From Rubripirellula sp. (GTDB lineage Bacteria > Planctomycetota > Planctomycetia > Pirellulales > Pirellulaceae), in contig OZ244207.1 of the NCBI GenBank assembly GCA_965216875.1, positions 3,808,001 to 3,872,000 on the forward strand: 64,000 bases of DNA. The letters are read 5' to 3'. The notes beneath the pieces were generated by a model that saw nothing but the letters and a program-made list of their open reading frames with translations, ran no database searches and was not told the origin of the DNA. This document shows positions 1-64,000 of the stretch, piece by piece. Position 1 is the first letter of the stretch. Every line of letters begins with the position of its first letter. A program made the translations under genes and the position numbers.

Positions 1-999
1 ACGGGCCGCGATGGGTTGATCGGCAAAGCACGTTTGGCTCGCACGTTGCTCGCAGCCGGGCACAACGATTTGGCGACGCAGATTGCGGAAGAGATCTGGC
101 AAGACGCCGATGAGTTCCAAAGCATGGTCGACAGCAACCAGCGAAAGCTAATGGTCGGCGAATCCCGCGTGGTGGTTCCTGTGCTGGCGATCCTTGACTT
201 GAAACGTGCCCAACAACTCATTCGCCTCACAGCGCGCGAGGTCGAACTCGATCGTCTGCTATCAGAATGCGAATTGACTTGGGGGCAAGCCAACGCGAAA
301 GCTTGGATCCAACATTTGGAAAAAGGCAATGTCGATGCGATCGACGGCGGTGGAATTGCGAGCTGGCTGCGGTACCAGAACGAAGCGGGAACGATGTGGA
401 AACAGGGGCTCGGCGAACCTGGGATAGTGGGGCCGTTGATCAGCGACCTCAACACACGCATCGGTTTCTTGCTTGCTCATGCACGCCTAAGCTCCAACGA
501 AGAAGAACGCCAAAGCTTGATCGAGCAAACGGTTCAAGCAATGTCGTCGATCAACCGTCTGGAATCGGATCACTACCTGTTCCATTACACGGGTGTCGTG
601 TTGCCGGCACTCCAGCAATTCGATTCTCTCGCTCCCGAGTTGCTTGATGCGTTGATCTTTGAGTCGCTTTGGCAATTACCAGAAAGTTTTGAATCGGATC
701 GGCTGCACACGATCCTGGGGGGCGCTGCGAGGATCGTTTCGTTTCGTGATCGTGAACTTGGTCGCCAACTGCTTGAGCCAGCGTTTGAAGACACCGGCTG
801 GTTGTTTGGTGGCCGCCAATTGCGACTCAACAACAATCAATCGATTCTTTCGATCGCCAGCGTCGATCCAATGTGGTGTGTCGACGTGGTCAACAAGCTC
901 TGTGACGGGCCGTTGGCGCAGGACGAAGCCGCTCAGCTCGAAGTCCGCGCCGGGGTCGCCGCTGAACTTGTCAAAGAAGCGATGCGGCAAAAGCAGTAA
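1..999 (+). CDS. C-terminal part of a helical-repeat (TPR-like) hypothetical protein, truncated by the window start
   Basis: Frame is open from position 1 to TAA at 997-999; amphipathic helical pattern; the TTG at 16 is probably internal. Confidence 0.75.
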   Translation, partial: TGRDGLIGKARLARTLLAAGHNDLATQIAEEIWQDADEFQSMVDSNQRKLMVGESRVVVPVLAILDLKRAQQLIRLTAREVELDRLLSECELTWGQANAKAWIQHLEKGNVDAIDGGGIASWLRYQNEAGTMWKQGLGEPGIVGPLISDLNTRIGFLLAHARLSSNEEERQSLIEQTVQAMSSINRLESDHYLFHYTGVVLPALQQFDSLAPELLDALIFESLWQLPESFESDRLHTILGGAARIVSFRDRELGRQLLEPAFEDTGWLFGGRQLRLNNNQSILSIASVDPMWCVDVVNKLCDGPLAQDEAAQLEVRAGVAAELVKEAMRQKQ

Positions 1000-1017
1000 C
1001 CTCTCAACGCCGCTCAA

Positions 1018-1545
<528 letters not shown>

Positions 1546-1734
1546 AGGAGGACGAGCGAGCATGACCACCAGCGGTAAGCCATTTTCTGGGCCCGCGAAG
1601 AAAAATCGTGTTTCACGCCGCGAAACACGGAAACCAGAAACCTCGCTTTTTACGTGGTTTTTGCGGCCAAGCAGCCGAACGCTTCATTCTTGCGACGACA
1701 AAATTGCTTCCGCGGCAAATCGCCGTTGACATCA

Positions 1735-2100
1735 CAAAGCGACGGCTGTTAATCCCCGACCAAGGTGATGACACGACCAACGTGATGCCCGTTCGTATTG
1801 ATCACGCTGACTCGGAATCACACAACCGTCCACTACAGAAGTTTCATCGTTGGTGAACGCTTTGCGGGAAACGTTCACTGGCCTCCCAACTTGGTCGGAG
1901 CATTCAATCGCTTGCCAAGACGATTTCTGGGTCAATCGTCTCGGTCGGCGGCTCCACGTTGAAACTTCACTGTGCATCGGGACGTCGTCTCTCGGCGGCG
2001 TTCCGATGCCAGGATACACTCCAACCGCGTGGGACGAGGGAACGATCAACCTCGTCCACGCTCTTCTGTCGGCGAGCTGCGACTAGCAGCAAGGGAACTT
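1735..2100. ncRNA. Candidate structured non-coding RNA region (family unknown)
   Basis: Long-range stem 1754-1764/1890-1900; hairpins 1778-1809, 1853-1878, 1918-1941, 1974-2009, 2027-2061, 2076-2090; no convincing ORF. Confidence 0.4.
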
Positions 2101-2138
2101 GCTGAGCCCCTGTTTGCTCGTGATGAAATGCGAGATGA

Positions 2139-2207
2139 GGGACTCGTGGCCTCGTCCACTACGAGGTGTGATGGGAGGTTTGAGGGACTCGTGGCCTCGT
2201 CCACTAC
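2139..2207. repeat. Two tandem GTAG-type REPs (GTAGTGGACGAGGCCACGAGTCCC, reverse orientation)
   Basis: Copies at 2139-2162 and 2184-2207; same family at 10637-10736. Confidence 0.9.
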
Positions 2208-2282
2208 GAAGAGGGTGGGCGCGTCCCGCTTGTCCATGATGACGATGTGGCAACCGCCGGGGCGATTCTGTACGATCCGGTT

Positions 2283-3245
2283 ATGGCTGATGTCGCGAAC
2301 AAAGAAGACGAAGAACAACCTGACGCCGAGGGCGTTGGTGTCGACGATGCTGCTGAGGATGACGGCATCTCGGTAGGCGTCGCCCCCGATGGCGCGGGCG
2401 ATTCGGCCGATGAACCTGCAAGCTCCGAGTCGACCGAAGAGGGCGATGATTCTTCCGAGGAGGCTGACGAGCCACTCGAGATTTCTCCCCGTGAGAAGCA
2501 ACGTCGAATTCGCCGTCGTCACATGATGTGGGCAATCGTCCTGACGGCTGTCTTTGTCACAATCGTCGTCTATTCCAGCGGCGTGCTGCACCCGCGCAGG
2601 GACCAGGATCTGTTGGCGATCGCGCCGAGCGTTCTCTTCGAGAACCTGTGTACCGAGGTCGCGAAAGAGAACGGCACCAAGCTGCACGTTGCCGATTTTG
2701 AAGTCACCGATTCGATGATCCCACAGATTGTCGAATTGAAATCGATCGACACATTCATTGTCGATCAAGGAAAACTCACCGACCGAGCGATGATCGCCAT
2801 CTCGGCGCTCCCGAATCTGCGACATCTACGACTGCGTCTCTCGCCCATCTCCGACGAAGGACTCGAGACGATCGCGCAGTGCGAGTCCCTCTGGTACTTG
2901 AACTTGCCCCACGTTGATTGCACACCTGAGGGTGTCGCGTCACTCGCACAACTACCGCGACTGCGACAGCTTCGGTTGGGATCGACCGAACTCGGCAACG
3001 AAGTGACCAACTCAATCGCAAAGATCGAATCCCTCCGTGGCATCCATCTCATTGGTGTCGCCGTGACCGACGAGGGACTGAAGACACTCGCCGCCATGCC
3101 TCACCTTGAATCACTCTACCTTGATGATTCCAAAGTCACCGAAGCCGGATGGATGTGGTTGTTCAAAAACTACCCCCAGCTTCATGTGCACATCGATCAA
3201 GAACACCACGACTACGACCCGCACGCGCACCAGCATCACGAGTAA
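2283..3245 (+). CDS. Membrane-anchored leucine-rich-repeat protein with acidic N-terminus and His-rich tail
   Basis: Asp/Glu-rich N-terminus, Arg cluster, one TM helix, ~24-aa LxxLxxLxL..I(S/T)DEGL repeats, C-terminus HHDYDPHAHQHHE; ATG at 2283 chosen. Confidence 0.8.
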   Translation: MADVANKEDEEQPDAEGVGVDDAAEDDGISVGVAPDGAGDSADEPASSESTEEGDDSSEEADEPLEISPREKQRRIRRRHMMWAIVLTAVFVTIVVYSSGVLHPRRDQDLLAIAPSVLFENLCTEVAKENGTKLHVADFEVTDSMIPQIVELKSIDTFIVDQGKLTDRAMIAISALPNLRHLRLRLSPISDEGLETIAQCESLWYLNLPHVDCTPEGVASLAQLPRLRQLRLGSTELGNEVTNSIAKIESLRGIHLIGVAVTDEGLKTLAAMPHLESLYLDDSKVTEAGWMWLFKNYPQLHVHIDQEHHDYDPHAHQHHE

Positions 3246-3270
3246 AACTGCTTCCTGATTCTCGCGCACC

Positions 3271-4377
3271 TTGCTAGGAGCCCGACCCTTGCTGCCACCA
3301 CGACTTGAAACGCTCGCCGCAAGACTTGATGAGCTCGAAATGGATGCGATGCTCGTCACGGACGAAATCAACGTTCGCTACCTTTCCGGATTCACCGGCG
3401 ACAGCTCCTATTTGCTCGTTACCCGAAAGGGCACGACGATCATGAGCGACGGACGGTATGACACTCAGATTGCTGATGAATGTCCTGCGCTCGCAACGGC
3501 GATTCGTCCCCCCGGACAACTAATGCAAGATCTTCTGGCCGAGGTGATCAAGGGTTCGGGGCAGTCACGCGTCGGATTCGAAGCGGCTCATGTGACTGTG
3601 GCATCGCTTGCGGTGATGACAGAAAGCTGCCCAGACATTCAATGGATCGAGACGAGCGGTGTCGTTGAACAACAACGAATGATCAAAGACGCCGATGAAA
3701 TCGAGACGACACGCAAAGCGGTTGAAATCGCCCAGCGCAGTTTCCAAGCAGTCCTGCCGATGATCACCACCGCTTCGAGCGAGCGGGAGATTGCCCATGA
3801 CCTCGAAGCCAAAATGCGAACCCTCGGAGCCGAAGGGGTTAGCTTTGCTCCGATCGTTGCCGCCGGCGCCGCGGGCGCCCTTCCGCACTACCGCCCAGGC
3901 CCGGCGATGATCGGCGATTCGGCGACGCTGTTGGTCGACTGGGGCACCTGCTACGACGGGTATGCGAGCGACCTGACACGGACATTTCATCGCCAGACGG
4001 CCAGCGACGCATTTCGTCGAGCTTATGACGTCGTGCTCGAAGCCCAGCTGGCCGCGATCGCCGCCATCGGTCCCGGCGTGGCTGCGAGCGACGTTGACCG
4101 GGCGGCCCGCGAGATTTTGGAAAAAGCTGGACTCGGCGACGCCTTCAAGCATGGACTCGGGCACGGCACCGGCCTGCAAATCCACGAATCGCCCCGAATG
4201 TCGTCTGTGAGCGACGAAATCCTCGATAGCGGCATGATTATCACCGTTGAACCGGGCGTCTATTTCGAGGGAGACTTTGGGATTCGCATCGAGGATGACG
4301 TGCTCGTGACCCCTGAGGGTGCGGAAGTCCTTAGCAGTCTGGCAAAGGGCCTCGATGATTGCCGTTTGATGCTGTAA
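3271..4377 (+). CDS. Xaa-Pro peptidase (M24B family)
   Basis: NVRYLSGFTG, DWG..YDGYASDLTRT, HGLGHGTGLQIHE, TVEPGVY, GIRIEDDV motifs. Confidence 0.95.
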   Translation: MLGARPLLPPRLETLAARLDELEMDAMLVTDEINVRYLSGFTGDSSYLLVTRKGTTIMSDGRYDTQIADECPALATAIRPPGQLMQDLLAEVIKGSGQSRVGFEAAHVTVASLAVMTESCPDIQWIETSGVVEQQRMIKDADEIETTRKAVEIAQRSFQAVLPMITTASSEREIAHDLEAKMRTLGAEGVSFAPIVAAGAAGALPHYRPGPAMIGDSATLLVDWGTCYDGYASDLTRTFHRQTASDAFRRAYDVVLEAQLAAIAAIGPGVAASDVDRAAREILEKAGLGDAFKHGLGHGTGLQIHESPRMSSVSDEILDSGMIITVEPGVYFEGDFGIRIEDDVLVTPEGAEVLSSLAKGLDDCRLML

Positions 4378-4519
4378 AACTTGCACAACGATCGTTTACA
4401 GGTCGCCCCCCCTCATCGGAGCGGGACATGACCTCAACGGAACAAGACTGGAACGACCAAGCTTGTATGCATGCAAGCGTCGGTTTGCTGATTGAGATTT
4501 TTCTGACAACGAGTCAAGC

Positions 4520-5005
4520 ATGAGCAAAGGCGGAAAGCCCAACGACGACGTGTTCGATATCGAACGGATTCGCAAGATTATCGAGCTGATGGAACAGCAC
4601 GAGCTAAGCGAAGTGGATCTTCAGCAAGGCGACGAAAAGATCAAATTGAGTCGCGGTGGAGCGGCACCGATCCAGGCAATGCCTGCGGTCGCCCCCATGG
4701 CTCCTGCACCCGTCGCGCCGGCTGCGCCAGCCGATGCTGGCGGTGGCGCTGACACTTCGGGAACGATCACCATCGACGCTCCGATGGTTGGCACATTCTA
4801 TGCTCGCCCCAACCCCGAATCTGAACTCTTCGTCAAGGTCGGCGACGTGGTGAACGAAGACACTGTCGTTTGCATCGTCGAAGCCATGAAGGTGTTTAAC
4901 GAGATTCCTGCGGAGTGCCGTGGCAAGATCGTTGAAATCCTGGTCGACGATCAGCAGCCAGTTGATTTCGGAAAGCCGATGTTCCGTGTCCAACCGAGCA
5001 ACTAG
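4520..5005 (+). CDS. accB: Acetyl-CoA carboxylase biotin carboxyl carrier protein
   Basis: APMVGTFY and EAMK biotinylation motif; Pro/Ala linker; upstream of accC. Confidence 0.97.
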   Translation: MSKGGKPNDDVFDIERIRKIIELMEQHELSEVDLQQGDEKIKLSRGGAAPIQAMPAVAPMAPAPVAPAAPADAGGGADTSGTITIDAPMVGTFYARPNPESELFVKVGDVVNEDTVVCIVEAMKVFNEIPAECRGKIVEILVDDQQPVDFGKPMFRVQPSN

Positions 5006-5023
5006 CTGAAAGTTTGAAGACAA

Positions 5024-6367
5024 GTGTTTCAAAAACTACTGATCGCAAACCGCGGTGAGATCGCTCTACGTGTGATCCGTGCCTGCCGCGAGATGGGTGT
5101 TCAATCGGTCGCCGTCTACAGCGAAGCCGACGCCGACTCGATGCACGTTCAGCTGGCCGACGAAGCTTACTGTGTTGGGAAACCACGCAGCGCTGACAGC
5201 TATTTGAAAATCGACCAGATCATTGCGGCCGCGGAAGTCGGTAACGTCGACGCCGTGCACCCCGGATACGGATTCCTTGCTGAAAACGCTCACTTCAACG
5301 AAGTCTGCCGTTCAAGCGGATTCGAATTCATCGGACCAAGCCCCGAGGCAATGGAAAAACTGGGCGACAAAAACACCGCCCGATCGATGGCAATCGCCAA
5401 CGATGTTCCCGTCGTCCCCGGAAGCGACGGCTTGGTCGAAGACGACTCGACCGCAGCCGAAATCGCACGCGAAATTGGCTACCCCGTTCTGATCAAAGCG
5501 ACCGCCGGTGGTGGTGGCAAAGGGATGCGCGTCGCGGAAGACGAAGATTCGCTCCTGACCGCACTCAATCAAGCCCGCACCGAAGCGCTGGCCGCATTTG
5601 GAAACGGGGGCGTTTACCTGGAACGCTACGTTGGCAATCCTCGCCACATCGAAGTCCAAGTGATCGCCGACAACCACGGCAACGTTTGTCACTTGTTCGA
5701 ACGCGACTGCAGCGTCCAACGCCGTCACCAAAAGTTGATCGAAGAGGCGCCAAGCCCGAACTTGCCTGCCGACCGCCGTCAGGCGATTTGCGAAGCAGCG
5801 GTTCGAATGATCCGTGGTGCCGAGTACAGCAACGCGGCAACGGTCGAGTTCATCGTCGATGAGAACAACGACTTCTTTTTCATCGAAGTGAATGCTCGAA
5901 TTCAAGTCGAGCACCCAGTGACCGAAATGATCACCGGCGTCGACTTGATCAAAGAACAAATCCGCGTCGCAGCGGGCGAGAAACTGTCGTTCTCGCAGGA
6001 CGACCTGAAGTGCAGTGGTGCGGCGATTGAGTGCCGAATCAACGCCGAAGACCCTGACAAGAACTTCCGCCCCAACCCCGGCAAGATCACCAAGTTGTTC
6101 ACGCCGGGCGGACTCGGCGTCCGATTCGATTCGCACGTCTATGGCGGCTACACCGTACCGCCTCACTATGACTCGATGATCGGCAAACTGATCGTTTACC
6201 GACCGACTCGCGAAGACGCAATCGCAACCATGCGACGAGCACTCGCTGAGATGCAAGTGGAAGGGATCGCCACCACCGCCGCATTCCACGACAAAGTGCT
6301 CCAGCACCCCGAGTTTGTCGAGGGTCGCCACGACACCAAGTTCGTCGAACGCGAATTCATCGACTAG
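5024..6367 (+). CDS. accC: Acetyl-CoA carboxylase biotin carboxylase subunit
   Basis: [58 protein letters not shown]. Confidence 0.98.
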
Positions 6368-6385
6368 AGGCTGTTGTCGCTGAGC

Positions 6386-6542
6386 TGAGCCGAACGCGCT
6401 AGCGTCGGGCCTCACACTTTTTTTGATCCCGAAGGGCCCGAGGCTAGCGCCTGCGGCTCAGGACGCAAGAGGACGCGGAGCGTCCAAGAGTGCGTGACCA
6501 CGCAGAGCGGGGTCACGAGGTTGAGCAGAGCGGGGTCACGAG
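6386..6542. repeat. REP-like cluster between converging accC and met genes
   Basis: Inverted pair TGAGCCGAACGCGCTAGCGTCGGGCC..GGCCCGAGGCTAGCGCCTGCGGCTCA (6386-6460), then an ACGCGGAGCG/GTCACGAG element (6471-6519) with partial duplication (6525-6542). Confidence 0.9.
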
Positions 6543-6557
6543 GTTAGGCACTCCAGC

Positions 6558-7742
6558 CTAGGCCGATTGGATCGCTTGCTCCAAATCAGCCTGCAAGTCC
6601 TCGGCCGATTCCAATCCGACGGACAATCGAATCAGGCCGTCGGTGATTCCGAATCGGGCTCGATCTTCGGCATCGTAACTGGCGTGCGACATGGTCGCAG
6701 GCTGCTCAATTAGCGACTCGACCGCTCCAAGGCTGACGGCCAAGTGAAACAGCCGCGTCGCCTCGCATGCCTTTGCCGTCTGGTCAATCGTGCCATCGAG
6801 TTCGAAGGTCACCATCGCTCCGAAACCGCCGTCGAGCAGTTTCGACGCGCGATCGTGTTGCGGGTGTTCTGTCAGCCCTGGGTAGAGGACTGACTTGACG
6901 CGTGGATGCGACTGCAGCCACGTCGCAAGTTTCAGTGCCGTTGCCGATTGCTCGCGAATCCGCAAGTCAAGCGTCTTCAAACCACGCGAGACCAAGAAAC
7001 AACTCAGTGGATCGAGGACCGCTCCCGTGGCGTTCTGGATGTAATAGAGCTCGTCGAGCAGTTCTTTCGTCCGAACCGCAAGCGTGCCACCAAGACAGTC
7101 GCTATGGCCACCAAGGTATTTGGTCGCCGAATGCATCACGATGTCAATGTTCTGCTCGATGGGACGCACCAGCGCGGGCGTGCCAAAGGTATTGTCCACT
7201 CCGATCACCGCGCCGCGAGCGTGTGTCACTTCCGCAAGCGCCGCCAAGTCGGGAATCGTCAAACGTGGATTGCCGATCGTTTCGGCCCAGACCAATTTCG
7301 TCTTGTCCGTGATCGCCGCTTCGACGGCCGAGGTGTCGGTCATGTCGACAAGGGTGACCTCGATCCCGCTACGGTCACAGATTTTGTGAAGCAACCGATA
7401 AGCACCACCATACAAATCGCATCCAGCAACCACGTGGTCGCCGGTGCGGAGCATCATCGTGACACAGTGGATCGCAGCCATTCCGGACGAAAAGGCCAAC
7501 GCTCCCGCTGCGCCTTCGAGCGAAGCGAGCGTCGATTGCAGGTTGGTCCGAGTCGGATTGCCGCTGCGCGAATAGTCGAACTCACCCCACTCGCCAGCAC
7601 CTGGTTGGCGAAACGTGCTTGCAAGGTGAATGGGCGGAACGACGGCGCCGGTTGCGGGGTCAATTTCGTTACCGACGTGAATCGCGCGCGTACGAAACGA
7701 TTCGTTGTTGTGGTCGTGACCGCCGCCAGAATTGTCGGTCAT
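6558..7742 (-). CDS. Cys/Met metabolism PLP enzyme (cystathionine beta/gamma-lyase-like)
   Basis: YSRSGNPTR, FSSGMAA, VDNTF, HSATKYLGGHSD, AVSLGAVESL, LIRLSVGLE; ATG overlaps the upstream stop (ATGA). Confidence 0.93.
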   Translation of the reverse strand: MTDNSGGGHDHNNESFRTRAIHVGNEIDPATGAVVPPIHLASTFRQPGAGEWGEFDYSRSGNPTRTNLQSTLASLEGAAGALAFSSGMAAIHCVTMMLRTGDHVVAGCDLYGGAYRLLHKICDRSGIEVTLVDMTDTSAVEAAITDKTKLVWAETIGNPRLTIPDLAALAEVTHARGAVIGVDNTFGTPALVRPIEQNIDIVMHSATKYLGGHSDCLGGTLAVRTKELLDELYYIQNATGAVLDPLSCFLVSRGLKTLDLRIREQSATALKLATWLQSHPRVKSVLYPGLTEHPQHDRASKLLDGGFGAMVTFELDGTIDQTAKACEATRLFHLAVSLGAVESLIEQPATMSHASYDAEDRARFGITDGLIRLSVGLESAEDLQADLEQAIQSA

Positions 7743-9049
7743 GCCTTGAGTGCCTGGTCGAGGTCGCGAATCAAGTCTTCCGGATTTTCGATGCCACAAG
7801 ACATACGAATCATGTTGTCAGGAATCCCAAACCGCTGACGCTCTTCGGGCGTGCAATGGAAGTAGCTCATGATCAACGGCTGCTCGATCAACGTCTCGAC
7901 TCCGCCAAGGCTTGGAGCGATCCGAGCGATCTGAGAACCATCGACAATACGTGAGGTTTCCTTCCAGTCAGCGTCTTTGACCAGGAAGGTGATCAGGCCA
8001 CCAAAGCCCTTCATCTGCGACGCCGCGATGGCGTGCGTCGGATGTGACTTGAGGCCCGGGTAGTAGACCTTTTCAACGCGGGGATGAGCCTCAAGGAACT
8101 CGGCAACACGTTGGCCGTTTTCGTTGTGACGCTGCATCCGCAGTTCGAACGTCTTCAACCCACGTTCGAGCAAGTAGAGGCTGTGGGGCGAATTCACGCT
8201 GCCCAAGATGCCTCGCAATGCACGAACCGGTTCGAGCGCCTCTTTACGGCCCGAGATGACGCCTGCCAACAAATCGTTGTGGCCACCAAGGTATTTCGTG
8301 GCAGAGTGCAGGACGTAATCGACACCGTAATCAACGGGCTTGATGTTGTAAGGCGTCGCAAGCGTCGCATCGATCAACGTTTCGACTTCGTGAGCCTTAC
8401 CAATCGCAACAAACCGCTCCAGATCGACGGCCGTCAAATGAGGGTTGGTCGGCGATTCCGAAACCAGCATCTTGGTCGCCGGGGTGATCGCAGCCTCCAT
8501 CGCATCGAAGTCCCCCGTGGGAACTTGGCGAGTGACGACACCGAAACGCGAGAGGTGCTTGGTGCAGAATTCGCGACTTCGGTGATAGCACTGGTCAAAG
8601 AAAACGATCTCGTCGCCCGCGTTCAAACGACTCATCAACAGCCCGACGATCGCCGCCATCCCACTGCTGTAAAGGATCGCGTCTTCGGCACCATCAAGCG
8701 CGGCAAGCTTCGCCTCGACGCTCTTTTCATTGGGGTTGCCGTAGCGGCCGTACTCTTCGCGTTCTTCCCGTCCCTCGACAAATTCCATCAACGAGTCAGT
8801 CGACTCAAATGTGTACGTCGAGGCGGTAAAGATCGGAGCGGTGATCGAACCTTCCGGCTTCTGTCGGCGTTCGCCCGCGTGAACGCACTGGGTCGACAAA
8901 CCAAGTTCAGAGACTGGTAAGCTCTTCTTTGCCGGACTGTCGTCCGATTTGGGGGGTGAAACAGACTCTTGGAAAGAATCACCAAGGTCAGCATCAGAGG
9001 TGCGACCTGGAGTGGTCGCGTCAGAATCAATAGACATATTCGTTGGCAT
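7739..9049 (-). CDS. metB: Cystathionine gamma-synthase-like PLP enzyme
   Basis: EYGRYGNP, SSGMAA, ESPTNP, HSATKYLGGHND, IAPSLGGVETL, IRMSCGIE; exact specificity is inferred. Confidence 0.85.
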   Translation of the reverse strand: MPTNMSIDSDATTPGRTSDADLGDSFQESVSPPKSDDSPAKKSLPVSELGLSTQCVHAGERRQKPEGSITAPIFTASTYTFESTDSLMEFVEGREEREEYGRYGNPNEKSVEAKLAALDGAEDAILYSSGMAAIVGLLMSRLNAGDEIVFFDQCYHRSREFCTKHLSRFGVVTRQVPTGDFDAMEAAITPATKMLVSESPTNPHLTAVDLERFVAIGKAHEVETLIDATLATPYNIKPVDYGVDYVLHSATKYLGGHNDLLAGVISGRKEALEPVRALRGILGSVNSPHSLYLLERGLKTFELRMQRHNENGQRVAEFLEAHPRVEKVYYPGLKSHPTHAIAASQMKGFGGLITFLVKDADWKETSRIVDGSQIARIAPSLGGVETLIEQPLIMSYFHCTPEERQRFGIPDNMIRMSCGIENPEDLIRDLDQALKA

Positions 9050-9095
9050 GGCTCTTTAGCAGGTTAAGGCTGCAATCGGCCGCAAATCCCTACAA
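9047..9095 (-). promoter_or_regulatory. SAM-II/SAM-V-like riboswitch candidate
   Basis: Minus strand UAGGG-AUUUG-CGGCCGA-UUGCAG-CCUUA-AC-CUGCUAAAGAGCC-AUG; SAM-II hallmarks AUUUG, UUGCA, GCUAAA; directly abuts the start of a Met-biosynthesis operon. Confidence 0.7.
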
Positions 9096-9330
9096 GGGAC
9101 GCGAATTCACGTGTGAATCGTTTGCGTCTGCTCCAAGATTACCCGCCACCAGGCAGATAGACAACCGTTTTCGCCCTTTCCTTTCCGAGTTCGACGATCG
9201 AAGATATGACGAATCAGCCGCATTGCTGTAGTCTCACAAACCGATAAAGCTTTACATCAAACCACAGATCTCCCGTTAAGGCGGGTGATTACAGGCTACA
9301 GTGGAATCGGAAGCCAGCGGCCAACACGGG

Positions 9331-10608
9331 ATGTTCGCAATGAGTCAACCGAAGCGACACAGAATCCTTGCAAGGATTTCGATCACGGCGATCGCCTTTG
9401 TGGTGATCCCGCTGTCGACTCTCGCTCAGACTCCGCCACAGCCATCCCCCACCGAGCTCCCCAAAAGCGATTCCCCAACCCAGCCGCAAGTTGCCCCCCC
9501 AACCGATCGTTCCAAGCCATCAGCCGAAGCCCACCCCACGGCGACCGATGAAGAAATCGAGCAGTGGATCGAAGAGCTTGGCTCGAGTGCGTTTGCCGAT
9601 CGCGAGCGTGCCGCGAGCCGCTTGAGCGAACTGGGGCAAGCCATCATTCCTCGGCTAACCGAACTTGGAAAAGAGCATCATGATCCCGAGGTTCGGATCC
9701 GCGCAAACAAGATCGTTCGTCAGCTGACCGCAGGTGATTTGAACCGTCGCATCGAAGCCTTTCTCTCCGGCAAGGACGTTGGCTTCGAAGGGTGGGACAC
9801 GATCTCGTCCATCTTTGGCGACTCGAATTCGGTACGTGAGATGTTTGTCGAACTGGTGCAAGTTTATCCCGACTTGACCGTCGCCCTCGATGGAACCTCG
9901 CGCGACCGCGCAATGGCGCTCGAGCGTGCCATTGTAACCGTTCGCCAAAAGATGACCCGAGACTTCCCGAGCGTCGCCGACACGATCGCCCTGCTGTTGC
10001 CATCGAGTGACCCCGCCGTTCCACTCAACAACGGTTTCGACGATCTGATGCTGAGCGTGCTGTACAAACCGGCGATCGGAAAGATGTATCGAGACCCCAA
10101 CATGGCGACGCCAACCAAAGTCTTGGTGGGACGTTGGCTGCCTCGCAGCAAACTGAAGAATCGCGAAGAGATTCTGATGTACGGCATGACCAACTCGAAT
10201 CGATACACCTATGACTTGGCGATCAAAACGTTCGAAGAATCGGACGACGCGATGATCCTTGCCTCCGCAATCCAGGCCGTCACCGTTTTTGGCGACGAAG
10301 ACGATGCGGAACGATTGGCCGACTATTTAGACGATGATCGCGTCGTTTCTGAGAACGGTTTCTACAACGGCAAACCACTTCGCGTGGAACTCGGCGACGC
10401 GGCGATGGCTGCGATCGCGCGGCTTCACGATATGTCGCTCAAGCAAGTTGGCTTTCCAACCGAATCGGTCGACGAGCGGTTTGGCTTCGCGCTCAACGAA
10501 ACGGGCTTCATCGTCGGCGACGACGAAAGCCGATCGGCGGCAAGAAAGAAAATCGAAATGTTGGTTCGACCAACCTTTCCAATCGAACCGTTCGACCCGG
10601 TTCAATAA
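9331..10608 (+). CDS. Exported HEAT/helical-repeat hypothetical protein
   Basis: Signal peptide, Pro-rich linker, WIEELGSSAFADRERAASRL helical repeat; start uncertain (9331 or 9340). Confidence 0.8.
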   Translation: MFAMSQPKRHRILARISITAIAFVVIPLSTLAQTPPQPSPTELPKSDSPTQPQVAPPTDRSKPSAEAHPTATDEEIEQWIEELGSSAFADRERAASRLSELGQAIIPRLTELGKEHHDPEVRIRANKIVRQLTAGDLNRRIEAFLSGKDVGFEGWDTISSIFGDSNSVREMFVELVQVYPDLTVALDGTSRDRAMALERAIVTVRQKMTRDFPSVADTIALLLPSSDPAVPLNNGFDDLMLSVLYKPAIGKMYRDPNMATPTKVLVGRWLPRSKLKNREEILMYGMTNSNRYTYDLAIKTFEESDDAMILASAIQAVTVFGDEDDAERLADYLDDDRVVSENGFYNGKPLRVELGDAAMAAIARLHDMSLKQVGFPTESVDERFGFALNETGFIVGDDESRSAARKKIEMLVRPTFPIEPFDPVQ

Positions 10609-10636
10609 CCCGCAACCCTTCGTAGTCCCCATCTTC

Positions 10637-10736
10637 GTAGTGGACGAGGCAACGAGTCCCATGAGCGAATGAAAACCGAGGGACTCGTGGCCTCGTCCAC
10701 TACGAAAATTGTTGGACTCGTGGCCTCGTCCACTAC
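10637..10736. repeat. GTAG-type REP triplet (inverted pair plus one copy)
   Basis: 10637-10660 forward; 10680-10703 and 10714-10736 reverse; the last copy contains the TAG stop of the GT4 gene. Confidence 0.9.
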
Positions 10737-11830
10737 GGGTCGTTCTGCTCCACGGCCGCTTTCAACACTCGCTCGTAGGCGCGGACCATCGCGTTCCAGC
10801 CGAACATCTCGGTGACGCCGACGGCATTGCGTCCGAGTCTTTGCCGCAGATCAATATCGCGGATCAATCGCTCGATCCCCAATCCAAGTGCTTCGGTATC
10901 GTTCTCGACAAGCAGACCGTTGTAGTCGTCTTCGACAATGCACCTTGGCCCACTGTCACAGTCGACCGCAATCGCCGGTGCTCCCGTTGCCATCGCCTCC
11001 ATCAGCGCTGACGGAAATCCTTCGTAACGACTGGGCAGTGCGAAGATGCCGGCTTTGAAAAGTTCGGGCCAAATCGGTTTCACCCAACCAGGCATCGAAA
11101 CGCGATGGTCGATGTCGTAGTCTCGAGCAAGCTCTTCCAATTCGCCGCGCCGAGATCCCTCGCCGAGGATCTTCAGCCTCCAATCGGACGCATCATCCGC
11201 GACCATCGCGAAGGCTCGAATCAAACGATCAAATCCCTTTTCGTGCTCGAGCCTGCCGACGCCCACGATCGTTTTTTGACGTTCATCCTCAACGCCAAAC
11301 TCTTGCGGCGGCGTTTCCACCGCCGACGGAATCACCACAATCGGATCACGGTGCAGTGGCTGTAGCGCGCGGGCGGCTCCGTCGGTCTGCGCGATGATCG
11401 ACGTTGCTTTGGGGTAGGTCTGGCGGCGCCGCAATTCCCACAGCCGACCGAGTTTTTGTTGACTTGGGTCGCTGCGTTCGGAAATCACGATTGGAACGTT
11501 CGATGCGGCCAACGCGGTCAACACCAAAATGTTCGTGCGATCACAGAACGAAAGAATCGCATCGGGACCGATTTTGTCGACCGCTTTTCGAAGCGCATCG
11601 ACACGGGCGCGCGTGTTTTGCACGCGCTGTAGCAACGACCGACTTTCGCGCATCACGTCAAGCGGCAACCGCTCGACACGGGCATCAACAGAGTGCCGAT
11701 CGCCACTGGCATCATCAAGCGTAACGAGCGTGACTTGGTGCCCACCGCACGCCAAGCGCGAGCAGAGTCCAGCCATGACTCGCTCGGCTCCTCCTCCGTC
11801 AAGTGAGTGAATGATGGCTGCGATGTTCAC
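10733..11830 (-). CDS. Glycosyltransferase family 4
   Basis: GGGAERV, VGRLEHEKGFD, PSRYEGFPSALMEAM (ExF..E motif). Confidence 0.95.
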   Translation of the reverse strand: MNIAAIIHSLDGGGAERVMAGLCSRLACGGHQVTLVTLDDASGDRHSVDARVERLPLDVMRESRSLLQRVQNTRARVDALRKAVDKIGPDAILSFCDRTNILVLTALAASNVPIVISERSDPSQQKLGRLWELRRRQTYPKATSIIAQTDGAARALQPLHRDPIVVIPSAVETPPQEFGVEDERQKTIVGVGRLEHEKGFDRLIRAFAMVADDASDWRLKILGEGSRRGELEELARDYDIDHRVSMPGWVKPIWPELFKAGIFALPSRYEGFPSALMEAMATGAPAIAVDCDSGPRCIVEDDYNGLLVENDTEALGLGIERLIRDIDLRQRLGRNAVGVTEMFGWNAMVRAYERVLKAAVEQNDP

Positions 11831-12025
11831 GTTCGAGAAGGCTGTTTTGAGGGTGGGGTAATGACGGTTGTTTCGGTTGTACTATCGATGCTGAGACACG
11901 GGAAATATCGAATTTCAATGGTTGAAAGGGGGCGAGAATGCGACTAGCGTAGGTTCAGGGCACGGGGGTGATCGCCAACGACCCCATGACACCCCGGACA
12001 AACCGTACCATCTGAGCCAGTTTCA

Positions 12026-12457
12026 ATGAAAAAGCTTCTTTTGGCTTCCCTTTTCGCGCTCGCCGCGTCAATCGTAATGTCTGACACCGCATCGGCCCAA
12101 CAGCCGTTTGGCTACGGTGTTTTGCCATATGGATTCTATCAGCCATACGGTGCTCGCTACGGCACAAGCCTTCGCACACCACCCTATTTTGCGACCAACC
12201 CACCCGTGTACTACGGGTCACGTCACTCGCGCCCCTACGGCATCAGCCCCTTCGCTTCGTTGCCACAAGTTGCACCGTCGGGCGACTACAAAAGTCGTTT
12301 GCGTGTGCAGTTTGACCAGCCTGCTGTGCCCACGCCAGCACCCTCATGCAACCCTTGCGTGCACCACTCCACCGTGGTCAAACCCAAGGTCGTTGCCAAA
12401 GGGCCGGTTCGCGTGAACCCATTCGTTCAAGACGTCGAACGAGTCGCCAAAAAGTAA
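12026..12457 (+). CDS. Secreted Pro/Tyr/Gly-rich hypothetical protein
   Basis: Signal peptide ending ASA-Q; PPYFATNPPVYYG; followed by a terminator. Confidence 0.8.
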   Translation: MKKLLLASLFALAASIVMSDTASAQQPFGYGVLPYGFYQPYGARYGTSLRTPPYFATNPPVYYGSRHSRPYGISPFASLPQVAPSGDYKSRLRVQFDQPAVPTPAPSCNPCVHHSTVVKPKVVAKGPVRVNPFVQDVERVAKK

Positions 12458-12482
12458 TTGGCGATTCCAATCGGACTCAACG

Positions 12483-12515
12483 AGAAACCTCCCCGATTTT
12501 CGGTGAGGTTTTTTT
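12483..12515 (+). terminator. Intrinsic terminator
   Basis: GAAACCTC-CCCGA-TTT-TCGG-TGAGG followed by a T-run. Confidence 0.7.
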
Positions 12516-12542
12516 GTGGCGCAGTCGAGGCAGTCGCCACTG

Positions 12543-12674
12543 TGAGCCGAACGCGCTAGCGTCGGGCCCTACGAGATTTAGAGGAGCGCGAGGCCCGACG
12601 CTAGCGCGTGCGGCTCACGGGTGAGGACGCGGAGCGCCCGACGAGTGCGTGACCACGCGGAGCGGGGTCACGAG
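12543..12674. repeat. REP-like cluster (TGAGCC pair plus ACGCGGAGCG element)
   Basis: Same two-family arrangement as 6386-6519. Confidence 0.9.
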
Positions 12675-12706
12675 AATAGGCCCGTCCCAACGGTGCGTGG
12701 ACAAGA

Positions 12707-13138
12707 CTAGCGCAGGTCGAGTTCGACGTCGCCTCGTTCCCAGGCGTCGACGAAGGTGGGCAGGCTTGGCAGCATATCGGCCGCCGTACGAATTTCGGCC
12801 CGATTCATCCAGTGCACTTCAGCAACCTCTTCGGGATTAGCGACCGGAATCACGGTCTCATCAAGCCCGGCAAGCCACCAAGCGAGGTTGGTTCCCCAGG
12901 GCGTGATGCTGCGCCAACAGAGCCGCACGGGATCGACATCGATCGCCAGTTCCTCCTGCATCTCGCGAACCAACGCTTCGTCTTCGCTCTCTCCATCCTC
13001 GATCGTCCCTCCCGGCAGGCAGAGTTTGCCGGGTGCGGTCACGGTCAGGGACCGACGGATGATCAGCAGTCGATCTTGGCGCAAAATGACGCCAACGACT
13101 CCGCGTTTGCGACGTGTTGAAGGCTTCGGTAGGTTCAT
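12707..13138 (-). CDS. NUDIX hydrolase
   Basis: Nudix box PGGTIEDGESEDEALVREMQEELAI. Confidence 0.9.
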   Translation of the reverse strand: MNLPKPSTRRKRGVVGVILRQDRLLIIRRSLTVTAPGKLCLPGGTIEDGESEDEALVREMQEELAIDVDPVRLCWRSITPWGTNLAWWLAGLDETVIPVANPEEVAEVHWMNRAEIRTAADMLPSLPTFVDAWERGDVELDLR

Positions 13139-13207
13139 GGTCCGCTTTTATCCAAGATAGTCGCTGCCGACAATCTCATTCCGTCCTATTTCCGCGATTC
13201 GATCGTT

Positions 13208-14482
13208 GTGACAAACACTGGCGCTAGCCCAAACCACTACTTTGATTGCCCCGAAGCTCAAGAAGCATTGCGGGTCATTACGACGCTGCGCGAAGCAGGG
13301 TTCGTCGCCTATTTGGCGGGCGGTTGTGTGCGTGACGCCCTGCTTGGCCGAAAACCCAAAGACTACGACGTCGCAACCAACGCCACCCCCGAATCGGTTC
13401 GTGAAGTTTTCGGGCGCAAACGGACGCTGGCCTTCGGTGCCTCCTTTGGTGTCATCGGGGTATTGCCGCCGCTGCCCAAAGTTCGAGACAGCAACGAACC
13501 GACCATTGAGCCAACCGAAGTGGCGACCTTTCGAAGCGACGGCGACTACACCGACGGCCGCCGCCCCGATAGCGTTCACTTTGGCGAGGCCGAGCAGGAT
13601 GCGCTGCGCCGCGATTTCACGATCAATGGACTCTTCTTTGATCCAGCCGAAAACAAAGTGGTCGACTTCGTTGGTGGTCAAGACGATATCAAACGCGGCG
13701 TGCTACGGACGATCGGTAGAGCCGAAGCAAGAATCGACGAAGACAAACTGCGGATGTTACGCGCGGTCCGGTTTGCAACGTCGCTTGGTTTTTCAGTTGA
13801 CGATGCAACGATCACCGCGATCCGAAAACATGCAGATGAAATCTCCGTTGTCTCGGGCGAACGCATCGGCGCAGAAATGCGCCGCATCCTTGCGTCGGAA
13901 TTCGCCGATCAAGGTCTGCAACATCTTCGTTCCCTCGCGCTGGAACGAGTCGTCTTGCCTGAACTCGCAAACGCCGACTTGGACCGATTCGCAAAGATCC
14001 ATGCGGCAATCGAAACGCGCGGCTTTGTGGCAACGCTCGCAAGCCTGCTGATCACCATGCCCAGCCCGCTTGAGCGTCTTCCCGAAATCACTCAGCGATG
14101 GAAACTCAGCAACGAAGAAGTTCGTCAATCAACAGCAGCCATCAAGTCTTTTGAACTGCTCTGCGATGCCGACCAAAGGCCATGGTGTGAAGTGCAGCCG
14201 ATCCTGATTGACCGCGACATCGAAACATCACTGGTCGTCGCCAGCGCGATCGCGATGGCCGATGGTCTCTCCACCGCCGGTGTCGAGGTTGCTCGCGACG
14301 CTCTCGCCTGGCCAACCGAAAAGCTCAATCCCCCCTTCTTGTTGACGGGGGATGACCTGCGCGAGATCGGTGTTCCGCCCGGCCCACAGTACCGAACGAT
14401 TCTCGAGCAGATTCGCGATGCCCAGCTCAACGAAAAGATCGCCTCGCGGGAAGAGGCGATCCAGCTGGTCAAGACTTTGTGA
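13208..14482 (+). CDS. cca: CCA tRNA nucleotidyltransferase
   Basis: GGCVRD, KDYDVAT, EVATFR, DALRRDFTIN, EDKLRMLRAVRF, SGERIGAE. Confidence 0.93.
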   Translation: MTNTGASPNHYFDCPEAQEALRVITTLREAGFVAYLAGGCVRDALLGRKPKDYDVATNATPESVREVFGRKRTLAFGASFGVIGVLPPLPKVRDSNEPTIEPTEVATFRSDGDYTDGRRPDSVHFGEAEQDALRRDFTINGLFFDPAENKVVDFVGGQDDIKRGVLRTIGRAEARIDEDKLRMLRAVRFATSLGFSVDDATITAIRKHADEISVVSGERIGAEMRRILASEFADQGLQHLRSLALERVVLPELANADLDRFAKIHAAIETRGFVATLASLLITMPSPLERLPEITQRWKLSNEEVRQSTAAIKSFELLCDADQRPWCEVQPILIDRDIETSLVVASAIAMADGLSTAGVEVARDALAWPTEKLNPPFLLTGDDLREIGVPPGPQYRTILEQIRDAQLNEKIASREEAIQLVKTL

Positions 14483-14557
14483 GCCAAGCGTGCAAGAGAC
14501 GGGCCTTACACATCGGATACCAACCCGACCAAGAACCGACGCTGGCGCGTTTGGCTC
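14480..14557. repeat. Degenerate TGAGCC-family inverted pair
   Basis: TGAGCCAAGCGTGCAAGAGACGGGCC..CCGACGCTGGCGCGTTTGGCTC; begins at the cca TGA stop. Confidence 0.65.
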
Positions 14558-14576
14558 GCTGGGCTCGCGACGTACG

Positions 14577-15587
14577 CTAGCGTCGTGTGTTCGATTTGCG
14601 AACCGCGACTTGTCCCTTGGGCCGCAGCACGTAAACCTTGGGGTCGTCGACCACAAACGCGGTGCTCCAGCGACGTCCGTCATCGGCACTGCAGACGTTG
14701 TAAAAGAAGGTGCGGAAGCGTTCGCAGCGGTAGTCGTAGGGGAATTGGCTGGTGATGTAATCGTCTTGGGTCAGATCATCTACACCAGGTGACGCATAGT
14801 AGTGCACCATTCCATCGGGAGTGACGCTCATTCCCAAAGTCCACCAACCAGTGGTTGTGATTTGCGGACCCTTGAAGTCGCCGCCGCGACGATTGCTGCG
14901 GATACGAAGGTAGGCATAGTCGTGCTCGCGACGAGTTTGCCCCTTGTTCTCGAATTCGATGAACATGCCGGGCCAGTAGACTTCGTTGCCCATTTCGCGC
15001 GTGGTGCGTTTGAAAATGCCGACGCCAGATTCTTTATCAACCATCGCCGTCGTCTCAAGCGCCAGACGGAATCCAAAGTGAGGACCGCTGCGGTTTTCCC
15101 ATTCATCGACCGGTGGCAGAAAGACCCGCGTGGTGACACTCGGAACTTCTGAAACATCGAGCCGTCTTTTCAAACGATATTGAACGTTGGCGACGAAATC
15201 GTCCTGGTGCATCTTTCCACTCGGACGCCCAGGCAATCCGGTGAACTTGGATTTCAGAAGCAGTGCGCCAGTGCTTCCAGGCAGTCCGCCGGCCGGTGTC
15301 TCAACGCGTTTGACAATGTCGGGATGGCCACGCTTGATGCCTTCGTACCAACGACCGTTCAAGCTGCGGCCCATTGGCCCTCGTTGGTTTTCATCAATGT
15401 CCTCGGTGCTCTTCGGATCGCGAGGGGTGTAACCCCAATTGGGATCCTCGAAATCATCCGCAACGCCAATGATCTCTGAGCCGGTCCCAGGAACGACAGC
15501 TCGCTGGGCATTAACGTTATTGGATGTGAGTCCACTGATGACGACCATCGCTGCCGTCGCGATGAACCGCTGAAGTGAAATGCGCAT
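14577..15587 (-). CDS. Secreted beta-rich hypothetical protein
   Basis: Signal peptide (..VNA-Q), DDFED, GWWTLGMS; long clean ORF; start may be 15608. Confidence 0.8.
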   Translation of the reverse strand: MRISLQRFIATAAMVVISGLTSNNVNAQRAVVPGTGSEIIGVADDFEDPNWGYTPRDPKSTEDIDENQRGPMGRSLNGRWYEGIKRGHPDIVKRVETPAGGLPGSTGALLLKSKFTGLPGRPSGKMHQDDFVANVQYRLKRRLDVSEVPSVTTRVFLPPVDEWENRSGPHFGFRLALETTAMVDKESGVGIFKRTTREMGNEVYWPGMFIEFENKGQTRREHDYAYLRIRSNRRGGDFKGPQITTTGWWTLGMSVTPDGMVHYYASPGVDDLTQDDYITSQFPYDYRCERFRTFFYNVCSADDGRRWSTAFVVDDPKVYVLRPKGQVAVRKSNTRR

Positions 15588-15875
15588 GATTCGACCTGTA
15601 ATCCCCATCGGTCGGCGATCACGAGCAGACGCTGAGCCTGCCGGCGCGGACCGGAATGATTATCGTTCCACCGAAACAGATTTTTTGTGGAGATCGACCG
15701 CGCCACGGTGCCATTGAATCGGGCCAAGTGGTTTCGCACTTGGCCCTCGGGGCACCGAGATAGCGCATTCGTCCTCCGCCCTCCACCGGAATGATCGGCA
15801 TATTCGTTACAGACCTCCACAAAAAAGCGGAGCATCGCTCAGGCGGAACGGGGCAAGCGAAAACGAACGGCTCCC

Positions 15876-15952
15876 GTAGCTACCTTCGCCAGAAGGTGGT
15901 TCCGACCGGCCAGACGCTCGCAACCACACCACGCTCTGGCGAGCGTAGCTAC
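15876..15952. repeat. REPIN-like inverted pair of GTAGCTAC REPs
   Basis: GTAGCTACCTTCGCCAGAAGGTGG (15876-15899) and CCACGCTCTGGCGAGCGTAGCTAC (15929-15952). Confidence 0.9.
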
Positions 15953-15975
15953 CGCTAAAAAGTGCCCACAGACCA

Positions 15976-16602
15976 CTAGAGCGACGGGCGGACAGCCGCG
16001 AGCATGTCGGCCGTGACCGAATCGACTGCCTGATCCGCGTTGATCACACAGGTTTGGTCGCTGCTGCCAGAGAGGTTGTCTTTGAACGCCTGGCGGACTT
16101 GCTCCATATAGTCAACGCCTCGCGACTCCATCCGGTCGGCTGGCCGATCGAGGCGGGCAAACGCCTTTTCGGCCGGCATGTCGAGCAGAATGGTCAGGTC
16201 TGGCCGCAGGCCTCGGTTGGCGAGCTGTCCCAACTGCCACAGTTGATCGGCATCCACTTCGCCACCGATGCTTTGATACACGACATTGGCAAGCAGGAAG
16301 CGATCGGAGACGATCGTTTTGCCCTCGGCCAGCGCCGGGCGAATCACCGATTCAATCAACTCGCAGCGGCTTGCCATGAACAACATCGCTTCGGTGCGGC
16401 GATGCATCTGTAAGTCGCTGTCCAACAACAACGCCCGCAGCTCTTTTCCGACGGCGGTACCCCCAGGATCTTGAACCTGAAGCACGTCGCGACCGTGCTC
16501 GTTCAAGCAATCGATCAATCGAGCGATCTGGGTCGACTTTCCAACGCCGTCGATTCCGTCAACAGTAATGAATCGCAGCGCAGCGTCGTCTTGATGGGTC
16601 AT
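15976..16602 (-). CDS. tmk: Thymidylate kinase
   Basis: FITVDGIDGVGKST P-loop, EAMLFMASR, SDRF, PDLTILLD; ATGA overlap with the upstream gene. Confidence 0.95.
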   Translation of the reverse strand: MTHQDDAALRFITVDGIDGVGKSTQIARLIDCLNEHGRDVLQVQDPGGTAVGKELRALLLDSDLQMHRRTEAMLFMASRCELIESVIRPALAEGKTIVSDRFLLANVVYQSIGGEVDADQLWQLGQLANRGLRPDLTILLDMPAEKAFARLDRPADRMESRGVDYMEQVRQAFKDNLSGSSDQTCVINADQAVDSVTADMLAAVRPSL

Positions 16603-17153
16603 CGGGCGGGAAGGTTGGAGTATTGATCGGGTCCACCCGTTACGGGCTGGTGCCGATAATCGACGACAACCCACTTTTCGTCAACCTTGTGAAACTTGAG
16701 TTCCAGTCGCCTGAGCACTCGCTGGTTGACCAATCGGCCGACGCTGACGTTCACTTTCGCGCTCATGTCCACCAAGATCTCGGGGGGATAACTTCCTTCG
16801 ACAACCTTGATGCTGCGAATCTGGTTGACCCGGGCGAGATCAAAACGCAAACGCGGCAACTCCGATTTTGCCATCTGCAACGCACGGGGTTCGGCGATCA
16901 CCTCATAGACCTCGTCGAACCGATTGTTTTCGATGTGCTCGGCGGTCTCGTAGATCACGCGCGTGACGGCTTCGCGATCCGTTTCCCAACTGCTTGCCAC
17001 CAACCAAGCCACTGGAATCAACGCGACCGCGAACAACCCCACTCCACCCGCTTCGCGTTTCCCCGTCTGCAACCATCCGTAGATAGCGATCGCCGCAACA
17101 GACCCGAGCAGAACAGTCACGACCATCGGTTTTTCGGCGAGCAGTTCGAACAT
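16599..17153 (-). CDS. Membrane-anchored hypothetical protein (two TM helices plus soluble domain)
   Basis: Two hydrophobic helices then ETDRE..; stop overlaps the tmk start. Confidence 0.8.
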   Translation of the reverse strand: MFELLAEKPMVVTVLLGSVAAIAIYGWLQTGKREAGGVGLFAVALIPVAWLVASSWETDREAVTRVIYETAEHIENNRFDEVYEVIAEPRALQMAKSELPRLRFDLARVNQIRSIKVVEGSYPPEILVDMSAKVNVSVGRLVNQRVLRRLELKFHKVDEKWVVVDYRHQPVTGGPDQYSNLPAR

Positions 17154-17277
17154 CAGCGTCTCGCAAAGAAGAGAAGTAAGGGGCGATTCACTTGTTGTCG
17201 TTACGTCCACTTCCGTCTAATCGTTCGACGAAGACTCGTGGAAAAGAAAGATGAACGCGGCCGGAGTCATTCTTGCA

Positions 17278-17317
17278 CAAAAAAACGGATTCCCGCCGAG
17301 AACGCGGAAACCCGTTT
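17278..17317 (-). terminator. Intrinsic terminator downstream of eno
   Basis: Minus strand AAACGGGUUUCCGC-GUUCUCG-GCGGGAAUCCG followed by a U-run. Confidence 0.75.
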
Positions 17318-17342
17318 GTGCGATAACGTTGCGTCGTAAGCG

Positions 17343-18841
<1,499 letters not shown>

Positions 18842-19067
18842 TCAGCCGACATAATGGCCGGCTTCGGTGTCCGACAGGCGGACTCGCAAAGCTGGCGGAC
18901 TTTGGGGCGGACTTCGGAACCACCTCCTGGTCCGGCTCCTGGCCCGACTTGAGGACGACTCCCGAGCCGACCACCCCAACACGCCGCCTGGGTGCCTTCA
19001 GCCACCCTTAGGCCGCTGATCGCGTACCAGACCTTCGCTCGTTTCCTCAAACAACCCATCACACCCT

Positions 19068-19697
19068 ATGTTCACTGGCTTGGTCGAAACCATCGGCCGC
19101 ATCGTTGAAATTGCGGACGAGCCCCCCGGCAAGCGATTCACGATCGATGCAAAAGCGTTCCAAGATGACAATGTCGCGATTGGTGACAGCATTTCGATCA
19201 ATGGCTGCTGCCTGACCGTCGTCAAGATTTCAGCCGATGGCCAACACCTCGATTTTGAAGCCGGTGAAGAGACGCTTTCACGCACCAATCTTGGCGAGCT
19301 TGAAATCGAGTCGCCCGTCAATCTCGAGCGTGCTCTGGCCCACGGCGATCGACTCGGCGGTCATTACGTCTCGGGCCACATCGATGACCTGGGCGTTGTG
19401 CTCTCTCGAGAAGACGATCCACCATGGTCGAACTTTCGATTCCAAGTTCCCGGTCGCCTCGCGTCTCAGATCGCCGCCAAGGGAAGCATCGCCGTCGATG
19501 GGATCAGTTTGACGGTGGTCGATGCCGACAAAGACTCGTTTTCGGTTGCCCTGATTCCACACACCTTGGATGCCACGACTTTGGGCTGGCGAAAAGTGGG
19601 CGATCGAGTCAACCTGGAAACGGACATCCTAGCCAAATACGTGCAGCGTAGTTTGGCCTTTGTCGATGACGACGCGCCCAAGTTGCCCGGTTCGTAA
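19068..19697 (+). CDS. ribE: Riboflavin synthase alpha chain
   Basis: MFTGLVE N-terminus, [33 protein letters not shown]. Confidence 0.97.
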
Positions 19698-19782
19698 CCC
19701 CGTGTTGATCGCGAGCTTGCGATTCGGCTCTCTCCCCAAGCTGAAACAAACCACCTTCAACCCCAACTCCAAAAACCGTCGA

Positions 19783-20685
19783 TTGAACCAACCACGCCAA
19801 ACCGCGTCGTACCTCTCCAAGCGACTTGCCGCCGCAGGCCTGCGTCCTGTCTCACGCTACGGCCAGAACTTCTTGATCGATTTGAACCTCGTCGACTTGA
19901 TTGCCAAGAGTGCCGAACTTGAAAAGCACGATGTGGTGCTGGAGATCGGCACGGGTGTTGGTTCGCTGACCAGTCGCTTGTCCGATCAAGCCGGCGCCGT
20001 CCTCTCAGTCGAAATCGACACGAACCTGCATCAACTTGCCAGTGAAGAGTTGGCGGGACGACCGAACGTCAAATTGATTCATGGCGATGCATTGCGCAAC
20101 AAGAACTCGCTGCGTGACGACCTGATGGATCAGATTCGCGATGCGCTTGGCCGTATCGGTGGCGAGCCTCGGTTCATGTTGGTCGCCAACCTACCTTACA
20201 ACGTTGCTACGCCCATCATCAGTAACTTGCTGCGTGAATCACCTGCACCTGACCGAATGGTCGTCACCATTCAAAAGGAACTCGGGGATCGCATCACCGC
20301 AACACCGGGCAGCAAAGACTATGGCGCCCTCAGTGTTTGGGTCCAATCACTTTGCAACGCGGAAGTCGTGCGAGTGTTGCCGCCAACCGTCTTCTGGCCT
20401 CGCCCCAAAGTCCATTCATCGATTCTCCGGCTCGATTTCTCACAAGAGCTTCGCGACAAGATTCCTGATCTCGAGTACTTTCACCAAACCGTTCGCGCAC
20501 TCTTTTTCCACCGCCGTAAGTTTCTGCGCAGCGTCGTGATCAGTGCGATGAAAGGCAAGCTCGACAAAACGAGAGTCGACGAAATCCTGGAACAACTCGG
20601 ACATGATGCATCAGCGCGCGTCGAGCAACTGACAGTCGAACAGATCCAAACACTCGTCGAAGCATTACGCGTCGCCGAAGCGTAA
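19783..20685 (+). CDS. rsmA: 16S rRNA dimethyladenosine transferase
   Basis: [34 protein letters not shown] start inferred. Confidence 0.95.
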
Positions 20686-20823
20686 GGGTGCTTGCACGCG
20701 TGACAGATTCGAATTGGTGCGTGCAAGCACACACCCTACGGAATTGCACGTGCTCGAATCAGTAGGGTGTGTGCTTGCACGCACCAACCCCGAGACGAAA
20801 GCGAGTTCTCTCACACACCCTAC
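20682..20823. repeat. GTAGGGTG-type REP cluster
   Basis: GGTGCGTGCAAGCACACACCCTAC 20716-20739, GTAGGGTGTGTGCTTGCACGCACC 20762-20785, plus degenerate copies overlapping both flanking stop codons. Confidence 0.85.
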
Positions 20824-21911
20824 TTGGTCGTGACGATGATCGCGGTCTCAGTCCAGGTTGCGGTCACACCGCCGCGTGTTGCAACTTGGTCGACGAGTTG
20901 ACGCAGCGTTTGGTCGGTCGCTTCGAGGGTGATGACCTTCTCACAAGCTTCGATTGCTGCGGGATCGATTTTGCAGTGCCGTCCTGCGGTGAGTGCAAAC
21001 TTGGTCAACAGGTCACCGACCCTAGCTTCGGTCGGCTTAAGCGAGAAGACTTGATTCGCATTGGCCGCTACCCGTGCGTCAGCCTTGAGCAATTCGGCGA
21101 CTGCGGCGCGGTGTGCCGACAGGCTGCCACTGGCGACGGTCCATCCATTGCTCAGTCGAACGCGACTGGTGCGATCAACATTTCGCATTGCCCCGTCGAG
21201 TTGGTTCTTCGCAGCGGCCGGATAGCGACGCGTGACGCTCGCTGGAAGTGTCGCGGCAATGGGCCTGGCGGGAGATGTACCGGGACGCAAGTCAAACTGA
21301 GCCAACACCAACGCGTTTGCGACGCGCCGGTCGATCTTCTGCCAATGAACCGCTGGCCAAAGATCATGAGGCAGCGCCGGCCCCGTTGCTGCGCCCCCAT
21401 CCGCAATCACCTGATACGCCTCGCGCGGCGTCGTCAATGGATCCCACTGCACGTCAATCTTTGCTGCGGCACTGCGCCGCGTCGAAATTGCGATCAGAGA
21501 AGCGGCGGTCGTATCGACCCATTGGGGACGACCAACCAACACAACCTCTGACACCGCCATGACGACACAGCCGTTTGCTTCTGCGATCTTCCTGATTGCT
21601 TGATAGACGGTCGGCCCAACCGGCCCGAGGTCAATTGGGGAAGTGGGGTCAACTTTGCGGTCAAACCAAAGGTTCAGCTGAACTTGGCCAGCGATCGACT
21701 GCAACGCTTCACGCAGCGGCTTGCCATCCTGGATGGAGGTCAATGGAGTGGACAGCTGAGCAAAAAAACGATCCTTTCCAGAAAAATCGTCCGCGGCCGA
21801 CGGCGAGACCGATGCGGTCGCCAAGAGGCACAATGCCAGCATCAGGTACTGCCGGATTCCCCGCCGTTGCTGCTGGCGACGTCGCTGGAGAGAGTCGACC
21901 ATGAGACCCAT
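20820..21911 (-). CDS. Exported hypothetical protein (possible STN/N0-like domains)
   Basis: Signal peptide; PLREALQSIAGQVQLNLWFDRKVDP pattern; start uncertain. Confidence 0.7.
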   Translation of the reverse strand: MGLMVDSLQRRRQQQRRGIRQYLMLALCLLATASVSPSAADDFSGKDRFFAQLSTPLTSIQDGKPLREALQSIAGQVQLNLWFDRKVDPTSPIDLGPVGPTVYQAIRKIAEANGCVVMAVSEVVLVGRPQWVDTTAASLIAISTRRSAAAKIDVQWDPLTTPREAYQVIADGGAATGPALPHDLWPAVHWQKIDRRVANALVLAQFDLRPGTSPARPIAATLPASVTRRYPAAAKNQLDGAMRNVDRTSRVRLSNGWTVASGSLSAHRAAVAELLKADARVAANANQVFSLKPTEARVGDLLTKFALTAGRHCKIDPAAIEACEKVITLEATDQTLRQLVDQVATRGGVTATWTETAIIVTTK

Positions 21912-22258
21912 AAAAAACGCCTAAAAAGCTCTGAGTCGGCCGATGATCGGCGATCAGAGGGATGGTGGATGGGAAAGGTGATTGACGACCGGATGAGGCG
22001 ATTTTGCCCATTGCTTGTGGCTATCGAGCCATGCAATTAGACTCGCTCATTATAGATCACGTGGGGCACACTTCGGACCGGTTGACTGGTCCCACGGTTG
22101 CCCACGCTCGAATGCTGCATACCATGCTCGGAAAAGTTGCCGCGATCACTCAACAACATCGCGGTTCCTTTGCCGGCAACACAACATCAAGTCGAATCAA
22201 CTTTGACATTTGAACCGTGATTGCGACGGCGGCTTGAGACCCAAATCATGGAATACCA

Positions 22259-22927
22259 GTGACATCACCTTTGCTACGGACCACTCGGCTGGCCGCCGCA
22301 TACCGTCGATACCTTGCTTCGGCCGATGCCCCCACCTTTGCGTCCGAGGTCGACGAGTTCTACTCGGGAACAACGCTGGCGACGATGCTAGGCCGCGGCG
22401 ACGTGGAAACGCGACGTGCCGCTGCCCTGGCATTGGGAATGTTGGGAGATCGCCACTCGGTCGAACCTTTGGGGCGTGCACTGGCCGATTCTGATCGCGG
22501 CGTCCGTTTGGCTGCCGATGACTCTTTCCGTGCACTCCTTGTTCGCGATGCCGCCCCATTGCATCACCAACAACTATTGCAAGTGATGCACCTCAATGAT
22601 GGCGGCGAATACGCGGCAGCACTCGCCCCGACCATGATCTTGATTGATCAGGCACCGCTCTACACCGAAGCGCATCATCAGCTTGCGATCTGTTGGCACG
22701 GACTCGAAAACTACTTCCAAGCCGAAGCCGCATACAGTGCTTGTCTTTGGCATTGCCGTTTTCACTATCCCGCCTGGCAGGGATTGGCTCGTTGTCGCTT
22801 GATGCTTGGTGACAACAACGGAGCACTAAGCGCGTTGGAACGATGCGTCGATGTTTGCCCCGATACCGAAAACGCTCGTCTGCAGATTCGTCAAATCAAG
22901 CGGCGAATGCGTCAGACCGACGCTTGA
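22259..22927 (+). CDS. HEAT-repeat/TPR protein
   Basis: RRAAALALGMLGD..VRLAADDS HEAT repeat, then TPR-like AWQGLARCRLMLGD. Confidence 0.85.
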   Translation: MTSPLLRTTRLAAAYRRYLASADAPTFASEVDEFYSGTTLATMLGRGDVETRRAAALALGMLGDRHSVEPLGRALADSDRGVRLAADDSFRALLVRDAAPLHHQQLLQVMHLNDGGEYAAALAPTMILIDQAPLYTEAHHQLAICWHGLENYFQAEAAYSACLWHCRFHYPAWQGLARCRLMLGDNNGALSALERCVDVCPDTENARLQIRQIKRRMRQTDA

Positions 22928-22947
22928 AGTCCCTTCGACGACAGACC

Positions 22948-23205
22948 ATGAGACCTGACGAAGTCCTTGTCGGAACCATCGCGCTCACCCTCGCTGCCAT
23001 CGCTATGGTGATCGCATCCGGTCCGTGGCAAGCACCTTATGAGCTACGAACGATCAAAGCCGTACTGAGCCGCTTTGGCAAACCGGCTGCACGCGGGGTC
23101 TGGTTTCTTGTTGCCGTTGCGTCATTGATCGCAGGCGTCTCCATTCTCGGTGGCTTTCGCCCAAGCTACGCCGTTCCGGCCCACACCACGCAAGCCAACC
23201 CATAG
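22948..23205 (+). CDS. Small two-TM membrane protein
   Basis: Two hydrophobic helices separated by RFGKPAARG; follows the HEAT/TPR gene. Confidence 0.65.
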   Translation: MRPDEVLVGTIALTLAAIAMVIASGPWQAPYELRTIKAVLSRFGKPAARGVWFLVAVASLIAGVSILGGFRPSYAVPAHTTQANP

Positions 23206-23234
23206 CGTTTCACCGTGCTATCACTCGGGCGTAA

Positions 23235-24253
23235 AGCTCTTAGCCCGGGGGGCGGAACAAGAACTGCCGGGGTCGTGAGACCCCGGACCTGAGTGCGAAG
23301 ATTGACTAAGCCCGGTGGGCGACACAATTCAAATCTGTCGCCCTGCGGGCTGAATCGATTCTGCTCGTATTCCGGTGGCTCACGCCACCGGCAGGCATAT
23401 GCCGGCCTCCGGCCTAAACGCCACCCGCGCAAGTAGCTCTTAGCCCGGAGGGCGGAACAAGAACTGCCGGGGTCGTGAGACCCCGGACCTGAGTGCGAAG
23501 ATTTGCTAAGCCCGGAGGGCGACACATTTCGAATCTGTCGCCCTCCGGGCTGAATCGATTCTGCTCGTATTCCGGTGGCTAACGCCACCGGCAAGAATAT
23601 GCCGGCCTCCGGCCTAAACGCCACCCGCGCAAGTAGCTCTTAGCCCGGAGGGCGGAACAAGAACTGCCGGGGTCGTGAGACCCCGGACCTGTGTGCGAAG
23701 ATTTGCTAAGCCCGGAGGGCGACACAATTCGAAGCTGTCGCCCTACGGGCTAAATCGATGTTGCTCGTATTCCGGTGGCTAACGCCACCGGCAAGCATAT
23801 GCCGGCCTCCGGCCTAAGCCCTACCGGCGCGGCAGCTCTCAGCCCGGAGGGCGGAATAAGAACTGACGGGGGCGTGAGCCCCCGGAACTGAATGCGAAGA
23901 TTGACTGAGCCCGAAGGGTGACACATTTCGAATCTGTCGCCCTCCGGGCTGAATCGATTCTGCTCGTATTCCGGTGGCTCACGCCACCGGCAGGCATATG
24001 CCGGCCTCCGGCCTAAACACGACCAGCGCGGCAGCTCTTAGCCCGGAGGGCGGAACAAGAACTGCCGGGGTCGTGAGACCCCGGACCTGAGTGCGAAGAT
24101 TTGCTAAGCCCGGGGGCGACACATTTCGAATCTGTCGCCCTCCGGGCTGAATCGATTCTGCTCGTATTCCGGTGGCTAACGCCACCGGCAAGAATATGCC
24201 GGCCTCCGGCCTAAACGCCACCGGCAGGCATATGCCGCGGCCGTCCGGCCTAA
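23235..24253. repeat. Tandem array of five ~200-bp palindromic units (MITE/REPIN-like)
   Basis: Units start at AGCTCT 23235, 23435, 23635, 23834 and 24033; each has AGCCCGGAGGGCG ends, two CCGG hairpins and a central AGCCCGGAGGGCGACA/TGTCGCCCTCCGGGCT inverted repeat. Confidence 0.97.
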
Positions 24254-24269
24254 GCGAGTGTTTGTGGAC

Positions 24270-24295
24270 GCTGCTTTCGCGGAGCGAAAGGCGAC
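24270..24295. repeat. GCT(A/G)CTTTCGCGGAGCGAAAGGCGAC palindromic repeat
   Basis: Second copy at 39054-39079. Confidence 0.85.
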
Positions 24296-24300
24296 CTTGG

Positions 24301-24702
24301 TCAGGGCGTCGAGGTGGTCAGTTTGCTGCGAAAGAGCAGGCGTGCGATCAAGTAGCAGGCGATCGCCGAGAGCGCGCCGATGGAATCGGCAACGAAGTCC
24401 ATCACATCGGCGTAGCGGCCAGGCACAAATTGCTGAGTGAATTCGTCGGCCGCAGCATAGGCCATGACCAGAAGCGCGATCGATCCGAATCGCAACCACA
24501 AGCGATCTGAATTGGTGACGTAGCACATCAGCGTCGCCAATCCGAAAAACGCGACAAAGTGCTTGGCCTTGTCGTTTACCTTGGGGGAGATGTCGGCCAC
24601 CGCTGGCAAATGGGTTCCGACGAAAATGATGCCCCAATATGCGATGAGGACCACGACTCCCAGACGGAGTCCAAGTATCGTAATCTTCGTTACCGGTCGC
24701 AT
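24301..24702 (-). CDS. VanZ-family membrane protein
   Basis: DKAKHFVAFFGL, YAAADEFTQQFVPGR, DFVADSIG. Confidence 0.9.
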   Translation of the reverse strand: MRPVTKITILGLRLGVVVLIAYWGIIFVGTHLPAVADISPKVNDKAKHFVAFFGLATLMCYVTNSDRLWLRFGSIALLVMAYAAADEFTQQFVPGRYADVMDFVADSIGALSAIACYLIARLLFRSKLTTSTP

Positions 24703-24790
24703 CACCGAGCCTCGAATCGGGTAGGCTGGAATGTTCGACACGACAAAATCCCTCCCCTCCCAAGAACTTGCTTCGCCGAAGGTATCCATC

Positions 24791-25507
24791 GTGAATCGCA
24801 GCCCATTTGGCCAGTCAATTTCATTCTTCGTGGCAACAGTTTTTCTTTCGGCATCTCTCGCCAGCGGCGCCTTCGCGGGTGACGAACCGGCGAAACCGAC
24901 CAAGAAAAAGGCAGACCAAGCCAAACTCGAATGGAAACCTCTTAAAGGCTCGTGGAAAGAATGCCAGTTTGGTGGTGATGGTCCGATCGAAATCACCGAC
25001 AAGCTGATCAAGGTGGAAATCGGCGACCCGCTCACCGGGATCCAGTGGACCGGTGACGTGGTCCGCGAGAATTACGAAGTCGAACTCGAAGCGCGCCGAA
25101 CCGACGGCTTTGACTTCTTTTGCGCCCTCACCTTTCCCGTCGGAAAAGACCATGTCAGCTTTGTGCTCGGCGGCTGGGGCGGAGGGATCGTCGGCATCTC
25201 GAGCATCGACGGACGAGATGCCAGCGACAACAAAACGACGATGTTCCAGAGCTTCGACGACAAAAAGTGGTACAAGATCCGCGCTCGCGTCGACGCGCAC
25301 CAGATCCAATGCTGGATCGACGATGTCCCCACCTGCGAACAAGTCCGCAAAGGCCACGAATTCGACATTCGCTACGAAATGGATCCTTGCACGCCGCTCG
25401 GATTGGCGGCCTTTCAGTGCGATGCCGAGTATCGCAACATTCGCTGGCGAAAACTGACCGACAAAGAAATCGCCGCCGCCAAGAAGCTGGCAAAAGAAGA
25501 GGAATAG
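24791..25507 (+). CDS. DUF1080 / 3-keto-disaccharide hydrolase-like secreted protein
   Basis: Signal peptide; NYEVELEARR, GGWGGGIVGISSIDG, WYKIRARV, YRNIRWRKL. Confidence 0.8.
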   Translation: MNRSPFGQSISFFVATVFLSASLASGAFAGDEPAKPTKKKADQAKLEWKPLKGSWKECQFGGDGPIEITDKLIKVEIGDPLTGIQWTGDVVRENYEVELEARRTDGFDFFCALTFPVGKDHVSFVLGGWGGGIVGISSIDGRDASDNKTTMFQSFDDKKWYKIRARVDAHQIQCWIDDVPTCEQVRKGHEFDIRYEMDPCTPLGLAAFQCDAEYRNIRWRKLTDKEIAAAKKLAKEEE

Positions 25508-25510
25508 GCC

Positions 25511-25649
25511 GTAGGCCGGATCAAGAAGCGACAGCGACGCAGATCCGGCATTTGTCAGTACCTGCCACGCTCTGGCGAGCGTAGCCACCGTTTGTCGTCC
25601 CGCCTTTAGGCGGAAGGGCCTGAAGATTCCGGCTAAAGCTCGGTACTAC
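25511..25649. repeat. Mosaic of three GTAG-type REP families
   Basis: GTAGGCCGGATCAAG..GATCCGGCA 25511-25550; GTAGCTAC family 25565-25588; GTAGTACC family pair 25594-25649. Confidence 0.85.
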
Positions 25650-25714
25650 GAACTCGGCCTGGCGAAGTGTACCTACCGCTTACGCGATTGGGCCGGACTG
25701 ACTAAAACGACGTC

Positions 25715-26203
25715 ATGGATGCACTTTCAAAGTCAATCAACGACGCCGACGCCTATTACATGTCTCGCGCTCTCGAGCTTGCGGTCGAGGCAGTTTCGGC
25801 CGACGAAGTGCCGGTGGGAGCGATCGTCGTCCTTGACGGCTCCATCATCGGCGCCGCCTCCAACCAACGCGAATCGCTGAGCGATCCGACGGCTCATGCG
25901 GAAATGATCTCCATCACCCAGGCTGCGGCCGCCATCGGCGATTGGCGATTAGAGCGAGCGACTCTTTACGTGACGCTGGAACCATGCATCATGTGCTCAG
26001 GGGCCATCCTCCAGGCTCGAGTGCCTCGGATCGTCTACGGAGCGTCCGATCCGAAGGGAGGAGCCGTTGAGAGCATGTACGAGCTGCTGCAGGACAAACG
26101 CTTGAATCACCAATGCGACGTCACTGGTGGCGTCCTGGCCGAGCCCTGTGGGCGGATTCTGACCGAATTCTTTGCAAGCAAACGGGCAATGGGCAAAAAG
26201 TAG
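25715..26203 (+). CDS. tadA: tRNA adenosine(34) deaminase
   Basis: [37 protein letters not shown]. Confidence 0.95.
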
Positions 26204-26483
26204 CGGCTCAAAAAGGCTGTTAATGTATGCCGGTTCTGCAGATTCTCGGACTTTTGCAGTTTTGCGAGCCAAACAGGCTAAGCCTTTTCTATCCAACAGA
26301 CCGATACTACCCGCACAACCCGAACTCATCGCGCTCATTGCGCGGCTGGGCTGTGAGTCGAAAACGGCTCAAACACAGCACAACGAGTTATGGGCGACAG
26401 GCTCGCGTCTGAGCACGGACGCAACAGATTGTGGCGGGGGCCACTTTCTGATCGAGAACAATTGCAAGACGGTGGAACAAGCG

Positions 26484-27644
26484 ATGTCGGTAAGGAAGCT
26501 GACTGCAGGACTCCTCACAGCCCTAGCGCTGCTTGGCGGGGTCACAAAAACTCATGCACAGCAACATGTGCCGGTGGCTGATCCATTCGAGTTCGATCCC
26601 GACTTTCACTGGTTCGAGCCCGTTTACGAAGCGGATCTGATCGATATGAAGCCCAAGAAGCGGGCTGCTACCGGTTGGTTCGCGACCTACGATCGGCTGA
26701 ACCTGTACACCTCGCGTCCCGAGCTCGATGCGCCTCCGATCAGCATTTCGGAGGTTCGAGTCGACAGTGGCTGGGGTCACCGATACGAGGTCGGCTACAT
26801 GCTGCCCGATGACGACACTGGTTTTGTCTTCAACTGGACCAGCAACGGCGTCGGTGCCTTCAACCAACTGCGTCGTGAGCGATTGAACCGAGTCAACTTG
26901 AATGATTTGGCAGGCACGCCTGACAACCCCGGGCCTCCCTTTGGCTTCGGCGAACCAGCTGCTGAGCGAAACAACCTCGGTTACAACACTCGTTTCTACG
27001 ACATCACCGACACCGAGAACCTGGTTAACTTCGACAGCTACGAGCTGAACAAGACTTGGCGTTTGGAGCCGTATCACTACGGCGGCATCTTGGAGCCATT
27101 GGTTGGTCTCCGCTGGATGCGAATCCGAGACACCAACGGAAACCAAGTCTACACATCGAGCTTGGACGGTAACCTGGCTTTGGCCGACAGCGAAAGCTTG
27201 TTGACCAACACCGCGATCACCAAGAATGAGATGTTCGGCGGCAACCTCGGCTTCCGCTACTTCAAGTTCCGCGATCGATTCACCTTCAACGCAGAATTCA
27301 AAGCCTTCTTCGGCGGTAGCTGGCAGAACACTCGTGCCAGCGTCCACGAAGTCATCACGTCCTACGACGCGACCGGCACCGACGCTCAAGTGGTTTCGAT
27401 CATCACACGGGAGCCGTTCGACCCTCGATTCGCTCGAAACGAAACCTTCATGGTTGGCTTCGACGTGAAGGGGAGCGTTGGCTACCAACTGACCAAACAG
27501 GTTTCGATCCGAGCCGGTTTCCAAGTCATCGACGTTGCTCGCGGTGTTTGGCGAGGCGGTAACGGCGACTTCATCGTCGGCGGCAGCAAAGACCAAGACT
27601 TGCTGATGTTCGGTGGCACATTCGGGATCAACCTGAACCACTGA
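26484..27644 (+). CDS. Putative outer-membrane beta-barrel protein (BBP7-like)
   Basis: Signal peptide (THA-Q), alternating amphipathic strands (GWGHRYEVGY, GLRWMRI, SIRAGFQ), C-terminal GGTFGINLNH. Confidence 0.7.
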   Translation: MSVRKLTAGLLTALALLGGVTKTHAQQHVPVADPFEFDPDFHWFEPVYEADLIDMKPKKRAATGWFATYDRLNLYTSRPELDAPPISISEVRVDSGWGHRYEVGYMLPDDDTGFVFNWTSNGVGAFNQLRRERLNRVNLNDLAGTPDNPGPPFGFGEPAAERNNLGYNTRFYDITDTENLVNFDSYELNKTWRLEPYHYGGILEPLVGLRWMRIRDTNGNQVYTSSLDGNLALADSESLLTNTAITKNEMFGGNLGFRYFKFRDRFTFNAEFKAFFGGSWQNTRASVHEVITSYDATGTDAQVVSIITREPFDPRFARNETFMVGFDVKGSVGYQLTKQVSIRAGFQVIDVARGVWRGGNGDFIVGGSKDQDLLMFGGTFGINLNH

Positions 27645-27689
27645 TACAGGAACCAAGTTCCAGTCAAGCAAGCCTGTACCCAACCATCG

Positions 27690-27732
27690 AAAACGGCCTT
27701 GCCAGATCAGTCTGGCAAGGCCGTTTTTCTTT
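27690..27732. terminator. Bidirectional intrinsic terminator
   Basis: Perfect stem AAAACGGCCTTGCCAGA-TCAG-TCTGGCAAGGCCGTTTT between converging genes. Confidence 0.9.
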
Positions 27733-27772
27733 GTTCATTTCAAATGGCTTGGACGTCGGGATTTGACGCGGG

Positions 27773-27955
27773 CTAGTTCTTGGTAGCCAAATCTCGCAAT
27801 TCGTCCAATTCAACGGTCAGGCGGTGTCGAAGTGGGCTTTCGGGGCGAAGTTCCTCTTCAAGCAGCTCTTCCGCCTTCTCGAACGTCTCTTCGTCGCGTT
27901 TCGGGTCATTCATCAACTTGCGAAACATTTTTTCGACGGTGGACTCAGTAAGCAA
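27773..27955 (-). CDS. Small acidic helical hypothetical protein
   Basis: AAGGAG Shine-Dalgarno before TTG; 60-aa helical ORF ending at the terminator. Confidence 0.75.
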   Translation of the reverse strand: MLTESTVEKMFRKLMNDPKRDEETFEKAEELLEEELRPESPLRHRLTVELDELRDLATKN

Positions 27956-28123
27956 AGCATTCTCCTTAGCAGGCGATTGTCGGGTCGGGCGTCTTTTTGC
28001 ACTTCAAACGCCCATTCGCCAAGACTGTGTTGGCAGGTTCGGTGTAACGTCGATTTTAGAAAACGAAGGGACCGTCGCAAGGGCTAACTTTTCGTCATCT
28101 TGCTCAACCAGTCCAACTCAGCC

Positions 28124-28804
28124 CTAGGGTTTGGCGTATCCGTCGCGATCCGCAATCAAATTGACCGGCAAATGGCTCACAGAATTGAACCAGTCGAGGG
28201 TCCAGGTTTCCCCATCTAGGGAAAGCCGGGTAACACCGACGTTCAACAGAGGGCCGAGCGAATCGACGTTGATTTGCGTGAGTAAACGCCTCAACAAGAG
28301 CCGCTTAATGTCTGCATGCATCACGATTGCGACAACTTTTCCACTACCCCCAAACTGATCGACAATCCGATCGGCAAGTGAATCCACCCGGCATTCAGCC
28401 TCGGAATCGGTCTCCCGGTTTCGACCAAACCACCAGCCTTGTTCGCCAATCGTGTCGTCAACCACGCACTTGCATTCGCCAAAGAAGCCTTCAATCGCGG
28501 CGCGCCCCATACCCGCGGCTCCGACCGCACTGTGACCGAAACCGCTGTAGCAGCCGCCTCGTTCGAAAACGTCGTGCCAGACAAACACTGTCTGCGGGTT
28601 GCGTTCGATGATCGGACGAGTCGTTTGAAGGGTCCGCAAAAACGGGCTCGTGATCAGCACGTCCGGCTCAAGCGCTTCCATCCAGCGAGCCAAATGGTCC
28701 GCTTGAAGCTGCCCCTGGGGGGATATCGGAGGGTCTTCTTCGCGCAAATGCTCGGCGCGAGCGTTGTTGGCACTCTCGGCGTGTCGGATCAAATAGAGCT
28801 TCAT
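28124..28804 (-). CDS. Histidine phosphatase (phosphoglycerate mutase) family protein
   Basis: LYLIRHAES, TSPFLRTLQT, IVMHAD, LDWFNSVSHL. Confidence 0.92.
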   Translation of the reverse strand: MKLYLIRHAESANNARAEHLREEDPPISPQGQLQADHLARWMEALEPDVLITSPFLRTLQTTRPIIERNPQTVFVWHDVFERGGCYSGFGHSAVGAAGMGRAAIEGFFGECKCVVDDTIGEQGWWFGRNRETDSEAECRVDSLADRIVDQFGGSGKVVAIVMHADIKRLLLRRLLTQINVDSLGPLLNVGVTRLSLDGETWTLDWFNSVSHLPVNLIADRDGYAKP

Positions 28805-28952
28805 CGCGTTCACTCGCTGGTCGTTTTATTTTGCCCGCCGCAACGACGGTCGCCAGAACCATCAGCCGAAACGCGATAGCGTGCGGTTTTCTTATCCACG
28901 CCTCGTTTCATAACCGCGAGCTATCGCTCAGCGGCTGATGTGCGAGACGTTC

Positions 28953-29072
28953 GTAGTACCGAGCCTTAGCCGGAATCTTCAGGTTCTTCAGCCCCTAGAC
29001 GTACGGGGGGAATACAAACCGGCGTTTGATGACGCCGGATCAGCGTCGCTGTCGCTCCTTGATCCGGCCTAC
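28953..29072. repeat. Two GTAG-type REPs of different families
   Basis: GTAGTACCGAGCCTTAGCCGGAATC 28953-28977; reverse GTAGGCCGGATCAAG family 29034-29072. Confidence 0.85.
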
Positions 29073-29109
29073 GAGCTGTGGGCCGGTCCAACATCGAGGG
29101 GACCCCACG

Positions 29110-29388
29110 TCAGTTCTGGGAGGAGCGTTGAGAGAAACGGGTTCGCACGTAGTCGATCATCATCCACTGAACCACAACCAGTACGACGGGAACGAGGAAC
29201 AACATGAACTGAGAAAACTGGGGCTTCTGAATCCACTGCGGTCCGGACTTTGCCGCCACTGTCAGGATCGCCATTACGAGCGAACCATTGATGAACAACA
29301 ACAAACAGGTCAACAGAGCCGAACCGAACGCCATCAGGCATCCGGCCGTTATCGTGTTCCGTTCGTTTGTCTCTGAATGTGCGTTCAC
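29110..29388 (-). CDS. Small two-TM membrane protein
   Basis: Two hydrophobic helices; starts 8 nt after the transporter stop. Confidence 0.7.
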   Translation of the reverse strand: MNAHSETNERNTITAGCLMAFGSALLTCLLLFINGSLVMAILTVAAKSGPQWIQKPQFSQFMLFLVPVVLVVVQWMMIDYVRTRFSQRSSQN

Positions 29389-29396
29389 GCGCCAAC

Positions 29397-31280
29397 CTAC
29401 ATCGGAAGGACTTGGCTAAGTGCGATCGTGGTCCCGAGTGAGACCAACGCCAACACGGCCAGCAGTGGAGTCCAGCTTCGCAGCGATTCCCCTTCGGTCA
29501 AACCGCCCATCTTCGTGAACACCCAGAAACCACTATCGTTCATCCAACTGCCCAACAGCGATCCCGACCCAACCGCTGCCGCAACATACACCATGTTGTA
29601 CTCCGGTTTGGCGTCACCAATGATCGCCGCCATCATGCTGGCGCCGATGATCATCGCCACGGTGCTACTGCCTTGAGCAATCTTGAGAACCGAAGCGATG
29701 CCAAAAGCGAGCAGCAACAAACCAACTCCGGCCGCATCGGCACCGGTGAAATAGTCCTTGATCGTGTCGCTGATGTGGGTCGCCGTCAGCATGGCGCCAA
29801 ACGCCCCCCCAGCTGCGGTGATCAAGATAATCACACCACCACTCATCAGTGATTCCTCGACGTCATCGCCGAGGCTACGCCAACTCAGCTTGCGTACTTT
29901 CTTGAGCGTTAACATCGCGACGATCGCCGCCAGCAGCAACGCAAAGTTCGGATTGCTCCACAAACCGAGTCCATCCGAAACCGATCGCTTGGGCGAATCC
30001 CACTCGTGCTTGTTGATCAAATCAGGAAACGCAGCTTCGATCAAGTTTCGATTCATCCGCCGCGCGTCGACCGGCTTCATCCGTTGCTTGTCAGCCGAAA
30101 TCTTCGACTTGGCTGGTCCAGGAATCATCACACCGGTGTATGCCGCTTCGTCGTACATGTCGACATCAAGCAAGACGGCGTTGAGTGCATTGACGACCTG
30201 TCCTTTCGATTCATCGTCCGTCGCTGGCGTGGTCAGCGTTTCCCGCTGAGCGTCAGAGAGCTTGCTGCTCGCCATGATGCGTCCGGCGGGCGAATCGGGC
30301 TCGGCCGACGCGAGCGTGGTAGCCAGTTGGTCATAGTTTTGAATATCGGCGACCGAGAGTTTTGCGCGATCCTCAGCATCGGCCAATGTCATCGCAACCG
30401 TGCCGGCAAAGATCAAACAGACCGGCAAGATCACGGGCAACAAGGCAACGCCAAGCGAGGGCAACTTGTCTTCGGGCAACGTGTCATGCTTCTCCTCGCC
30501 ACTACCAAGCGGTCGCATCTCAACGGGCATCTTGGCGTCGAGAACGTGCGAGAAAACCAATCCGACCATTGCGGCAGGAATCGCAACCATCGCGCCGACG
30601 ATCATCATCATGCCGATATCAACGCCAAGGATCGCCGCCACCAGAAGTGGTCCAGGTGTCGGCGGCACCAAAGTGTGAGTGATCGCGCCACCGGTGGCGA
30701 TCGCCATCAGGTACCGCAAGTAGTTCTTGCCCGTCCGCTTGTACAAACTGCGAGCCAGCGGAACGAGCAAGTAAAAGACGGTGTCAAAGAAGACGGGAAC
30801 GGCGAGGATAAATCCGCTGATCATCAGACCAAACGAAGCCTTCTTTTCGCCGGTCACTTTCACGGCGCTTCGCACCACGCGGTCGGCCGCACCACTATCA
30901 AGCATGCACTTGCCGATGATCGCGGCCATCGCGATCACGATCCCGATCCCACCTGCAGACTTTCCGAAAGCGCTAACGACCGCCCCCATGCGGCTGCCGG
31001 CAGCTTCGCCATCAACAAAGCCGACCCCAAGACTGACGATCAATGCCGAAATGATCAGCGCCAGGAAGGCGTTGAGCTTGAGGCCGATGATCATGGCCAG
31101 GACCGAGACGATCCCAATCGTCAACAGAACCACAGGCGTCGTGTCGATCGGGGCGGCCGCATCCGCGGAAACAGCCGCCGGCTCGGCGACCGACGCGGCA
31201 TCTTGCGCCAACAGATTCGGCGCGACAAAGCCGATCAAGAAAATCCAAATCAAACCGATCGAAAAGTGTGATGCACGCAT
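29397..31280 (-). CDS. GntP-family (SLC13-like) permease with a soluble insertion
   Basis: KLNAFLAL, DSGAADR, PVFFD, THTLVPPTPGP, TAAGGAFG, AQGSSTVA, SWMNDSGFW. Confidence 0.92.
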   Translation of the reverse strand: MRASHFSIGLIWIFLIGFVAPNLLAQDAASVAEPAAVSADAAAPIDTTPVVLLTIGIVSVLAMIIGLKLNAFLALIISALIVSLGVGFVDGEAAGSRMGAVVSAFGKSAGGIGIVIAMAAIIGKCMLDSGAADRVVRSAVKVTGEKKASFGLMISGFILAVPVFFDTVFYLLVPLARSLYKRTGKNYLRYLMAIATGGAITHTLVPPTPGPLLVAAILGVDIGMMMIVGAMVAIPAAMVGLVFSHVLDAKMPVEMRPLGSGEEKHDTLPEDKLPSLGVALLPVILPVCLIFAGTVAMTLADAEDRAKLSVADIQNYDQLATTLASAEPDSPAGRIMASSKLSDAQRETLTTPATDDESKGQVVNALNAVLLDVDMYDEAAYTGVMIPGPAKSKISADKQRMKPVDARRMNRNLIEAAFPDLINKHEWDSPKRSVSDGLGLWSNPNFALLLAAIVAMLTLKKVRKLSWRSLGDDVEESLMSGGVIILITAAGGAFGAMLTATHISDTIKDYFTGADAAGVGLLLLAFGIASVLKIAQGSSTVAMIIGASMMAAIIGDAKPEYNMVYVAAAVGSGSLLGSWMNDSGFWVFTKMGGLTEGESLRSWTPLLAVLALVSLGTTIALSQVLPM

Positions 31281-31522
31281 CCGTGGCCCATTGCTGGTGG
31301 TGGTCTTAAGAAAAGGTCGTGTGATGTTTTGGTGCAGATTCTAATCGCAATGCACCGGCAAATGTGTTCTTCGCCGCTCGTTTCAGGCTGTCGATCCGTT
31401 TTCGATCGACTGGTGGTCGACCAAACACCCCGCCTCGCCCAGTGGACCGTTCTGGCTTTATCATGAACACGTCACACAAACCAACCACCTATGCCCCACA
31501 AGCACCCCGCTTAAATAAAACA

Positions 31523-32947
31523 ATGAGCGAATTCCGAACCGAACACGACTCGATGGGCGACGTCCAAGTACCCTCAGATGCCTACTACGGCGCCCAGACT
31601 CAGCGCGCGGTCGAGAACTTTCCAATTTCAGGGTGGCGCCTACCACCCGCCATGATCTCGGCCATGGGCATGGTCAAGTATGCATGTGGCGTCGCCAATC
31701 GAGACCTCGGCAAACTGACCGGTTCCGGCAAGAACCCACTCGACGATGCCCAAGTCGAAGCACTGCTGCAAGCGGCCGACGAAGTCGCTCAAGGGGAACT
31801 CGCGGATCAATTCCCGATCGATGTCTTCCAAACCGGCAGCGGCACCAGCAGCAACATGAATGTCAACGAGGTGATCAGCAATCGAGCCACCGAAATCGCC
31901 GGTGGCGATCGGCTGTCGGCTGAAAAGCTCGTCCACCCCAACGACCACGTCAACATGGGGCAGAGCACCAACGACACCTTCCCAACGGCAATTCATGTTG
32001 CCACCGCCGTTCAAATCACCAACGCACTGATCCCGGCGCTTAAACGCATGCACGCCGCGTTGGCCGAAAAAGCAGCCGAGTGGGACAAGGTCATCAAGAT
32101 CGGCCGCACGCATTTGATGGATGCAACGCCGCTGCGACTGGGACAAGAATTTGGCGGCTTCGCTCGACAATTGGAACTTTCCATCGAACGCGCCGAAGCC
32201 GCACGCCAAGCCGTGCTGGAACTTCCCGTCGGTGGGACTGCCGTCGGAAGCGGAATCAACACACATCCCGAATTTGGCAGCCGCGTCGCAACCGAACTCG
32301 AAAAGAAAACGGGCATCCCTTTTGTCGAAGCGGTCAACCACTTCGAAGCAAACGCTCAACGCGATGCACTCGTCAAAACGCATGGCGACCTCAAATGCAT
32401 CGCTCAAACGCTATTCAACGTTGCCAACAACATCCGTTGGTTGGGAAGCGGCCCGCGTTGCGGGTTCTACGAGGTCAAGCTGCCGAGCCGCCAACCCGGC
32501 AGCTCGATCATGCCAGGCAAGGTGAACCCGGTGATGTGTGAATCATTGATGCAGTTGACCGCGCGCGTGATCGGAAACGATTCATGCATCACGATCAGCG
32601 GTGCTGCGGGCGGCAACTTCCAATTGAACATCATGATGCCGGTCATGGCCCACACCACGCTTGAATCGATCCACCTGCTCGCCAAGGGCACCGACGCGTT
32701 CGTCGAATTCTGTGTCGATGAAATGGAAGCCAACGAAGAGTCGTGTGAAGCCGCGGTCGAACAGAGCTTATCGATGTGCACGAGCCTGAACCCACTGATC
32801 GGCTACGAGCAAGCGGCCAAGCTCGCCAAAGAAGCTTTCAGCACCGGGCAAACGATTCGCCAACTCTGCCAAGAAAAGAACATCTTGCCAGAGGAAACGC
32901 TCAAAGAAGCACTCGACCCATGGACGATGACCGAGCCTCAAGAATAG
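31523..32947 (+). CDS. fumC: Fumarate hydratase class II
   Basis: RTEHDSMG, YGAQTQRA, QTGSGTSSNMN, HPNDHVN, GSSIMPGKVNP. Confidence 0.97.
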   Translation: MSEFRTEHDSMGDVQVPSDAYYGAQTQRAVENFPISGWRLPPAMISAMGMVKYACGVANRDLGKLTGSGKNPLDDAQVEALLQAADEVAQGELADQFPIDVFQTGSGTSSNMNVNEVISNRATEIAGGDRLSAEKLVHPNDHVNMGQSTNDTFPTAIHVATAVQITNALIPALKRMHAALAEKAAEWDKVIKIGRTHLMDATPLRLGQEFGGFARQLELSIERAEAARQAVLELPVGGTAVGSGINTHPEFGSRVATELEKKTGIPFVEAVNHFEANAQRDALVKTHGDLKCIAQTLFNVANNIRWLGSGPRCGFYEVKLPSRQPGSSIMPGKVNPVMCESLMQLTARVIGNDSCITISGAAGGNFQLNIMMPVMAHTTLESIHLLAKGTDAFVEFCVDEMEANEESCEAAVEQSLSMCTSLNPLIGYEQAAKLAKEAFSTGQTIRQLCQEKNILPEETLKEALDPWTMTEPQE

Positions 32948-32969
32948 AGCGTGCGTTGAAGGAACGCGT

Positions 32970-33098
32970 TGAGCCGCGATCGCGTAAGCGGCCGGGCCTT
33001 CGCTTCGGCCTTCGCTTCACCATAGCGACGCTCGCCAGAGCGTGGGGCAGTGGAGAGCGGCCAAACAACACAAACCACCTTCTGGCGAAGGTAGCTAC
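32970..33098. repeat. REP cluster (TGAGCCGCGATCG half element plus GTAGCTAC inverted pair)
   Basis: 32970-32998; 33022-33045 and 33075-33098. Confidence 0.85.
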
Positions 33099-33109
33099 AA
33101 ACATGCAAA

Positions 33110-34159
33110 CTAGTCGAAATCGATCCAGCAACATTCGACGTTCTGGACGTTGCCCGCGGCCAACTCGGCTTCGTTGATGCAAAAGTGCAAGCGGATCTCG
33201 ATCGTGTTGTCGATGCAAATCAACTTGCAATGGTCTGCATCGGGAAGATCGTTGTCGCCGGTCGTTGGCCGTGTGAAGCCCCCAATCCCCGTTCGATCAT
33301 CCGAGTCAATCTCCTCCAAGAGGCTCCAAAAACGATCGTAGCGCTCGTCCGAATAGGGAAATCGAACCACTTCGAACGCCCCGCTGTCGCTGGGCGGTGG
33401 CAACTCAAGAACTTCATGCATCTTCAAATCACCGACCGCGTCAAAGATCGCGTTCGCCTCGTCCTCTTCGAGCTCGGGTGGAGCTTCAAGCCGGACGAGA
33501 TTGGAAACATCGGGCGTGAACAGCACCAACGTGTCGGTCATTCCGATCGAGTCAATTTCGGAGCAACTGAAAACCGAAATCAAACCCTGATCGGGCAGCC
33601 CACGTCCAAATTGAGTCTCTGCGAGTTCAGCAACGTTGATCTGGCAAACAAAACTGCAAGGCAACTCGGGTTCAATGCCAGAATCGGCATCGTATAGTGC
33701 ATTGCAGTCCTTTTGTCGCGGCCAGGCGGTTCCGGGTGGCAAATCGGGCAACCCAAAAATCTTCGTCCCGCCGATCGGAATCGAAGCATCGCGGGTCAAT
33801 CCGGAATCGCTACTCGGTTCAAATGAAAACCGCAACGCTGGCTTGGTGACCTTCAAGAGTTCGTCTCGCAACTCTGAAAAACCGTGAGTCGCGATCGCCT
33901 TCATCATCGGAGCGCCAATCATGTTCGCCCAAGACCGTGGCACATCATCGAAATCGGGAAAATCCTCTGGATTCATGGTTTGAAAACTCGTCACGCAATC
34001 GCGCAGAAAGGCTGCGTGAATACGTTCGCCATGTTCATCCAGCCAATCGGCATAGACCAGCTTCGCCTCGTCGTCCATTCGATTGTCAATGACCTGTTGA
34101 AGCAACGACGCCTCCTCGTTGGAAAGCTTCGCCGATTCAACGTGCACGTGATCTGACAT
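33110..34159 (-). CDS. TIGR02996 domain fused to a YwqG/DUF1963-like domain
   Basis: DDEAKLVYADWLDEHGE; GGTKIFGLPDLPPGTAWP, FVCQIN, LPDQGLISVF. Confidence 0.8.
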   Translation of the reverse strand: MSDHVHVESAKLSNEEASLLQQVIDNRMDDEAKLVYADWLDEHGERIHAAFLRDCVTSFQTMNPEDFPDFDDVPRSWANMIGAPMMKAIATHGFSELRDELLKVTKPALRFSFEPSSDSGLTRDASIPIGGTKIFGLPDLPPGTAWPRQKDCNALYDADSGIEPELPCSFVCQINVAELAETQFGRGLPDQGLISVFSCSEIDSIGMTDTLVLFTPDVSNLVRLEAPPELEEDEANAIFDAVGDLKMHEVLELPPPSDSGAFEVVRFPYSDERYDRFWSLLEEIDSDDRTGIGGFTRPTTGDNDLPDADHCKLICIDNTIEIRLHFCINEAELAAGNVQNVECCWIDFD

Positions 34160-34168
34160 GATTCTCTT

Positions 34169-36091
34169 CTAGCTTGCAGGTTGACTGTCTTTGCGGGTTG
34201 CCAGTGAAACGACCACCAACGTGAGGAACGCGAGTGGAATCGTCACGATCCCAGGTTGGCTAAAGGGCGCCAGCGCGGTATCCGGATCCCATCCGTAGAC
34301 GCTCTTATAGGTATCGCCGGAAAGCAAGATCCAGCCCAACGAGGAAAACATTCCTACGACAACACTCGCGACGATTCCCTGCCGCGTGGTTCCCTTCCAG
34401 AACAACAGCATCACCAAGGCAGGCAGGTTTGCACTCGCCGCAACACTAAAGGCCCAGCCAACGAGGTACCCCACATTCAGCTCTTTAAAAAGAATGCCCA
34501 GCACAATCGCGATCGCGCCGACAATGACCGCGGCAATCTTCGCAACACGTACTTTCTGGCTTTCATTCATTTGAACGCCAAAGACACCCTGCATCAGGTC
34601 GTGCGCGACGGCACCACTGCTGGCAAGAATCAAACCGCTGACTGTCCCCAATACCGTGGTGAAGGCGATTGCCGAGATGATCGCAAACAGCCACTGGTTG
34701 ATACTGCGAGCAAGCAGCGGCGCGGCCATGTTGGTGTCGGTCGGGTCGAGCGCACCACTGGTCATCGCGCCCAAACCAAGGTAGAGCGTCAAGACATAAA
34801 AGAACCCGATACTGGCGATGCCCACGATCGTACTCTTTCGGGCTGCCGCACCATCTTTGACCGTGTAGTAGCGAATCAAGATGTGGGGCAGCGAAGCGGT
34901 GCCGCAAAAGAGCGCGAGCATCAAGGAGAGAAAATTCAATCGTCCGGTCGTATCGTCTTTCCGAATGCCGGCAAACTTCGGGTGTTCACCAGGACGCAGG
35001 ATCTGACCACCTGTTGTCGGCTTCTGGTAGTGCACCGTGGTTTTGCCAACTTCATGCACAACCGTGATGTCCTTTCGCCAAAGCATCACTTCCGAATCAC
35101 CCAGCGTGGTGAAGAACGAGACGGGGCCCACGGAACCGGTCTCGTCTTTGCCGTCGGGAAGTTTCGAGACATATCCGATCGGTTTGAATTGACGCTGCCC
35201 TTCGCCTCGACCAAAGGGGGCACCATCGATCAACCGTTCTTTGCCACCCGTCGTTTCACATTGAGCTTGGCGCAGGACCACCTGCTCACTTCCTTCGATC
35301 GAATCGACGTGAAAGAGATCGAAGCCAACTCGGTCGTCTCGTTGGAGTCGAATCAGTTCGGGATGGTTTTCCCAACCATCGGTTGCCGCAATCACATTGC
35401 GACCGTCAATCGTCGCACTCGAAAGCTGCGTCTGATCGATCGGTCCAATCGTTTGAAACGCTTCGTTGTTGGTTTCAAAACCTCGTGCAAACAACATCAT
35501 CACAAGGATCGCGCTAAAGACAACCAACAACGATCCTTTGAGGAACTGAACCCAGGTTGTCGAAACCATCCCAGCGGTCACGACGATGGTGATCACAACG
35601 ACGCCCACGATGATGACGCCAACCGAGTGATCCCAACCGAGCAACGGCTGGATCAGCGAGCCAGCGCCGACCATTTGGGGAATCAGGTAAAAGACACTCA
35701 CGACGAGAGTGCTGACGCCCGCCGCCAACTTGATCCCCCGCGAATCGAACTGAGCATCAAGCGCATCGGCAAACGTGAAGCGACCGAGCCGCTTCATCGG
35801 CTCGGCAATCACAAACAGCGCGACGATCCAGCCAGCCAAGAAACCGATCGAATACAAAAATCCGTCGTACCCGTAAAAGGCAATCATTCCGCAGATTCCC
35901 AGGAACGATGCAGCCGATAGGTAGTCGCCCGCAAAAGCGACACCATTGACTGCCCAAGGAATCTGGCCGTGAGCCGCGAAGTAGCCTTCCGACGACTTGG
36001 CTTTGCGACCAAGGAAGAAGCTCAATCCGATCGTGCCAAGGACAAACGCAAAGAAGACGGCGATGGCAATCCAAGAGGGGTCGTAGATCAT
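34169..36091 (-). CDS. actP: Cation/acetate symporter (sodium:solute symporter family)
   Basis: NGVAFAGDYLSAASFLG, GYDG, TTWVQ, GTASLPHILIRYYTV, AASANLP; preceded by a DUF485 gene. Confidence 0.9.
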   Translation of the reverse strand: MIYDPSWIAIAVFFAFVLGTIGLSFFLGRKAKSSEGYFAAHGQIPWAVNGVAFAGDYLSAASFLGICGMIAFYGYDGFLYSIGFLAGWIVALFVIAEPMKRLGRFTFADALDAQFDSRGIKLAAGVSTLVVSVFYLIPQMVGAGSLIQPLLGWDHSVGVIIVGVVVITIVVTAGMVSTTWVQFLKGSLLVVFSAILVMMLFARGFETNNEAFQTIGPIDQTQLSSATIDGRNVIAATDGWENHPELIRLQRDDRVGFDLFHVDSIEGSEQVVLRQAQCETTGGKERLIDGAPFGRGEGQRQFKPIGYVSKLPDGKDETGSVGPVSFFTTLGDSEVMLWRKDITVVHEVGKTTVHYQKPTTGGQILRPGEHPKFAGIRKDDTTGRLNFLSLMLALFCGTASLPHILIRYYTVKDGAAARKSTIVGIASIGFFYVLTLYLGLGAMTSGALDPTDTNMAAPLLARSINQWLFAIISAIAFTTVLGTVSGLILASSGAVAHDLMQGVFGVQMNESQKVRVAKIAAVIVGAIAIVLGILFKELNVGYLVGWAFSVAASANLPALVMLLFWKGTTRQGIVASVVVGMFSSLGWILLSGDTYKSVYGWDPDTALAPFSQPGIVTIPLAFLTLVVVSLATRKDSQPAS

Positions 36092-36351
36092 TTCGAGCCC
36101 CCCTCATCCGTAGGCTCTTGCCGACACAACGCTCCGTAAATCAGCGCCAAAATCAACGCGGCAATGATCAGGCCGAAACCATAAACGATCGCCAGATTGA
36201 GCCCGGACAAGACGACTCGTTCCATCAAGTCCGCCTTGAAGGCGTTGATGAAAACGAAGCCCAAGTAGAGCACGAGGTAAACGATGAACAGCACCATACC
36301 CAACCGGGTGTTGTAGCGGCGCGTGCTCGAAACAGGATCAGGATCAGACAT
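36088..36351 (-). CDS. DUF485 (YjcH-like) membrane protein
   Basis: Two TM helices, GLNLAIVYGFGLI; ATGA overlap with actP. Confidence 0.88.
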   Translation of the reverse strand: MSDPDPVSSTRRYNTRLGMVLFIVYLVLYLGFVFINAFKADLMERVVLSGLNLAIVYGFGLIIAALILALIYGALCRQEPTDEGGSK

Positions 36352-36506
36352 ACGGCAGGAATAGGTTCGCAATGGGAAAGGCGGGGCGCAGCATCGGCGC
36401 TGGGCTAATAACGTAACCAGTGGCAAGCCGCTCGTGTTGTTCCCCCGTCTTCGTTCACCGCGTCTTCGGTGCCCATCTTCGTCCACCGCGTCCTCGTTCC
36501 CGCGGT

Positions 36507-36673
36507 TTGCAATTGCGCTTCAACCAGCAGAAATCCTTGCCCAAGTACATCCAACTGAGCCGCGATCGCGTAAGCGGCCGGGCCTTCGTCGCCTTCACAC
36601 TCGCTGCGCGTCGGCAAGGGCCCGAGGCCCGACGGCCAGCGGCTCACGGGCACTGCCCAAACTGCGCAGGAAG
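36507..36673. repeat. ~170-bp dispersed element, copy 1
   Basis: Inverted homologue at 57023-57197; core is a TGAGCCGCGATCGCGTAAGCGGCCGGGC..GCGGCTCA pair. Confidence 0.9.
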
Positions 36674-36824
36674 ACCGTCGTTCTGCACCCTGCGGTCACC
36701 CCAGTTTCACATTCAGATCGCACGCTGCAAATTTCGAAAAAATGCGTCGCCAGCTGTAATCCTCGTCGGGCAGGGTCCATTTACTGATGTCAAACGAAAA
36801 CAAGCCGCCCACCGGGGATTCATC

Positions 36825-37943
36825 ATGAACACGCCAGCACCCAATCGACGCAACTTCTTCTTCACCGCCGCAGCCGCTTCGGCAGCCGCAGCCTCGGCAG
36901 GCACGGCAGGTGCCCACGTCGCAACTGCCGCCCCCCTTCCCACCAACCGAACCGATCGTGTCGAAGTGAACCACGAATGGGGAACGTTGAGGGAAGTGGT
37001 TTGTGGGATTCCGTTTTTGCAAATCCCGTCGACGCTCCCGAAAGCGGTTTACAACTACGCACCAACCGACGGAATCGCCTTTTTCGAGAAACATCCCGGC
37101 AAGACGCTCGCAGACGCCGACCCACAACTGTTTCAAAAGACACAACAGCAGATGAACGCTGCGGTCGATGTCTTACGAAAACGCGGTGTCAAAGTGCATC
37201 GCCCCGAAACGGTTGACGCTTCGGAACTGGCGTACCTCGATAACCTCTCACCGCCCTGCGCGATTCAGTTCTTTCCCCGTGATCCGATGCTCGTTGTCGG
37301 CAACCGGTTCATTGAAACCGAAATGAAGTTCCCGATTCGCCGCCGAGAGGTTTTCGGCATCCGTCGCGCCGTCTCCGATCGACTTGCCGCCAGCAACGCG
37401 CAAGTGGTGGCGATGCCGATGGCAAAGCCGACTCCCGAAACGGACGATGGCGACTGGGGACCAGGGCCGTTCCTCGAAGGGGGTGACGTCTTTGTATTGG
37501 GACGCGACATCTACGTCGGTGTTTCGGGCAACGCCAGCAACAGTGCGGGTGTGAAGTGGCTGGCCCAATACTTGGGAAGCGACTACCGCGTCCACGAAAT
37601 CGCACTCACGAATAAATTCCTCCATCTGGATTGTTGCCTTGCCACGCCACGTCCTGGCTTGGCCATCATCTGCCGGGAAGCGTTCGTTGACGGTATCCCC
37701 GAGTTCCTCAGTGGTTGGCAGTTGATTGATGTTTCGTTCAAAGACGCCAAAGAGAAACTGGGCTGCAACGGTTTGGTCATCGATGACAAAACGATCATGA
37801 TCGCAAGTGGTCTGGACGACCTCGCCAAACAACTCCGAGCCGCTGGCCAGAACGTCATCGAAACGCCATTCGATGCGGTCTACCAATACGGCGGAGCCTT
37901 CCGATGCTGGCACCATCCGCTCATCCGTGAAAGCACCCTGTAG
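36825..37943 (+). CDS. Amidinotransferase / arginine deiminase superfamily enzyme with Tat signal
   Basis: NRRNFF plus Ala-rich signal; EWGTLREVV, FPRDP, LEGGDV, HLDC, GGAFRCW. Confidence 0.88.
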   Translation: MNTPAPNRRNFFFTAAAASAAAASAGTAGAHVATAAPLPTNRTDRVEVNHEWGTLREVVCGIPFLQIPSTLPKAVYNYAPTDGIAFFEKHPGKTLADADPQLFQKTQQQMNAAVDVLRKRGVKVHRPETVDASELAYLDNLSPPCAIQFFPRDPMLVVGNRFIETEMKFPIRRREVFGIRRAVSDRLAASNAQVVAMPMAKPTPETDDGDWGPGPFLEGGDVFVLGRDIYVGVSGNASNSAGVKWLAQYLGSDYRVHEIALTNKFLHLDCCLATPRPGLAIICREAFVDGIPEFLSGWQLIDVSFKDAKEKLGCNGLVIDDKTIMIASGLDDLAKQLRAAGQNVIETPFDAVYQYGGAFRCWHHPLIRESTL

Positions 37944-37948
37944 ACAAA

Positions 37949-37990
37949 TCACTGTCACGCAAGTCACTGCCGCGCAAGTCACTGCCGCGC
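37949..37990. repeat. ~3 x 15-bp tandem repeat (TCACTGCCGCGCAAG)
   Basis: Read directly after the amidinotransferase stop. Confidence 0.8.
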
Positions 37991-38061
37991 CGGCGATGCA
38001 ACGACGCTGATTCCCCTCTCACCGGGAGTCGACCGACTCACGCATCGCCGGCGTTTTTTTT
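37988..38061 (+). terminator. Intrinsic terminator with a large structured loop
   Basis: CGCCGGCGATGC/GCATCGCCGGCG 12-bp stem followed by T8. Confidence 0.65.
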
Positions 38062-38135
38062 GTTGGATTGATGGACCGCTGCTGACCGACGAGCCGCTAC
38101 AATAGACGCTACGTCTAACTTCCAGGAGACTGCTG

Positions 38136-39032
38136 ATGGCTCGCTCGACCGCTCGTCTACTTTGCGTTTCTCTGTTCGCAATCGTGATCATTTCAAGTGG
38201 ACTCACCGACGAGCCGGGTCTTGGCGAAGAGTCCAGTCTTGCCGACCAGGATCCTCAGCAGGAATTCCAGCAGCGGATGCTCAAGGCCTACGACGACCGT
38301 TCAAAAGAGTTTGTGATTGAACTTGGTCCCGACGGACGAGCACTGAAGCGGCACCCCAAGTCGGTCTTCCATTGGATCAACACGGCGCGCGTCGGCGCGC
38401 CGCAAACCCACGAGGGCTCGGTCTACATTTGGACCGACCGGGGACGCGCCGAAGTGATTGGCACGATGTTCAGCGTGAAGCTTGATAGTCGCGACACCGC
38501 GCGGCTTTACGATGAGTTCCACTCCCTTTCAACCGCATCGGTCGTCGCCGCTGCTGGTGGAGCGGTCGTTTGGGAACCGGCCGAGCCGGGCATTACCCCC
38601 AAACCATTCCCGGGTGCGATCCCCGTCGCCAAATCAAAGTCGGCGCGACTGGCGCAAATGCGTCGACTCGCAAGGCAGTTCACTGGTTACAGCATCAACC
38701 GAGATGATGGCCGCTGGGAACTCGAACTGATCCCCCAACCACTGCATCGCACCGGTGATTCACACCCTGTGGTTTCCGACGGCGCCGTCTTCGCGCTCAA
38801 ATCGACCGCGGGAACGGACCCTGAAATCTTGCTGGTGATCGAAGTCCGTCAACTCGATGGACAACCGAAATGGCATTACTCGGTTTGTCGATTCACCGAT
38901 CTACGTTCAACCGTATTGCTGAATGATGAAATCGTTTGGGAATTGAAAGCGGGAGGCTTTTCGACCGCGGCGGGCAAGAACGATATCTATCGAACACTCA
39001 CCGGCCGCTCGTTCAATCCGCTCGAGGAGTAA
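38136..39032 (+). CDS. Secreted hypothetical protein
   Basis: AGGAG Shine-Dalgarno, signal-like N-terminus, RLAQMRRLARQF, DGAVFA, GTDPEILL. Confidence 0.82.
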   Translation: MARSTARLLCVSLFAIVIISSGLTDEPGLGEESSLADQDPQQEFQQRMLKAYDDRSKEFVIELGPDGRALKRHPKSVFHWINTARVGAPQTHEGSVYIWTDRGRAEVIGTMFSVKLDSRDTARLYDEFHSLSTASVVAAAGGAVVWEPAEPGITPKPFPGAIPVAKSKSARLAQMRRLARQFTGYSINRDDGRWELELIPQPLHRTGDSHPVVSDGAVFALKSTAGTDPEILLVIEVRQLDGQPKWHYSVCRFTDLRSTVLLNDEIVWELKAGGFSTAAGKNDIYRTLTGRSFNPLEE

Positions 39033-39053
39033 TAAGCATCGAGCGCGCGTGAC

Positions 39054-39178
39054 GCTACTTTCGCGGAGCGAAAGGCGACTCTTTGCGCGGCACTCTAAGG
39101 CCCGGAGAGGGGCTGTTTTGTAACGATCATTCCCTCCCCGGACTTTTGCGTCCGACCCTCCCGCAAGCGGGAGGGTGT
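39054..39178. repeat. Palindromic repeat cluster
   Basis: CTTTCGCGGAGCGAAAG element 39054-39079; ACCCTCCCGC-AA-GCGGGAGGGT hairpin 39155-39176. Confidence 0.7.
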
Positions 39179-39212
39179 TTATTTGCGGTCGCTCCTTGAT
39201 TCGGAATACTTG

Positions 39213-40646
39213 CTATTCCACTTCGTAACGTTTCAATCGTTCGCGAAGGGTGCCGCGGTGGATTCCCAACAATTCGGCGGCGGCCGCTCGGTTTCCGCCC
39301 GTGTGCTCGAGCACCACGCGCAACAGCGCCGGCTCCGCTGCCGCCAGGAATGCCTCGTGCAAATCGCCTTCGACCGCTTCTGATTCAAGCCGACTTCGTG
39401 TCCATGACTCGACCGCGGCGTCCACTGACGTCCCGGTCGCTCCGCCCATGCCGTTTTGCGGGTCTGGAAAGTCAGAAAGAACCAGCGGTCGACCGCGTGC
39501 CACGACCGAAGCGTGTTCGACCGCATTGCGAAGCTCGCGGACATTGCCCCACCATGGCCGTTGTTGCAATTGCTCGATCAATTCGTCGTCCATCGCCGAA
39601 TCGGGCGACGGGTAACCGATCCGCTGCAAAAAGAAACGACACAGCAACGGCAGGTCTTCCATCCGATGCCTTAGCGGCGGCAGTCGAATGGAAACGGCGG
39701 CCAACCGATACAACAAGTCCTCTCGAAACGTTCCTTCGGCAACCGCTTCTTGCAAATCGCGGTTGGTCGCTGCAATCACGCGCACGTTGCATTGACGCGG
39801 ACGCACGTCGCCGACCGCGGTGAATTCTCCCTGCTCGATCACACGCAACAACTTGACTTGCGCGGCCATCGGAAGGTCGCCGATTTCATCAAGCAACACG
39901 GTTCCGCCATCGGCAAGTTCGAACAACCCTCGTCGGTCCTCCGACGCGCCGGTGTAAGCACCTTTGACGTGGCCAAACAATTCGCTTTCGATCACCGATT
40001 CATTCAACGTCACCGGCGCGACCGCCAAGTAGGCTTGATCGCTTCGCTGGCTATGACGGTGAATCGCAGCCGCAACGAGTTCTTTGCCCGTTCCGGTCTC
40101 GCCCGTGATCATGACGGAAAGATCACTGTCGGCGACCAAAGCGATTTGGCGAAAGACTTGTTGCATTTCGGCCGAGCGTCCAACCAAAACCGATGCGTCA
40201 GAAGGCCGCTGGGCGGATTCATCCGATTGCTCGGGAACATCCTCGGCAACCACTACGCGAGCTCGCATCGCCTGACGGCATGTCTTGGCAGCGTCCTCGA
40301 GTCGGAACGGCTTGGTCAGATAATCGGTCGCACCATTTTGTACTGCGCCAACGGCTGTTTCCAAATCGCCAAACGCGGTCATCACGACGACCGGTGCGTC
40401 GTCAGTCGCCTCGCGGAATTTGGGAAGTGCCGTGATGCCATCCATACCGGGCAGTCGAACATCAAGCACCACCAAGTCGACGTCGTTTTCGTTTGCCAGT
40501 TGCAACCCTTCCTCAGCCGAGGAAGCGGTGATGACTTGCGTTCCGTCTTCACCGAGCAATTGTTCGAATCCCCAGCAAATCGACGGTTCGTCGTCAACGA
40601 CCAGAACGACCGAACGACCTGCTGCGTTACCTTTCCCCTGTGTCAT
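39213..40646 (-). CDS. Sigma54-dependent response regulator (NtrC family; REC-AAA-HTH)
   Basis: [60 protein letters not shown], Fis-type HTH. Confidence 0.96.
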
Positions 40647-42100
40647 CGTGCCGACTCCTGGGCGGAAGGCTTTTTAGGAACGTTCTTACACGTAAGGGTC
40701 ATCGCAAAAACCGTGCACTCTCCTTCGCGTTTCCAATCGACGCTTCCGCCCAACCTTTCGGCCGAGCGACGCACGACGGGCAAACCCAACCCAAGACCTT
40801 CGGGTTTGGTGGTGACAAAAGGTTCGAACAGATTGCCGGCGATTGCGGCGGCTGGCCCGGGACCATCATCGCTTACTTTCACAACAAGCCGGTCATCACC
40901 GACAACGTGTGCCTCCAGTGAAACGTGCTCGGCAACTTGCATCGCATTGATCACCAAGTTCGAGACCGCCGACGCCAGACTACTGATATCCGCGACATGC
41001 TGATCCGCGATGGAATCATCAACTTTCCAATCCAAGTCGACGCCCAAATGCTTGGCGTTGGTGGCGAGCCCCGAATACAGATCGTTCAAACATTGCCGCG
41101 CCGATCCGGGCCGGTCTTCATCCTGTTTGCCCGAGGCGACAAGCAGCAACCTGCGAACATAGTCGTCGGTCGTTTCGAGCTGGCTGACGGCGACCGAAAG
41201 CGCGTTGTCACTGTTTTCGTTGCAGCGTTCGGCATGAAGTTCGACTGCCATCCGTGCTCCGGTAATGCTGTTTCGCAGCTGATGAGCCAGTCCGCCAGCG
41301 ACTTGATGAAGCAACTTTTCGCTTTCCTGTTGATGAATGGTCGTCCACATTTGTTGAAGCTGTGACCGCATATGATCGACTGCCGAACCAAGACGCCCAA
41401 TTTCGTCTTGATCACCGACGGCGATCGAAGCGTCAAAATCTCCTTCGGCGATTTGCCCCACATCTTGTTGTAATTCTCGCACGCGCCGAACCAAACGTCC
41501 GGTCAACCACAGAGTCACCGAGGCAAGCAGAAAGATCATCGACAGCCCTGTCGCCAACGGGAGGACGGCGGCGCGAAGCCGAGCACTGCGAAGAGTGGCT
41601 TCATCAAACAGAACGGCGACATGTGCCTCTTGTACCTCGGACGTTATATGGACACGCCGAAATGTAGCCCAGCGAAAGCGACGCCCATCGACTTCGACCA
41701 AACGGACCGAGTCGCCCCCCCAAGATTCTTGTCGTGATGCCGATTCGGCTGCGGGATCACGGATCTGGTCCTCGAAGCTGAATGGGCCCGTGAATGTGTC
41801 GCGATCGATCGGAATCGATGACTGGACTACTTGGCCTTGTTCGGTCAGTGTCACAAGTTCCGTTCCCGTCAACGAAGCCAGCAAATCGACGATCGGCTCG
41901 GTCAATGGAAACGGCGCGTCAGCCAGTGTGTCGGAGATTTCTGCAAACCGCACCTGGGTCTGCTGGACCGCCCATCGATTGCCAAGCCAATAAGAGACCA
42001 ACGCCACGGCCACCGCAGCGGCGACCGCCACCGACAGCAGCGGCAATAACAAGCGAACGCGAAGGGAATGGAACGAGGCGGACAATTCAGTGGTTCTCAA
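40643..42100 (-). CDS. HAMP-domain sensor histidine kinase
   Basis: Two TM helices, HAMP (DEIGRL), GLAHQLRN H-box, NLVINA, DDGPG, FEPFVTTKPEGLGLGL; ATGA overlap with the regulator. Confidence 0.94.
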   Translation of the reverse strand: MRTTELSASFHSLRVRLLLPLLSVAVAAAVAVALVSYWLGNRWAVQQTQVRFAEISDTLADAPFPLTEPIVDLLASLTGTELVTLTEQGQVVQSSIPIDRDTFTGPFSFEDQIRDPAAESASRQESWGGDSVRLVEVDGRRFRWATFRRVHITSEVQEAHVAVLFDEATLRSARLRAAVLPLATGLSMIFLLASVTLWLTGRLVRRVRELQQDVGQIAEGDFDASIAVGDQDEIGRLGSAVDHMRSQLQQMWTTIHQQESEKLLHQVAGGLAHQLRNSITGARMAVELHAERCNENSDNALSVAVSQLETTDDYVRRLLLVASGKQDEDRPGSARQCLNDLYSGLATNAKHLGVDLDWKVDDSIADQHVADISSLASAVSNLVINAMQVAEHVSLEAHVVGDDRLVVKVSDDGPGPAAAIAGNLFEPFVTTKPEGLGLGLPVVRRSAERLGGSVDWKREGECTVFAMTLTCKNVPKKPSAQESAR

Positions 42101-42174
42101 TCAGTGTGGACCGCAAATCCGGGCGACAGGGTTGGCTGCGATGCCCCACCATGCGGGTGAAAAAAGCGACATCG

Positions 42175-42216
42175 CGGTGGCTGTTTCGCCACCATCGTCG
42201 CAATTGGCTGCCAATT
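42175..42216. promoter_or_regulatory. Inverted repeats, candidate enhancer-binding sites
   Basis: GGTGGC-N6-GCCACC and AATTGGC-T-GCCAATT upstream of the sigma54 promoter. Confidence 0.35.
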
Positions 42217-42251
42217 CCGGCGATTTGACGCGACTTTTCTCTTCCATGCGA

Positions 42252-42268
42252 TTGGCACGCCAAATGCT
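42252..42268 (+). promoter_or_regulatory. Sigma54 (-24/-12) promoter
   Basis: TTGGCACGCCAAATGCT with exact GG-N10-GC spacing, 80 nt upstream of the DUF1559 gene and next to a sigma54 activator gene. Confidence 0.8.
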
Positions 42269-42347
42269 TGATTATCACGGAAGAATCTCTTTGCAATCGC
42301 TTCCAGATAGCCACCTTCCAGGATAAACCCCGCGAGTCCAACACGGA

Positions 42348-43355
42348 ATGAACAGACCACGAAACGCCTTCACTCTTGTCGAACTCCTTGTCGTGATCGC
42401 CATCATCGGAATCCTGGTGGGCTTGCTGCTGCCGGCTGTCCAGGCGGCGCGCGAGGCGGCTCGGCGGATGTCTTGCCAGAACAACCTGAAACAAATCAGC
42501 CTGGCAATGCATAACTACCACGCGGCCTTTAAACAGTTCCCTTCATCGGCAGTCGTCGATTTGTCAGTCACCAGCACCGGCAACAATGGCTCGTGGGGCG
42601 TTCACGGGCGGATCTTGCCCTTTTTGGAAGAGTCCAATCTTTATGAACGCGTCGACTTGTCGATTGGTTGGGATCACCAAGACGCGATCGACGGTGTGAA
42701 GATTGGCACCTACGCGTGCCCGAGCGATCCGGGAAGTGATCAAGAGCGGATCTTTAGCGACAACCGACCTACGCTCTATCCAACCAACTACACCTTTAAC
42801 TTTGGCACCTGGTTCGTGTTTGACCCGCAAACGCGAAAAGGGGGTGAAGGCATGTTCTATCCGAATTCCAACCGCAAATTCCGCGATTGCTTGGATGGAA
42901 CGTCCACCACACTGATGGCGGCCGAAGCCAAAGCATGGACGCCTTACTATCGCAACGGCGGACCGCCCACGACCGACATTCCCAATGATGTCGACACGCT
43001 GGTCACCGTCGCCGTGACCGGTGCGCAGTTCAAAGAGACCGGTCACACCGAGTGGCCTGATGGACGCGTTCACCACACCGGTTTTACGACCGTGATGACT
43101 CCCAACACCAAAGTGCTTCATGTCCGCAATGGTGTCGAACTCGATATCGACTACAACTCGTGGCAGGAGGGTAGGGATGGTAGCGCCGGCAACCCAACCT
43201 ATGCCGCGATCACTAGTCGCAGTCATCACGTCGGCCTAGTTCACGTCGCGTTTATGGATGGGTCAGTGACATCGATCACCGATTCGATCGACCGGGATAC
43301 ATGGCGAGCGATGAGTACCCGCGCTCGAAAAGAGTCGATCCAGCGCGAAGAGTGA
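42348..43355 (+). CDS. DUF1559 prepilin-type N-terminal cleavage / H-X9-DG protein
   Basis: AFTLVELLVVIAIIGILVGLLLPAVQAAREAARRMSCQNNLKQ, CPSDP, DGTSTT, HVGLVHVAFMDGSV. Confidence 0.96.
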   Translation: MNRPRNAFTLVELLVVIAIIGILVGLLLPAVQAAREAARRMSCQNNLKQISLAMHNYHAAFKQFPSSAVVDLSVTSTGNNGSWGVHGRILPFLEESNLYERVDLSIGWDHQDAIDGVKIGTYACPSDPGSDQERIFSDNRPTLYPTNYTFNFGTWFVFDPQTRKGGEGMFYPNSNRKFRDCLDGTSTTLMAAEAKAWTPYYRNGGPPTTDIPNDVDTLVTVAVTGAQFKETGHTEWPDGRVHHTGFTTVMTPNTKVLHVRNGVELDIDYNSWQEGRDGSAGNPTYAAITSRSHHVGLVHVAFMDGSVTSITDSIDRDTWRAMSTRARKESIQREE

Positions 43356-43383
43356 TCCAAGCTACTTTCTTACCCGAGGGCTC

Positions 43384-43702
43384 GGTGAAAGGACGTGGCC
43401 TGAGTCACGTTCGCACCCCCACGACAGAAGTCGTCAACGGGAACGGAGTCGATCAAGGCCACTGTTTCCGTTCGTACAATGCCAACTGCTCTTCCCGCCG
43501 ATTTCCGTACGGGAGTCGGTAGAGCTCAGAAACACTGCAAATCGTGCAACAGCATCCGCTGGGGCGCGGGAGACCAGTGAAATCCGGGAAGTCGGCCTCC
43601 GCTTCGCGAGAGCAGCGTCGGCAAACGCAGCTTTTTGTGAAGCAAAAGAGGTCGATATGGAAACTCGACTGAAATCGTCACAGCCTCTCGACCGGCGACG
43701 AT
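43384..43702 (+). ncRNA. Candidate structured RNA or long leader upstream of moxR
   Basis: Consecutive hairpins whose G-U pairs are valid only on the + strand; no credible ORF. Confidence 0.4.
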
Positions 43703-43877
43703 CCGTATTTTGCAGGGCGAGAAAGCCGCAATGGAGGCGCGAAATTGCCTGGTTGCTGCTATTCTGTGAACAAGGCGTGAAGTGCCCCTTCGGGAAAATC
43801 TTCCCAATTGACGCACTTTCCCGTTTCGCGAGAGATCGCAGACCCGTCTTTGACCGAGATATTTGGAAGGATTTTGA

Positions 43878-44939
43878 ATGTCCGCTGATGCCGCGGCTAA
43901 TGAAAAGCTGGATGAGGCCGATGCTGGGCGGCTGCACGAAGCCCGCAACAAGATTATCGACGAGCTGGGCAAGATTATCGTCGGTCAAGAATCGGTCGTG
44001 AACGAATTGATGATCGGGCTCTTCAGCCGCGGCCACGTGATGCTGGAAGGCGTGCCGGGACTCGCCAAGACGCTGATGATCAGCACGCTGGCTCGAGCGC
44101 TCGACCTCAGTTTCAGCCGAATCCAATTCACGCCTGACCTGATGCCGGCCGACGTCACCGGAACCGAGGTGATGGAAGAAGACCGATCGACAGGGCATCG
44201 CGAATTCCGATTCATGGAAGGACCGCTCTTTGCCAACGTCGTTCTGGCTGACGAGATCAACCGTACGCCTCCCAAAACGCAAGCCGCATTGCTCGAAGCG
44301 ATGCAGGAACGGCAAGTCACTGTCGGACGCAACCGACACCAGCTCGCCGATCCCTTCTTTGTCCTCGCGACTCAAAACCCGATCGAGCAGGAAGGCACCT
44401 ACCCGCTGCCCGAAGCTCAACAAGACCGCTTCATGTTCAAGGTCTACGTCGAGTACCCAAACTTTGACGAAGAGTTTGAGGTGGCACGACGAACAACAGG
44501 TACTCAGACGGCCGATGTCGATCCGGTTCTTGGTGCTGAAGAAATCCTTCGGCTGCAAGAACTCGTTCGTAAAGTCCCGGTGAGTGACCATGTGATTCGC
44601 TACACACTTTCACTTGTTCGCCAAACCCGCGTCGGCAGTGAAGGTGTTCCTGACTTTGTTGATGACTTGGTTGGCTGGGGTGCCGGTCCGCGTGCGGTTC
44701 AGTTCTTGATTTTGGGCGGTAAAGCACGTGCCCTTCTCGAAGGCCGCTTCCACGTTCAAGTCGAAGACATCCAAGCACTTGCCAAACCTGTGCTTCGCCA
44801 TCGAATGGTTGTCAACTTTGCTGCCGAAAGCGAAGGAGTGACCAGCGACGAAGTGATCGACCGCATCATCGCGGCAACGCCCGAGACGGAGGATGAGCTT
44901 TCACGCGATGCCCGATTCCAAAAGATATTTGCGTCCTGA
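43878..44939 (+). CDS. moxR: MoxR-family AAA+ ATPase
   Basis: [66 protein letters not shown]. Confidence 0.97.
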
Positions 44940-45810
44940 AGTCACGACGCGGATTCGTCGTCTGGAATTGACCGCGCGCCGCGTCGTCGAAGGCTTCCTT
45001 TCCGGGATGCACCGCAGCCCGTACTTTGGTCAGTCGATCGAGTTTCTTCAACACCGCCAATACACACGCGGTGATGAGATTCGACACATCGACTGGAAGG
45101 TGTATGCGCGGCAAGACCGACTGCACATCAAACAGTACGAAGAAGAAACCAATCTCCGTCTCACGCTGTTGGTCGATCGCAGTGGCAGCATGGCCTACGG
45201 CGACGACGAAACCAACAAGTTCGATTACTCGGCATCGATCGCCGCATCACTTGCCTACCTGGCACTCCGCCAAAAAGACGCGACCGGCCTCTTTACGTTC
45301 GACACCGAACTTCAAGCATCGGTGCCGGCCAAAAGCAATCAGCAACAACTCACCCGAATCCTTTCCGTTCTCGATTCGGTCGGCGCGGATGGGCGAACCG
45401 ATTTGCCCCGTGTGGCTCGACAGGTAGGGCAGGGGATTCCGAAACGGGGGTTGGTCGTCATCATCTCGGATCTGCTTGGCGTCGATAAACTGATGGAGGG
45501 CTTGCGTGTGCTTCGCCAATGCGGCCACGACGTTGCTCTCTTTCACGTCATGCACGATGACGAAATGGATTTCGACTTCACCGGTGCGACACGCTTTGAA
45601 GGTCTCGAAACCGACGACTTCTTGAACTGCAATCCACGAGCGTTGCGCGAGGGCTACCTCGAAGCACTCAACGACTTCCTCGAAAAAACGCGACAAGCTT
45701 GCGGTCGCCTTTCGATCGATTACTTGCAGGTTCGGACCAGCGAACCGCTCGATGCCGTGTTGGCAAAATTCCTGGCCACTCGACAATCGCTCCCTAAATT
45801 GAGGTCCTAG
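44908..45810 (+). CDS. DUF58 (vWA-like) protein
   Basis: [43 protein letters not shown]. Confidence 0.95.
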
Positions 45811-45878
45811 GCTCCGACAACCAACGCGTCACCGCATTCGTCCACTTCCTTCCGTTTTCCCCACTGCTTTAGCTCCCT

Positions 45879-48269
45879 TTGTTCCTCTACCCCGCCTTAA
45901 CGATCGGCTTTCTGTTTGTCGCGGTGCCACTGTTGGTGCACCTGATCAACATGCTGCGCCATCGGCGACAGCGTTGGGCGGCAATGGACTTTCTGCTCGC
46001 CAGCTATCGCAAACAGAAGAAGTGGATTCGTTTGCGACAGCTGCTGTTGCTTCTGTCGCGTTTGGCAGCCGCAGCGATTTTGATCGCCATGCTTTGCGGT
46101 TGGACAGGCGGTGGTCAGATGCTCGGACTGCTTGGCGGACAAACAACGCATCACGTTGTCATTCTTGACGACAGCTACTCGATGTCCGATCGAAGTGTTG
46201 GTGCCGGCGCCCGTCGTGACGCCGACAATCGTGCCACCGCTTACGGTCGTTCACTCAAAGCACTCGAAGACCTGACACGCCGACTCGCAAACGACCAAGG
46301 CAACCACCAGCTAACCGTCATGCGGGCAAGTCGTGCCGCGTTGACCGTCCGAGGCGGGAGCGATTCAGGTGACGCCGCCGCAGACCTTTCCGCACAAACG
46401 GTCACCCGCGATGGGCGTCTGATCAATCGCTTGATGTCGACAACGTCATCTCCAATCCGCACCGACTTGGTACCCGCTCTCGATTTGGCTGGCGAGCTGA
46501 TCGAATCGACACCGGCGGACCAAAAGGTGCTCTACATCGCGAGTGACTTTCGCTCTCGAGATTGGGCACAACCCGAACGGCTTGCCGAATCGATGCGTGG
46601 GCTTGCCGATGGGGACGTGCAAGTTCGCATGATCGACTGTGCCTACAAGGCGGCCCCCAACCTCGCGATCACTGACGTTTCGCCCAAACAAGATGTGTGG
46701 GTTGCTGGCGTTCCGGTGGTGTTTGACGTCACGGTCAAAAACTACTCGCCCAATCCCGTCAAGAATGTTGCCATCACGGGGCGGGTGATCCGCTATCCAA
46801 AAACACTCGAACTCGCCGACCCAACCCTCCAATTCAGTGGCGAAATCGAGTCGCTGCCAACGATGATGATCGAGTCGATCGCAGCCGGTGGCGAGATCAC
46901 AAAGAGTTTTCAAGTCTTTGTGACCGAACAGGGAACCCACGCGATCGAAGTATCGCTGCCCGAAGACGCTTTGCTGATCGACAACAAACGGGTTTGCACG
47001 CTGCCGCTGACCGACGCCGAGAAGGTGTTGGTGATCGACAACGATCCCGATGGCCGTGGCGCCTACCACATCCAGTCGGTTTTGAATCCGGGCAGCCAGG
47101 TTCGCATTGGCGCGATCCCCGACGTTCAACCACCTGCCTTCCTGCGATCGGCAACGCTCGACAAGTTGGCTGGCTACCGCGCGATCTACTTGATCGACAT
47201 ACCCGAAATTGGGGAAAACGCCGCCGATGCCCTTTCACAATATGTCGCCCGCGGCGGCGGCCTCGCTTGGTTCTTGGGAAGCAATGTCAGCCGTGATTCC
47301 TATAACTCCAACCTGCTTGCTCAAGACCGTTTCCTGCTGCCCGCGCCACTAACTCAGCTTTCCGACTTACCTCAAGCCGAGGACAACAACACCGCGGACG
47401 TTGTCTTTGGTGAAGAAACCTCGCTGACGGCTCCCCTTCGCCCCGCCGGTGATGCCGCGTTTGGCTTGGTTGGATTGGCACGATCTTGGGAATTGGAAGC
47501 GGCAAGCGAGCTTGCCGATGACGATGCGATCGACCGTCCCCGAATCCGCGCGGCACTCAGCCGTCACGACGGCAAACCCTTTGCGACGCTTCATGAAGTT
47601 GGCCAGGGCCGAATCCTTACCGTTTTGGCGGGCCTCGATGGACAATGGACGAATTGGCCCGGCGATCCAACATTCGTTGTCTTTATGCTGCAAGCCAATG
47701 CACACCTTTGGAGCGGTGCCGCACCTCCGACTTCTCGTTTTGTTGACGATGTCACCAAACAACGTTTCGACGCAATGGAGTTCACGTCGGATGCAACCTA
47801 CTTTCCCGCCGTAGACGAACCACCACGGGTGCCGATCGAGATGCCAGGCGCACTGGGAGATGATGTGCAAGGCGTCGTCGACTTTGGATTCGATCCACAT
47901 GAACGCGTCATCGATGGCCAAGACAACATCGATGTGCTGCTTCGCCCCGGAGTTTCCGAATGGGCCCTGACACGATCAACAGGGCAGGGGGCTGTGTTGC
48001 CGGTGGCTTCCGTGATTCGCATCGGCGAAGGCGACCTGTCGCGAGCCAACCCCAATGAAATCCAACAAGAGCTCTTGCCGCTTGATGTGAAATTCGTCAG
48101 CAGCACGGTATGGAGTGACGAAAACCGAACAGCCGGAAGCTCCACGCTCACCCTCCTGCTGCTCGGCTTGCTCGGGACGATCCTGGCGGGCGAACAGTTC
48201 CTTGCCTATTGGGCCAGTTACCACGTCGCGCCCAAAACCGCCTCCCAAACTCGCGGAGGTGGACGATGA
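45879..48269 (+). CDS. BatA-domain / vWA membrane protein
   Basis: PLLVHLIN..RWAAMDFL BatA double-TM start, ILDDSYSM MIDAS, Ig-like and GATase-like segment (YVARGGGL), C-terminal TM helix. Confidence 0.88.
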   Translation: MFLYPALTIGFLFVAVPLLVHLINMLRHRRQRWAAMDFLLASYRKQKKWIRLRQLLLLLSRLAAAAILIAMLCGWTGGGQMLGLLGGQTTHHVVILDDSYSMSDRSVGAGARRDADNRATAYGRSLKALEDLTRRLANDQGNHQLTVMRASRAALTVRGGSDSGDAAADLSAQTVTRDGRLINRLMSTTSSPIRTDLVPALDLAGELIESTPADQKVLYIASDFRSRDWAQPERLAESMRGLADGDVQVRMIDCAYKAAPNLAITDVSPKQDVWVAGVPVVFDVTVKNYSPNPVKNVAITGRVIRYPKTLELADPTLQFSGEIESLPTMMIESIAAGGEITKSFQVFVTEQGTHAIEVSLPEDALLIDNKRVCTLPLTDAEKVLVIDNDPDGRGAYHIQSVLNPGSQVRIGAIPDVQPPAFLRSATLDKLAGYRAIYLIDIPEIGENAADALSQYVARGGGLAWFLGSNVSRDSYNSNLLAQDRFLLPAPLTQLSDLPQAEDNNTADVVFGEETSLTAPLRPAGDAAFGLVGLARSWELEAASELADDDAIDRPRIRAALSRHDGKPFATLHEVGQGRILTVLAGLDGQWTNWPGDPTFVVFMLQANAHLWSGAAPPTSRFVDDVTKQRFDAMEFTSDATYFPAVDEPPRVPIEMPGALGDDVQGVVDFGFDPHERVIDGQDNIDVLLRPGVSEWALTRSTGQGAVLPVASVIRIGEGDLSRANPNEIQQELLPLDVKFVSSTVWSDENRTAGSSTLTLLLLGLLGTILAGEQFLAYWASYHVAPKTASQTRGGGR

Positions 48270-51025
48270 ACTTGAGCGGAAACTCGCGGCAGATCGTTTA
48301 CGAATTCGCACGTGCAACCACCTTGGAAGGCTGGTGGATTTGGGCGTTGCTGGTCGGCTGCTTGTCAGCCATTTTGTACGGTTGCATTCGGCTGTATCGT
48401 CGCGATGTCAATGAGTTGCCCAAACCGATCCGCTTCACGCTGATCGCGCTGCGCATCACAACGATCCTGGCACTCGTCTTCTTCTTTTTTGACCTGCAAC
48501 GTCGCACCGAGCGAATGGTCACGCGACCGAGTGAAGTTGCCGTGCTCGTCGACGTGTCACAGAGCATGTCGCTTCCCGCGTTGGTCAACCCAACCTCACA
48601 AAGCCGCTCGGAACGGGTCGCTCAATTACTCGACCAATCCGAAATCCTAACCAAGCTCGAATCCGAACACCGAGTCAGCGTCTACTCGTTCGGCGACCAG
48701 TCCGAACCACAGTTGGTCGAGACGCGCGGCGGTCAAACAACCACCGACGAGAACACCGATCGGGTCGAATCAAGTCGCTCCGCAACACTGGCCGCCCTGC
48801 TAGGTGCGCTGCTGATCGCCGCCGCGATCCTTTGCGGATTGATTTCGTTTGTTGTCGGCGCCTTCGGACGGGCTCCCGTTCATGATGCCGAACAGGGCCG
48901 AGGCGGAAGCCTCGGTTGGTGGGTCGCCGCATGCGGCGTCACGCTTGTTCTTGGAACGGTCTTGTTGGGAAGTGTCTACACGATTCACACCAGCTATTCG
49001 CTCGCCGAGATATTGAGCGGCCAAGACCTTCGCTCGAGTGACGATGACCAGGAAGACGAAGACGCGCAAAGCGATGCGGATGAAACGCAACGGAAACGGG
49101 TGACCGACTGGTCCGAAATCGTCGCGGCAACTGCTCCGGAAAGTCGTATCGGCGACGCAATCAACAGCGTGCTGACCGACCATGATCCCTCCACACTTGC
49201 CGGAATCGTTCTACTCACCGACGGCCAAAGCAACGGCGGTGTCGACGGCAGCAGTGCGATTGCCTCTGCCCGTCGTAGCGAAGTTGCCGTCTATCCCGTC
49301 GGTTTGGGAAGCAGTTCCGCCCCGATCAATGTGCGGATCGTCGACCTCGATGCCCCGCGCCGCGTTTACCCGGGTGACAAATTTTCGATTTCGGCCATCC
49401 TGCAGGGCAGTGGGCCCAAACCGATGGAAGTCGAAGTGCAGCTGCTTGATGGTCTCGACTCCGATTCAGACGACCAACCCGTCGGCGAAGTCATCGATTC
49501 GCAAAAGGCGACGGTCAAGAATGACGGAACACTTTCGGGCATTCGATTTGAGCTCGAACCCGAATCCGTTGGTCGGCGGCGACTGGCCGTTCGAGTTGTC
49601 GCCCCGGCCGAAGATCGCAACAAAGAAGATGACATTCGTGATGCTCGCTACGAAGTCGTCTCACGAAAATTGCGAGTGCTCGCGGTTGCCGGCGGCCCAA
49701 CTCGCGAATACCGCTTTGTCCGCAATTTGCTTCATCGTGACAACTCGATCGAAGTTGACGTTTGGCTTCAAACGGGACGCCCCGGGTTGAGCCAAGACGC
49801 AAACGATGTCTTATTCGAGTTTCCCCAGACTGCGGAACAACTATTCGAGTACGACGCCATCTGTGTGTTTGATCCTGACTGGAGCCAGTTCGGCGCCAAC
49901 TCGCTCGAACTGCTCGACCGCTGGCTATCACAACAAGCCGGTGGCATGATCATCGTTGCCGGTCCGGTCTATCACCCGCAATGGAACCGAAAACGAACCG
50001 ACCCTCGTGTGGCTCGCATCGCTGGTTTCTTCCCCGTCAACCTCTCCACGCGCGGACCACTGTTGGGTGGCGGTCGCCAAGGGGGTTCAAACGCGTGGCC
50101 AATCGACTTCACACCCGAAGCGAGACGAGCCGAATTCTTGTGGATCGCCGAAGACCCAGAAGAGAGCTTTGACATTTGGGAACGCTTTGGCGGGGTCTAC
50201 GATTACGTCGGAACCAAGAGCGCCAAACCAGGCGCGAAAGTCTACGGTCACTTCTCGGACCCAACGGCCGAAGTCGGCGGAACAGCGCCAATATTCCTCG
50301 CGTCACAGTTCTACGGCGCCGGCCGCGTCTTCTTCCAAGGCAGCGGCGAGATTTGGCGTTTGCGAGGCGAAAGTGACGCACACTTCGACAGCTACTACAC
50401 CAAACTTGTTCGTTGGGTCAGTAGCGGTCGTCTGCTTCGTGACAGCAACCGTGGTGTGCTGTTGGTCGACACCGGCAAAGCGATGGTCGGCGATACCATT
50501 ACGATTCGCGCGGTGTTGACGGACGATCAATTCGAACCACTCGATGTCCCGGAAGTCCCCGCCAAACTCTTGACGCCTGGTGGAAGGATCGACGACATCC
50601 GTCTGCTTCCCCTCAAAGGCGAACCGCGAGCGGGCACCTACGGCGGACGATTCATCGTTCGCGAAGCGGGCAGCTATGAACTTCGCCTCACGCTCGGCGA
50701 CGCATTGGATGAACAAGTCCTACGCCAAAATGTGCAAGTTCGGCTGCCGACGATTGAACTTGAACGACCACGGCGAAACGATGCCGAACTGGAACAGTTC
50801 GCGTCGATCACCGGCGGCAAGTATTTGCGTATTGACGAAGAGACAACCGACGCAAGTGTCACCGAAGAATTAGTGTCGTTGGTCCGACCGCAACCTCAGT
50901 CGACCATCCTGCCTGGAACACCCGATGTCGACTTTAAAGAGCGTCGAAACGCAATCTTGATGTGGCTGATCGCCTCGATGCTCACCATGGAATGGATCAC
51001 ACGGAGGCTGCATCGCTTGGCGTAG
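48266..51025 (+). CDS. vWA plus glutamine-amidotransferase-like membrane protein
   Basis: LVDVSQSM MIDAS, LLTDGQSNGG, VYPVGLG, GGMIIVAG, YGAGRVFF..WR, EWITRRL; ATGA overlap. Confidence 0.88.
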   Translation: MNLSGNSRQIVYEFARATTLEGWWIWALLVGCLSAILYGCIRLYRRDVNELPKPIRFTLIALRITTILALVFFFFDLQRRTERMVTRPSEVAVLVDVSQSMSLPALVNPTSQSRSERVAQLLDQSEILTKLESEHRVSVYSFGDQSEPQLVETRGGQTTTDENTDRVESSRSATLAALLGALLIAAAILCGLISFVVGAFGRAPVHDAEQGRGGSLGWWVAACGVTLVLGTVLLGSVYTIHTSYSLAEILSGQDLRSSDDDQEDEDAQSDADETQRKRVTDWSEIVAATAPESRIGDAINSVLTDHDPSTLAGIVLLTDGQSNGGVDGSSAIASARRSEVAVYPVGLGSSSAPINVRIVDLDAPRRVYPGDKFSISAILQGSGPKPMEVEVQLLDGLDSDSDDQPVGEVIDSQKATVKNDGTLSGIRFELEPESVGRRRLAVRVVAPAEDRNKEDDIRDARYEVVSRKLRVLAVAGGPTREYRFVRNLLHRDNSIEVDVWLQTGRPGLSQDANDVLFEFPQTAEQLFEYDAICVFDPDWSQFGANSLELLDRWLSQQAGGMIIVAGPVYHPQWNRKRTDPRVARIAGFFPVNLSTRGPLLGGGRQGGSNAWPIDFTPEARRAEFLWIAEDPEESFDIWERFGGVYDYVGTKSAKPGAKVYGHFSDPTAEVGGTAPIFLASQFYGAGRVFFQGSGEIWRLRGESDAHFDSYYTKLVRWVSSGRLLRDSNRGVLLVDTGKAMVGDTITIRAVLTDDQFEPLDVPEVPAKLLTPGGRIDDIRLLPLKGEPRAGTYGGRFIVREAGSYELRLTLGDALDEQVLRQNVQVRLPTIELERPRRNDAELEQFASITGGKYLRIDEETTDASVTEELVSLVRPQPQSTILPGTPDVDFKERRNAILMWLIASMLTMEWITRRLHRLA

Positions 51026-51039
51026 CCAAGTTCATCATC

Positions 51040-53337
51040 ATGTCCGATTCAAGAAAACTCGACCCGCAACTTAGCGGCCTGCTTCAATCGCTGCGGCAAC
51101 GGATCCGACGGTATATCGTCATCGATTCGTTGCTCGCGATCGCCGCGGTCGTGCTGGGAGCGTTTTGGATTGGTCTGGCACTGGACTACCTACCGGTACA
51201 AGTTGGCGGCACTGAAATGCCCCGACTTGCACGCACCCTTTTGCTGCTAGTCGTCGCCGTTGCGGTGATCTCCATCGCCATCACCATGCTCATGGGACGC
51301 TTGCATCGCAAATTGCCCGACGACAGTTTGGCCTTGCTGGTTGAACGCCAGCATCCACAGATTGGCGGAAGGCTGGTCACCGCGGTGCAACTGCAGGAGT
51401 CGGGCCGCGAAGGCGACAGCCATAGCGACGTAATGCTCAAACGCGTCCATGATCAGGCGGCCAAGGTGATCGATGAAGTTGACCCGAACAAGGTCTTTCG
51501 TTGGCAACCGCTGGTACGCAAAGGCATGATCGCTGGCCCACTGGCGTTTTGCGTCTTGGTGTTTGTTGTCATGAGTCCGAGCGCATTTGGTTTGGCACTC
51601 TCCCGTTTGACGCTTCTATCGGACCAACCCTGGCCGCGTCGTGCCGATCTGGAGATGGTTGGCGTTGAACTACCGATCGTGACCGCCGCCGAAGAAGAAA
51701 ACGCGGCCCCGCAACTCGTTGCTTTTGAAAACCAAGTGATGCGTTTGCCGCGGGGCAGCAACGGGACACTTCGCATTCGCGCCCGAGCTGACGGTGCCGA
51801 ACTGCCTGTGGTATGTACCGTTTACTATCGCACCGATGACGGCACACGAGGCCAGTCGAATATGCGGCGCGTCGGTCGTATCGTCGACGGCTATCAGTCC
51901 TTTGTGCTCGACGGCCCGCCGCTTGCGGACCTGAGCGAGTCGATGTTGTTAAGCGTGCGTGGGCTCGACGATCGACTCGATAACTTTCGCATCGAGGCGG
52001 TCGAGCCGCCGGCGATCACCTCGATGAATGTTCAAGTGCGCTACCCCGATTACCTGCGTTCTGAGGGCGCGACCGAATTCGACCTTCAAACCGACTACCA
52101 AGCTGGACTGCGTATTCGCGAAGGCAGTACGGTCAGTCTCGTTGGCACAAGCAGCCGCCAGCTTGGCGGAATCGACGTCCTCCTAAAAACAGACACGGGC
52201 AACGTCGACACCGTCCCGCTCACGCTCTCCGAAGACGGCACGCAGTTCGATCTGCCCATCGCTCAGTTCAATTCGGCAACCACCGTTCGCTTGGTTCCAC
52301 GGGACACCGATGGCATCTCGGCCCAAGCCGCCTACCGATACTTCCTTGGAGTCGTGTTGGACGAGCCGCCGCTGCTTGACGTTTCCCTTGATGGAATCGG
52401 CACGGCGGTCACGCCTGCGGTGCGGATTCCAATCAAAGCAAACGCGACGGATGACTACGGAGTCGAAAAGCTCGACCTGTTTGTGACCACCACCGACGAA
52501 CTCGGCGAAACGAGTTCAGCTGGTCTGGCACCGCCCATTGATCGCGATGGAAATGCCGAAGCCGTGATCGACCTCCGCGAAATGATCAATGCAAAGCGAT
52601 TTCCCGAAGTCATCCCCGGTGACGCGATCAGTTTGTTCGGCGAAGCCGCAGACGCTTACGACCTTGAAGGCAACCATCTCACTCGAAGCGAAGTCTATCG
52701 ATTGCAAGTGGTCACGCCGGAACAACTGCTGGCACTGCTGGAACGACGCGAATTGGCGCTGCGGGCTCGTTTGGAACAAACGGTGACGGAAACGCGCAAT
52801 CTTCGCGACACGCTCAACCTGCTGCGCCGCGGTTTTGAAGACGCCCCGAACTCGGAAGACCCTGCCGAGCAAACTCGAATCTTGCAGTTGCGTCGCCTGC
52901 GAGCTCAACAGAGTGGTTTGCAAGCTAACAAAACCTCCGAAGAACTGGCCGGGATCGCCGCCTCCCTCGACGACATTCTGCAGGAAATGATCAACAACCG
53001 GGTCGATTCGGTCGATCGGCGCGAGCGAATTGGCGCAGGTGTCCGCGATCCGCTTCGCAAGATTGTGGCGGAACCTTTGCAGGACCTGCGTGATCAAATT
53101 GCGGAAGTCGAAAAATCGATCGCCGAACCGCAAATTGCAGCGGAAAAAACGGTACTTGCCGTGGAATCGGCAGAGTACGTCTTGCTTCAATTGACCGCTG
53201 TCCTGGATAAAATGCTTGAATTGGAGAGCTACAATGAAATCCTGGACATGGTCCGCGAGCTGATTGAGGACCAACAGGGACTCCTTGACGACACAATCGA
53301 CAAGCGAAAGAACCGACTGCGAAACCTGTTCAAATAA
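51040..53337 (+). CDS. Membrane protein with Ig-like periplasmic region and coiled coil (DUF4175-like)
   Basis: Three TM helices, GRLVTAVQL, YPDY, ATDDYGV, C-terminal coiled coil. Confidence 0.82.
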   Translation: MSDSRKLDPQLSGLLQSLRQRIRRYIVIDSLLAIAAVVLGAFWIGLALDYLPVQVGGTEMPRLARTLLLLVVAVAVISIAITMLMGRLHRKLPDDSLALLVERQHPQIGGRLVTAVQLQESGREGDSHSDVMLKRVHDQAAKVIDEVDPNKVFRWQPLVRKGMIAGPLAFCVLVFVVMSPSAFGLALSRLTLLSDQPWPRRADLEMVGVELPIVTAAEEENAAPQLVAFENQVMRLPRGSNGTLRIRARADGAELPVVCTVYYRTDDGTRGQSNMRRVGRIVDGYQSFVLDGPPLADLSESMLLSVRGLDDRLDNFRIEAVEPPAITSMNVQVRYPDYLRSEGATEFDLQTDYQAGLRIREGSTVSLVGTSSRQLGGIDVLLKTDTGNVDTVPLTLSEDGTQFDLPIAQFNSATTVRLVPRDTDGISAQAAYRYFLGVVLDEPPLLDVSLDGIGTAVTPAVRIPIKANATDDYGVEKLDLFVTTTDELGETSSAGLAPPIDRDGNAEAVIDLREMINAKRFPEVIPGDAISLFGEAADAYDLEGNHLTRSEVYRLQVVTPEQLLALLERRELALRARLEQTVTETRNLRDTLNLLRRGFEDAPNSEDPAEQTRILQLRRLRAQQSGLQANKTSEELAGIAASLDDILQEMINNRVDSVDRRERIGAGVRDPLRKIVAEPLQDLRDQIAEVEKSIAEPQIAAEKTVLAVESAEYVLLQLTAVLDKMLELESYNEILDMVRELIEDQQGLLDDTIDKRKNRLRNLFK

Positions 53338-53393
53338 AACCAGCGAGCCTCCCTCGCTCATCATCGACGGTGACTCCATTTATCGAGAGTGCC

Positions 53394-55262
53394 ATGAATA
53401 CCACTAGCGAATCCATGTTTTCGACGCTTCGAAGCGGTTGGGTGGTCACCGTTCTATCTGTCGCCTGCCTGGTTGTTGCCATCCCTCGCGTCTCGGCCGA
53501 AGACACGAGTTTGAAGGATCGCCAACAAAGTGTGGCCCAGCGCTACCAGCGACTCGAAGAATTGCTGCTGCGGCTAGCGGAAGTCGAAGCCTCCGAGAAT
53601 CCCGAACGCAGTGCCTTGCTTCGTCGTGCCGCCCGACAGTCACGCGAAAAGTTTGTCCTCAAAAAAATGCAGGACGCCAGCACTGCTCTCGAAAGCGAAG
53701 AACTGCAACAGGCGGTTGATAGCCAAACTGCTGCAACGAACGAATTGGCTGCGTTGTTGAAGTTGCTCCTCAGCGAAGATCGTTCCAAACGTATTCGGGA
53801 CGAGAAAGAACGCTTCCAAAAACTCGCCAAAGATCTCAAACGCACGCTGCGAGCCCAACAATCAACGCGTGCTCGAACTGAAAACGATGCCGACCTCGAC
53901 GAAGTAAAAGACGAACAGGAATCGATCGCGGATCGCTCCGAAGGGCTCGCCGATAGCCTTTCCGAGAATGAATCGTCACAAAACGAGCCAAGCGAATCGC
54001 CCGACTCGAAAGACAATCCCGAGGGCAATAAGTCGGACGACAAAGACGCCTCTGACAACCAATCCAATGACAACGAGGATCCGAACGAAAAGGATCCAAG
54101 CAAGAACGATCCCAACGAGAAAGAGCCTGGCAAGCAGGAATCGGGCGATCAAAAGTCGAACGAGCAGGAATCGGGCAAACAGGAATCGGGCGACCCTAAG
54201 TCGGGCGACCCCAAGTCTCAGGGAAAACAATCGCAATCGGGCGATTCACAAAAGCAAGAGTCACAGGACTCGCAGAAACAAAACCCGAATTCTCAGCAGC
54301 AATCGGGGCAACCGCAGTCTCCATCAGAAAGCCAACAAAGCCAGAGTCAAAGTCAGCAGAGCAAGAGCCAAAACCAGCAGTCACAAAACCAATCCAGCAA
54401 ATCACAAAACAACCAAGCCCAGAACGCGCCGCCTACACCCGAGCAACAAGTCGAAGAACAGTTGCGTCAGGCGATCAAAAAGATGCGCCAGGCGGAAGAA
54501 GAGCTGAAGAAGGCCGAGCGTGAAAAGGCGACCGAGAAACAACGCCAAGCAGAAGAGAACCTGCGAGCAGCCATCGATCGCCTTGAACGGATCCTGCGTC
54601 AATTGCGTGAAGAAGAGATGCAACGTGAACTCGCGAAACTCGAGACGCGTTTGCGAAAGATGGCGGCGATGCAATCGAACGTTCTTGATGACACCGTGGC
54701 CCTCGCAGCGACACCAACGGGACAACGCAATCGACAGACCGATCTAAAGGCGGGTGACCTTGCCTTTGAAGAAAAGAAGATCACCTTGGAAGCGGACCGC
54801 GCCATGCTGCTGTTGCGAGAAGAGGGCTCAAGCATCGCCTTTCCTGAAGTGATTTCCCAAATCCGCGACGACACTTTAAGTGTTGCCGAACGCTTGGGCG
54901 AAACCAAAATCGACTCCGTCACGCAAGGCATCCAGCGAGACATCCTCGCGGCGCTTGAAGAAATGATCGCGGCCACGCAACAAGCACAGCGAGATCTTGA
55001 GAAACGCCGCCAACAAAAGCAGGGATCGCCTCAAAAGCAGGGCGGCCAACAAGAGCAACCGCTTGTCGAACAAATCGCGGAATTAAAATTGATTCGCACC
55101 ATGGAAACGCGAATCAAATCAACCACCCAACGATACGCCTCGCTGATCGAAGCGGGCGAGCAAGATGCTTCCGAACTCCTACCACTGCTGCAGTCTCTCT
55201 CCGAGAGACAAAACCGTCTCTACAAAGTCACGCGAGACTTGGTGCTAAAACGCAATCAATAA
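53394..55262 (+). CDS. Exported coiled-coil protein with a central Q/S/E/K-rich disordered region
   Basis: Signal peptide; heptad helices flanking a ~160-aa low-complexity tract; start uncertain. Confidence 0.85.
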   Translation: MNTTSESMFSTLRSGWVVTVLSVACLVVAIPRVSAEDTSLKDRQQSVAQRYQRLEELLLRLAEVEASENPERSALLRRAARQSREKFVLKKMQDASTALESEELQQAVDSQTAATNELAALLKLLLSEDRSKRIRDEKERFQKLAKDLKRTLRAQQSTRARTENDADLDEVKDEQESIADRSEGLADSLSENESSQNEPSESPDSKDNPEGNKSDDKDASDNQSNDNEDPNEKDPSKNDPNEKEPGKQESGDQKSNEQESGKQESGDPKSGDPKSQGKQSQSGDSQKQESQDSQKQNPNSQQQSGQPQSPSESQQSQSQSQQSKSQNQQSQNQSSKSQNNQAQNAPPTPEQQVEEQLRQAIKKMRQAEEELKKAEREKATEKQRQAEENLRAAIDRLERILRQLREEEMQRELAKLETRLRKMAAMQSNVLDDTVALAATPTGQRNRQTDLKAGDLAFEEKKITLEADRAMLLLREEGSSIAFPEVISQIRDDTLSVAERLGETKIDSVTQGIQRDILAALEEMIAATQQAQRDLEKRRQQKQGSPQKQGGQQEQPLVEQIAELKLIRTMETRIKSTTQRYASLIEAGEQDASELLPLLQSLSERQNRLYKVTRDLVLKRNQ

Positions 55263-55277
55263 TTGCGAGAGGTCATT

Positions 55278-56342
55278 GTGTATCGAATCGCCATCATCAT
55301 TGTCAGCTTTGCGATCTTCCTTCCCGCATCGATCGCCAGATCTGACGAAGCGCTCCAGCGACAAGCAAGTTGGAATATCTTGGGATCCGACGAAATGTCG
55401 ACCATGCTGCGATCGGCACTGGACGAACTCGGAACGGCCCCACGCGACATGGATCGCATCAGTGACGACTTTCTTTCGGCCATCGAGAAAACGGACATCG
55501 ATCCGCTCGACGCCTATGTGCACACGATCCAACGACTCGTGCCCGTCGTCGAAGAACTCGTTAGCCACTCCGGAGACAACGTTGCTATCGCGGGTGCCAG
55601 CATTGATCCCAACACACCCGGCTACGGTGCCCTCGAGTCGCTTCCGAAATCAATGCGAATGTCAGTGCGAACTTGGCTGGGCCGCGAATTGATGAGAGCA
55701 AGGCTTTATGACGAAGCCCTTCCTGTGATTGCCGAAGTCGATCCCAGCGAATCGATCGATCCCGCCTCGGCGCTGTTCTACCGTGGTGCCTGCTACCACG
55801 CGCTGCTGATGAAAGACGAAGCGCTCAGCGACTTGCGAACATTGCTCGAGAACGAAGACGACTGCCCCGTCCGTTATGCCCGAACCGCCAAGATGATGGT
55901 TGCCGACATCAAGCCACTCAAAGAGGACTCGCTTGATGAGATCTCGCGACTGATGACCGATGTCACGCGACGTCTCGACCTTGGCCGCACCAACGAAGAT
56001 GTCACCGACCAAGAACAAAAAATCATCGACAAACTTTCGAAGATGATCGACAAGTTGCAGAAACAGCAACAACAGCAGCAGCAACAACAACAGCAGTCGG
56101 GCGGAAGCCAACAGGATTCCAATGACCCTAGCCAAGGCTCACCGATGGATGACAGCCGTATCGCTGGGGCCAATGGCAATGGTGATGTAGATCGGAAAAA
56201 CATCAAGCAACGTGATGGCTGGGGAAATCTGCCGCCAGCCGAGCGACAACAGGCCTTGCAGGAGATCAGTCGCGATCTTCCAACTCACTACCGCGAAGCA
56301 ATCGAAGCCTATTTCCGCAAGCTCGCGACCGATGGCCGATAG
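55278..56342 (+). CDS. Exported TPR-like protein with poly-Gln tract
   Basis: Signal peptide, RARLYDEAL..LFYRGACYHAL, Q11, WGNLPPAER..LPTHYREAIEAYFRKLA. Confidence 0.85.
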   Translation: MYRIAIIIVSFAIFLPASIARSDEALQRQASWNILGSDEMSTMLRSALDELGTAPRDMDRISDDFLSAIEKTDIDPLDAYVHTIQRLVPVVEELVSHSGDNVAIAGASIDPNTPGYGALESLPKSMRMSVRTWLGRELMRARLYDEALPVIAEVDPSESIDPASALFYRGACYHALLMKDEALSDLRTLLENEDDCPVRYARTAKMMVADIKPLKEDSLDEISRLMTDVTRRLDLGRTNEDVTDQEQKIIDKLSKMIDKLQKQQQQQQQQQQQSGGSQQDSNDPSQGSPMDDSRIAGANGNGDVDRKNIKQRDGWGNLPPAERQQALQEISRDLPTHYREAIEAYFRKLATDGR

Positions 56343-56354
56343 GTCTCGTCATTC

Positions 56355-56993
56355 ATGTCCACAACGATCACCACTCAATGCCAAGCGTGCTCTGCCACAC
56401 TGCAGCTCCCCGAGAGCGCAATTGGCAAACGTGCGAAATGTCCCAAGTGTGGCAGCGAGTTCACCGTTGACCGGCCTGCCGCAAACGTCAGCCAACTACC
56501 ACCGCCGCCACCGTCTCCCAACGCGGCACAAGCTTCAGTAACGCAGCAGCCACCTCCCCCTCCAAGCCAACCCATTGCACCGCAAACGGCGCCCTACGCG
56601 CCTCCGATGCCTGCAATCCAAACCGGTTCCGGTAGTGCGAAACGCCGACCCTCACTTTCTTTGATGACGATTCCGCTCTTCATCAGTGCCGGGATCTATT
56701 TGCTGATCGGCTTGGGCGTCGGCGGACTGGCTCTTTACATGCTCGCGGCGACCAACGATCCAGAGGCCTGGATTGTTTGTATTCCTCTGTTCGCGATGGC
56801 GCTGGTAAGCATCGCCTTGGCCGGGTTCATCTGGTACTTCACTTCGGAACTACCCCGCCGCAAGAAATGGGCGTGGATCGCCGCGATCATCATGGGCGCG
56901 ATGTACACGCCGTCGGCGTTCTTCTTTCTAGGCATTCCAATTTTGATCGGCGCATTCAAGTCCGATGTGATGGAATGGTACAACCGAAGTTAG
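56355..56993 (+). CDS. Zinc-ribbon, Pro-rich, multi-TM membrane protein
   Basis: CQAC..GKRAKCPKC, poly-Pro linker, 3-4 TM helices. Confidence 0.85.
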   Translation: MSTTITTQCQACSATLQLPESAIGKRAKCPKCGSEFTVDRPAANVSQLPPPPPSPNAAQASVTQQPPPPPSQPIAPQTAPYAPPMPAIQTGSGSAKRRPSLSLMTIPLFISAGIYLLIGLGVGGLALYMLAATNDPEAWIVCIPLFAMALVSIALAGFIWYFTSELPRRKKWAWIAAIIMGAMYTPSAFFFLGIPILIGAFKSDVMEWYNRS

Positions 56994-57022
56994 TTGCAAG
57001 AGAGTAGTGCTGCGCAGAGCAG

Positions 57023-57197
57023 CTTCTTGCGCAGTTTTGGCGGTGCCCGTGAGCCGCTGGACGTCAGGCCGCTGGACGTCAGGCCCTTGCCGACGCGCAG
57101 TTGCAGTGAAGGCGATGAATGCCCGGCCGCTTACGCGATCGCGGCTCATTTGTGTGAACCTGGGCAAGGATTCCTGCTGGTGGAAACGCAATTGCAA
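57023..57197. repeat. ~170-bp dispersed element, copy 2 (inverted)
   Basis: Reverse complement aligns to 36507-36673; internal 15-bp duplication at 57053-57082. Confidence 0.9.
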
Positions 57198-57206
57198 TCC
57201 GTAGCA

Positions 57207-57647
57207 CTAGCAGCCTGAGTAGACCGAAACGGTCACCGGGTGCCCTTGGCAGTTCACGGTCAACGAATCGACGGGTGCACTTCCGTTCGACGTGTCGATT
57301 TCACCCGCAGCGTCGACGTTGGGAATCGAGAGTTTTGACGGCCCAGGCAGGAAGCTCTTGATGCTTCCGCCCACCATGTTGGTCAACTCAGCGAGCGTGT
57401 CGACGACATCGCTCTTGCCAACTTCACCGGGACTCATCATGAGCATGCGACTGGCTGCGTCGGTTGCAAAACCCTCGGTCGTGTCCAAATGCACGCGACC
57501 TTCCCACTCACCATTGATCTGAACACAGCCACGATAGTCGGCATCGGCCGCAGCCTGTACCGAAACATCGACCGGCTGCGCATCGATCTGCAGCATCATC
57601 GAGAAGATCTCATCGACGACGCCGAGAAGTTTTTCGTTTCCTAGCAT
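57207..57647 (-). CDS. cheX: Chemotaxis phosphatase CheX-family protein
   Basis: VQINGEWEG, DTLAELTNMVGGSIK (ExxN), LSIP. Confidence 0.88.
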   Translation of the reverse strand: MLGNEKLLGVVDEIFSMMLQIDAQPVDVSVQAAADADYRGCVQINGEWEGRVHLDTTEGFATDAASRMLMMSPGEVGKSDVVDTLAELTNMVGGSIKSFLPGPSKLSIPNVDAAGEIDTSNGSAPVDSLTVNCQGHPVTVSVYSGC

Positions 57648-57713
57648 TCAGCCCGCCCCCAGATGTCAGCTGCATGTGGTGTGTCAGTGAAGGTTTTACG
57701 AACGCCCTGAAAC

Positions 57714-58265
57714 CTATTGTGTGCTCAATGCTTCGGAAGCGTAGCGAGCAATCAAGTCATCGGCTGCCGGAGCCTCGGCGACTTCTTCCTTCGACTCGGA
57801 AGCGGAATCGGGAAGCTCCATCGCAATCTTCATTGCAACTTTGCCCCAGTCACACTCGAAACAAAGACAGACTTCGTCCATCGCCCCGTACGATTGCACG
57901 CGGCTGCCAATCACCACCGATGGCAAGGCCAAAACGAGTCCCGTACGTTGCAAGCCCGCCTTGGCGGTTCCCGAAACGATGTTGGTCAGCTCGGCGACCG
58001 TATCGAGCACATCCGATTCAAGAGTCTCGTAGGGCATTCCCGTAAGTGCCTCGGTCGCCTTCAAGGCAACATTGGGCTCAAGAATGATGACCATCGTCCC
58101 GGAACCAGATCCGGTGTACCCGATCGTTCCGAACACACGCTCGGTCTCGCACCAAAACGTGTCATCAGAGGGAAATTCATCGGCAACACGAATCGGACAG
58201 CCTAAGAGCTTGTCAAATGTGTCCGTTACCGACTCTTGGAATACTAGCGTATCGTTCGAGTTCAT
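57714..58265 (-). CDS. cheX: Chemotaxis phosphatase CheX-family protein
   Basis: GTIGYTGSGSG, DTVAELTNIVSGTAK, LALPSVVIG. Confidence 0.9.
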   Translation of the reverse strand: MNSNDTLVFQESVTDTFDKLLGCPIRVADEFPSDDTFWCETERVFGTIGYTGSGSGTMVIILEPNVALKATEALTGMPYETLESDVLDTVAELTNIVSGTAKAGLQRTGLVLALPSVVIGSRVQSYGAMDEVCLCFECDWGKVAMKIAMELPDSASESKEEVAEAPAADDLIARYASEALSTQ

Positions 58266-58452
58266 CTAAGCGGCTTTTATGTGTGAGTTTGGCTGTTGTT
58301 GTTCAAGGTGCGTGGGAAACCGTCGGCACCTCGTTATCGCTGCCATTCGCCCGTTGGCGCAGGAACATCGTCGCAACACTCGTGGTCACGCATGTCTGCC
58401 TGCTGCAGCGTGTTTGTCGTTGATCATTTCGCGCAACGCGTTGCGCGCTGGA

Positions 58453-58824
58453 TCAAGTTGCACAGGGCAAGTGCTTGAGAATCTTGTCCCGCAGCACGTC
58501 GTTATCAAACGGCTTGGTCAAGTAGTCAGTGACCCCTGCTTGGATGGCTTCCACAACCCGCTCCTTCTCAGATTCGGTCGTCACCAGAACCACTGGAAGC
58601 GTCGCGCCAGAGCCACGAATCAATTTCAAGAATTCGAGACCCGACATGTTTGGCATGTTCCAGTCGGTCAGGACGAGGTCGAATTCGCCTCGTTGAAAGA
58701 TTTCCCAAGCTTCATCACCGTCGCCCGCTTCTGTGACTTCAGTTACGCCGATCGCATTCAACGAACGAAGAATGATCTTGCGCATTACGCCGGAATCGTC
58801 AACTAACAGTACTTTGCTGCTCAT
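58453..58824 (-). CDS. cheY: CheY-like single-domain response regulator
   Basis: LLVDDS, LTDWNMPNMSG, VTTE, YLTKPF. Confidence 0.92.
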   Translation of the reverse strand: MSSKVLLVDDSGVMRKIILRSLNAIGVTEVTEAGDGDEAWEIFQRGEFDLVLTDWNMPNMSGLEFLKLIRGSGATLPVVLVTTESEKERVVEAIQAGVTDYLTKPFDNDVLRDKILKHLPCAT

Positions 58825-59293
58825 CAGAGTCTGCCCTATTTCCTTTTCTTTCGTGCGAGCTATGAACTCACACACCACGCGATCTGTCAAAACGGCGTCT
58901 GCATACAGACAGACATCCGAGGACACCAAAGATGTAGCTTGTAAAAAGATGAGGTCTAAGAAAAACATGCTCATTTTGAGCGTCGGTGTGTTTTGCGAAA
59001 CATTCCACCCGATAGAGTGCCGGCTATAGCAGTCGTAGCAACCTCGATCGTTTTCGCGAACACAGTGTGACGGTCGTGCGGGAAACAACAGTTACGCATT
59101 GCGCACCACCGAGGCAAAAGAGCACGCCCCACTTCCAATCACCGATCACGCATGCTCAAAAAACTCACCCAATCGAAAAAGAATCTCCTTGCATGTTTTT
59201 GTGTGTTAAGTTTTGACGATCGCGAAATCCTAAACGAACGCGACGCTAAAAACGCCATCAATGGCGTGCACAATACACCTCGGGGGCAATACG

Positions 59294-62068
59294 GTGGGGC
59301 CAGAAGATCAAGAGTTGATCGATGAATTTGTCATCGAATCAAACGAACATCTATCAGACATTGAAGGTCAACTTCTTAGCATCGAATCGGCGGGCGCTGA
59401 TATCGATGTCGACCTAGTCAATACAGTCTTTCGCGGCGTGCACTCGATCAAAGGAGCCGCCGGCTTCTTGGGTTTGACGCGCGTCAACGAACTCGCACAC
59501 GCGATTGAGAATGTGTTGAACCTGATGCGAGAGCGGACGCTCGTTCCGACCTCGGCCATCATCAACGTCATGCTTTCCGCGTCGGACACTTTGCAGTCGA
59601 TGCTGGACGACATCTTCAATTCAAACGATGTCGATGTATCGAGCCACGTGACGACGCTTGAAGCGATCGCCGAGGGTGGCAACGGCGATGCAGCACCGAG
59701 TGAGGACGAAACGGCTGCAACCGAGCAACCTGCAGCTGAAATGCCCGAGGAAGTGGCCGCCCAAGCACCTGCTCCCGTCGCTGAGACCCCGGTCGCTGAA
59801 GCTCCCGCTGCCAAAGCTCCAGAGCCGCAACCCGCGCCCGAGCCCGCGCCAGCTCCGAAGCCAAAACCGGCTGCCAAGAAACCCGACAATGACGCTGCCG
59901 GCGCCAAGTCTTCCGGCAGTGCTTCCGAAACCAACATCCGCGTCTCCGTCGAAGCACTCGACCGCCTCATGAACCTGGCGGGCGAACTCGTGCTCGGTCG
60001 TAACCAATTGATGCAAACCATCGCGGTTGGTGAGACAAGCGGACTTGAGGCCGTTGCCGCCAAAGTCAACCAAGTCACCTGCGAAATGCAAGACGCTGTG
60101 ATGCAGACGCGCATGCAGCCCATCGGCAACGTTTTCAACCGATTCAATCGCGTTGTTCGTGACCTGAGTGCCAAACTCGGCAAACGATGCCGACTGACCA
60201 TCGAAGGCAAAGACGTCGAAGTCGATAAGACGATCATCGAAGCAATCGCCGACCCACTGACGCACCTCGTTCGAAATGCCATCGACCACGGTCTGGAAAC
60301 CCCAGACATTCGCGACGCCAATGGCAAACCTGCCGAAGGCGAACTGAGTCTGCGAGCATTCCACCAATCGGGCAAGGTCTGCATCGAGATCGCTGACGAC
60401 GGCGGCGGAATCGACACCGAGAAGATCAAGCAAAAAGCAATCGACAAGGGATTGATCACCGAAGATCAAGCCTCCGACATGCACGGCCGCGATGCCTTGC
60501 GACTCATTTTCGCACCTGGCTTCTCGACGGCCGAACAAATCAGCGACGTCAGTGGTCGCGGTGTCGGGATGGATGTCGTCCGTACCAACATCGAACGTCT
60601 CGGCGGTGCCGTCGAAATCGAATCGAATCTCGGCGAAGGGACAACCATCCAGGTCAAGTTGCCGCTGACCTTGGCAATCATTCCGTCGCTCATCGTTCAC
60701 TGCCGCGGCAGCCGATTTGCGATCCCTCAGCTGAACATCGTCGAATTGGTACGGATTCGCCGCCGCGAACTCGACACTCGCATTGGCACCGTCAAGAATG
60801 CCGAAGTCTTGCGATTGCGAGGCTGCTTGTTGCCATTGGTTCGACTTGGCGACGCGTTGAACCTCCAATCCGATGAAGGTGACGACTCCAACGGCGAACG
60901 TGAAGCTCTAAGCATCATCGTTGTCGAAACGGGCCAACAACGCTTTGGCTTGATCGTGGACGGTCTTTTCGATTCGGAAGAAATCGTCGTCAAGCCGCTC
61001 GGTCGCCATTTGAACGAATGCCGGTGCTTGTCGGGAGCCACCATCCTGGGTGACGGACGCATTGCATTGATCCTTGACGTTGCCGGCATCGGCCAACACG
61101 TCCAACTGGATGCGACCGCTGACGTTTCCAACCGAATCGATACCGCTCACGACGAAGAACAAGAAATCGAAGGCGACACTCAGTCGTTGCTGTTGTTCAA
61201 CAACCACGACGACGAGCAGTTTGCAGTGCCGATGGGTGTTGTGTCGCGAATCGAACGTATCCAGTGGAGTCAGACCTGCGAAGTTGGCAACCAGCTTCTC
61301 TTGCAGTACCCCGACCGCTCGCTACCGTTGATTCGACTCGAAAACGAAATCAACGCATCGGCACCTACCGATGTCGAACGCGTCTTCATCGTGGTGTTCG
61401 AGGTTTCCGGCAAGGAATTCGGCCTGATTGCACCAATCCTTCACGACGTCCGAACCGTCACCGCGGTTGTTGACGACGCGACGTTGCAAGAATCTGGCGT
61501 GATCGGTTCACTTGTGATCGACGAAACAACAACGCGTCTGTTGGACATGCACGAATTGGTTCTCACCAACCATGCCGGTTGGTTGACCAAACGTTCGCAA
61601 GCCGAAGAAGAAACTCCGATCCGCATCCTGTTGGTCGAAGACTCGAACTTCTTCCGCCGACAGGTCCGCAAACAGCTCGAACAAGACGGTTTCGAAATCA
61701 CCGAAGCGGTCGATGGGCAAGAAGGCTGGGAAATCGTGCAGCGAGACCCATCGCAATTCGATCTGCTGGTGACCGACATCGAAATGCCTCGCATGAATGG
61801 ATTTGAATTCTGCAAGCGAGTCAAGCGAGACCCAGCCACCAATCAGCTTCCAGTGATCGCACTGACGTCACTTGCGGGTGATGAAGACATGCGAAAGGGC
61901 ATCGAATGCGGCGTCGACGACTACCAAGTCAAACTCGACCGCGAAGAACTGCTCAAAGCCATCCAGCGGCTGATGCCCGAAAAGGCTGCCAAACGCTCGA
62001 CCAAGCCAATCGTTGCTCCGGTCGTGGCCCCTGCTGCAGCTCCAATCATGCCGGGCGCGTTGGTCTAG
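59294..62068 (+). CDS. cheA: Hybrid CheA (HPt-linker-dimer-HATPase-CheW-CheW-REC)
   Basis: FRGVHSIKGAAG, IRVSVEALDRLMNL, HLVRNAIDHG, GFSTAE..SGRGVGMDVV, LPLTLAI, C-terminal LLVEDS..TDIEMP. Confidence 0.96.
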   Translation: MGPEDQELIDEFVIESNEHLSDIEGQLLSIESAGADIDVDLVNTVFRGVHSIKGAAGFLGLTRVNELAHAIENVLNLMRERTLVPTSAIINVMLSASDTLQSMLDDIFNSNDVDVSSHVTTLEAIAEGGNGDAAPSEDETAATEQPAAEMPEEVAAQAPAPVAETPVAEAPAAKAPEPQPAPEPAPAPKPKPAAKKPDNDAAGAKSSGSASETNIRVSVEALDRLMNLAGELVLGRNQLMQTIAVGETSGLEAVAAKVNQVTCEMQDAVMQTRMQPIGNVFNRFNRVVRDLSAKLGKRCRLTIEGKDVEVDKTIIEAIADPLTHLVRNAIDHGLETPDIRDANGKPAEGELSLRAFHQSGKVCIEIADDGGGIDTEKIKQKAIDKGLITEDQASDMHGRDALRLIFAPGFSTAEQISDVSGRGVGMDVVRTNIERLGGAVEIESNLGEGTTIQVKLPLTLAIIPSLIVHCRGSRFAIPQLNIVELVRIRRRELDTRIGTVKNAEVLRLRGCLLPLVRLGDALNLQSDEGDDSNGEREALSIIVVETGQQRFGLIVDGLFDSEEIVVKPLGRHLNECRCLSGATILGDGRIALILDVAGIGQHVQLDATADVSNRIDTAHDEEQEIEGDTQSLLLFNNHDDEQFAVPMGVVSRIERIQWSQTCEVGNQLLLQYPDRSLPLIRLENEINASAPTDVERVFIVVFEVSGKEFGLIAPILHDVRTVTAVVDDATLQESGVIGSLVIDETTTRLLDMHELVLTNHAGWLTKRSQAEEETPIRILLVEDSNFFRRQVRKQLEQDGFEITEAVDGQEGWEIVQRDPSQFDLLVTDIEMPRMNGFEFCKRVKRDPATNQLPVIALTSLAGDEDMRKGIECGVDDYQVKLDREELLKAIQRLMPEKAAKRSTKPIVAPVVAPAAAPIMPGALV

Positions 62069-62125
62069 CCGACGCCGCCTTCATCACAAAACAAAACCGC
62101 AACTTCCAAACAGGAAGCGAGACCT

Positions 62126-62581
62126 ATGTCCGCGTTAATCGAATCAACACCTTTGCAAGATACGGCCACGTCCCAGTACGTGTCCTTCTACCTCGGAAAC
62201 CTGCTGTTGGGACTTCCCATTCATCAGGTCCAAGAAATCAATCGTCACCTCGACGTCACACGAGTTCCTCACGCGGCCTACATGGTTCGCGGCGTGATCA
62301 ATCTTCGTGGCGAAGTGGTGACTGTGATCGATCTACCTCAGGTGTTGGGGCTGGCGCCGGCCGAAATCACTCGGTCCAGTCGAAATGTCATCGTGCACCA
62401 TGGAGATCAATTGATCGGTCTGATGGTCGACGATGTGGCGGACATTCTTGAGATCCACAAAAAGGAAATCACGGCACCACCGGCAAACGTCAGTGGCGTC
62501 GACGGCAAGTTCTTCAAAGGCGTTTACACCACGACCGATGACATCGTTGTCATCTTGGACTTGCAAGAAACGCTTTCCTAA
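62126..62581 (+). CDS. cheW: Chemotaxis adaptor CheW
   Basis: VQEIN, TRVPHA..VRGVINLRGEVVTVIDL, GLMVDDV. Confidence 0.96.
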   Translation: MSALIESTPLQDTATSQYVSFYLGNLLLGLPIHQVQEINRHLDVTRVPHAAYMVRGVINLRGEVVTVIDLPQVLGLAPAEITRSSRNVIVHHGDQLIGLMVDDVADILEIHKKEITAPPANVSGVDGKFFKGVYTTTDDIVVILDLQETLS

Positions 62582-62650
62582 ACACGAAACAAACCGTTCA
62601 TCGCGATTTGAAAACACCTACACAACAATTGATGATCAAGGGGCAAAACA

Positions 62651-64000
62651 ATGAACCTCACCATTCGTAAGAAATTAATGATCGGCTGTATGCTTACGGG
62701 CATCATCGCCACAGCCGGTGCCGTCGGCATGGCTTGGCAAGCCGCTACGCAAGCAGCGGACATTACTGCAAACGGCTTTATGTCGCTTGCGGTCGACGTT
62801 GCAGACAAGATCGACCGCAACCTGTTCGAGCGCTACGGCGATGTCCAAGCGTTCGCCATGAACGGTGCGGCCCAAGACCGTGACGCGTGGCACAATAACG
62901 ACGACGACAACCCGCTTGTCGAAGCGATGAATGGCTACGTCGACAACTATGACATTTATTACCTGACCATGCTGGTCGACCTCGATGGCAAGGTTGCCGC
63001 GGTCAACACCAAAGATTCTGACGGACGAAAGATCGACACCTCTTCCGTCCTCAACGCCAACTTCGCCGATGCGAAATGGTTCAAAGACGCCCGCGACGGA
63101 CGTTTCTACGCTTCCGAAGATGGTTCCTTTACGGGATCGGTCGTTGAAGACCTCTACGTCGACGATTCGGTCAAGCAAGTCTACGGCGACGAAGGTCTAG
63201 CACTCGGATTCGCGGCACCTGTTCGCGACGAAAAAGGCAACGTGATCGCCATTTGGAAAAACGTTGCGAAGTTCAGCTTGGTTGAGGAAGTTCTGCTGGC
63301 AACCTATGGCGATCTGAAGAAACGAGATCTCACCACGGCCGAACTAACGATCCTCAATGGAACAGGACACGTCATCGTTGACTGCGACCCAACGAAGACC
63401 GGCAGCGAATCAATCAAACGCGATCTCGACGTGATCGGCAAGTTCAAGCTCGTCGGCAAGAACGTTGAATCGGCCGACCGCGTGCACGATGGCGAAACCG
63501 GTGCCATCAAGTACTCATTCCACGCACGGAAGAAGATCTACCAATGTGCTGGCTTCGCTCCGACGCGAGGAGCACTCGGATTCCCTGGCATGAACTGGAA
63601 CGTGCTCGTACGGGCAGATGCAAGCGAAGCACTCGCAAGCGTCAAATCGCTCAAGTCGATGATCATCTACTTCTCGGTCATCATGTTGGGTGCCGTCGTC
63701 TTCATGTCTTGGTTCCTGGCAAACCGCCTGACCAGCCCCATTAAGCGAGCTGGCGAAAACCTCAAGCGAATGGCTGCTGGCGACCTGACACAACGAATGG
63801 ACACCGGAGACGGTTATGAGTTTGACCAAATGGCCGACTCCTTCAACACGTTCGCTGCAAGCATCGAAGGTGTGATGGAAAATCTCGCCTCCAACGCAAA
63901 CGTCCTGAACAATTCGTCGACCGATCTCTCGAGCGTGTCACACGATTTGGCCAGCGGTGCTGAAGAAGCCACGGGTCAATCGGGAACGGTTGCCGCAGCT
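62651..64000 (+). CDS. Methyl-accepting chemotaxis protein (Cache-like sensor, HAMP), truncated by the window end
   Basis: Own translation from ATG 62651: TM1, KIDRNLFERYGDVQAF, APVRDEKGNVI, TM2, GDLTQRM..EFDQMADSFN HAMP, start of methylation helix; missing from the ORF track because no stop falls in the window. Confidence 0.93.
   Translation, partial: MNLTIRKKLMIGCMLTGIIATAGAVGMAWQAATQAADITANGFMSLAVDVADKIDRNLFERYGDVQAFAMNGAAQDRDAWHNNDDDNPLVEAMNGYVDNYDIYYLTMLVDLDGKVAAVNTKDSDGRKIDTSSVLNANFADAKWFKDARDGRFYASEDGSFTGSVVEDLYVDDSVKQVYGDEGLALGFAAPVRDEKGNVIAIWKNVAKFSLVEEVLLATYGDLKKRDLTTAELTILNGTGHVIVDCDPTKTGSESIKRDLDVIGKFKLVGKNVESADRVHDGETGAIKYSFHARKKIYQCAGFAPTRGALGFPGMNWNVLVRADASEALASVKSLKSMIIYFSVIMLGAVVFMSWFLANRLTSPIKRAGENLKRMAAGDLTQRMDTGDGYEFDQMADSFNTFAASIEGVMENLASNANVLNNSSTDLSSVSHDLASGAEEATGQSGTVAAA

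Follow-up and report, generated by a model that had tools for sequence, protein, structure and literature searches.

A candidate aptamer on the minus strand (9091–9050) of the 64,000-nucleotide stretch of Rubripirellula DNA analysed here (hereafter the window) lies directly 5′ of an operon of cystathionine gamma-synthase-like and cystathionine lyase-like genes. Our results suggest that this element is most likely a real, conserved, miniature riboswitch of the SAM-II class, and we put at roughly 0.8 the probability that a minimal SAM-II-class riboswitch turns the trans-sulfuration operon off at high SAM; that a riboswitch here senses SAM at all is, judged from the sequence comparisons, very probable. 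An earlier note on this DNA had proposed a compact SAM-II/SAM-V-type pseudoknot before two Cys/Met PLP enzymes, a proposal to which conservation of the orthologous leaders now lends support. The leader that it quoted is found on the minus strand at 9092–9047, with the AUG of the ORF 7739–9049 at its end.

A loose SAM-II-type pattern had a single match in the 64 kb window, whereas 100 shuffles gave none. In the predicted fold (all coordinates on the minus strand), the 5′ strand of P1 is AGG (9089–9091; GG in 165 of 165 relatives) and its partner is CCU (9069–9067). The conserved third strand GAUUUG (9083–9088) follows, in which U9086, U9085 and U9084 correspond to SAM-V U8, U9 and U10 when mapped on the accessible parts of PMC6061858 and PMC3764141; three genomes carry an A-to-U variant of this strand. 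The P2a 5′ strand GGC (9079–9081) pairs with GCC (9052–9050) and also forms the antiterminator core in relatives. Next come A9076 (SAM-V A18) and the P2 5′ strand UUGCAG (together 9070–9076), then a 4-nt L3 loop UAAC (9063–9066), whose length varies among relatives, and finally the P2 3′ strand CUGC-U-AAA (9055–9062), with a bulged U9058 equivalent to SAM-V U47 and an A9055 equivalent to SAM-V A50. In SAM-V, as described in the accessible text of PMC6061858, U47 is the partner of the SAM adenine and A50 contacts the amino-acid part. In the same numbering, all SAM-contact positions (i.e. SAM-V U8, U9, U20, U47, A48 and A50) are present, at 9086, 9085, 9074, 9058, 9057 and 9055, and the P2 register is that of SAM-V. 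These contact bases are kept in all 29 evaluable orthologs picked by protein. The U-A-U triples are possible (U9075/U9074 with A9056/A9057). G9088 is to be counted with the third strand and not with P1; it corresponds to G8 of the G8-G42-C23 triple described in PMC3764141. By this predicted ligand-site anatomy the element is a member of the SAM-II/SAM-V class. Folded without pseudoknots, the isolated aptamer is no more stable than its shuffles (z +0.47); P2 is predicted to be formed without ligand (probability 0.95 in the window ensemble).

Conservation in orthologous leaders had been named as a check by the earlier note. Among the best 30 loci of 151 family-level genomes, chosen by protein only, a loose expression of the motif matched 28 leaders; the two misses are an A-to-U variant and a contig end, which gives 29 of 29 evaluable leaders. 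At the order level the pattern matched in 199 of 301 genomes, some of these matches being due to chance. The motif occurs in the majority of the Pirellulales families searched, at rates that differ between them: 48/51, 51/52 and 16/16 genomes in three large families, 20/52 in family f2 and 0/52 in family f114. A scan of the collection returned at least 120 loci; the 80 named among the matches listed all belong to Planctomycetota and include Pirellulaceae, Lacipirellulaceae and Thermoguttaceae. Our own covariance model, built from 104 collection-scan loci, has a single significant copy in this genome and matched 31 of 36 other genomes of the order, but only one, weakly, of 114 genomes of other orders. 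It also matched 14 of 66 genomes that had no pattern match, several of them with long hairpin inserts in L3. The motif was not found in the other Planctomycetia orders searched; phylum-level pattern matches (33 of 401 genomes) mostly look like chance outside Pirellulales, and viral contigs gave no pattern match. Within genomes without a match, the motif is absent upstream of nine orthologous genes, which suggests that some lineages have lost the element or never held it. Where at least 1 kb of downstream DNA was available (123 loci), the motif is on the sense strand ahead of the same enzyme in 122. Searches of this genome with RF00162 and RF01725 gave no match, and the control for RF01725 likewise gave none.

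The conserved P1 consists of two near-invariant G–C pairs and one covarying pair (i.e. 2–3 bp). In the register xGG/CCy, assessed over 165 distinct loci after exclusion of five with a long P1, 57% of third pairs are Watson–Crick (A–U, C–G and U–A forms) versus 39% after shuffling, and the fourth pair is near chance. In the 104-row alignment the two G–C pairs are 98% paired and the third pair is 61% paired with 18 two-sided changes; this third pair is also Watson–Crick in all 11 loci with an altered CC (about seven lineages). One of 12 pairs covaries in this alignment, whose rows include kin that are not independent. Two-sided changes were never seen in P2 and P2a, which are pairable in 99.7–100% of cells; the search patterns fixed many of their bases and so forced much of this invariance, and helices as invariant as these yield no covariation. 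The earlier note had drawn a 5-bp P1 (UAGGG/CCUUA). This genome does allow that register, but across the 165 relatives its added pairs lie at or near the shuffled level, and it is further disfavoured because it would remove G9088 from its triple; the register that is conserved, AGG/CCU, is the one whose third pair covaries. The note's description of an unusually short variant thus holds as to compactness, with a P1 of 2–3 rather than 5 bp and an L3 of 1–8 rather than 2–4 nt.

Of 197 loci, 192 have an aptamer of 38–45 nt; in these 192 the spacer, including the third P1 base, is 2–9 nt long, with AA in only 69 of them. L3 is accordingly tiny and variable, and in seven loci of three families (L215–L220 and L222) it contains hairpin inserts of about 30–95 nt with the core unchanged. 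We count this variation in L3 length and these inserts in favour of an RNA element, because RNA loops behave in this way. In SAM-II folding, the accessible text of PMC12434664 describes the A-minor contacts of L3 to P1 as a critical, rate-limiting step; a P1 of 2–3 bp without such contacts may be unstable.

We then compared the expression platforms. In 139 of 165 loci a -10-like TANNNT ends 8–18 nt ahead of the aptamer, whereas a control window gave 14 of 169; this suggests that transcripts start almost at P1. The typical relative appears to be laid out as promoter, aptamer, hairpin and then intrinsic terminator, and a hairpin with a U tract is present in 58 of 84 long leaders versus 6–11 in shuffles. 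Of 203 motif loci, 160 could be typed, the remainder having too little downstream DNA: 88 are terminator-type, 27 are AUG-type and 45 fit neither class. In 79 of the 88 terminator-type loci the 5′ strand of the terminator is GCCGC-like and complementary to the aptamer segment UUG(C/U)GGC, against a background of 89 among 763 terminator-like hairpins of this genome (12%). The putative antiterminator duplex is better than with shuffled strands in 96 of 104 cases and, of 79 nascent transcripts, 65 give it a probability above 0.5. For full leaders at equilibrium without ligand the terminator is the dominant fold in 60 of 79, so the decision would be kinetic, that is, co-transcriptional. The earlier note had assumed occlusion of the ribosome site as the mechanism. 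This does not generalize: of 165 relatives only 19 have an AUG directly after the aptamer, and a terminator/antiterminator platform is the usual arrangement, in line with the accessible parts of PMC1273637, where SAM-II has a promoter just before P1 and a terminator downstream, and of PMC6061858, where most SAM-II riboswitches are transcriptional.

Two other arrangements were considered for the long leaders and rejected: a Rho-loading signal (there is no C-over-G skew, mean 0.04) and an upstream ORF after the aptamer (an any-frame ATG occurs in only 15 of 84). Several leaders (e.g. L061, L063 and L105) have a variable hairpin and a semi-conserved linker (approximately CAACUUG) between aptamer and terminator, and these may lengthen the antiterminator by base-pairing with the 3′ end of the aptamer. 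The loci of the neither class include L013, L014, L020, L093 and L152, which have no clear intrinsic terminator and no near AUG.

The window itself belongs to an AUG-type subgroup within Pirellulaceae, with a 5′ hairpin, the aptamer and an AUG, and no terminator. Its -10 hexamer TAATCT (9136–9141, minus strand) predicts a start near 9129, upstream of the aptamer, where the earlier note's reading needs it; a weak -35-like TTGTCT (9159–9164), 17 bp from the -10, was found by eye and is absent from the consensus promoter/terminator scan, which reported nothing in the window. A -10 box occurs 35–75 nt upstream (mostly 44–53 nt) in 27 of 31 AUG-type leaders. The predicted 5′ hairpin P0 (9098–9128), with a GACGC/GCGUC base and a variable interior, is typical of this type: z is below 0 against shuffles in 26 of 27 AUG-type leaders and at most -1.5 in 23. 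An anti-P1 hairpin (GUCCCU/AGGGAU, 9086–9100) is exclusive with both P0 and the aptamer, and each of the two hairpins has a probability of about 0.5 in the window ensemble. Both had been pointed out in the earlier note; P0 can form as it described, as can its competing hairpin, although the latter is strong (probability at least 0.8) in only 7 of 27 AUG-type leaders and below 0.3 in 16. A long-range pairing of the 5′ leader with a coding GACGC was also tried and has a probability of 0 in the window ensemble.

The aptamer is intact in all AUG-type loci, with the AUG at most 26 nt away in 27 loci. Among these 27, 7 carry G-to-A substitutions that make the antiterminator weaker (about two lineages), as against none of the 88 terminator-type loci. 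In a 152-row protein tree, 23 of the 27 AUG-type loci fall on one side of a branch with a support of 95; the family-labelled AUG-type loci in this group all belong to the window's family, while the terminator-type loci span many families. Rooting this gene tree with gene 2 gave a branch far too long and an unusable root, so we infer from taxonomic spread that the AUG type is derived.

Gene 1 (7739–9049, minus strand) encodes a Cys/Met PLP enzyme (PF01053) of 436 aa that is most like cystathionine gamma-synthase; its best PDB match is 1i41/1qgn, a plant enzyme, with 336 bits versus 293 for the next. The ATG of gene 2 (6558–7742, minus strand), cystathionine beta/gamma-lyase-like by sequence similarity, overlaps the gene 1 stop (ATGA). 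Neither gene reaches an NCBIfam cut-off, so we infer their activities. The first AUG of gene 1 abuts P2a and a second in-frame AUG lies at 9037; at least one relative (L008) has the first AUG only. No properly spaced Shine–Dalgarno sequence precedes either AUG: the leader offers only AAAGAG, which lies 2 nt from the first AUG and 14 nt from the second. This counts against the ribosome-binding site that the earlier note supposed the pseudoknot to cover. By a crude count, SD-like words precede 582 of 3545 long ORFs of this genome (control 109 of 3480). The product of gene 1 is also extended at its N terminus by about 50 poorly conserved residues (8900–9049). Within this extension, a hairpin at about 9020–9003 loosely resembles an ancestral terminator stem, and we speculate that a former leader may have turned coding. 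A divergent gene (9301–10608) shares the intergenic region with the operon; its 435-aa protein has only a weak HEAT-repeat match.

These observations are consistent with the following mechanism. SAM would bind in the major-groove triplex of P2 (U9058, U9085/U9074/A9057 and A9055), and bound SAM would dock the third strand and thereby lock a pseudoknot that is otherwise held by a P1 of only 2–3 bp. In most Pirellulales, without SAM, UUG(C/U)GGC of the aptamer would pair during transcription with the terminator 5′ strand GCCGC(G/A)A and allow read-through; with SAM, the same segment would be locked in P2a and the terminator would form. In the window's subgroup, the fold locked by SAM would most likely cover about 15 bases ahead of the start codon and so keep the 30S subunit from loading, because the terminator is absent and the AUG lies one base after P2a. 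The balance between P0 and the anti-P1 hairpin would tune the ON state. Control in this genome is thus probably translational, given its order of 5′ hairpin, aptamer and AUG without a terminator, and a steric block of the initiation region is favoured over sequestration of a Shine–Dalgarno sequence because a well-spaced one is absent and SD-like words are scarce genome-wide. An initiation block is the output that we favour with reasonable, though not high, confidence.

We consider it unlikely that the element senses SAM with an output in this subgroup other than an initiation block alone, such as Rho-dependent termination, mRNA decay or an effect that is weak after terminator loss. The missing Shine–Dalgarno sequence, the crude genome-wide scarcity of SD-like words and the 45 of 160 loci that fit neither platform would suit such an output; its difficulty is that the AUG-type leaders have kept the aptamer intact with the AUG close by, together with a conserved promoter and P0. 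It is quite improbable that a SAM-II-derived fold has changed its specificity to SAH, to both ligands or to another sulfur metabolite. Although the P1/L3 scaffold is strongly reduced and the pair opposite SAM-V A50 is C, not A, in about 153 of 165 relatives, the SAM_alpha consensus likewise has C opposite A50, the sulfonium-reading U:A.U triple is intact, as is the U that binds the adenine, and the genes belong to the SAM pathway.

More improbable still is a DNA operator situated immediately after the promoter. A near-invariant sequence 8–18 nt after the -10 box in 139 of 165 loci, the little covariation and the palindrome GCGGCCGC in many relatives are what such an operator could leave. However, many genomes, this one included, have a broken palindrome, spacer length varies between 2 and 94 nt, the distance to the promoter is shifted by 35 nt in the AUG-type subgroup, the complementarity to the terminator needs RNA, and there is a single copy per genome. 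The SAM-binding riboswitch remains the reading that we prefer.

If it is correct, SAM-II-class control extends to Planctomycetota, where the Rfam models miss it, and would explain methionine regulation across a large order of aquatic and soil bacteria. The variant would also be a direct test of how much of the SAM-II scaffold binding needs, since, according to PMC12434664, it is the P1–L3 A-minor motif that limits the rate of folding. Near-identical aptamers with transcriptional and translational outputs would form a natural pair for studying platform evolution, and the compact aptamer would be a small candidate part for SAM biosensors.

Comparison with known SAM riboswitches places the element close to SAM-II and SAM-V yet outside their models. 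The Rfam search suggested in the earlier note gave one weak SAM_alpha (RF00521) match in the window (9036–9100; 13 bits versus a gathering score of 36, E 5.1) and no SAM-V (RF01826) match at E ≤ 10; nothing in the window reached a gathering score. SAM_alpha also gave no match in this genome and none in 18 compact relatives at E ≤ 5. Longer forms in two other Planctomycetota families, with a P1 of 5–6 bp and the same core, score 30–33 bits on SAM_alpha and link the compact variant to SAM-II. Of these, locus L046 (1332–1509, minus strand) carries tandem SAM-II-like aptamers, each followed by a terminator-like hairpin; the second scores 33.1 bits, and the locus shows no evident gene further downstream on the minus strand. 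In L041 (874–1553; also L042–L045), a SAM-II-like aptamer with a 6-bp P1 and a terminator precedes a 173-aa ORF without a Pfam match, possibly an unrecognised methionine- or SAM-related gene.

Like SAM-II (metA and metX; PDB 2QWY), the variant has an H-type pseudoknot with a GAUUU/UUGCA/GCUAAA core, a possible G8-G42-C23 triple and both U-A-U triples, a G–C-rich P2a and methionine genes downstream; most relatives, though not the window's subgroup, also share the promoter just before P1 and the downstream terminator described for SAM-II in the consulted part of PMC1273637. It differs in its P1 (2–3 bp versus 6 in the Rfam consensus), in its L3 (1–8 nt without a conserved A run, versus about 10 nt), in a P2 lengthened by A–U and G–C pairs and in its Pirellulales host. 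With the long-loop SAM-II variant of Bacteroidetes (RF01726) it shares an escape from the main SAM-II model; RF01726 weakly matches the longer forms L041 and L046 (25–27 bits) but none of 18 compact loci, and its host group is another. Like SAM-V (metY; PDB 6FZ0), it has the P2 register from U20:A48 to pair 24:43, the bulged U47, all ligand contacts and, in this genome, a start codon just after P2a, and the L3 hairpin inserts of some relatives recall P3. Unlike SAM-V, it has UUGCA/UGC in place of the lower-P2 letters, a third strand of 6 rather than 7 nt, a P1 of less than 4 bp and a 3-bp P2a without a Shine–Dalgarno sequence, and most of its members are transcriptional.

We found no report of a Planctomycete SAM-II riboswitch, and none of the compact form, in the literature searched, although tables of PMC5473149 outside its accessible part might list such elements. 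As that paper notes, further motifs proposed for met genes have proved to belong to SAM-II; specialists may therefore class the compact form simply as a SAM-II variant. In brief, the variant, which fails the tests of both the RF00521 and RF01826 models and departs from them in P1 and L3, is a new form of the SAM-II class. We lean slightly towards regarding it as a third type within this class: a natural aptamer some 40 nt long in which the binding triplex is retained and the P1–L3 scaffold nearly gone, and whose platform would have been rebuilt within one order, from a terminator/antiterminator to initiation control abutting the AUG, with the hairpin moved upstream and the aptamer almost unchanged.
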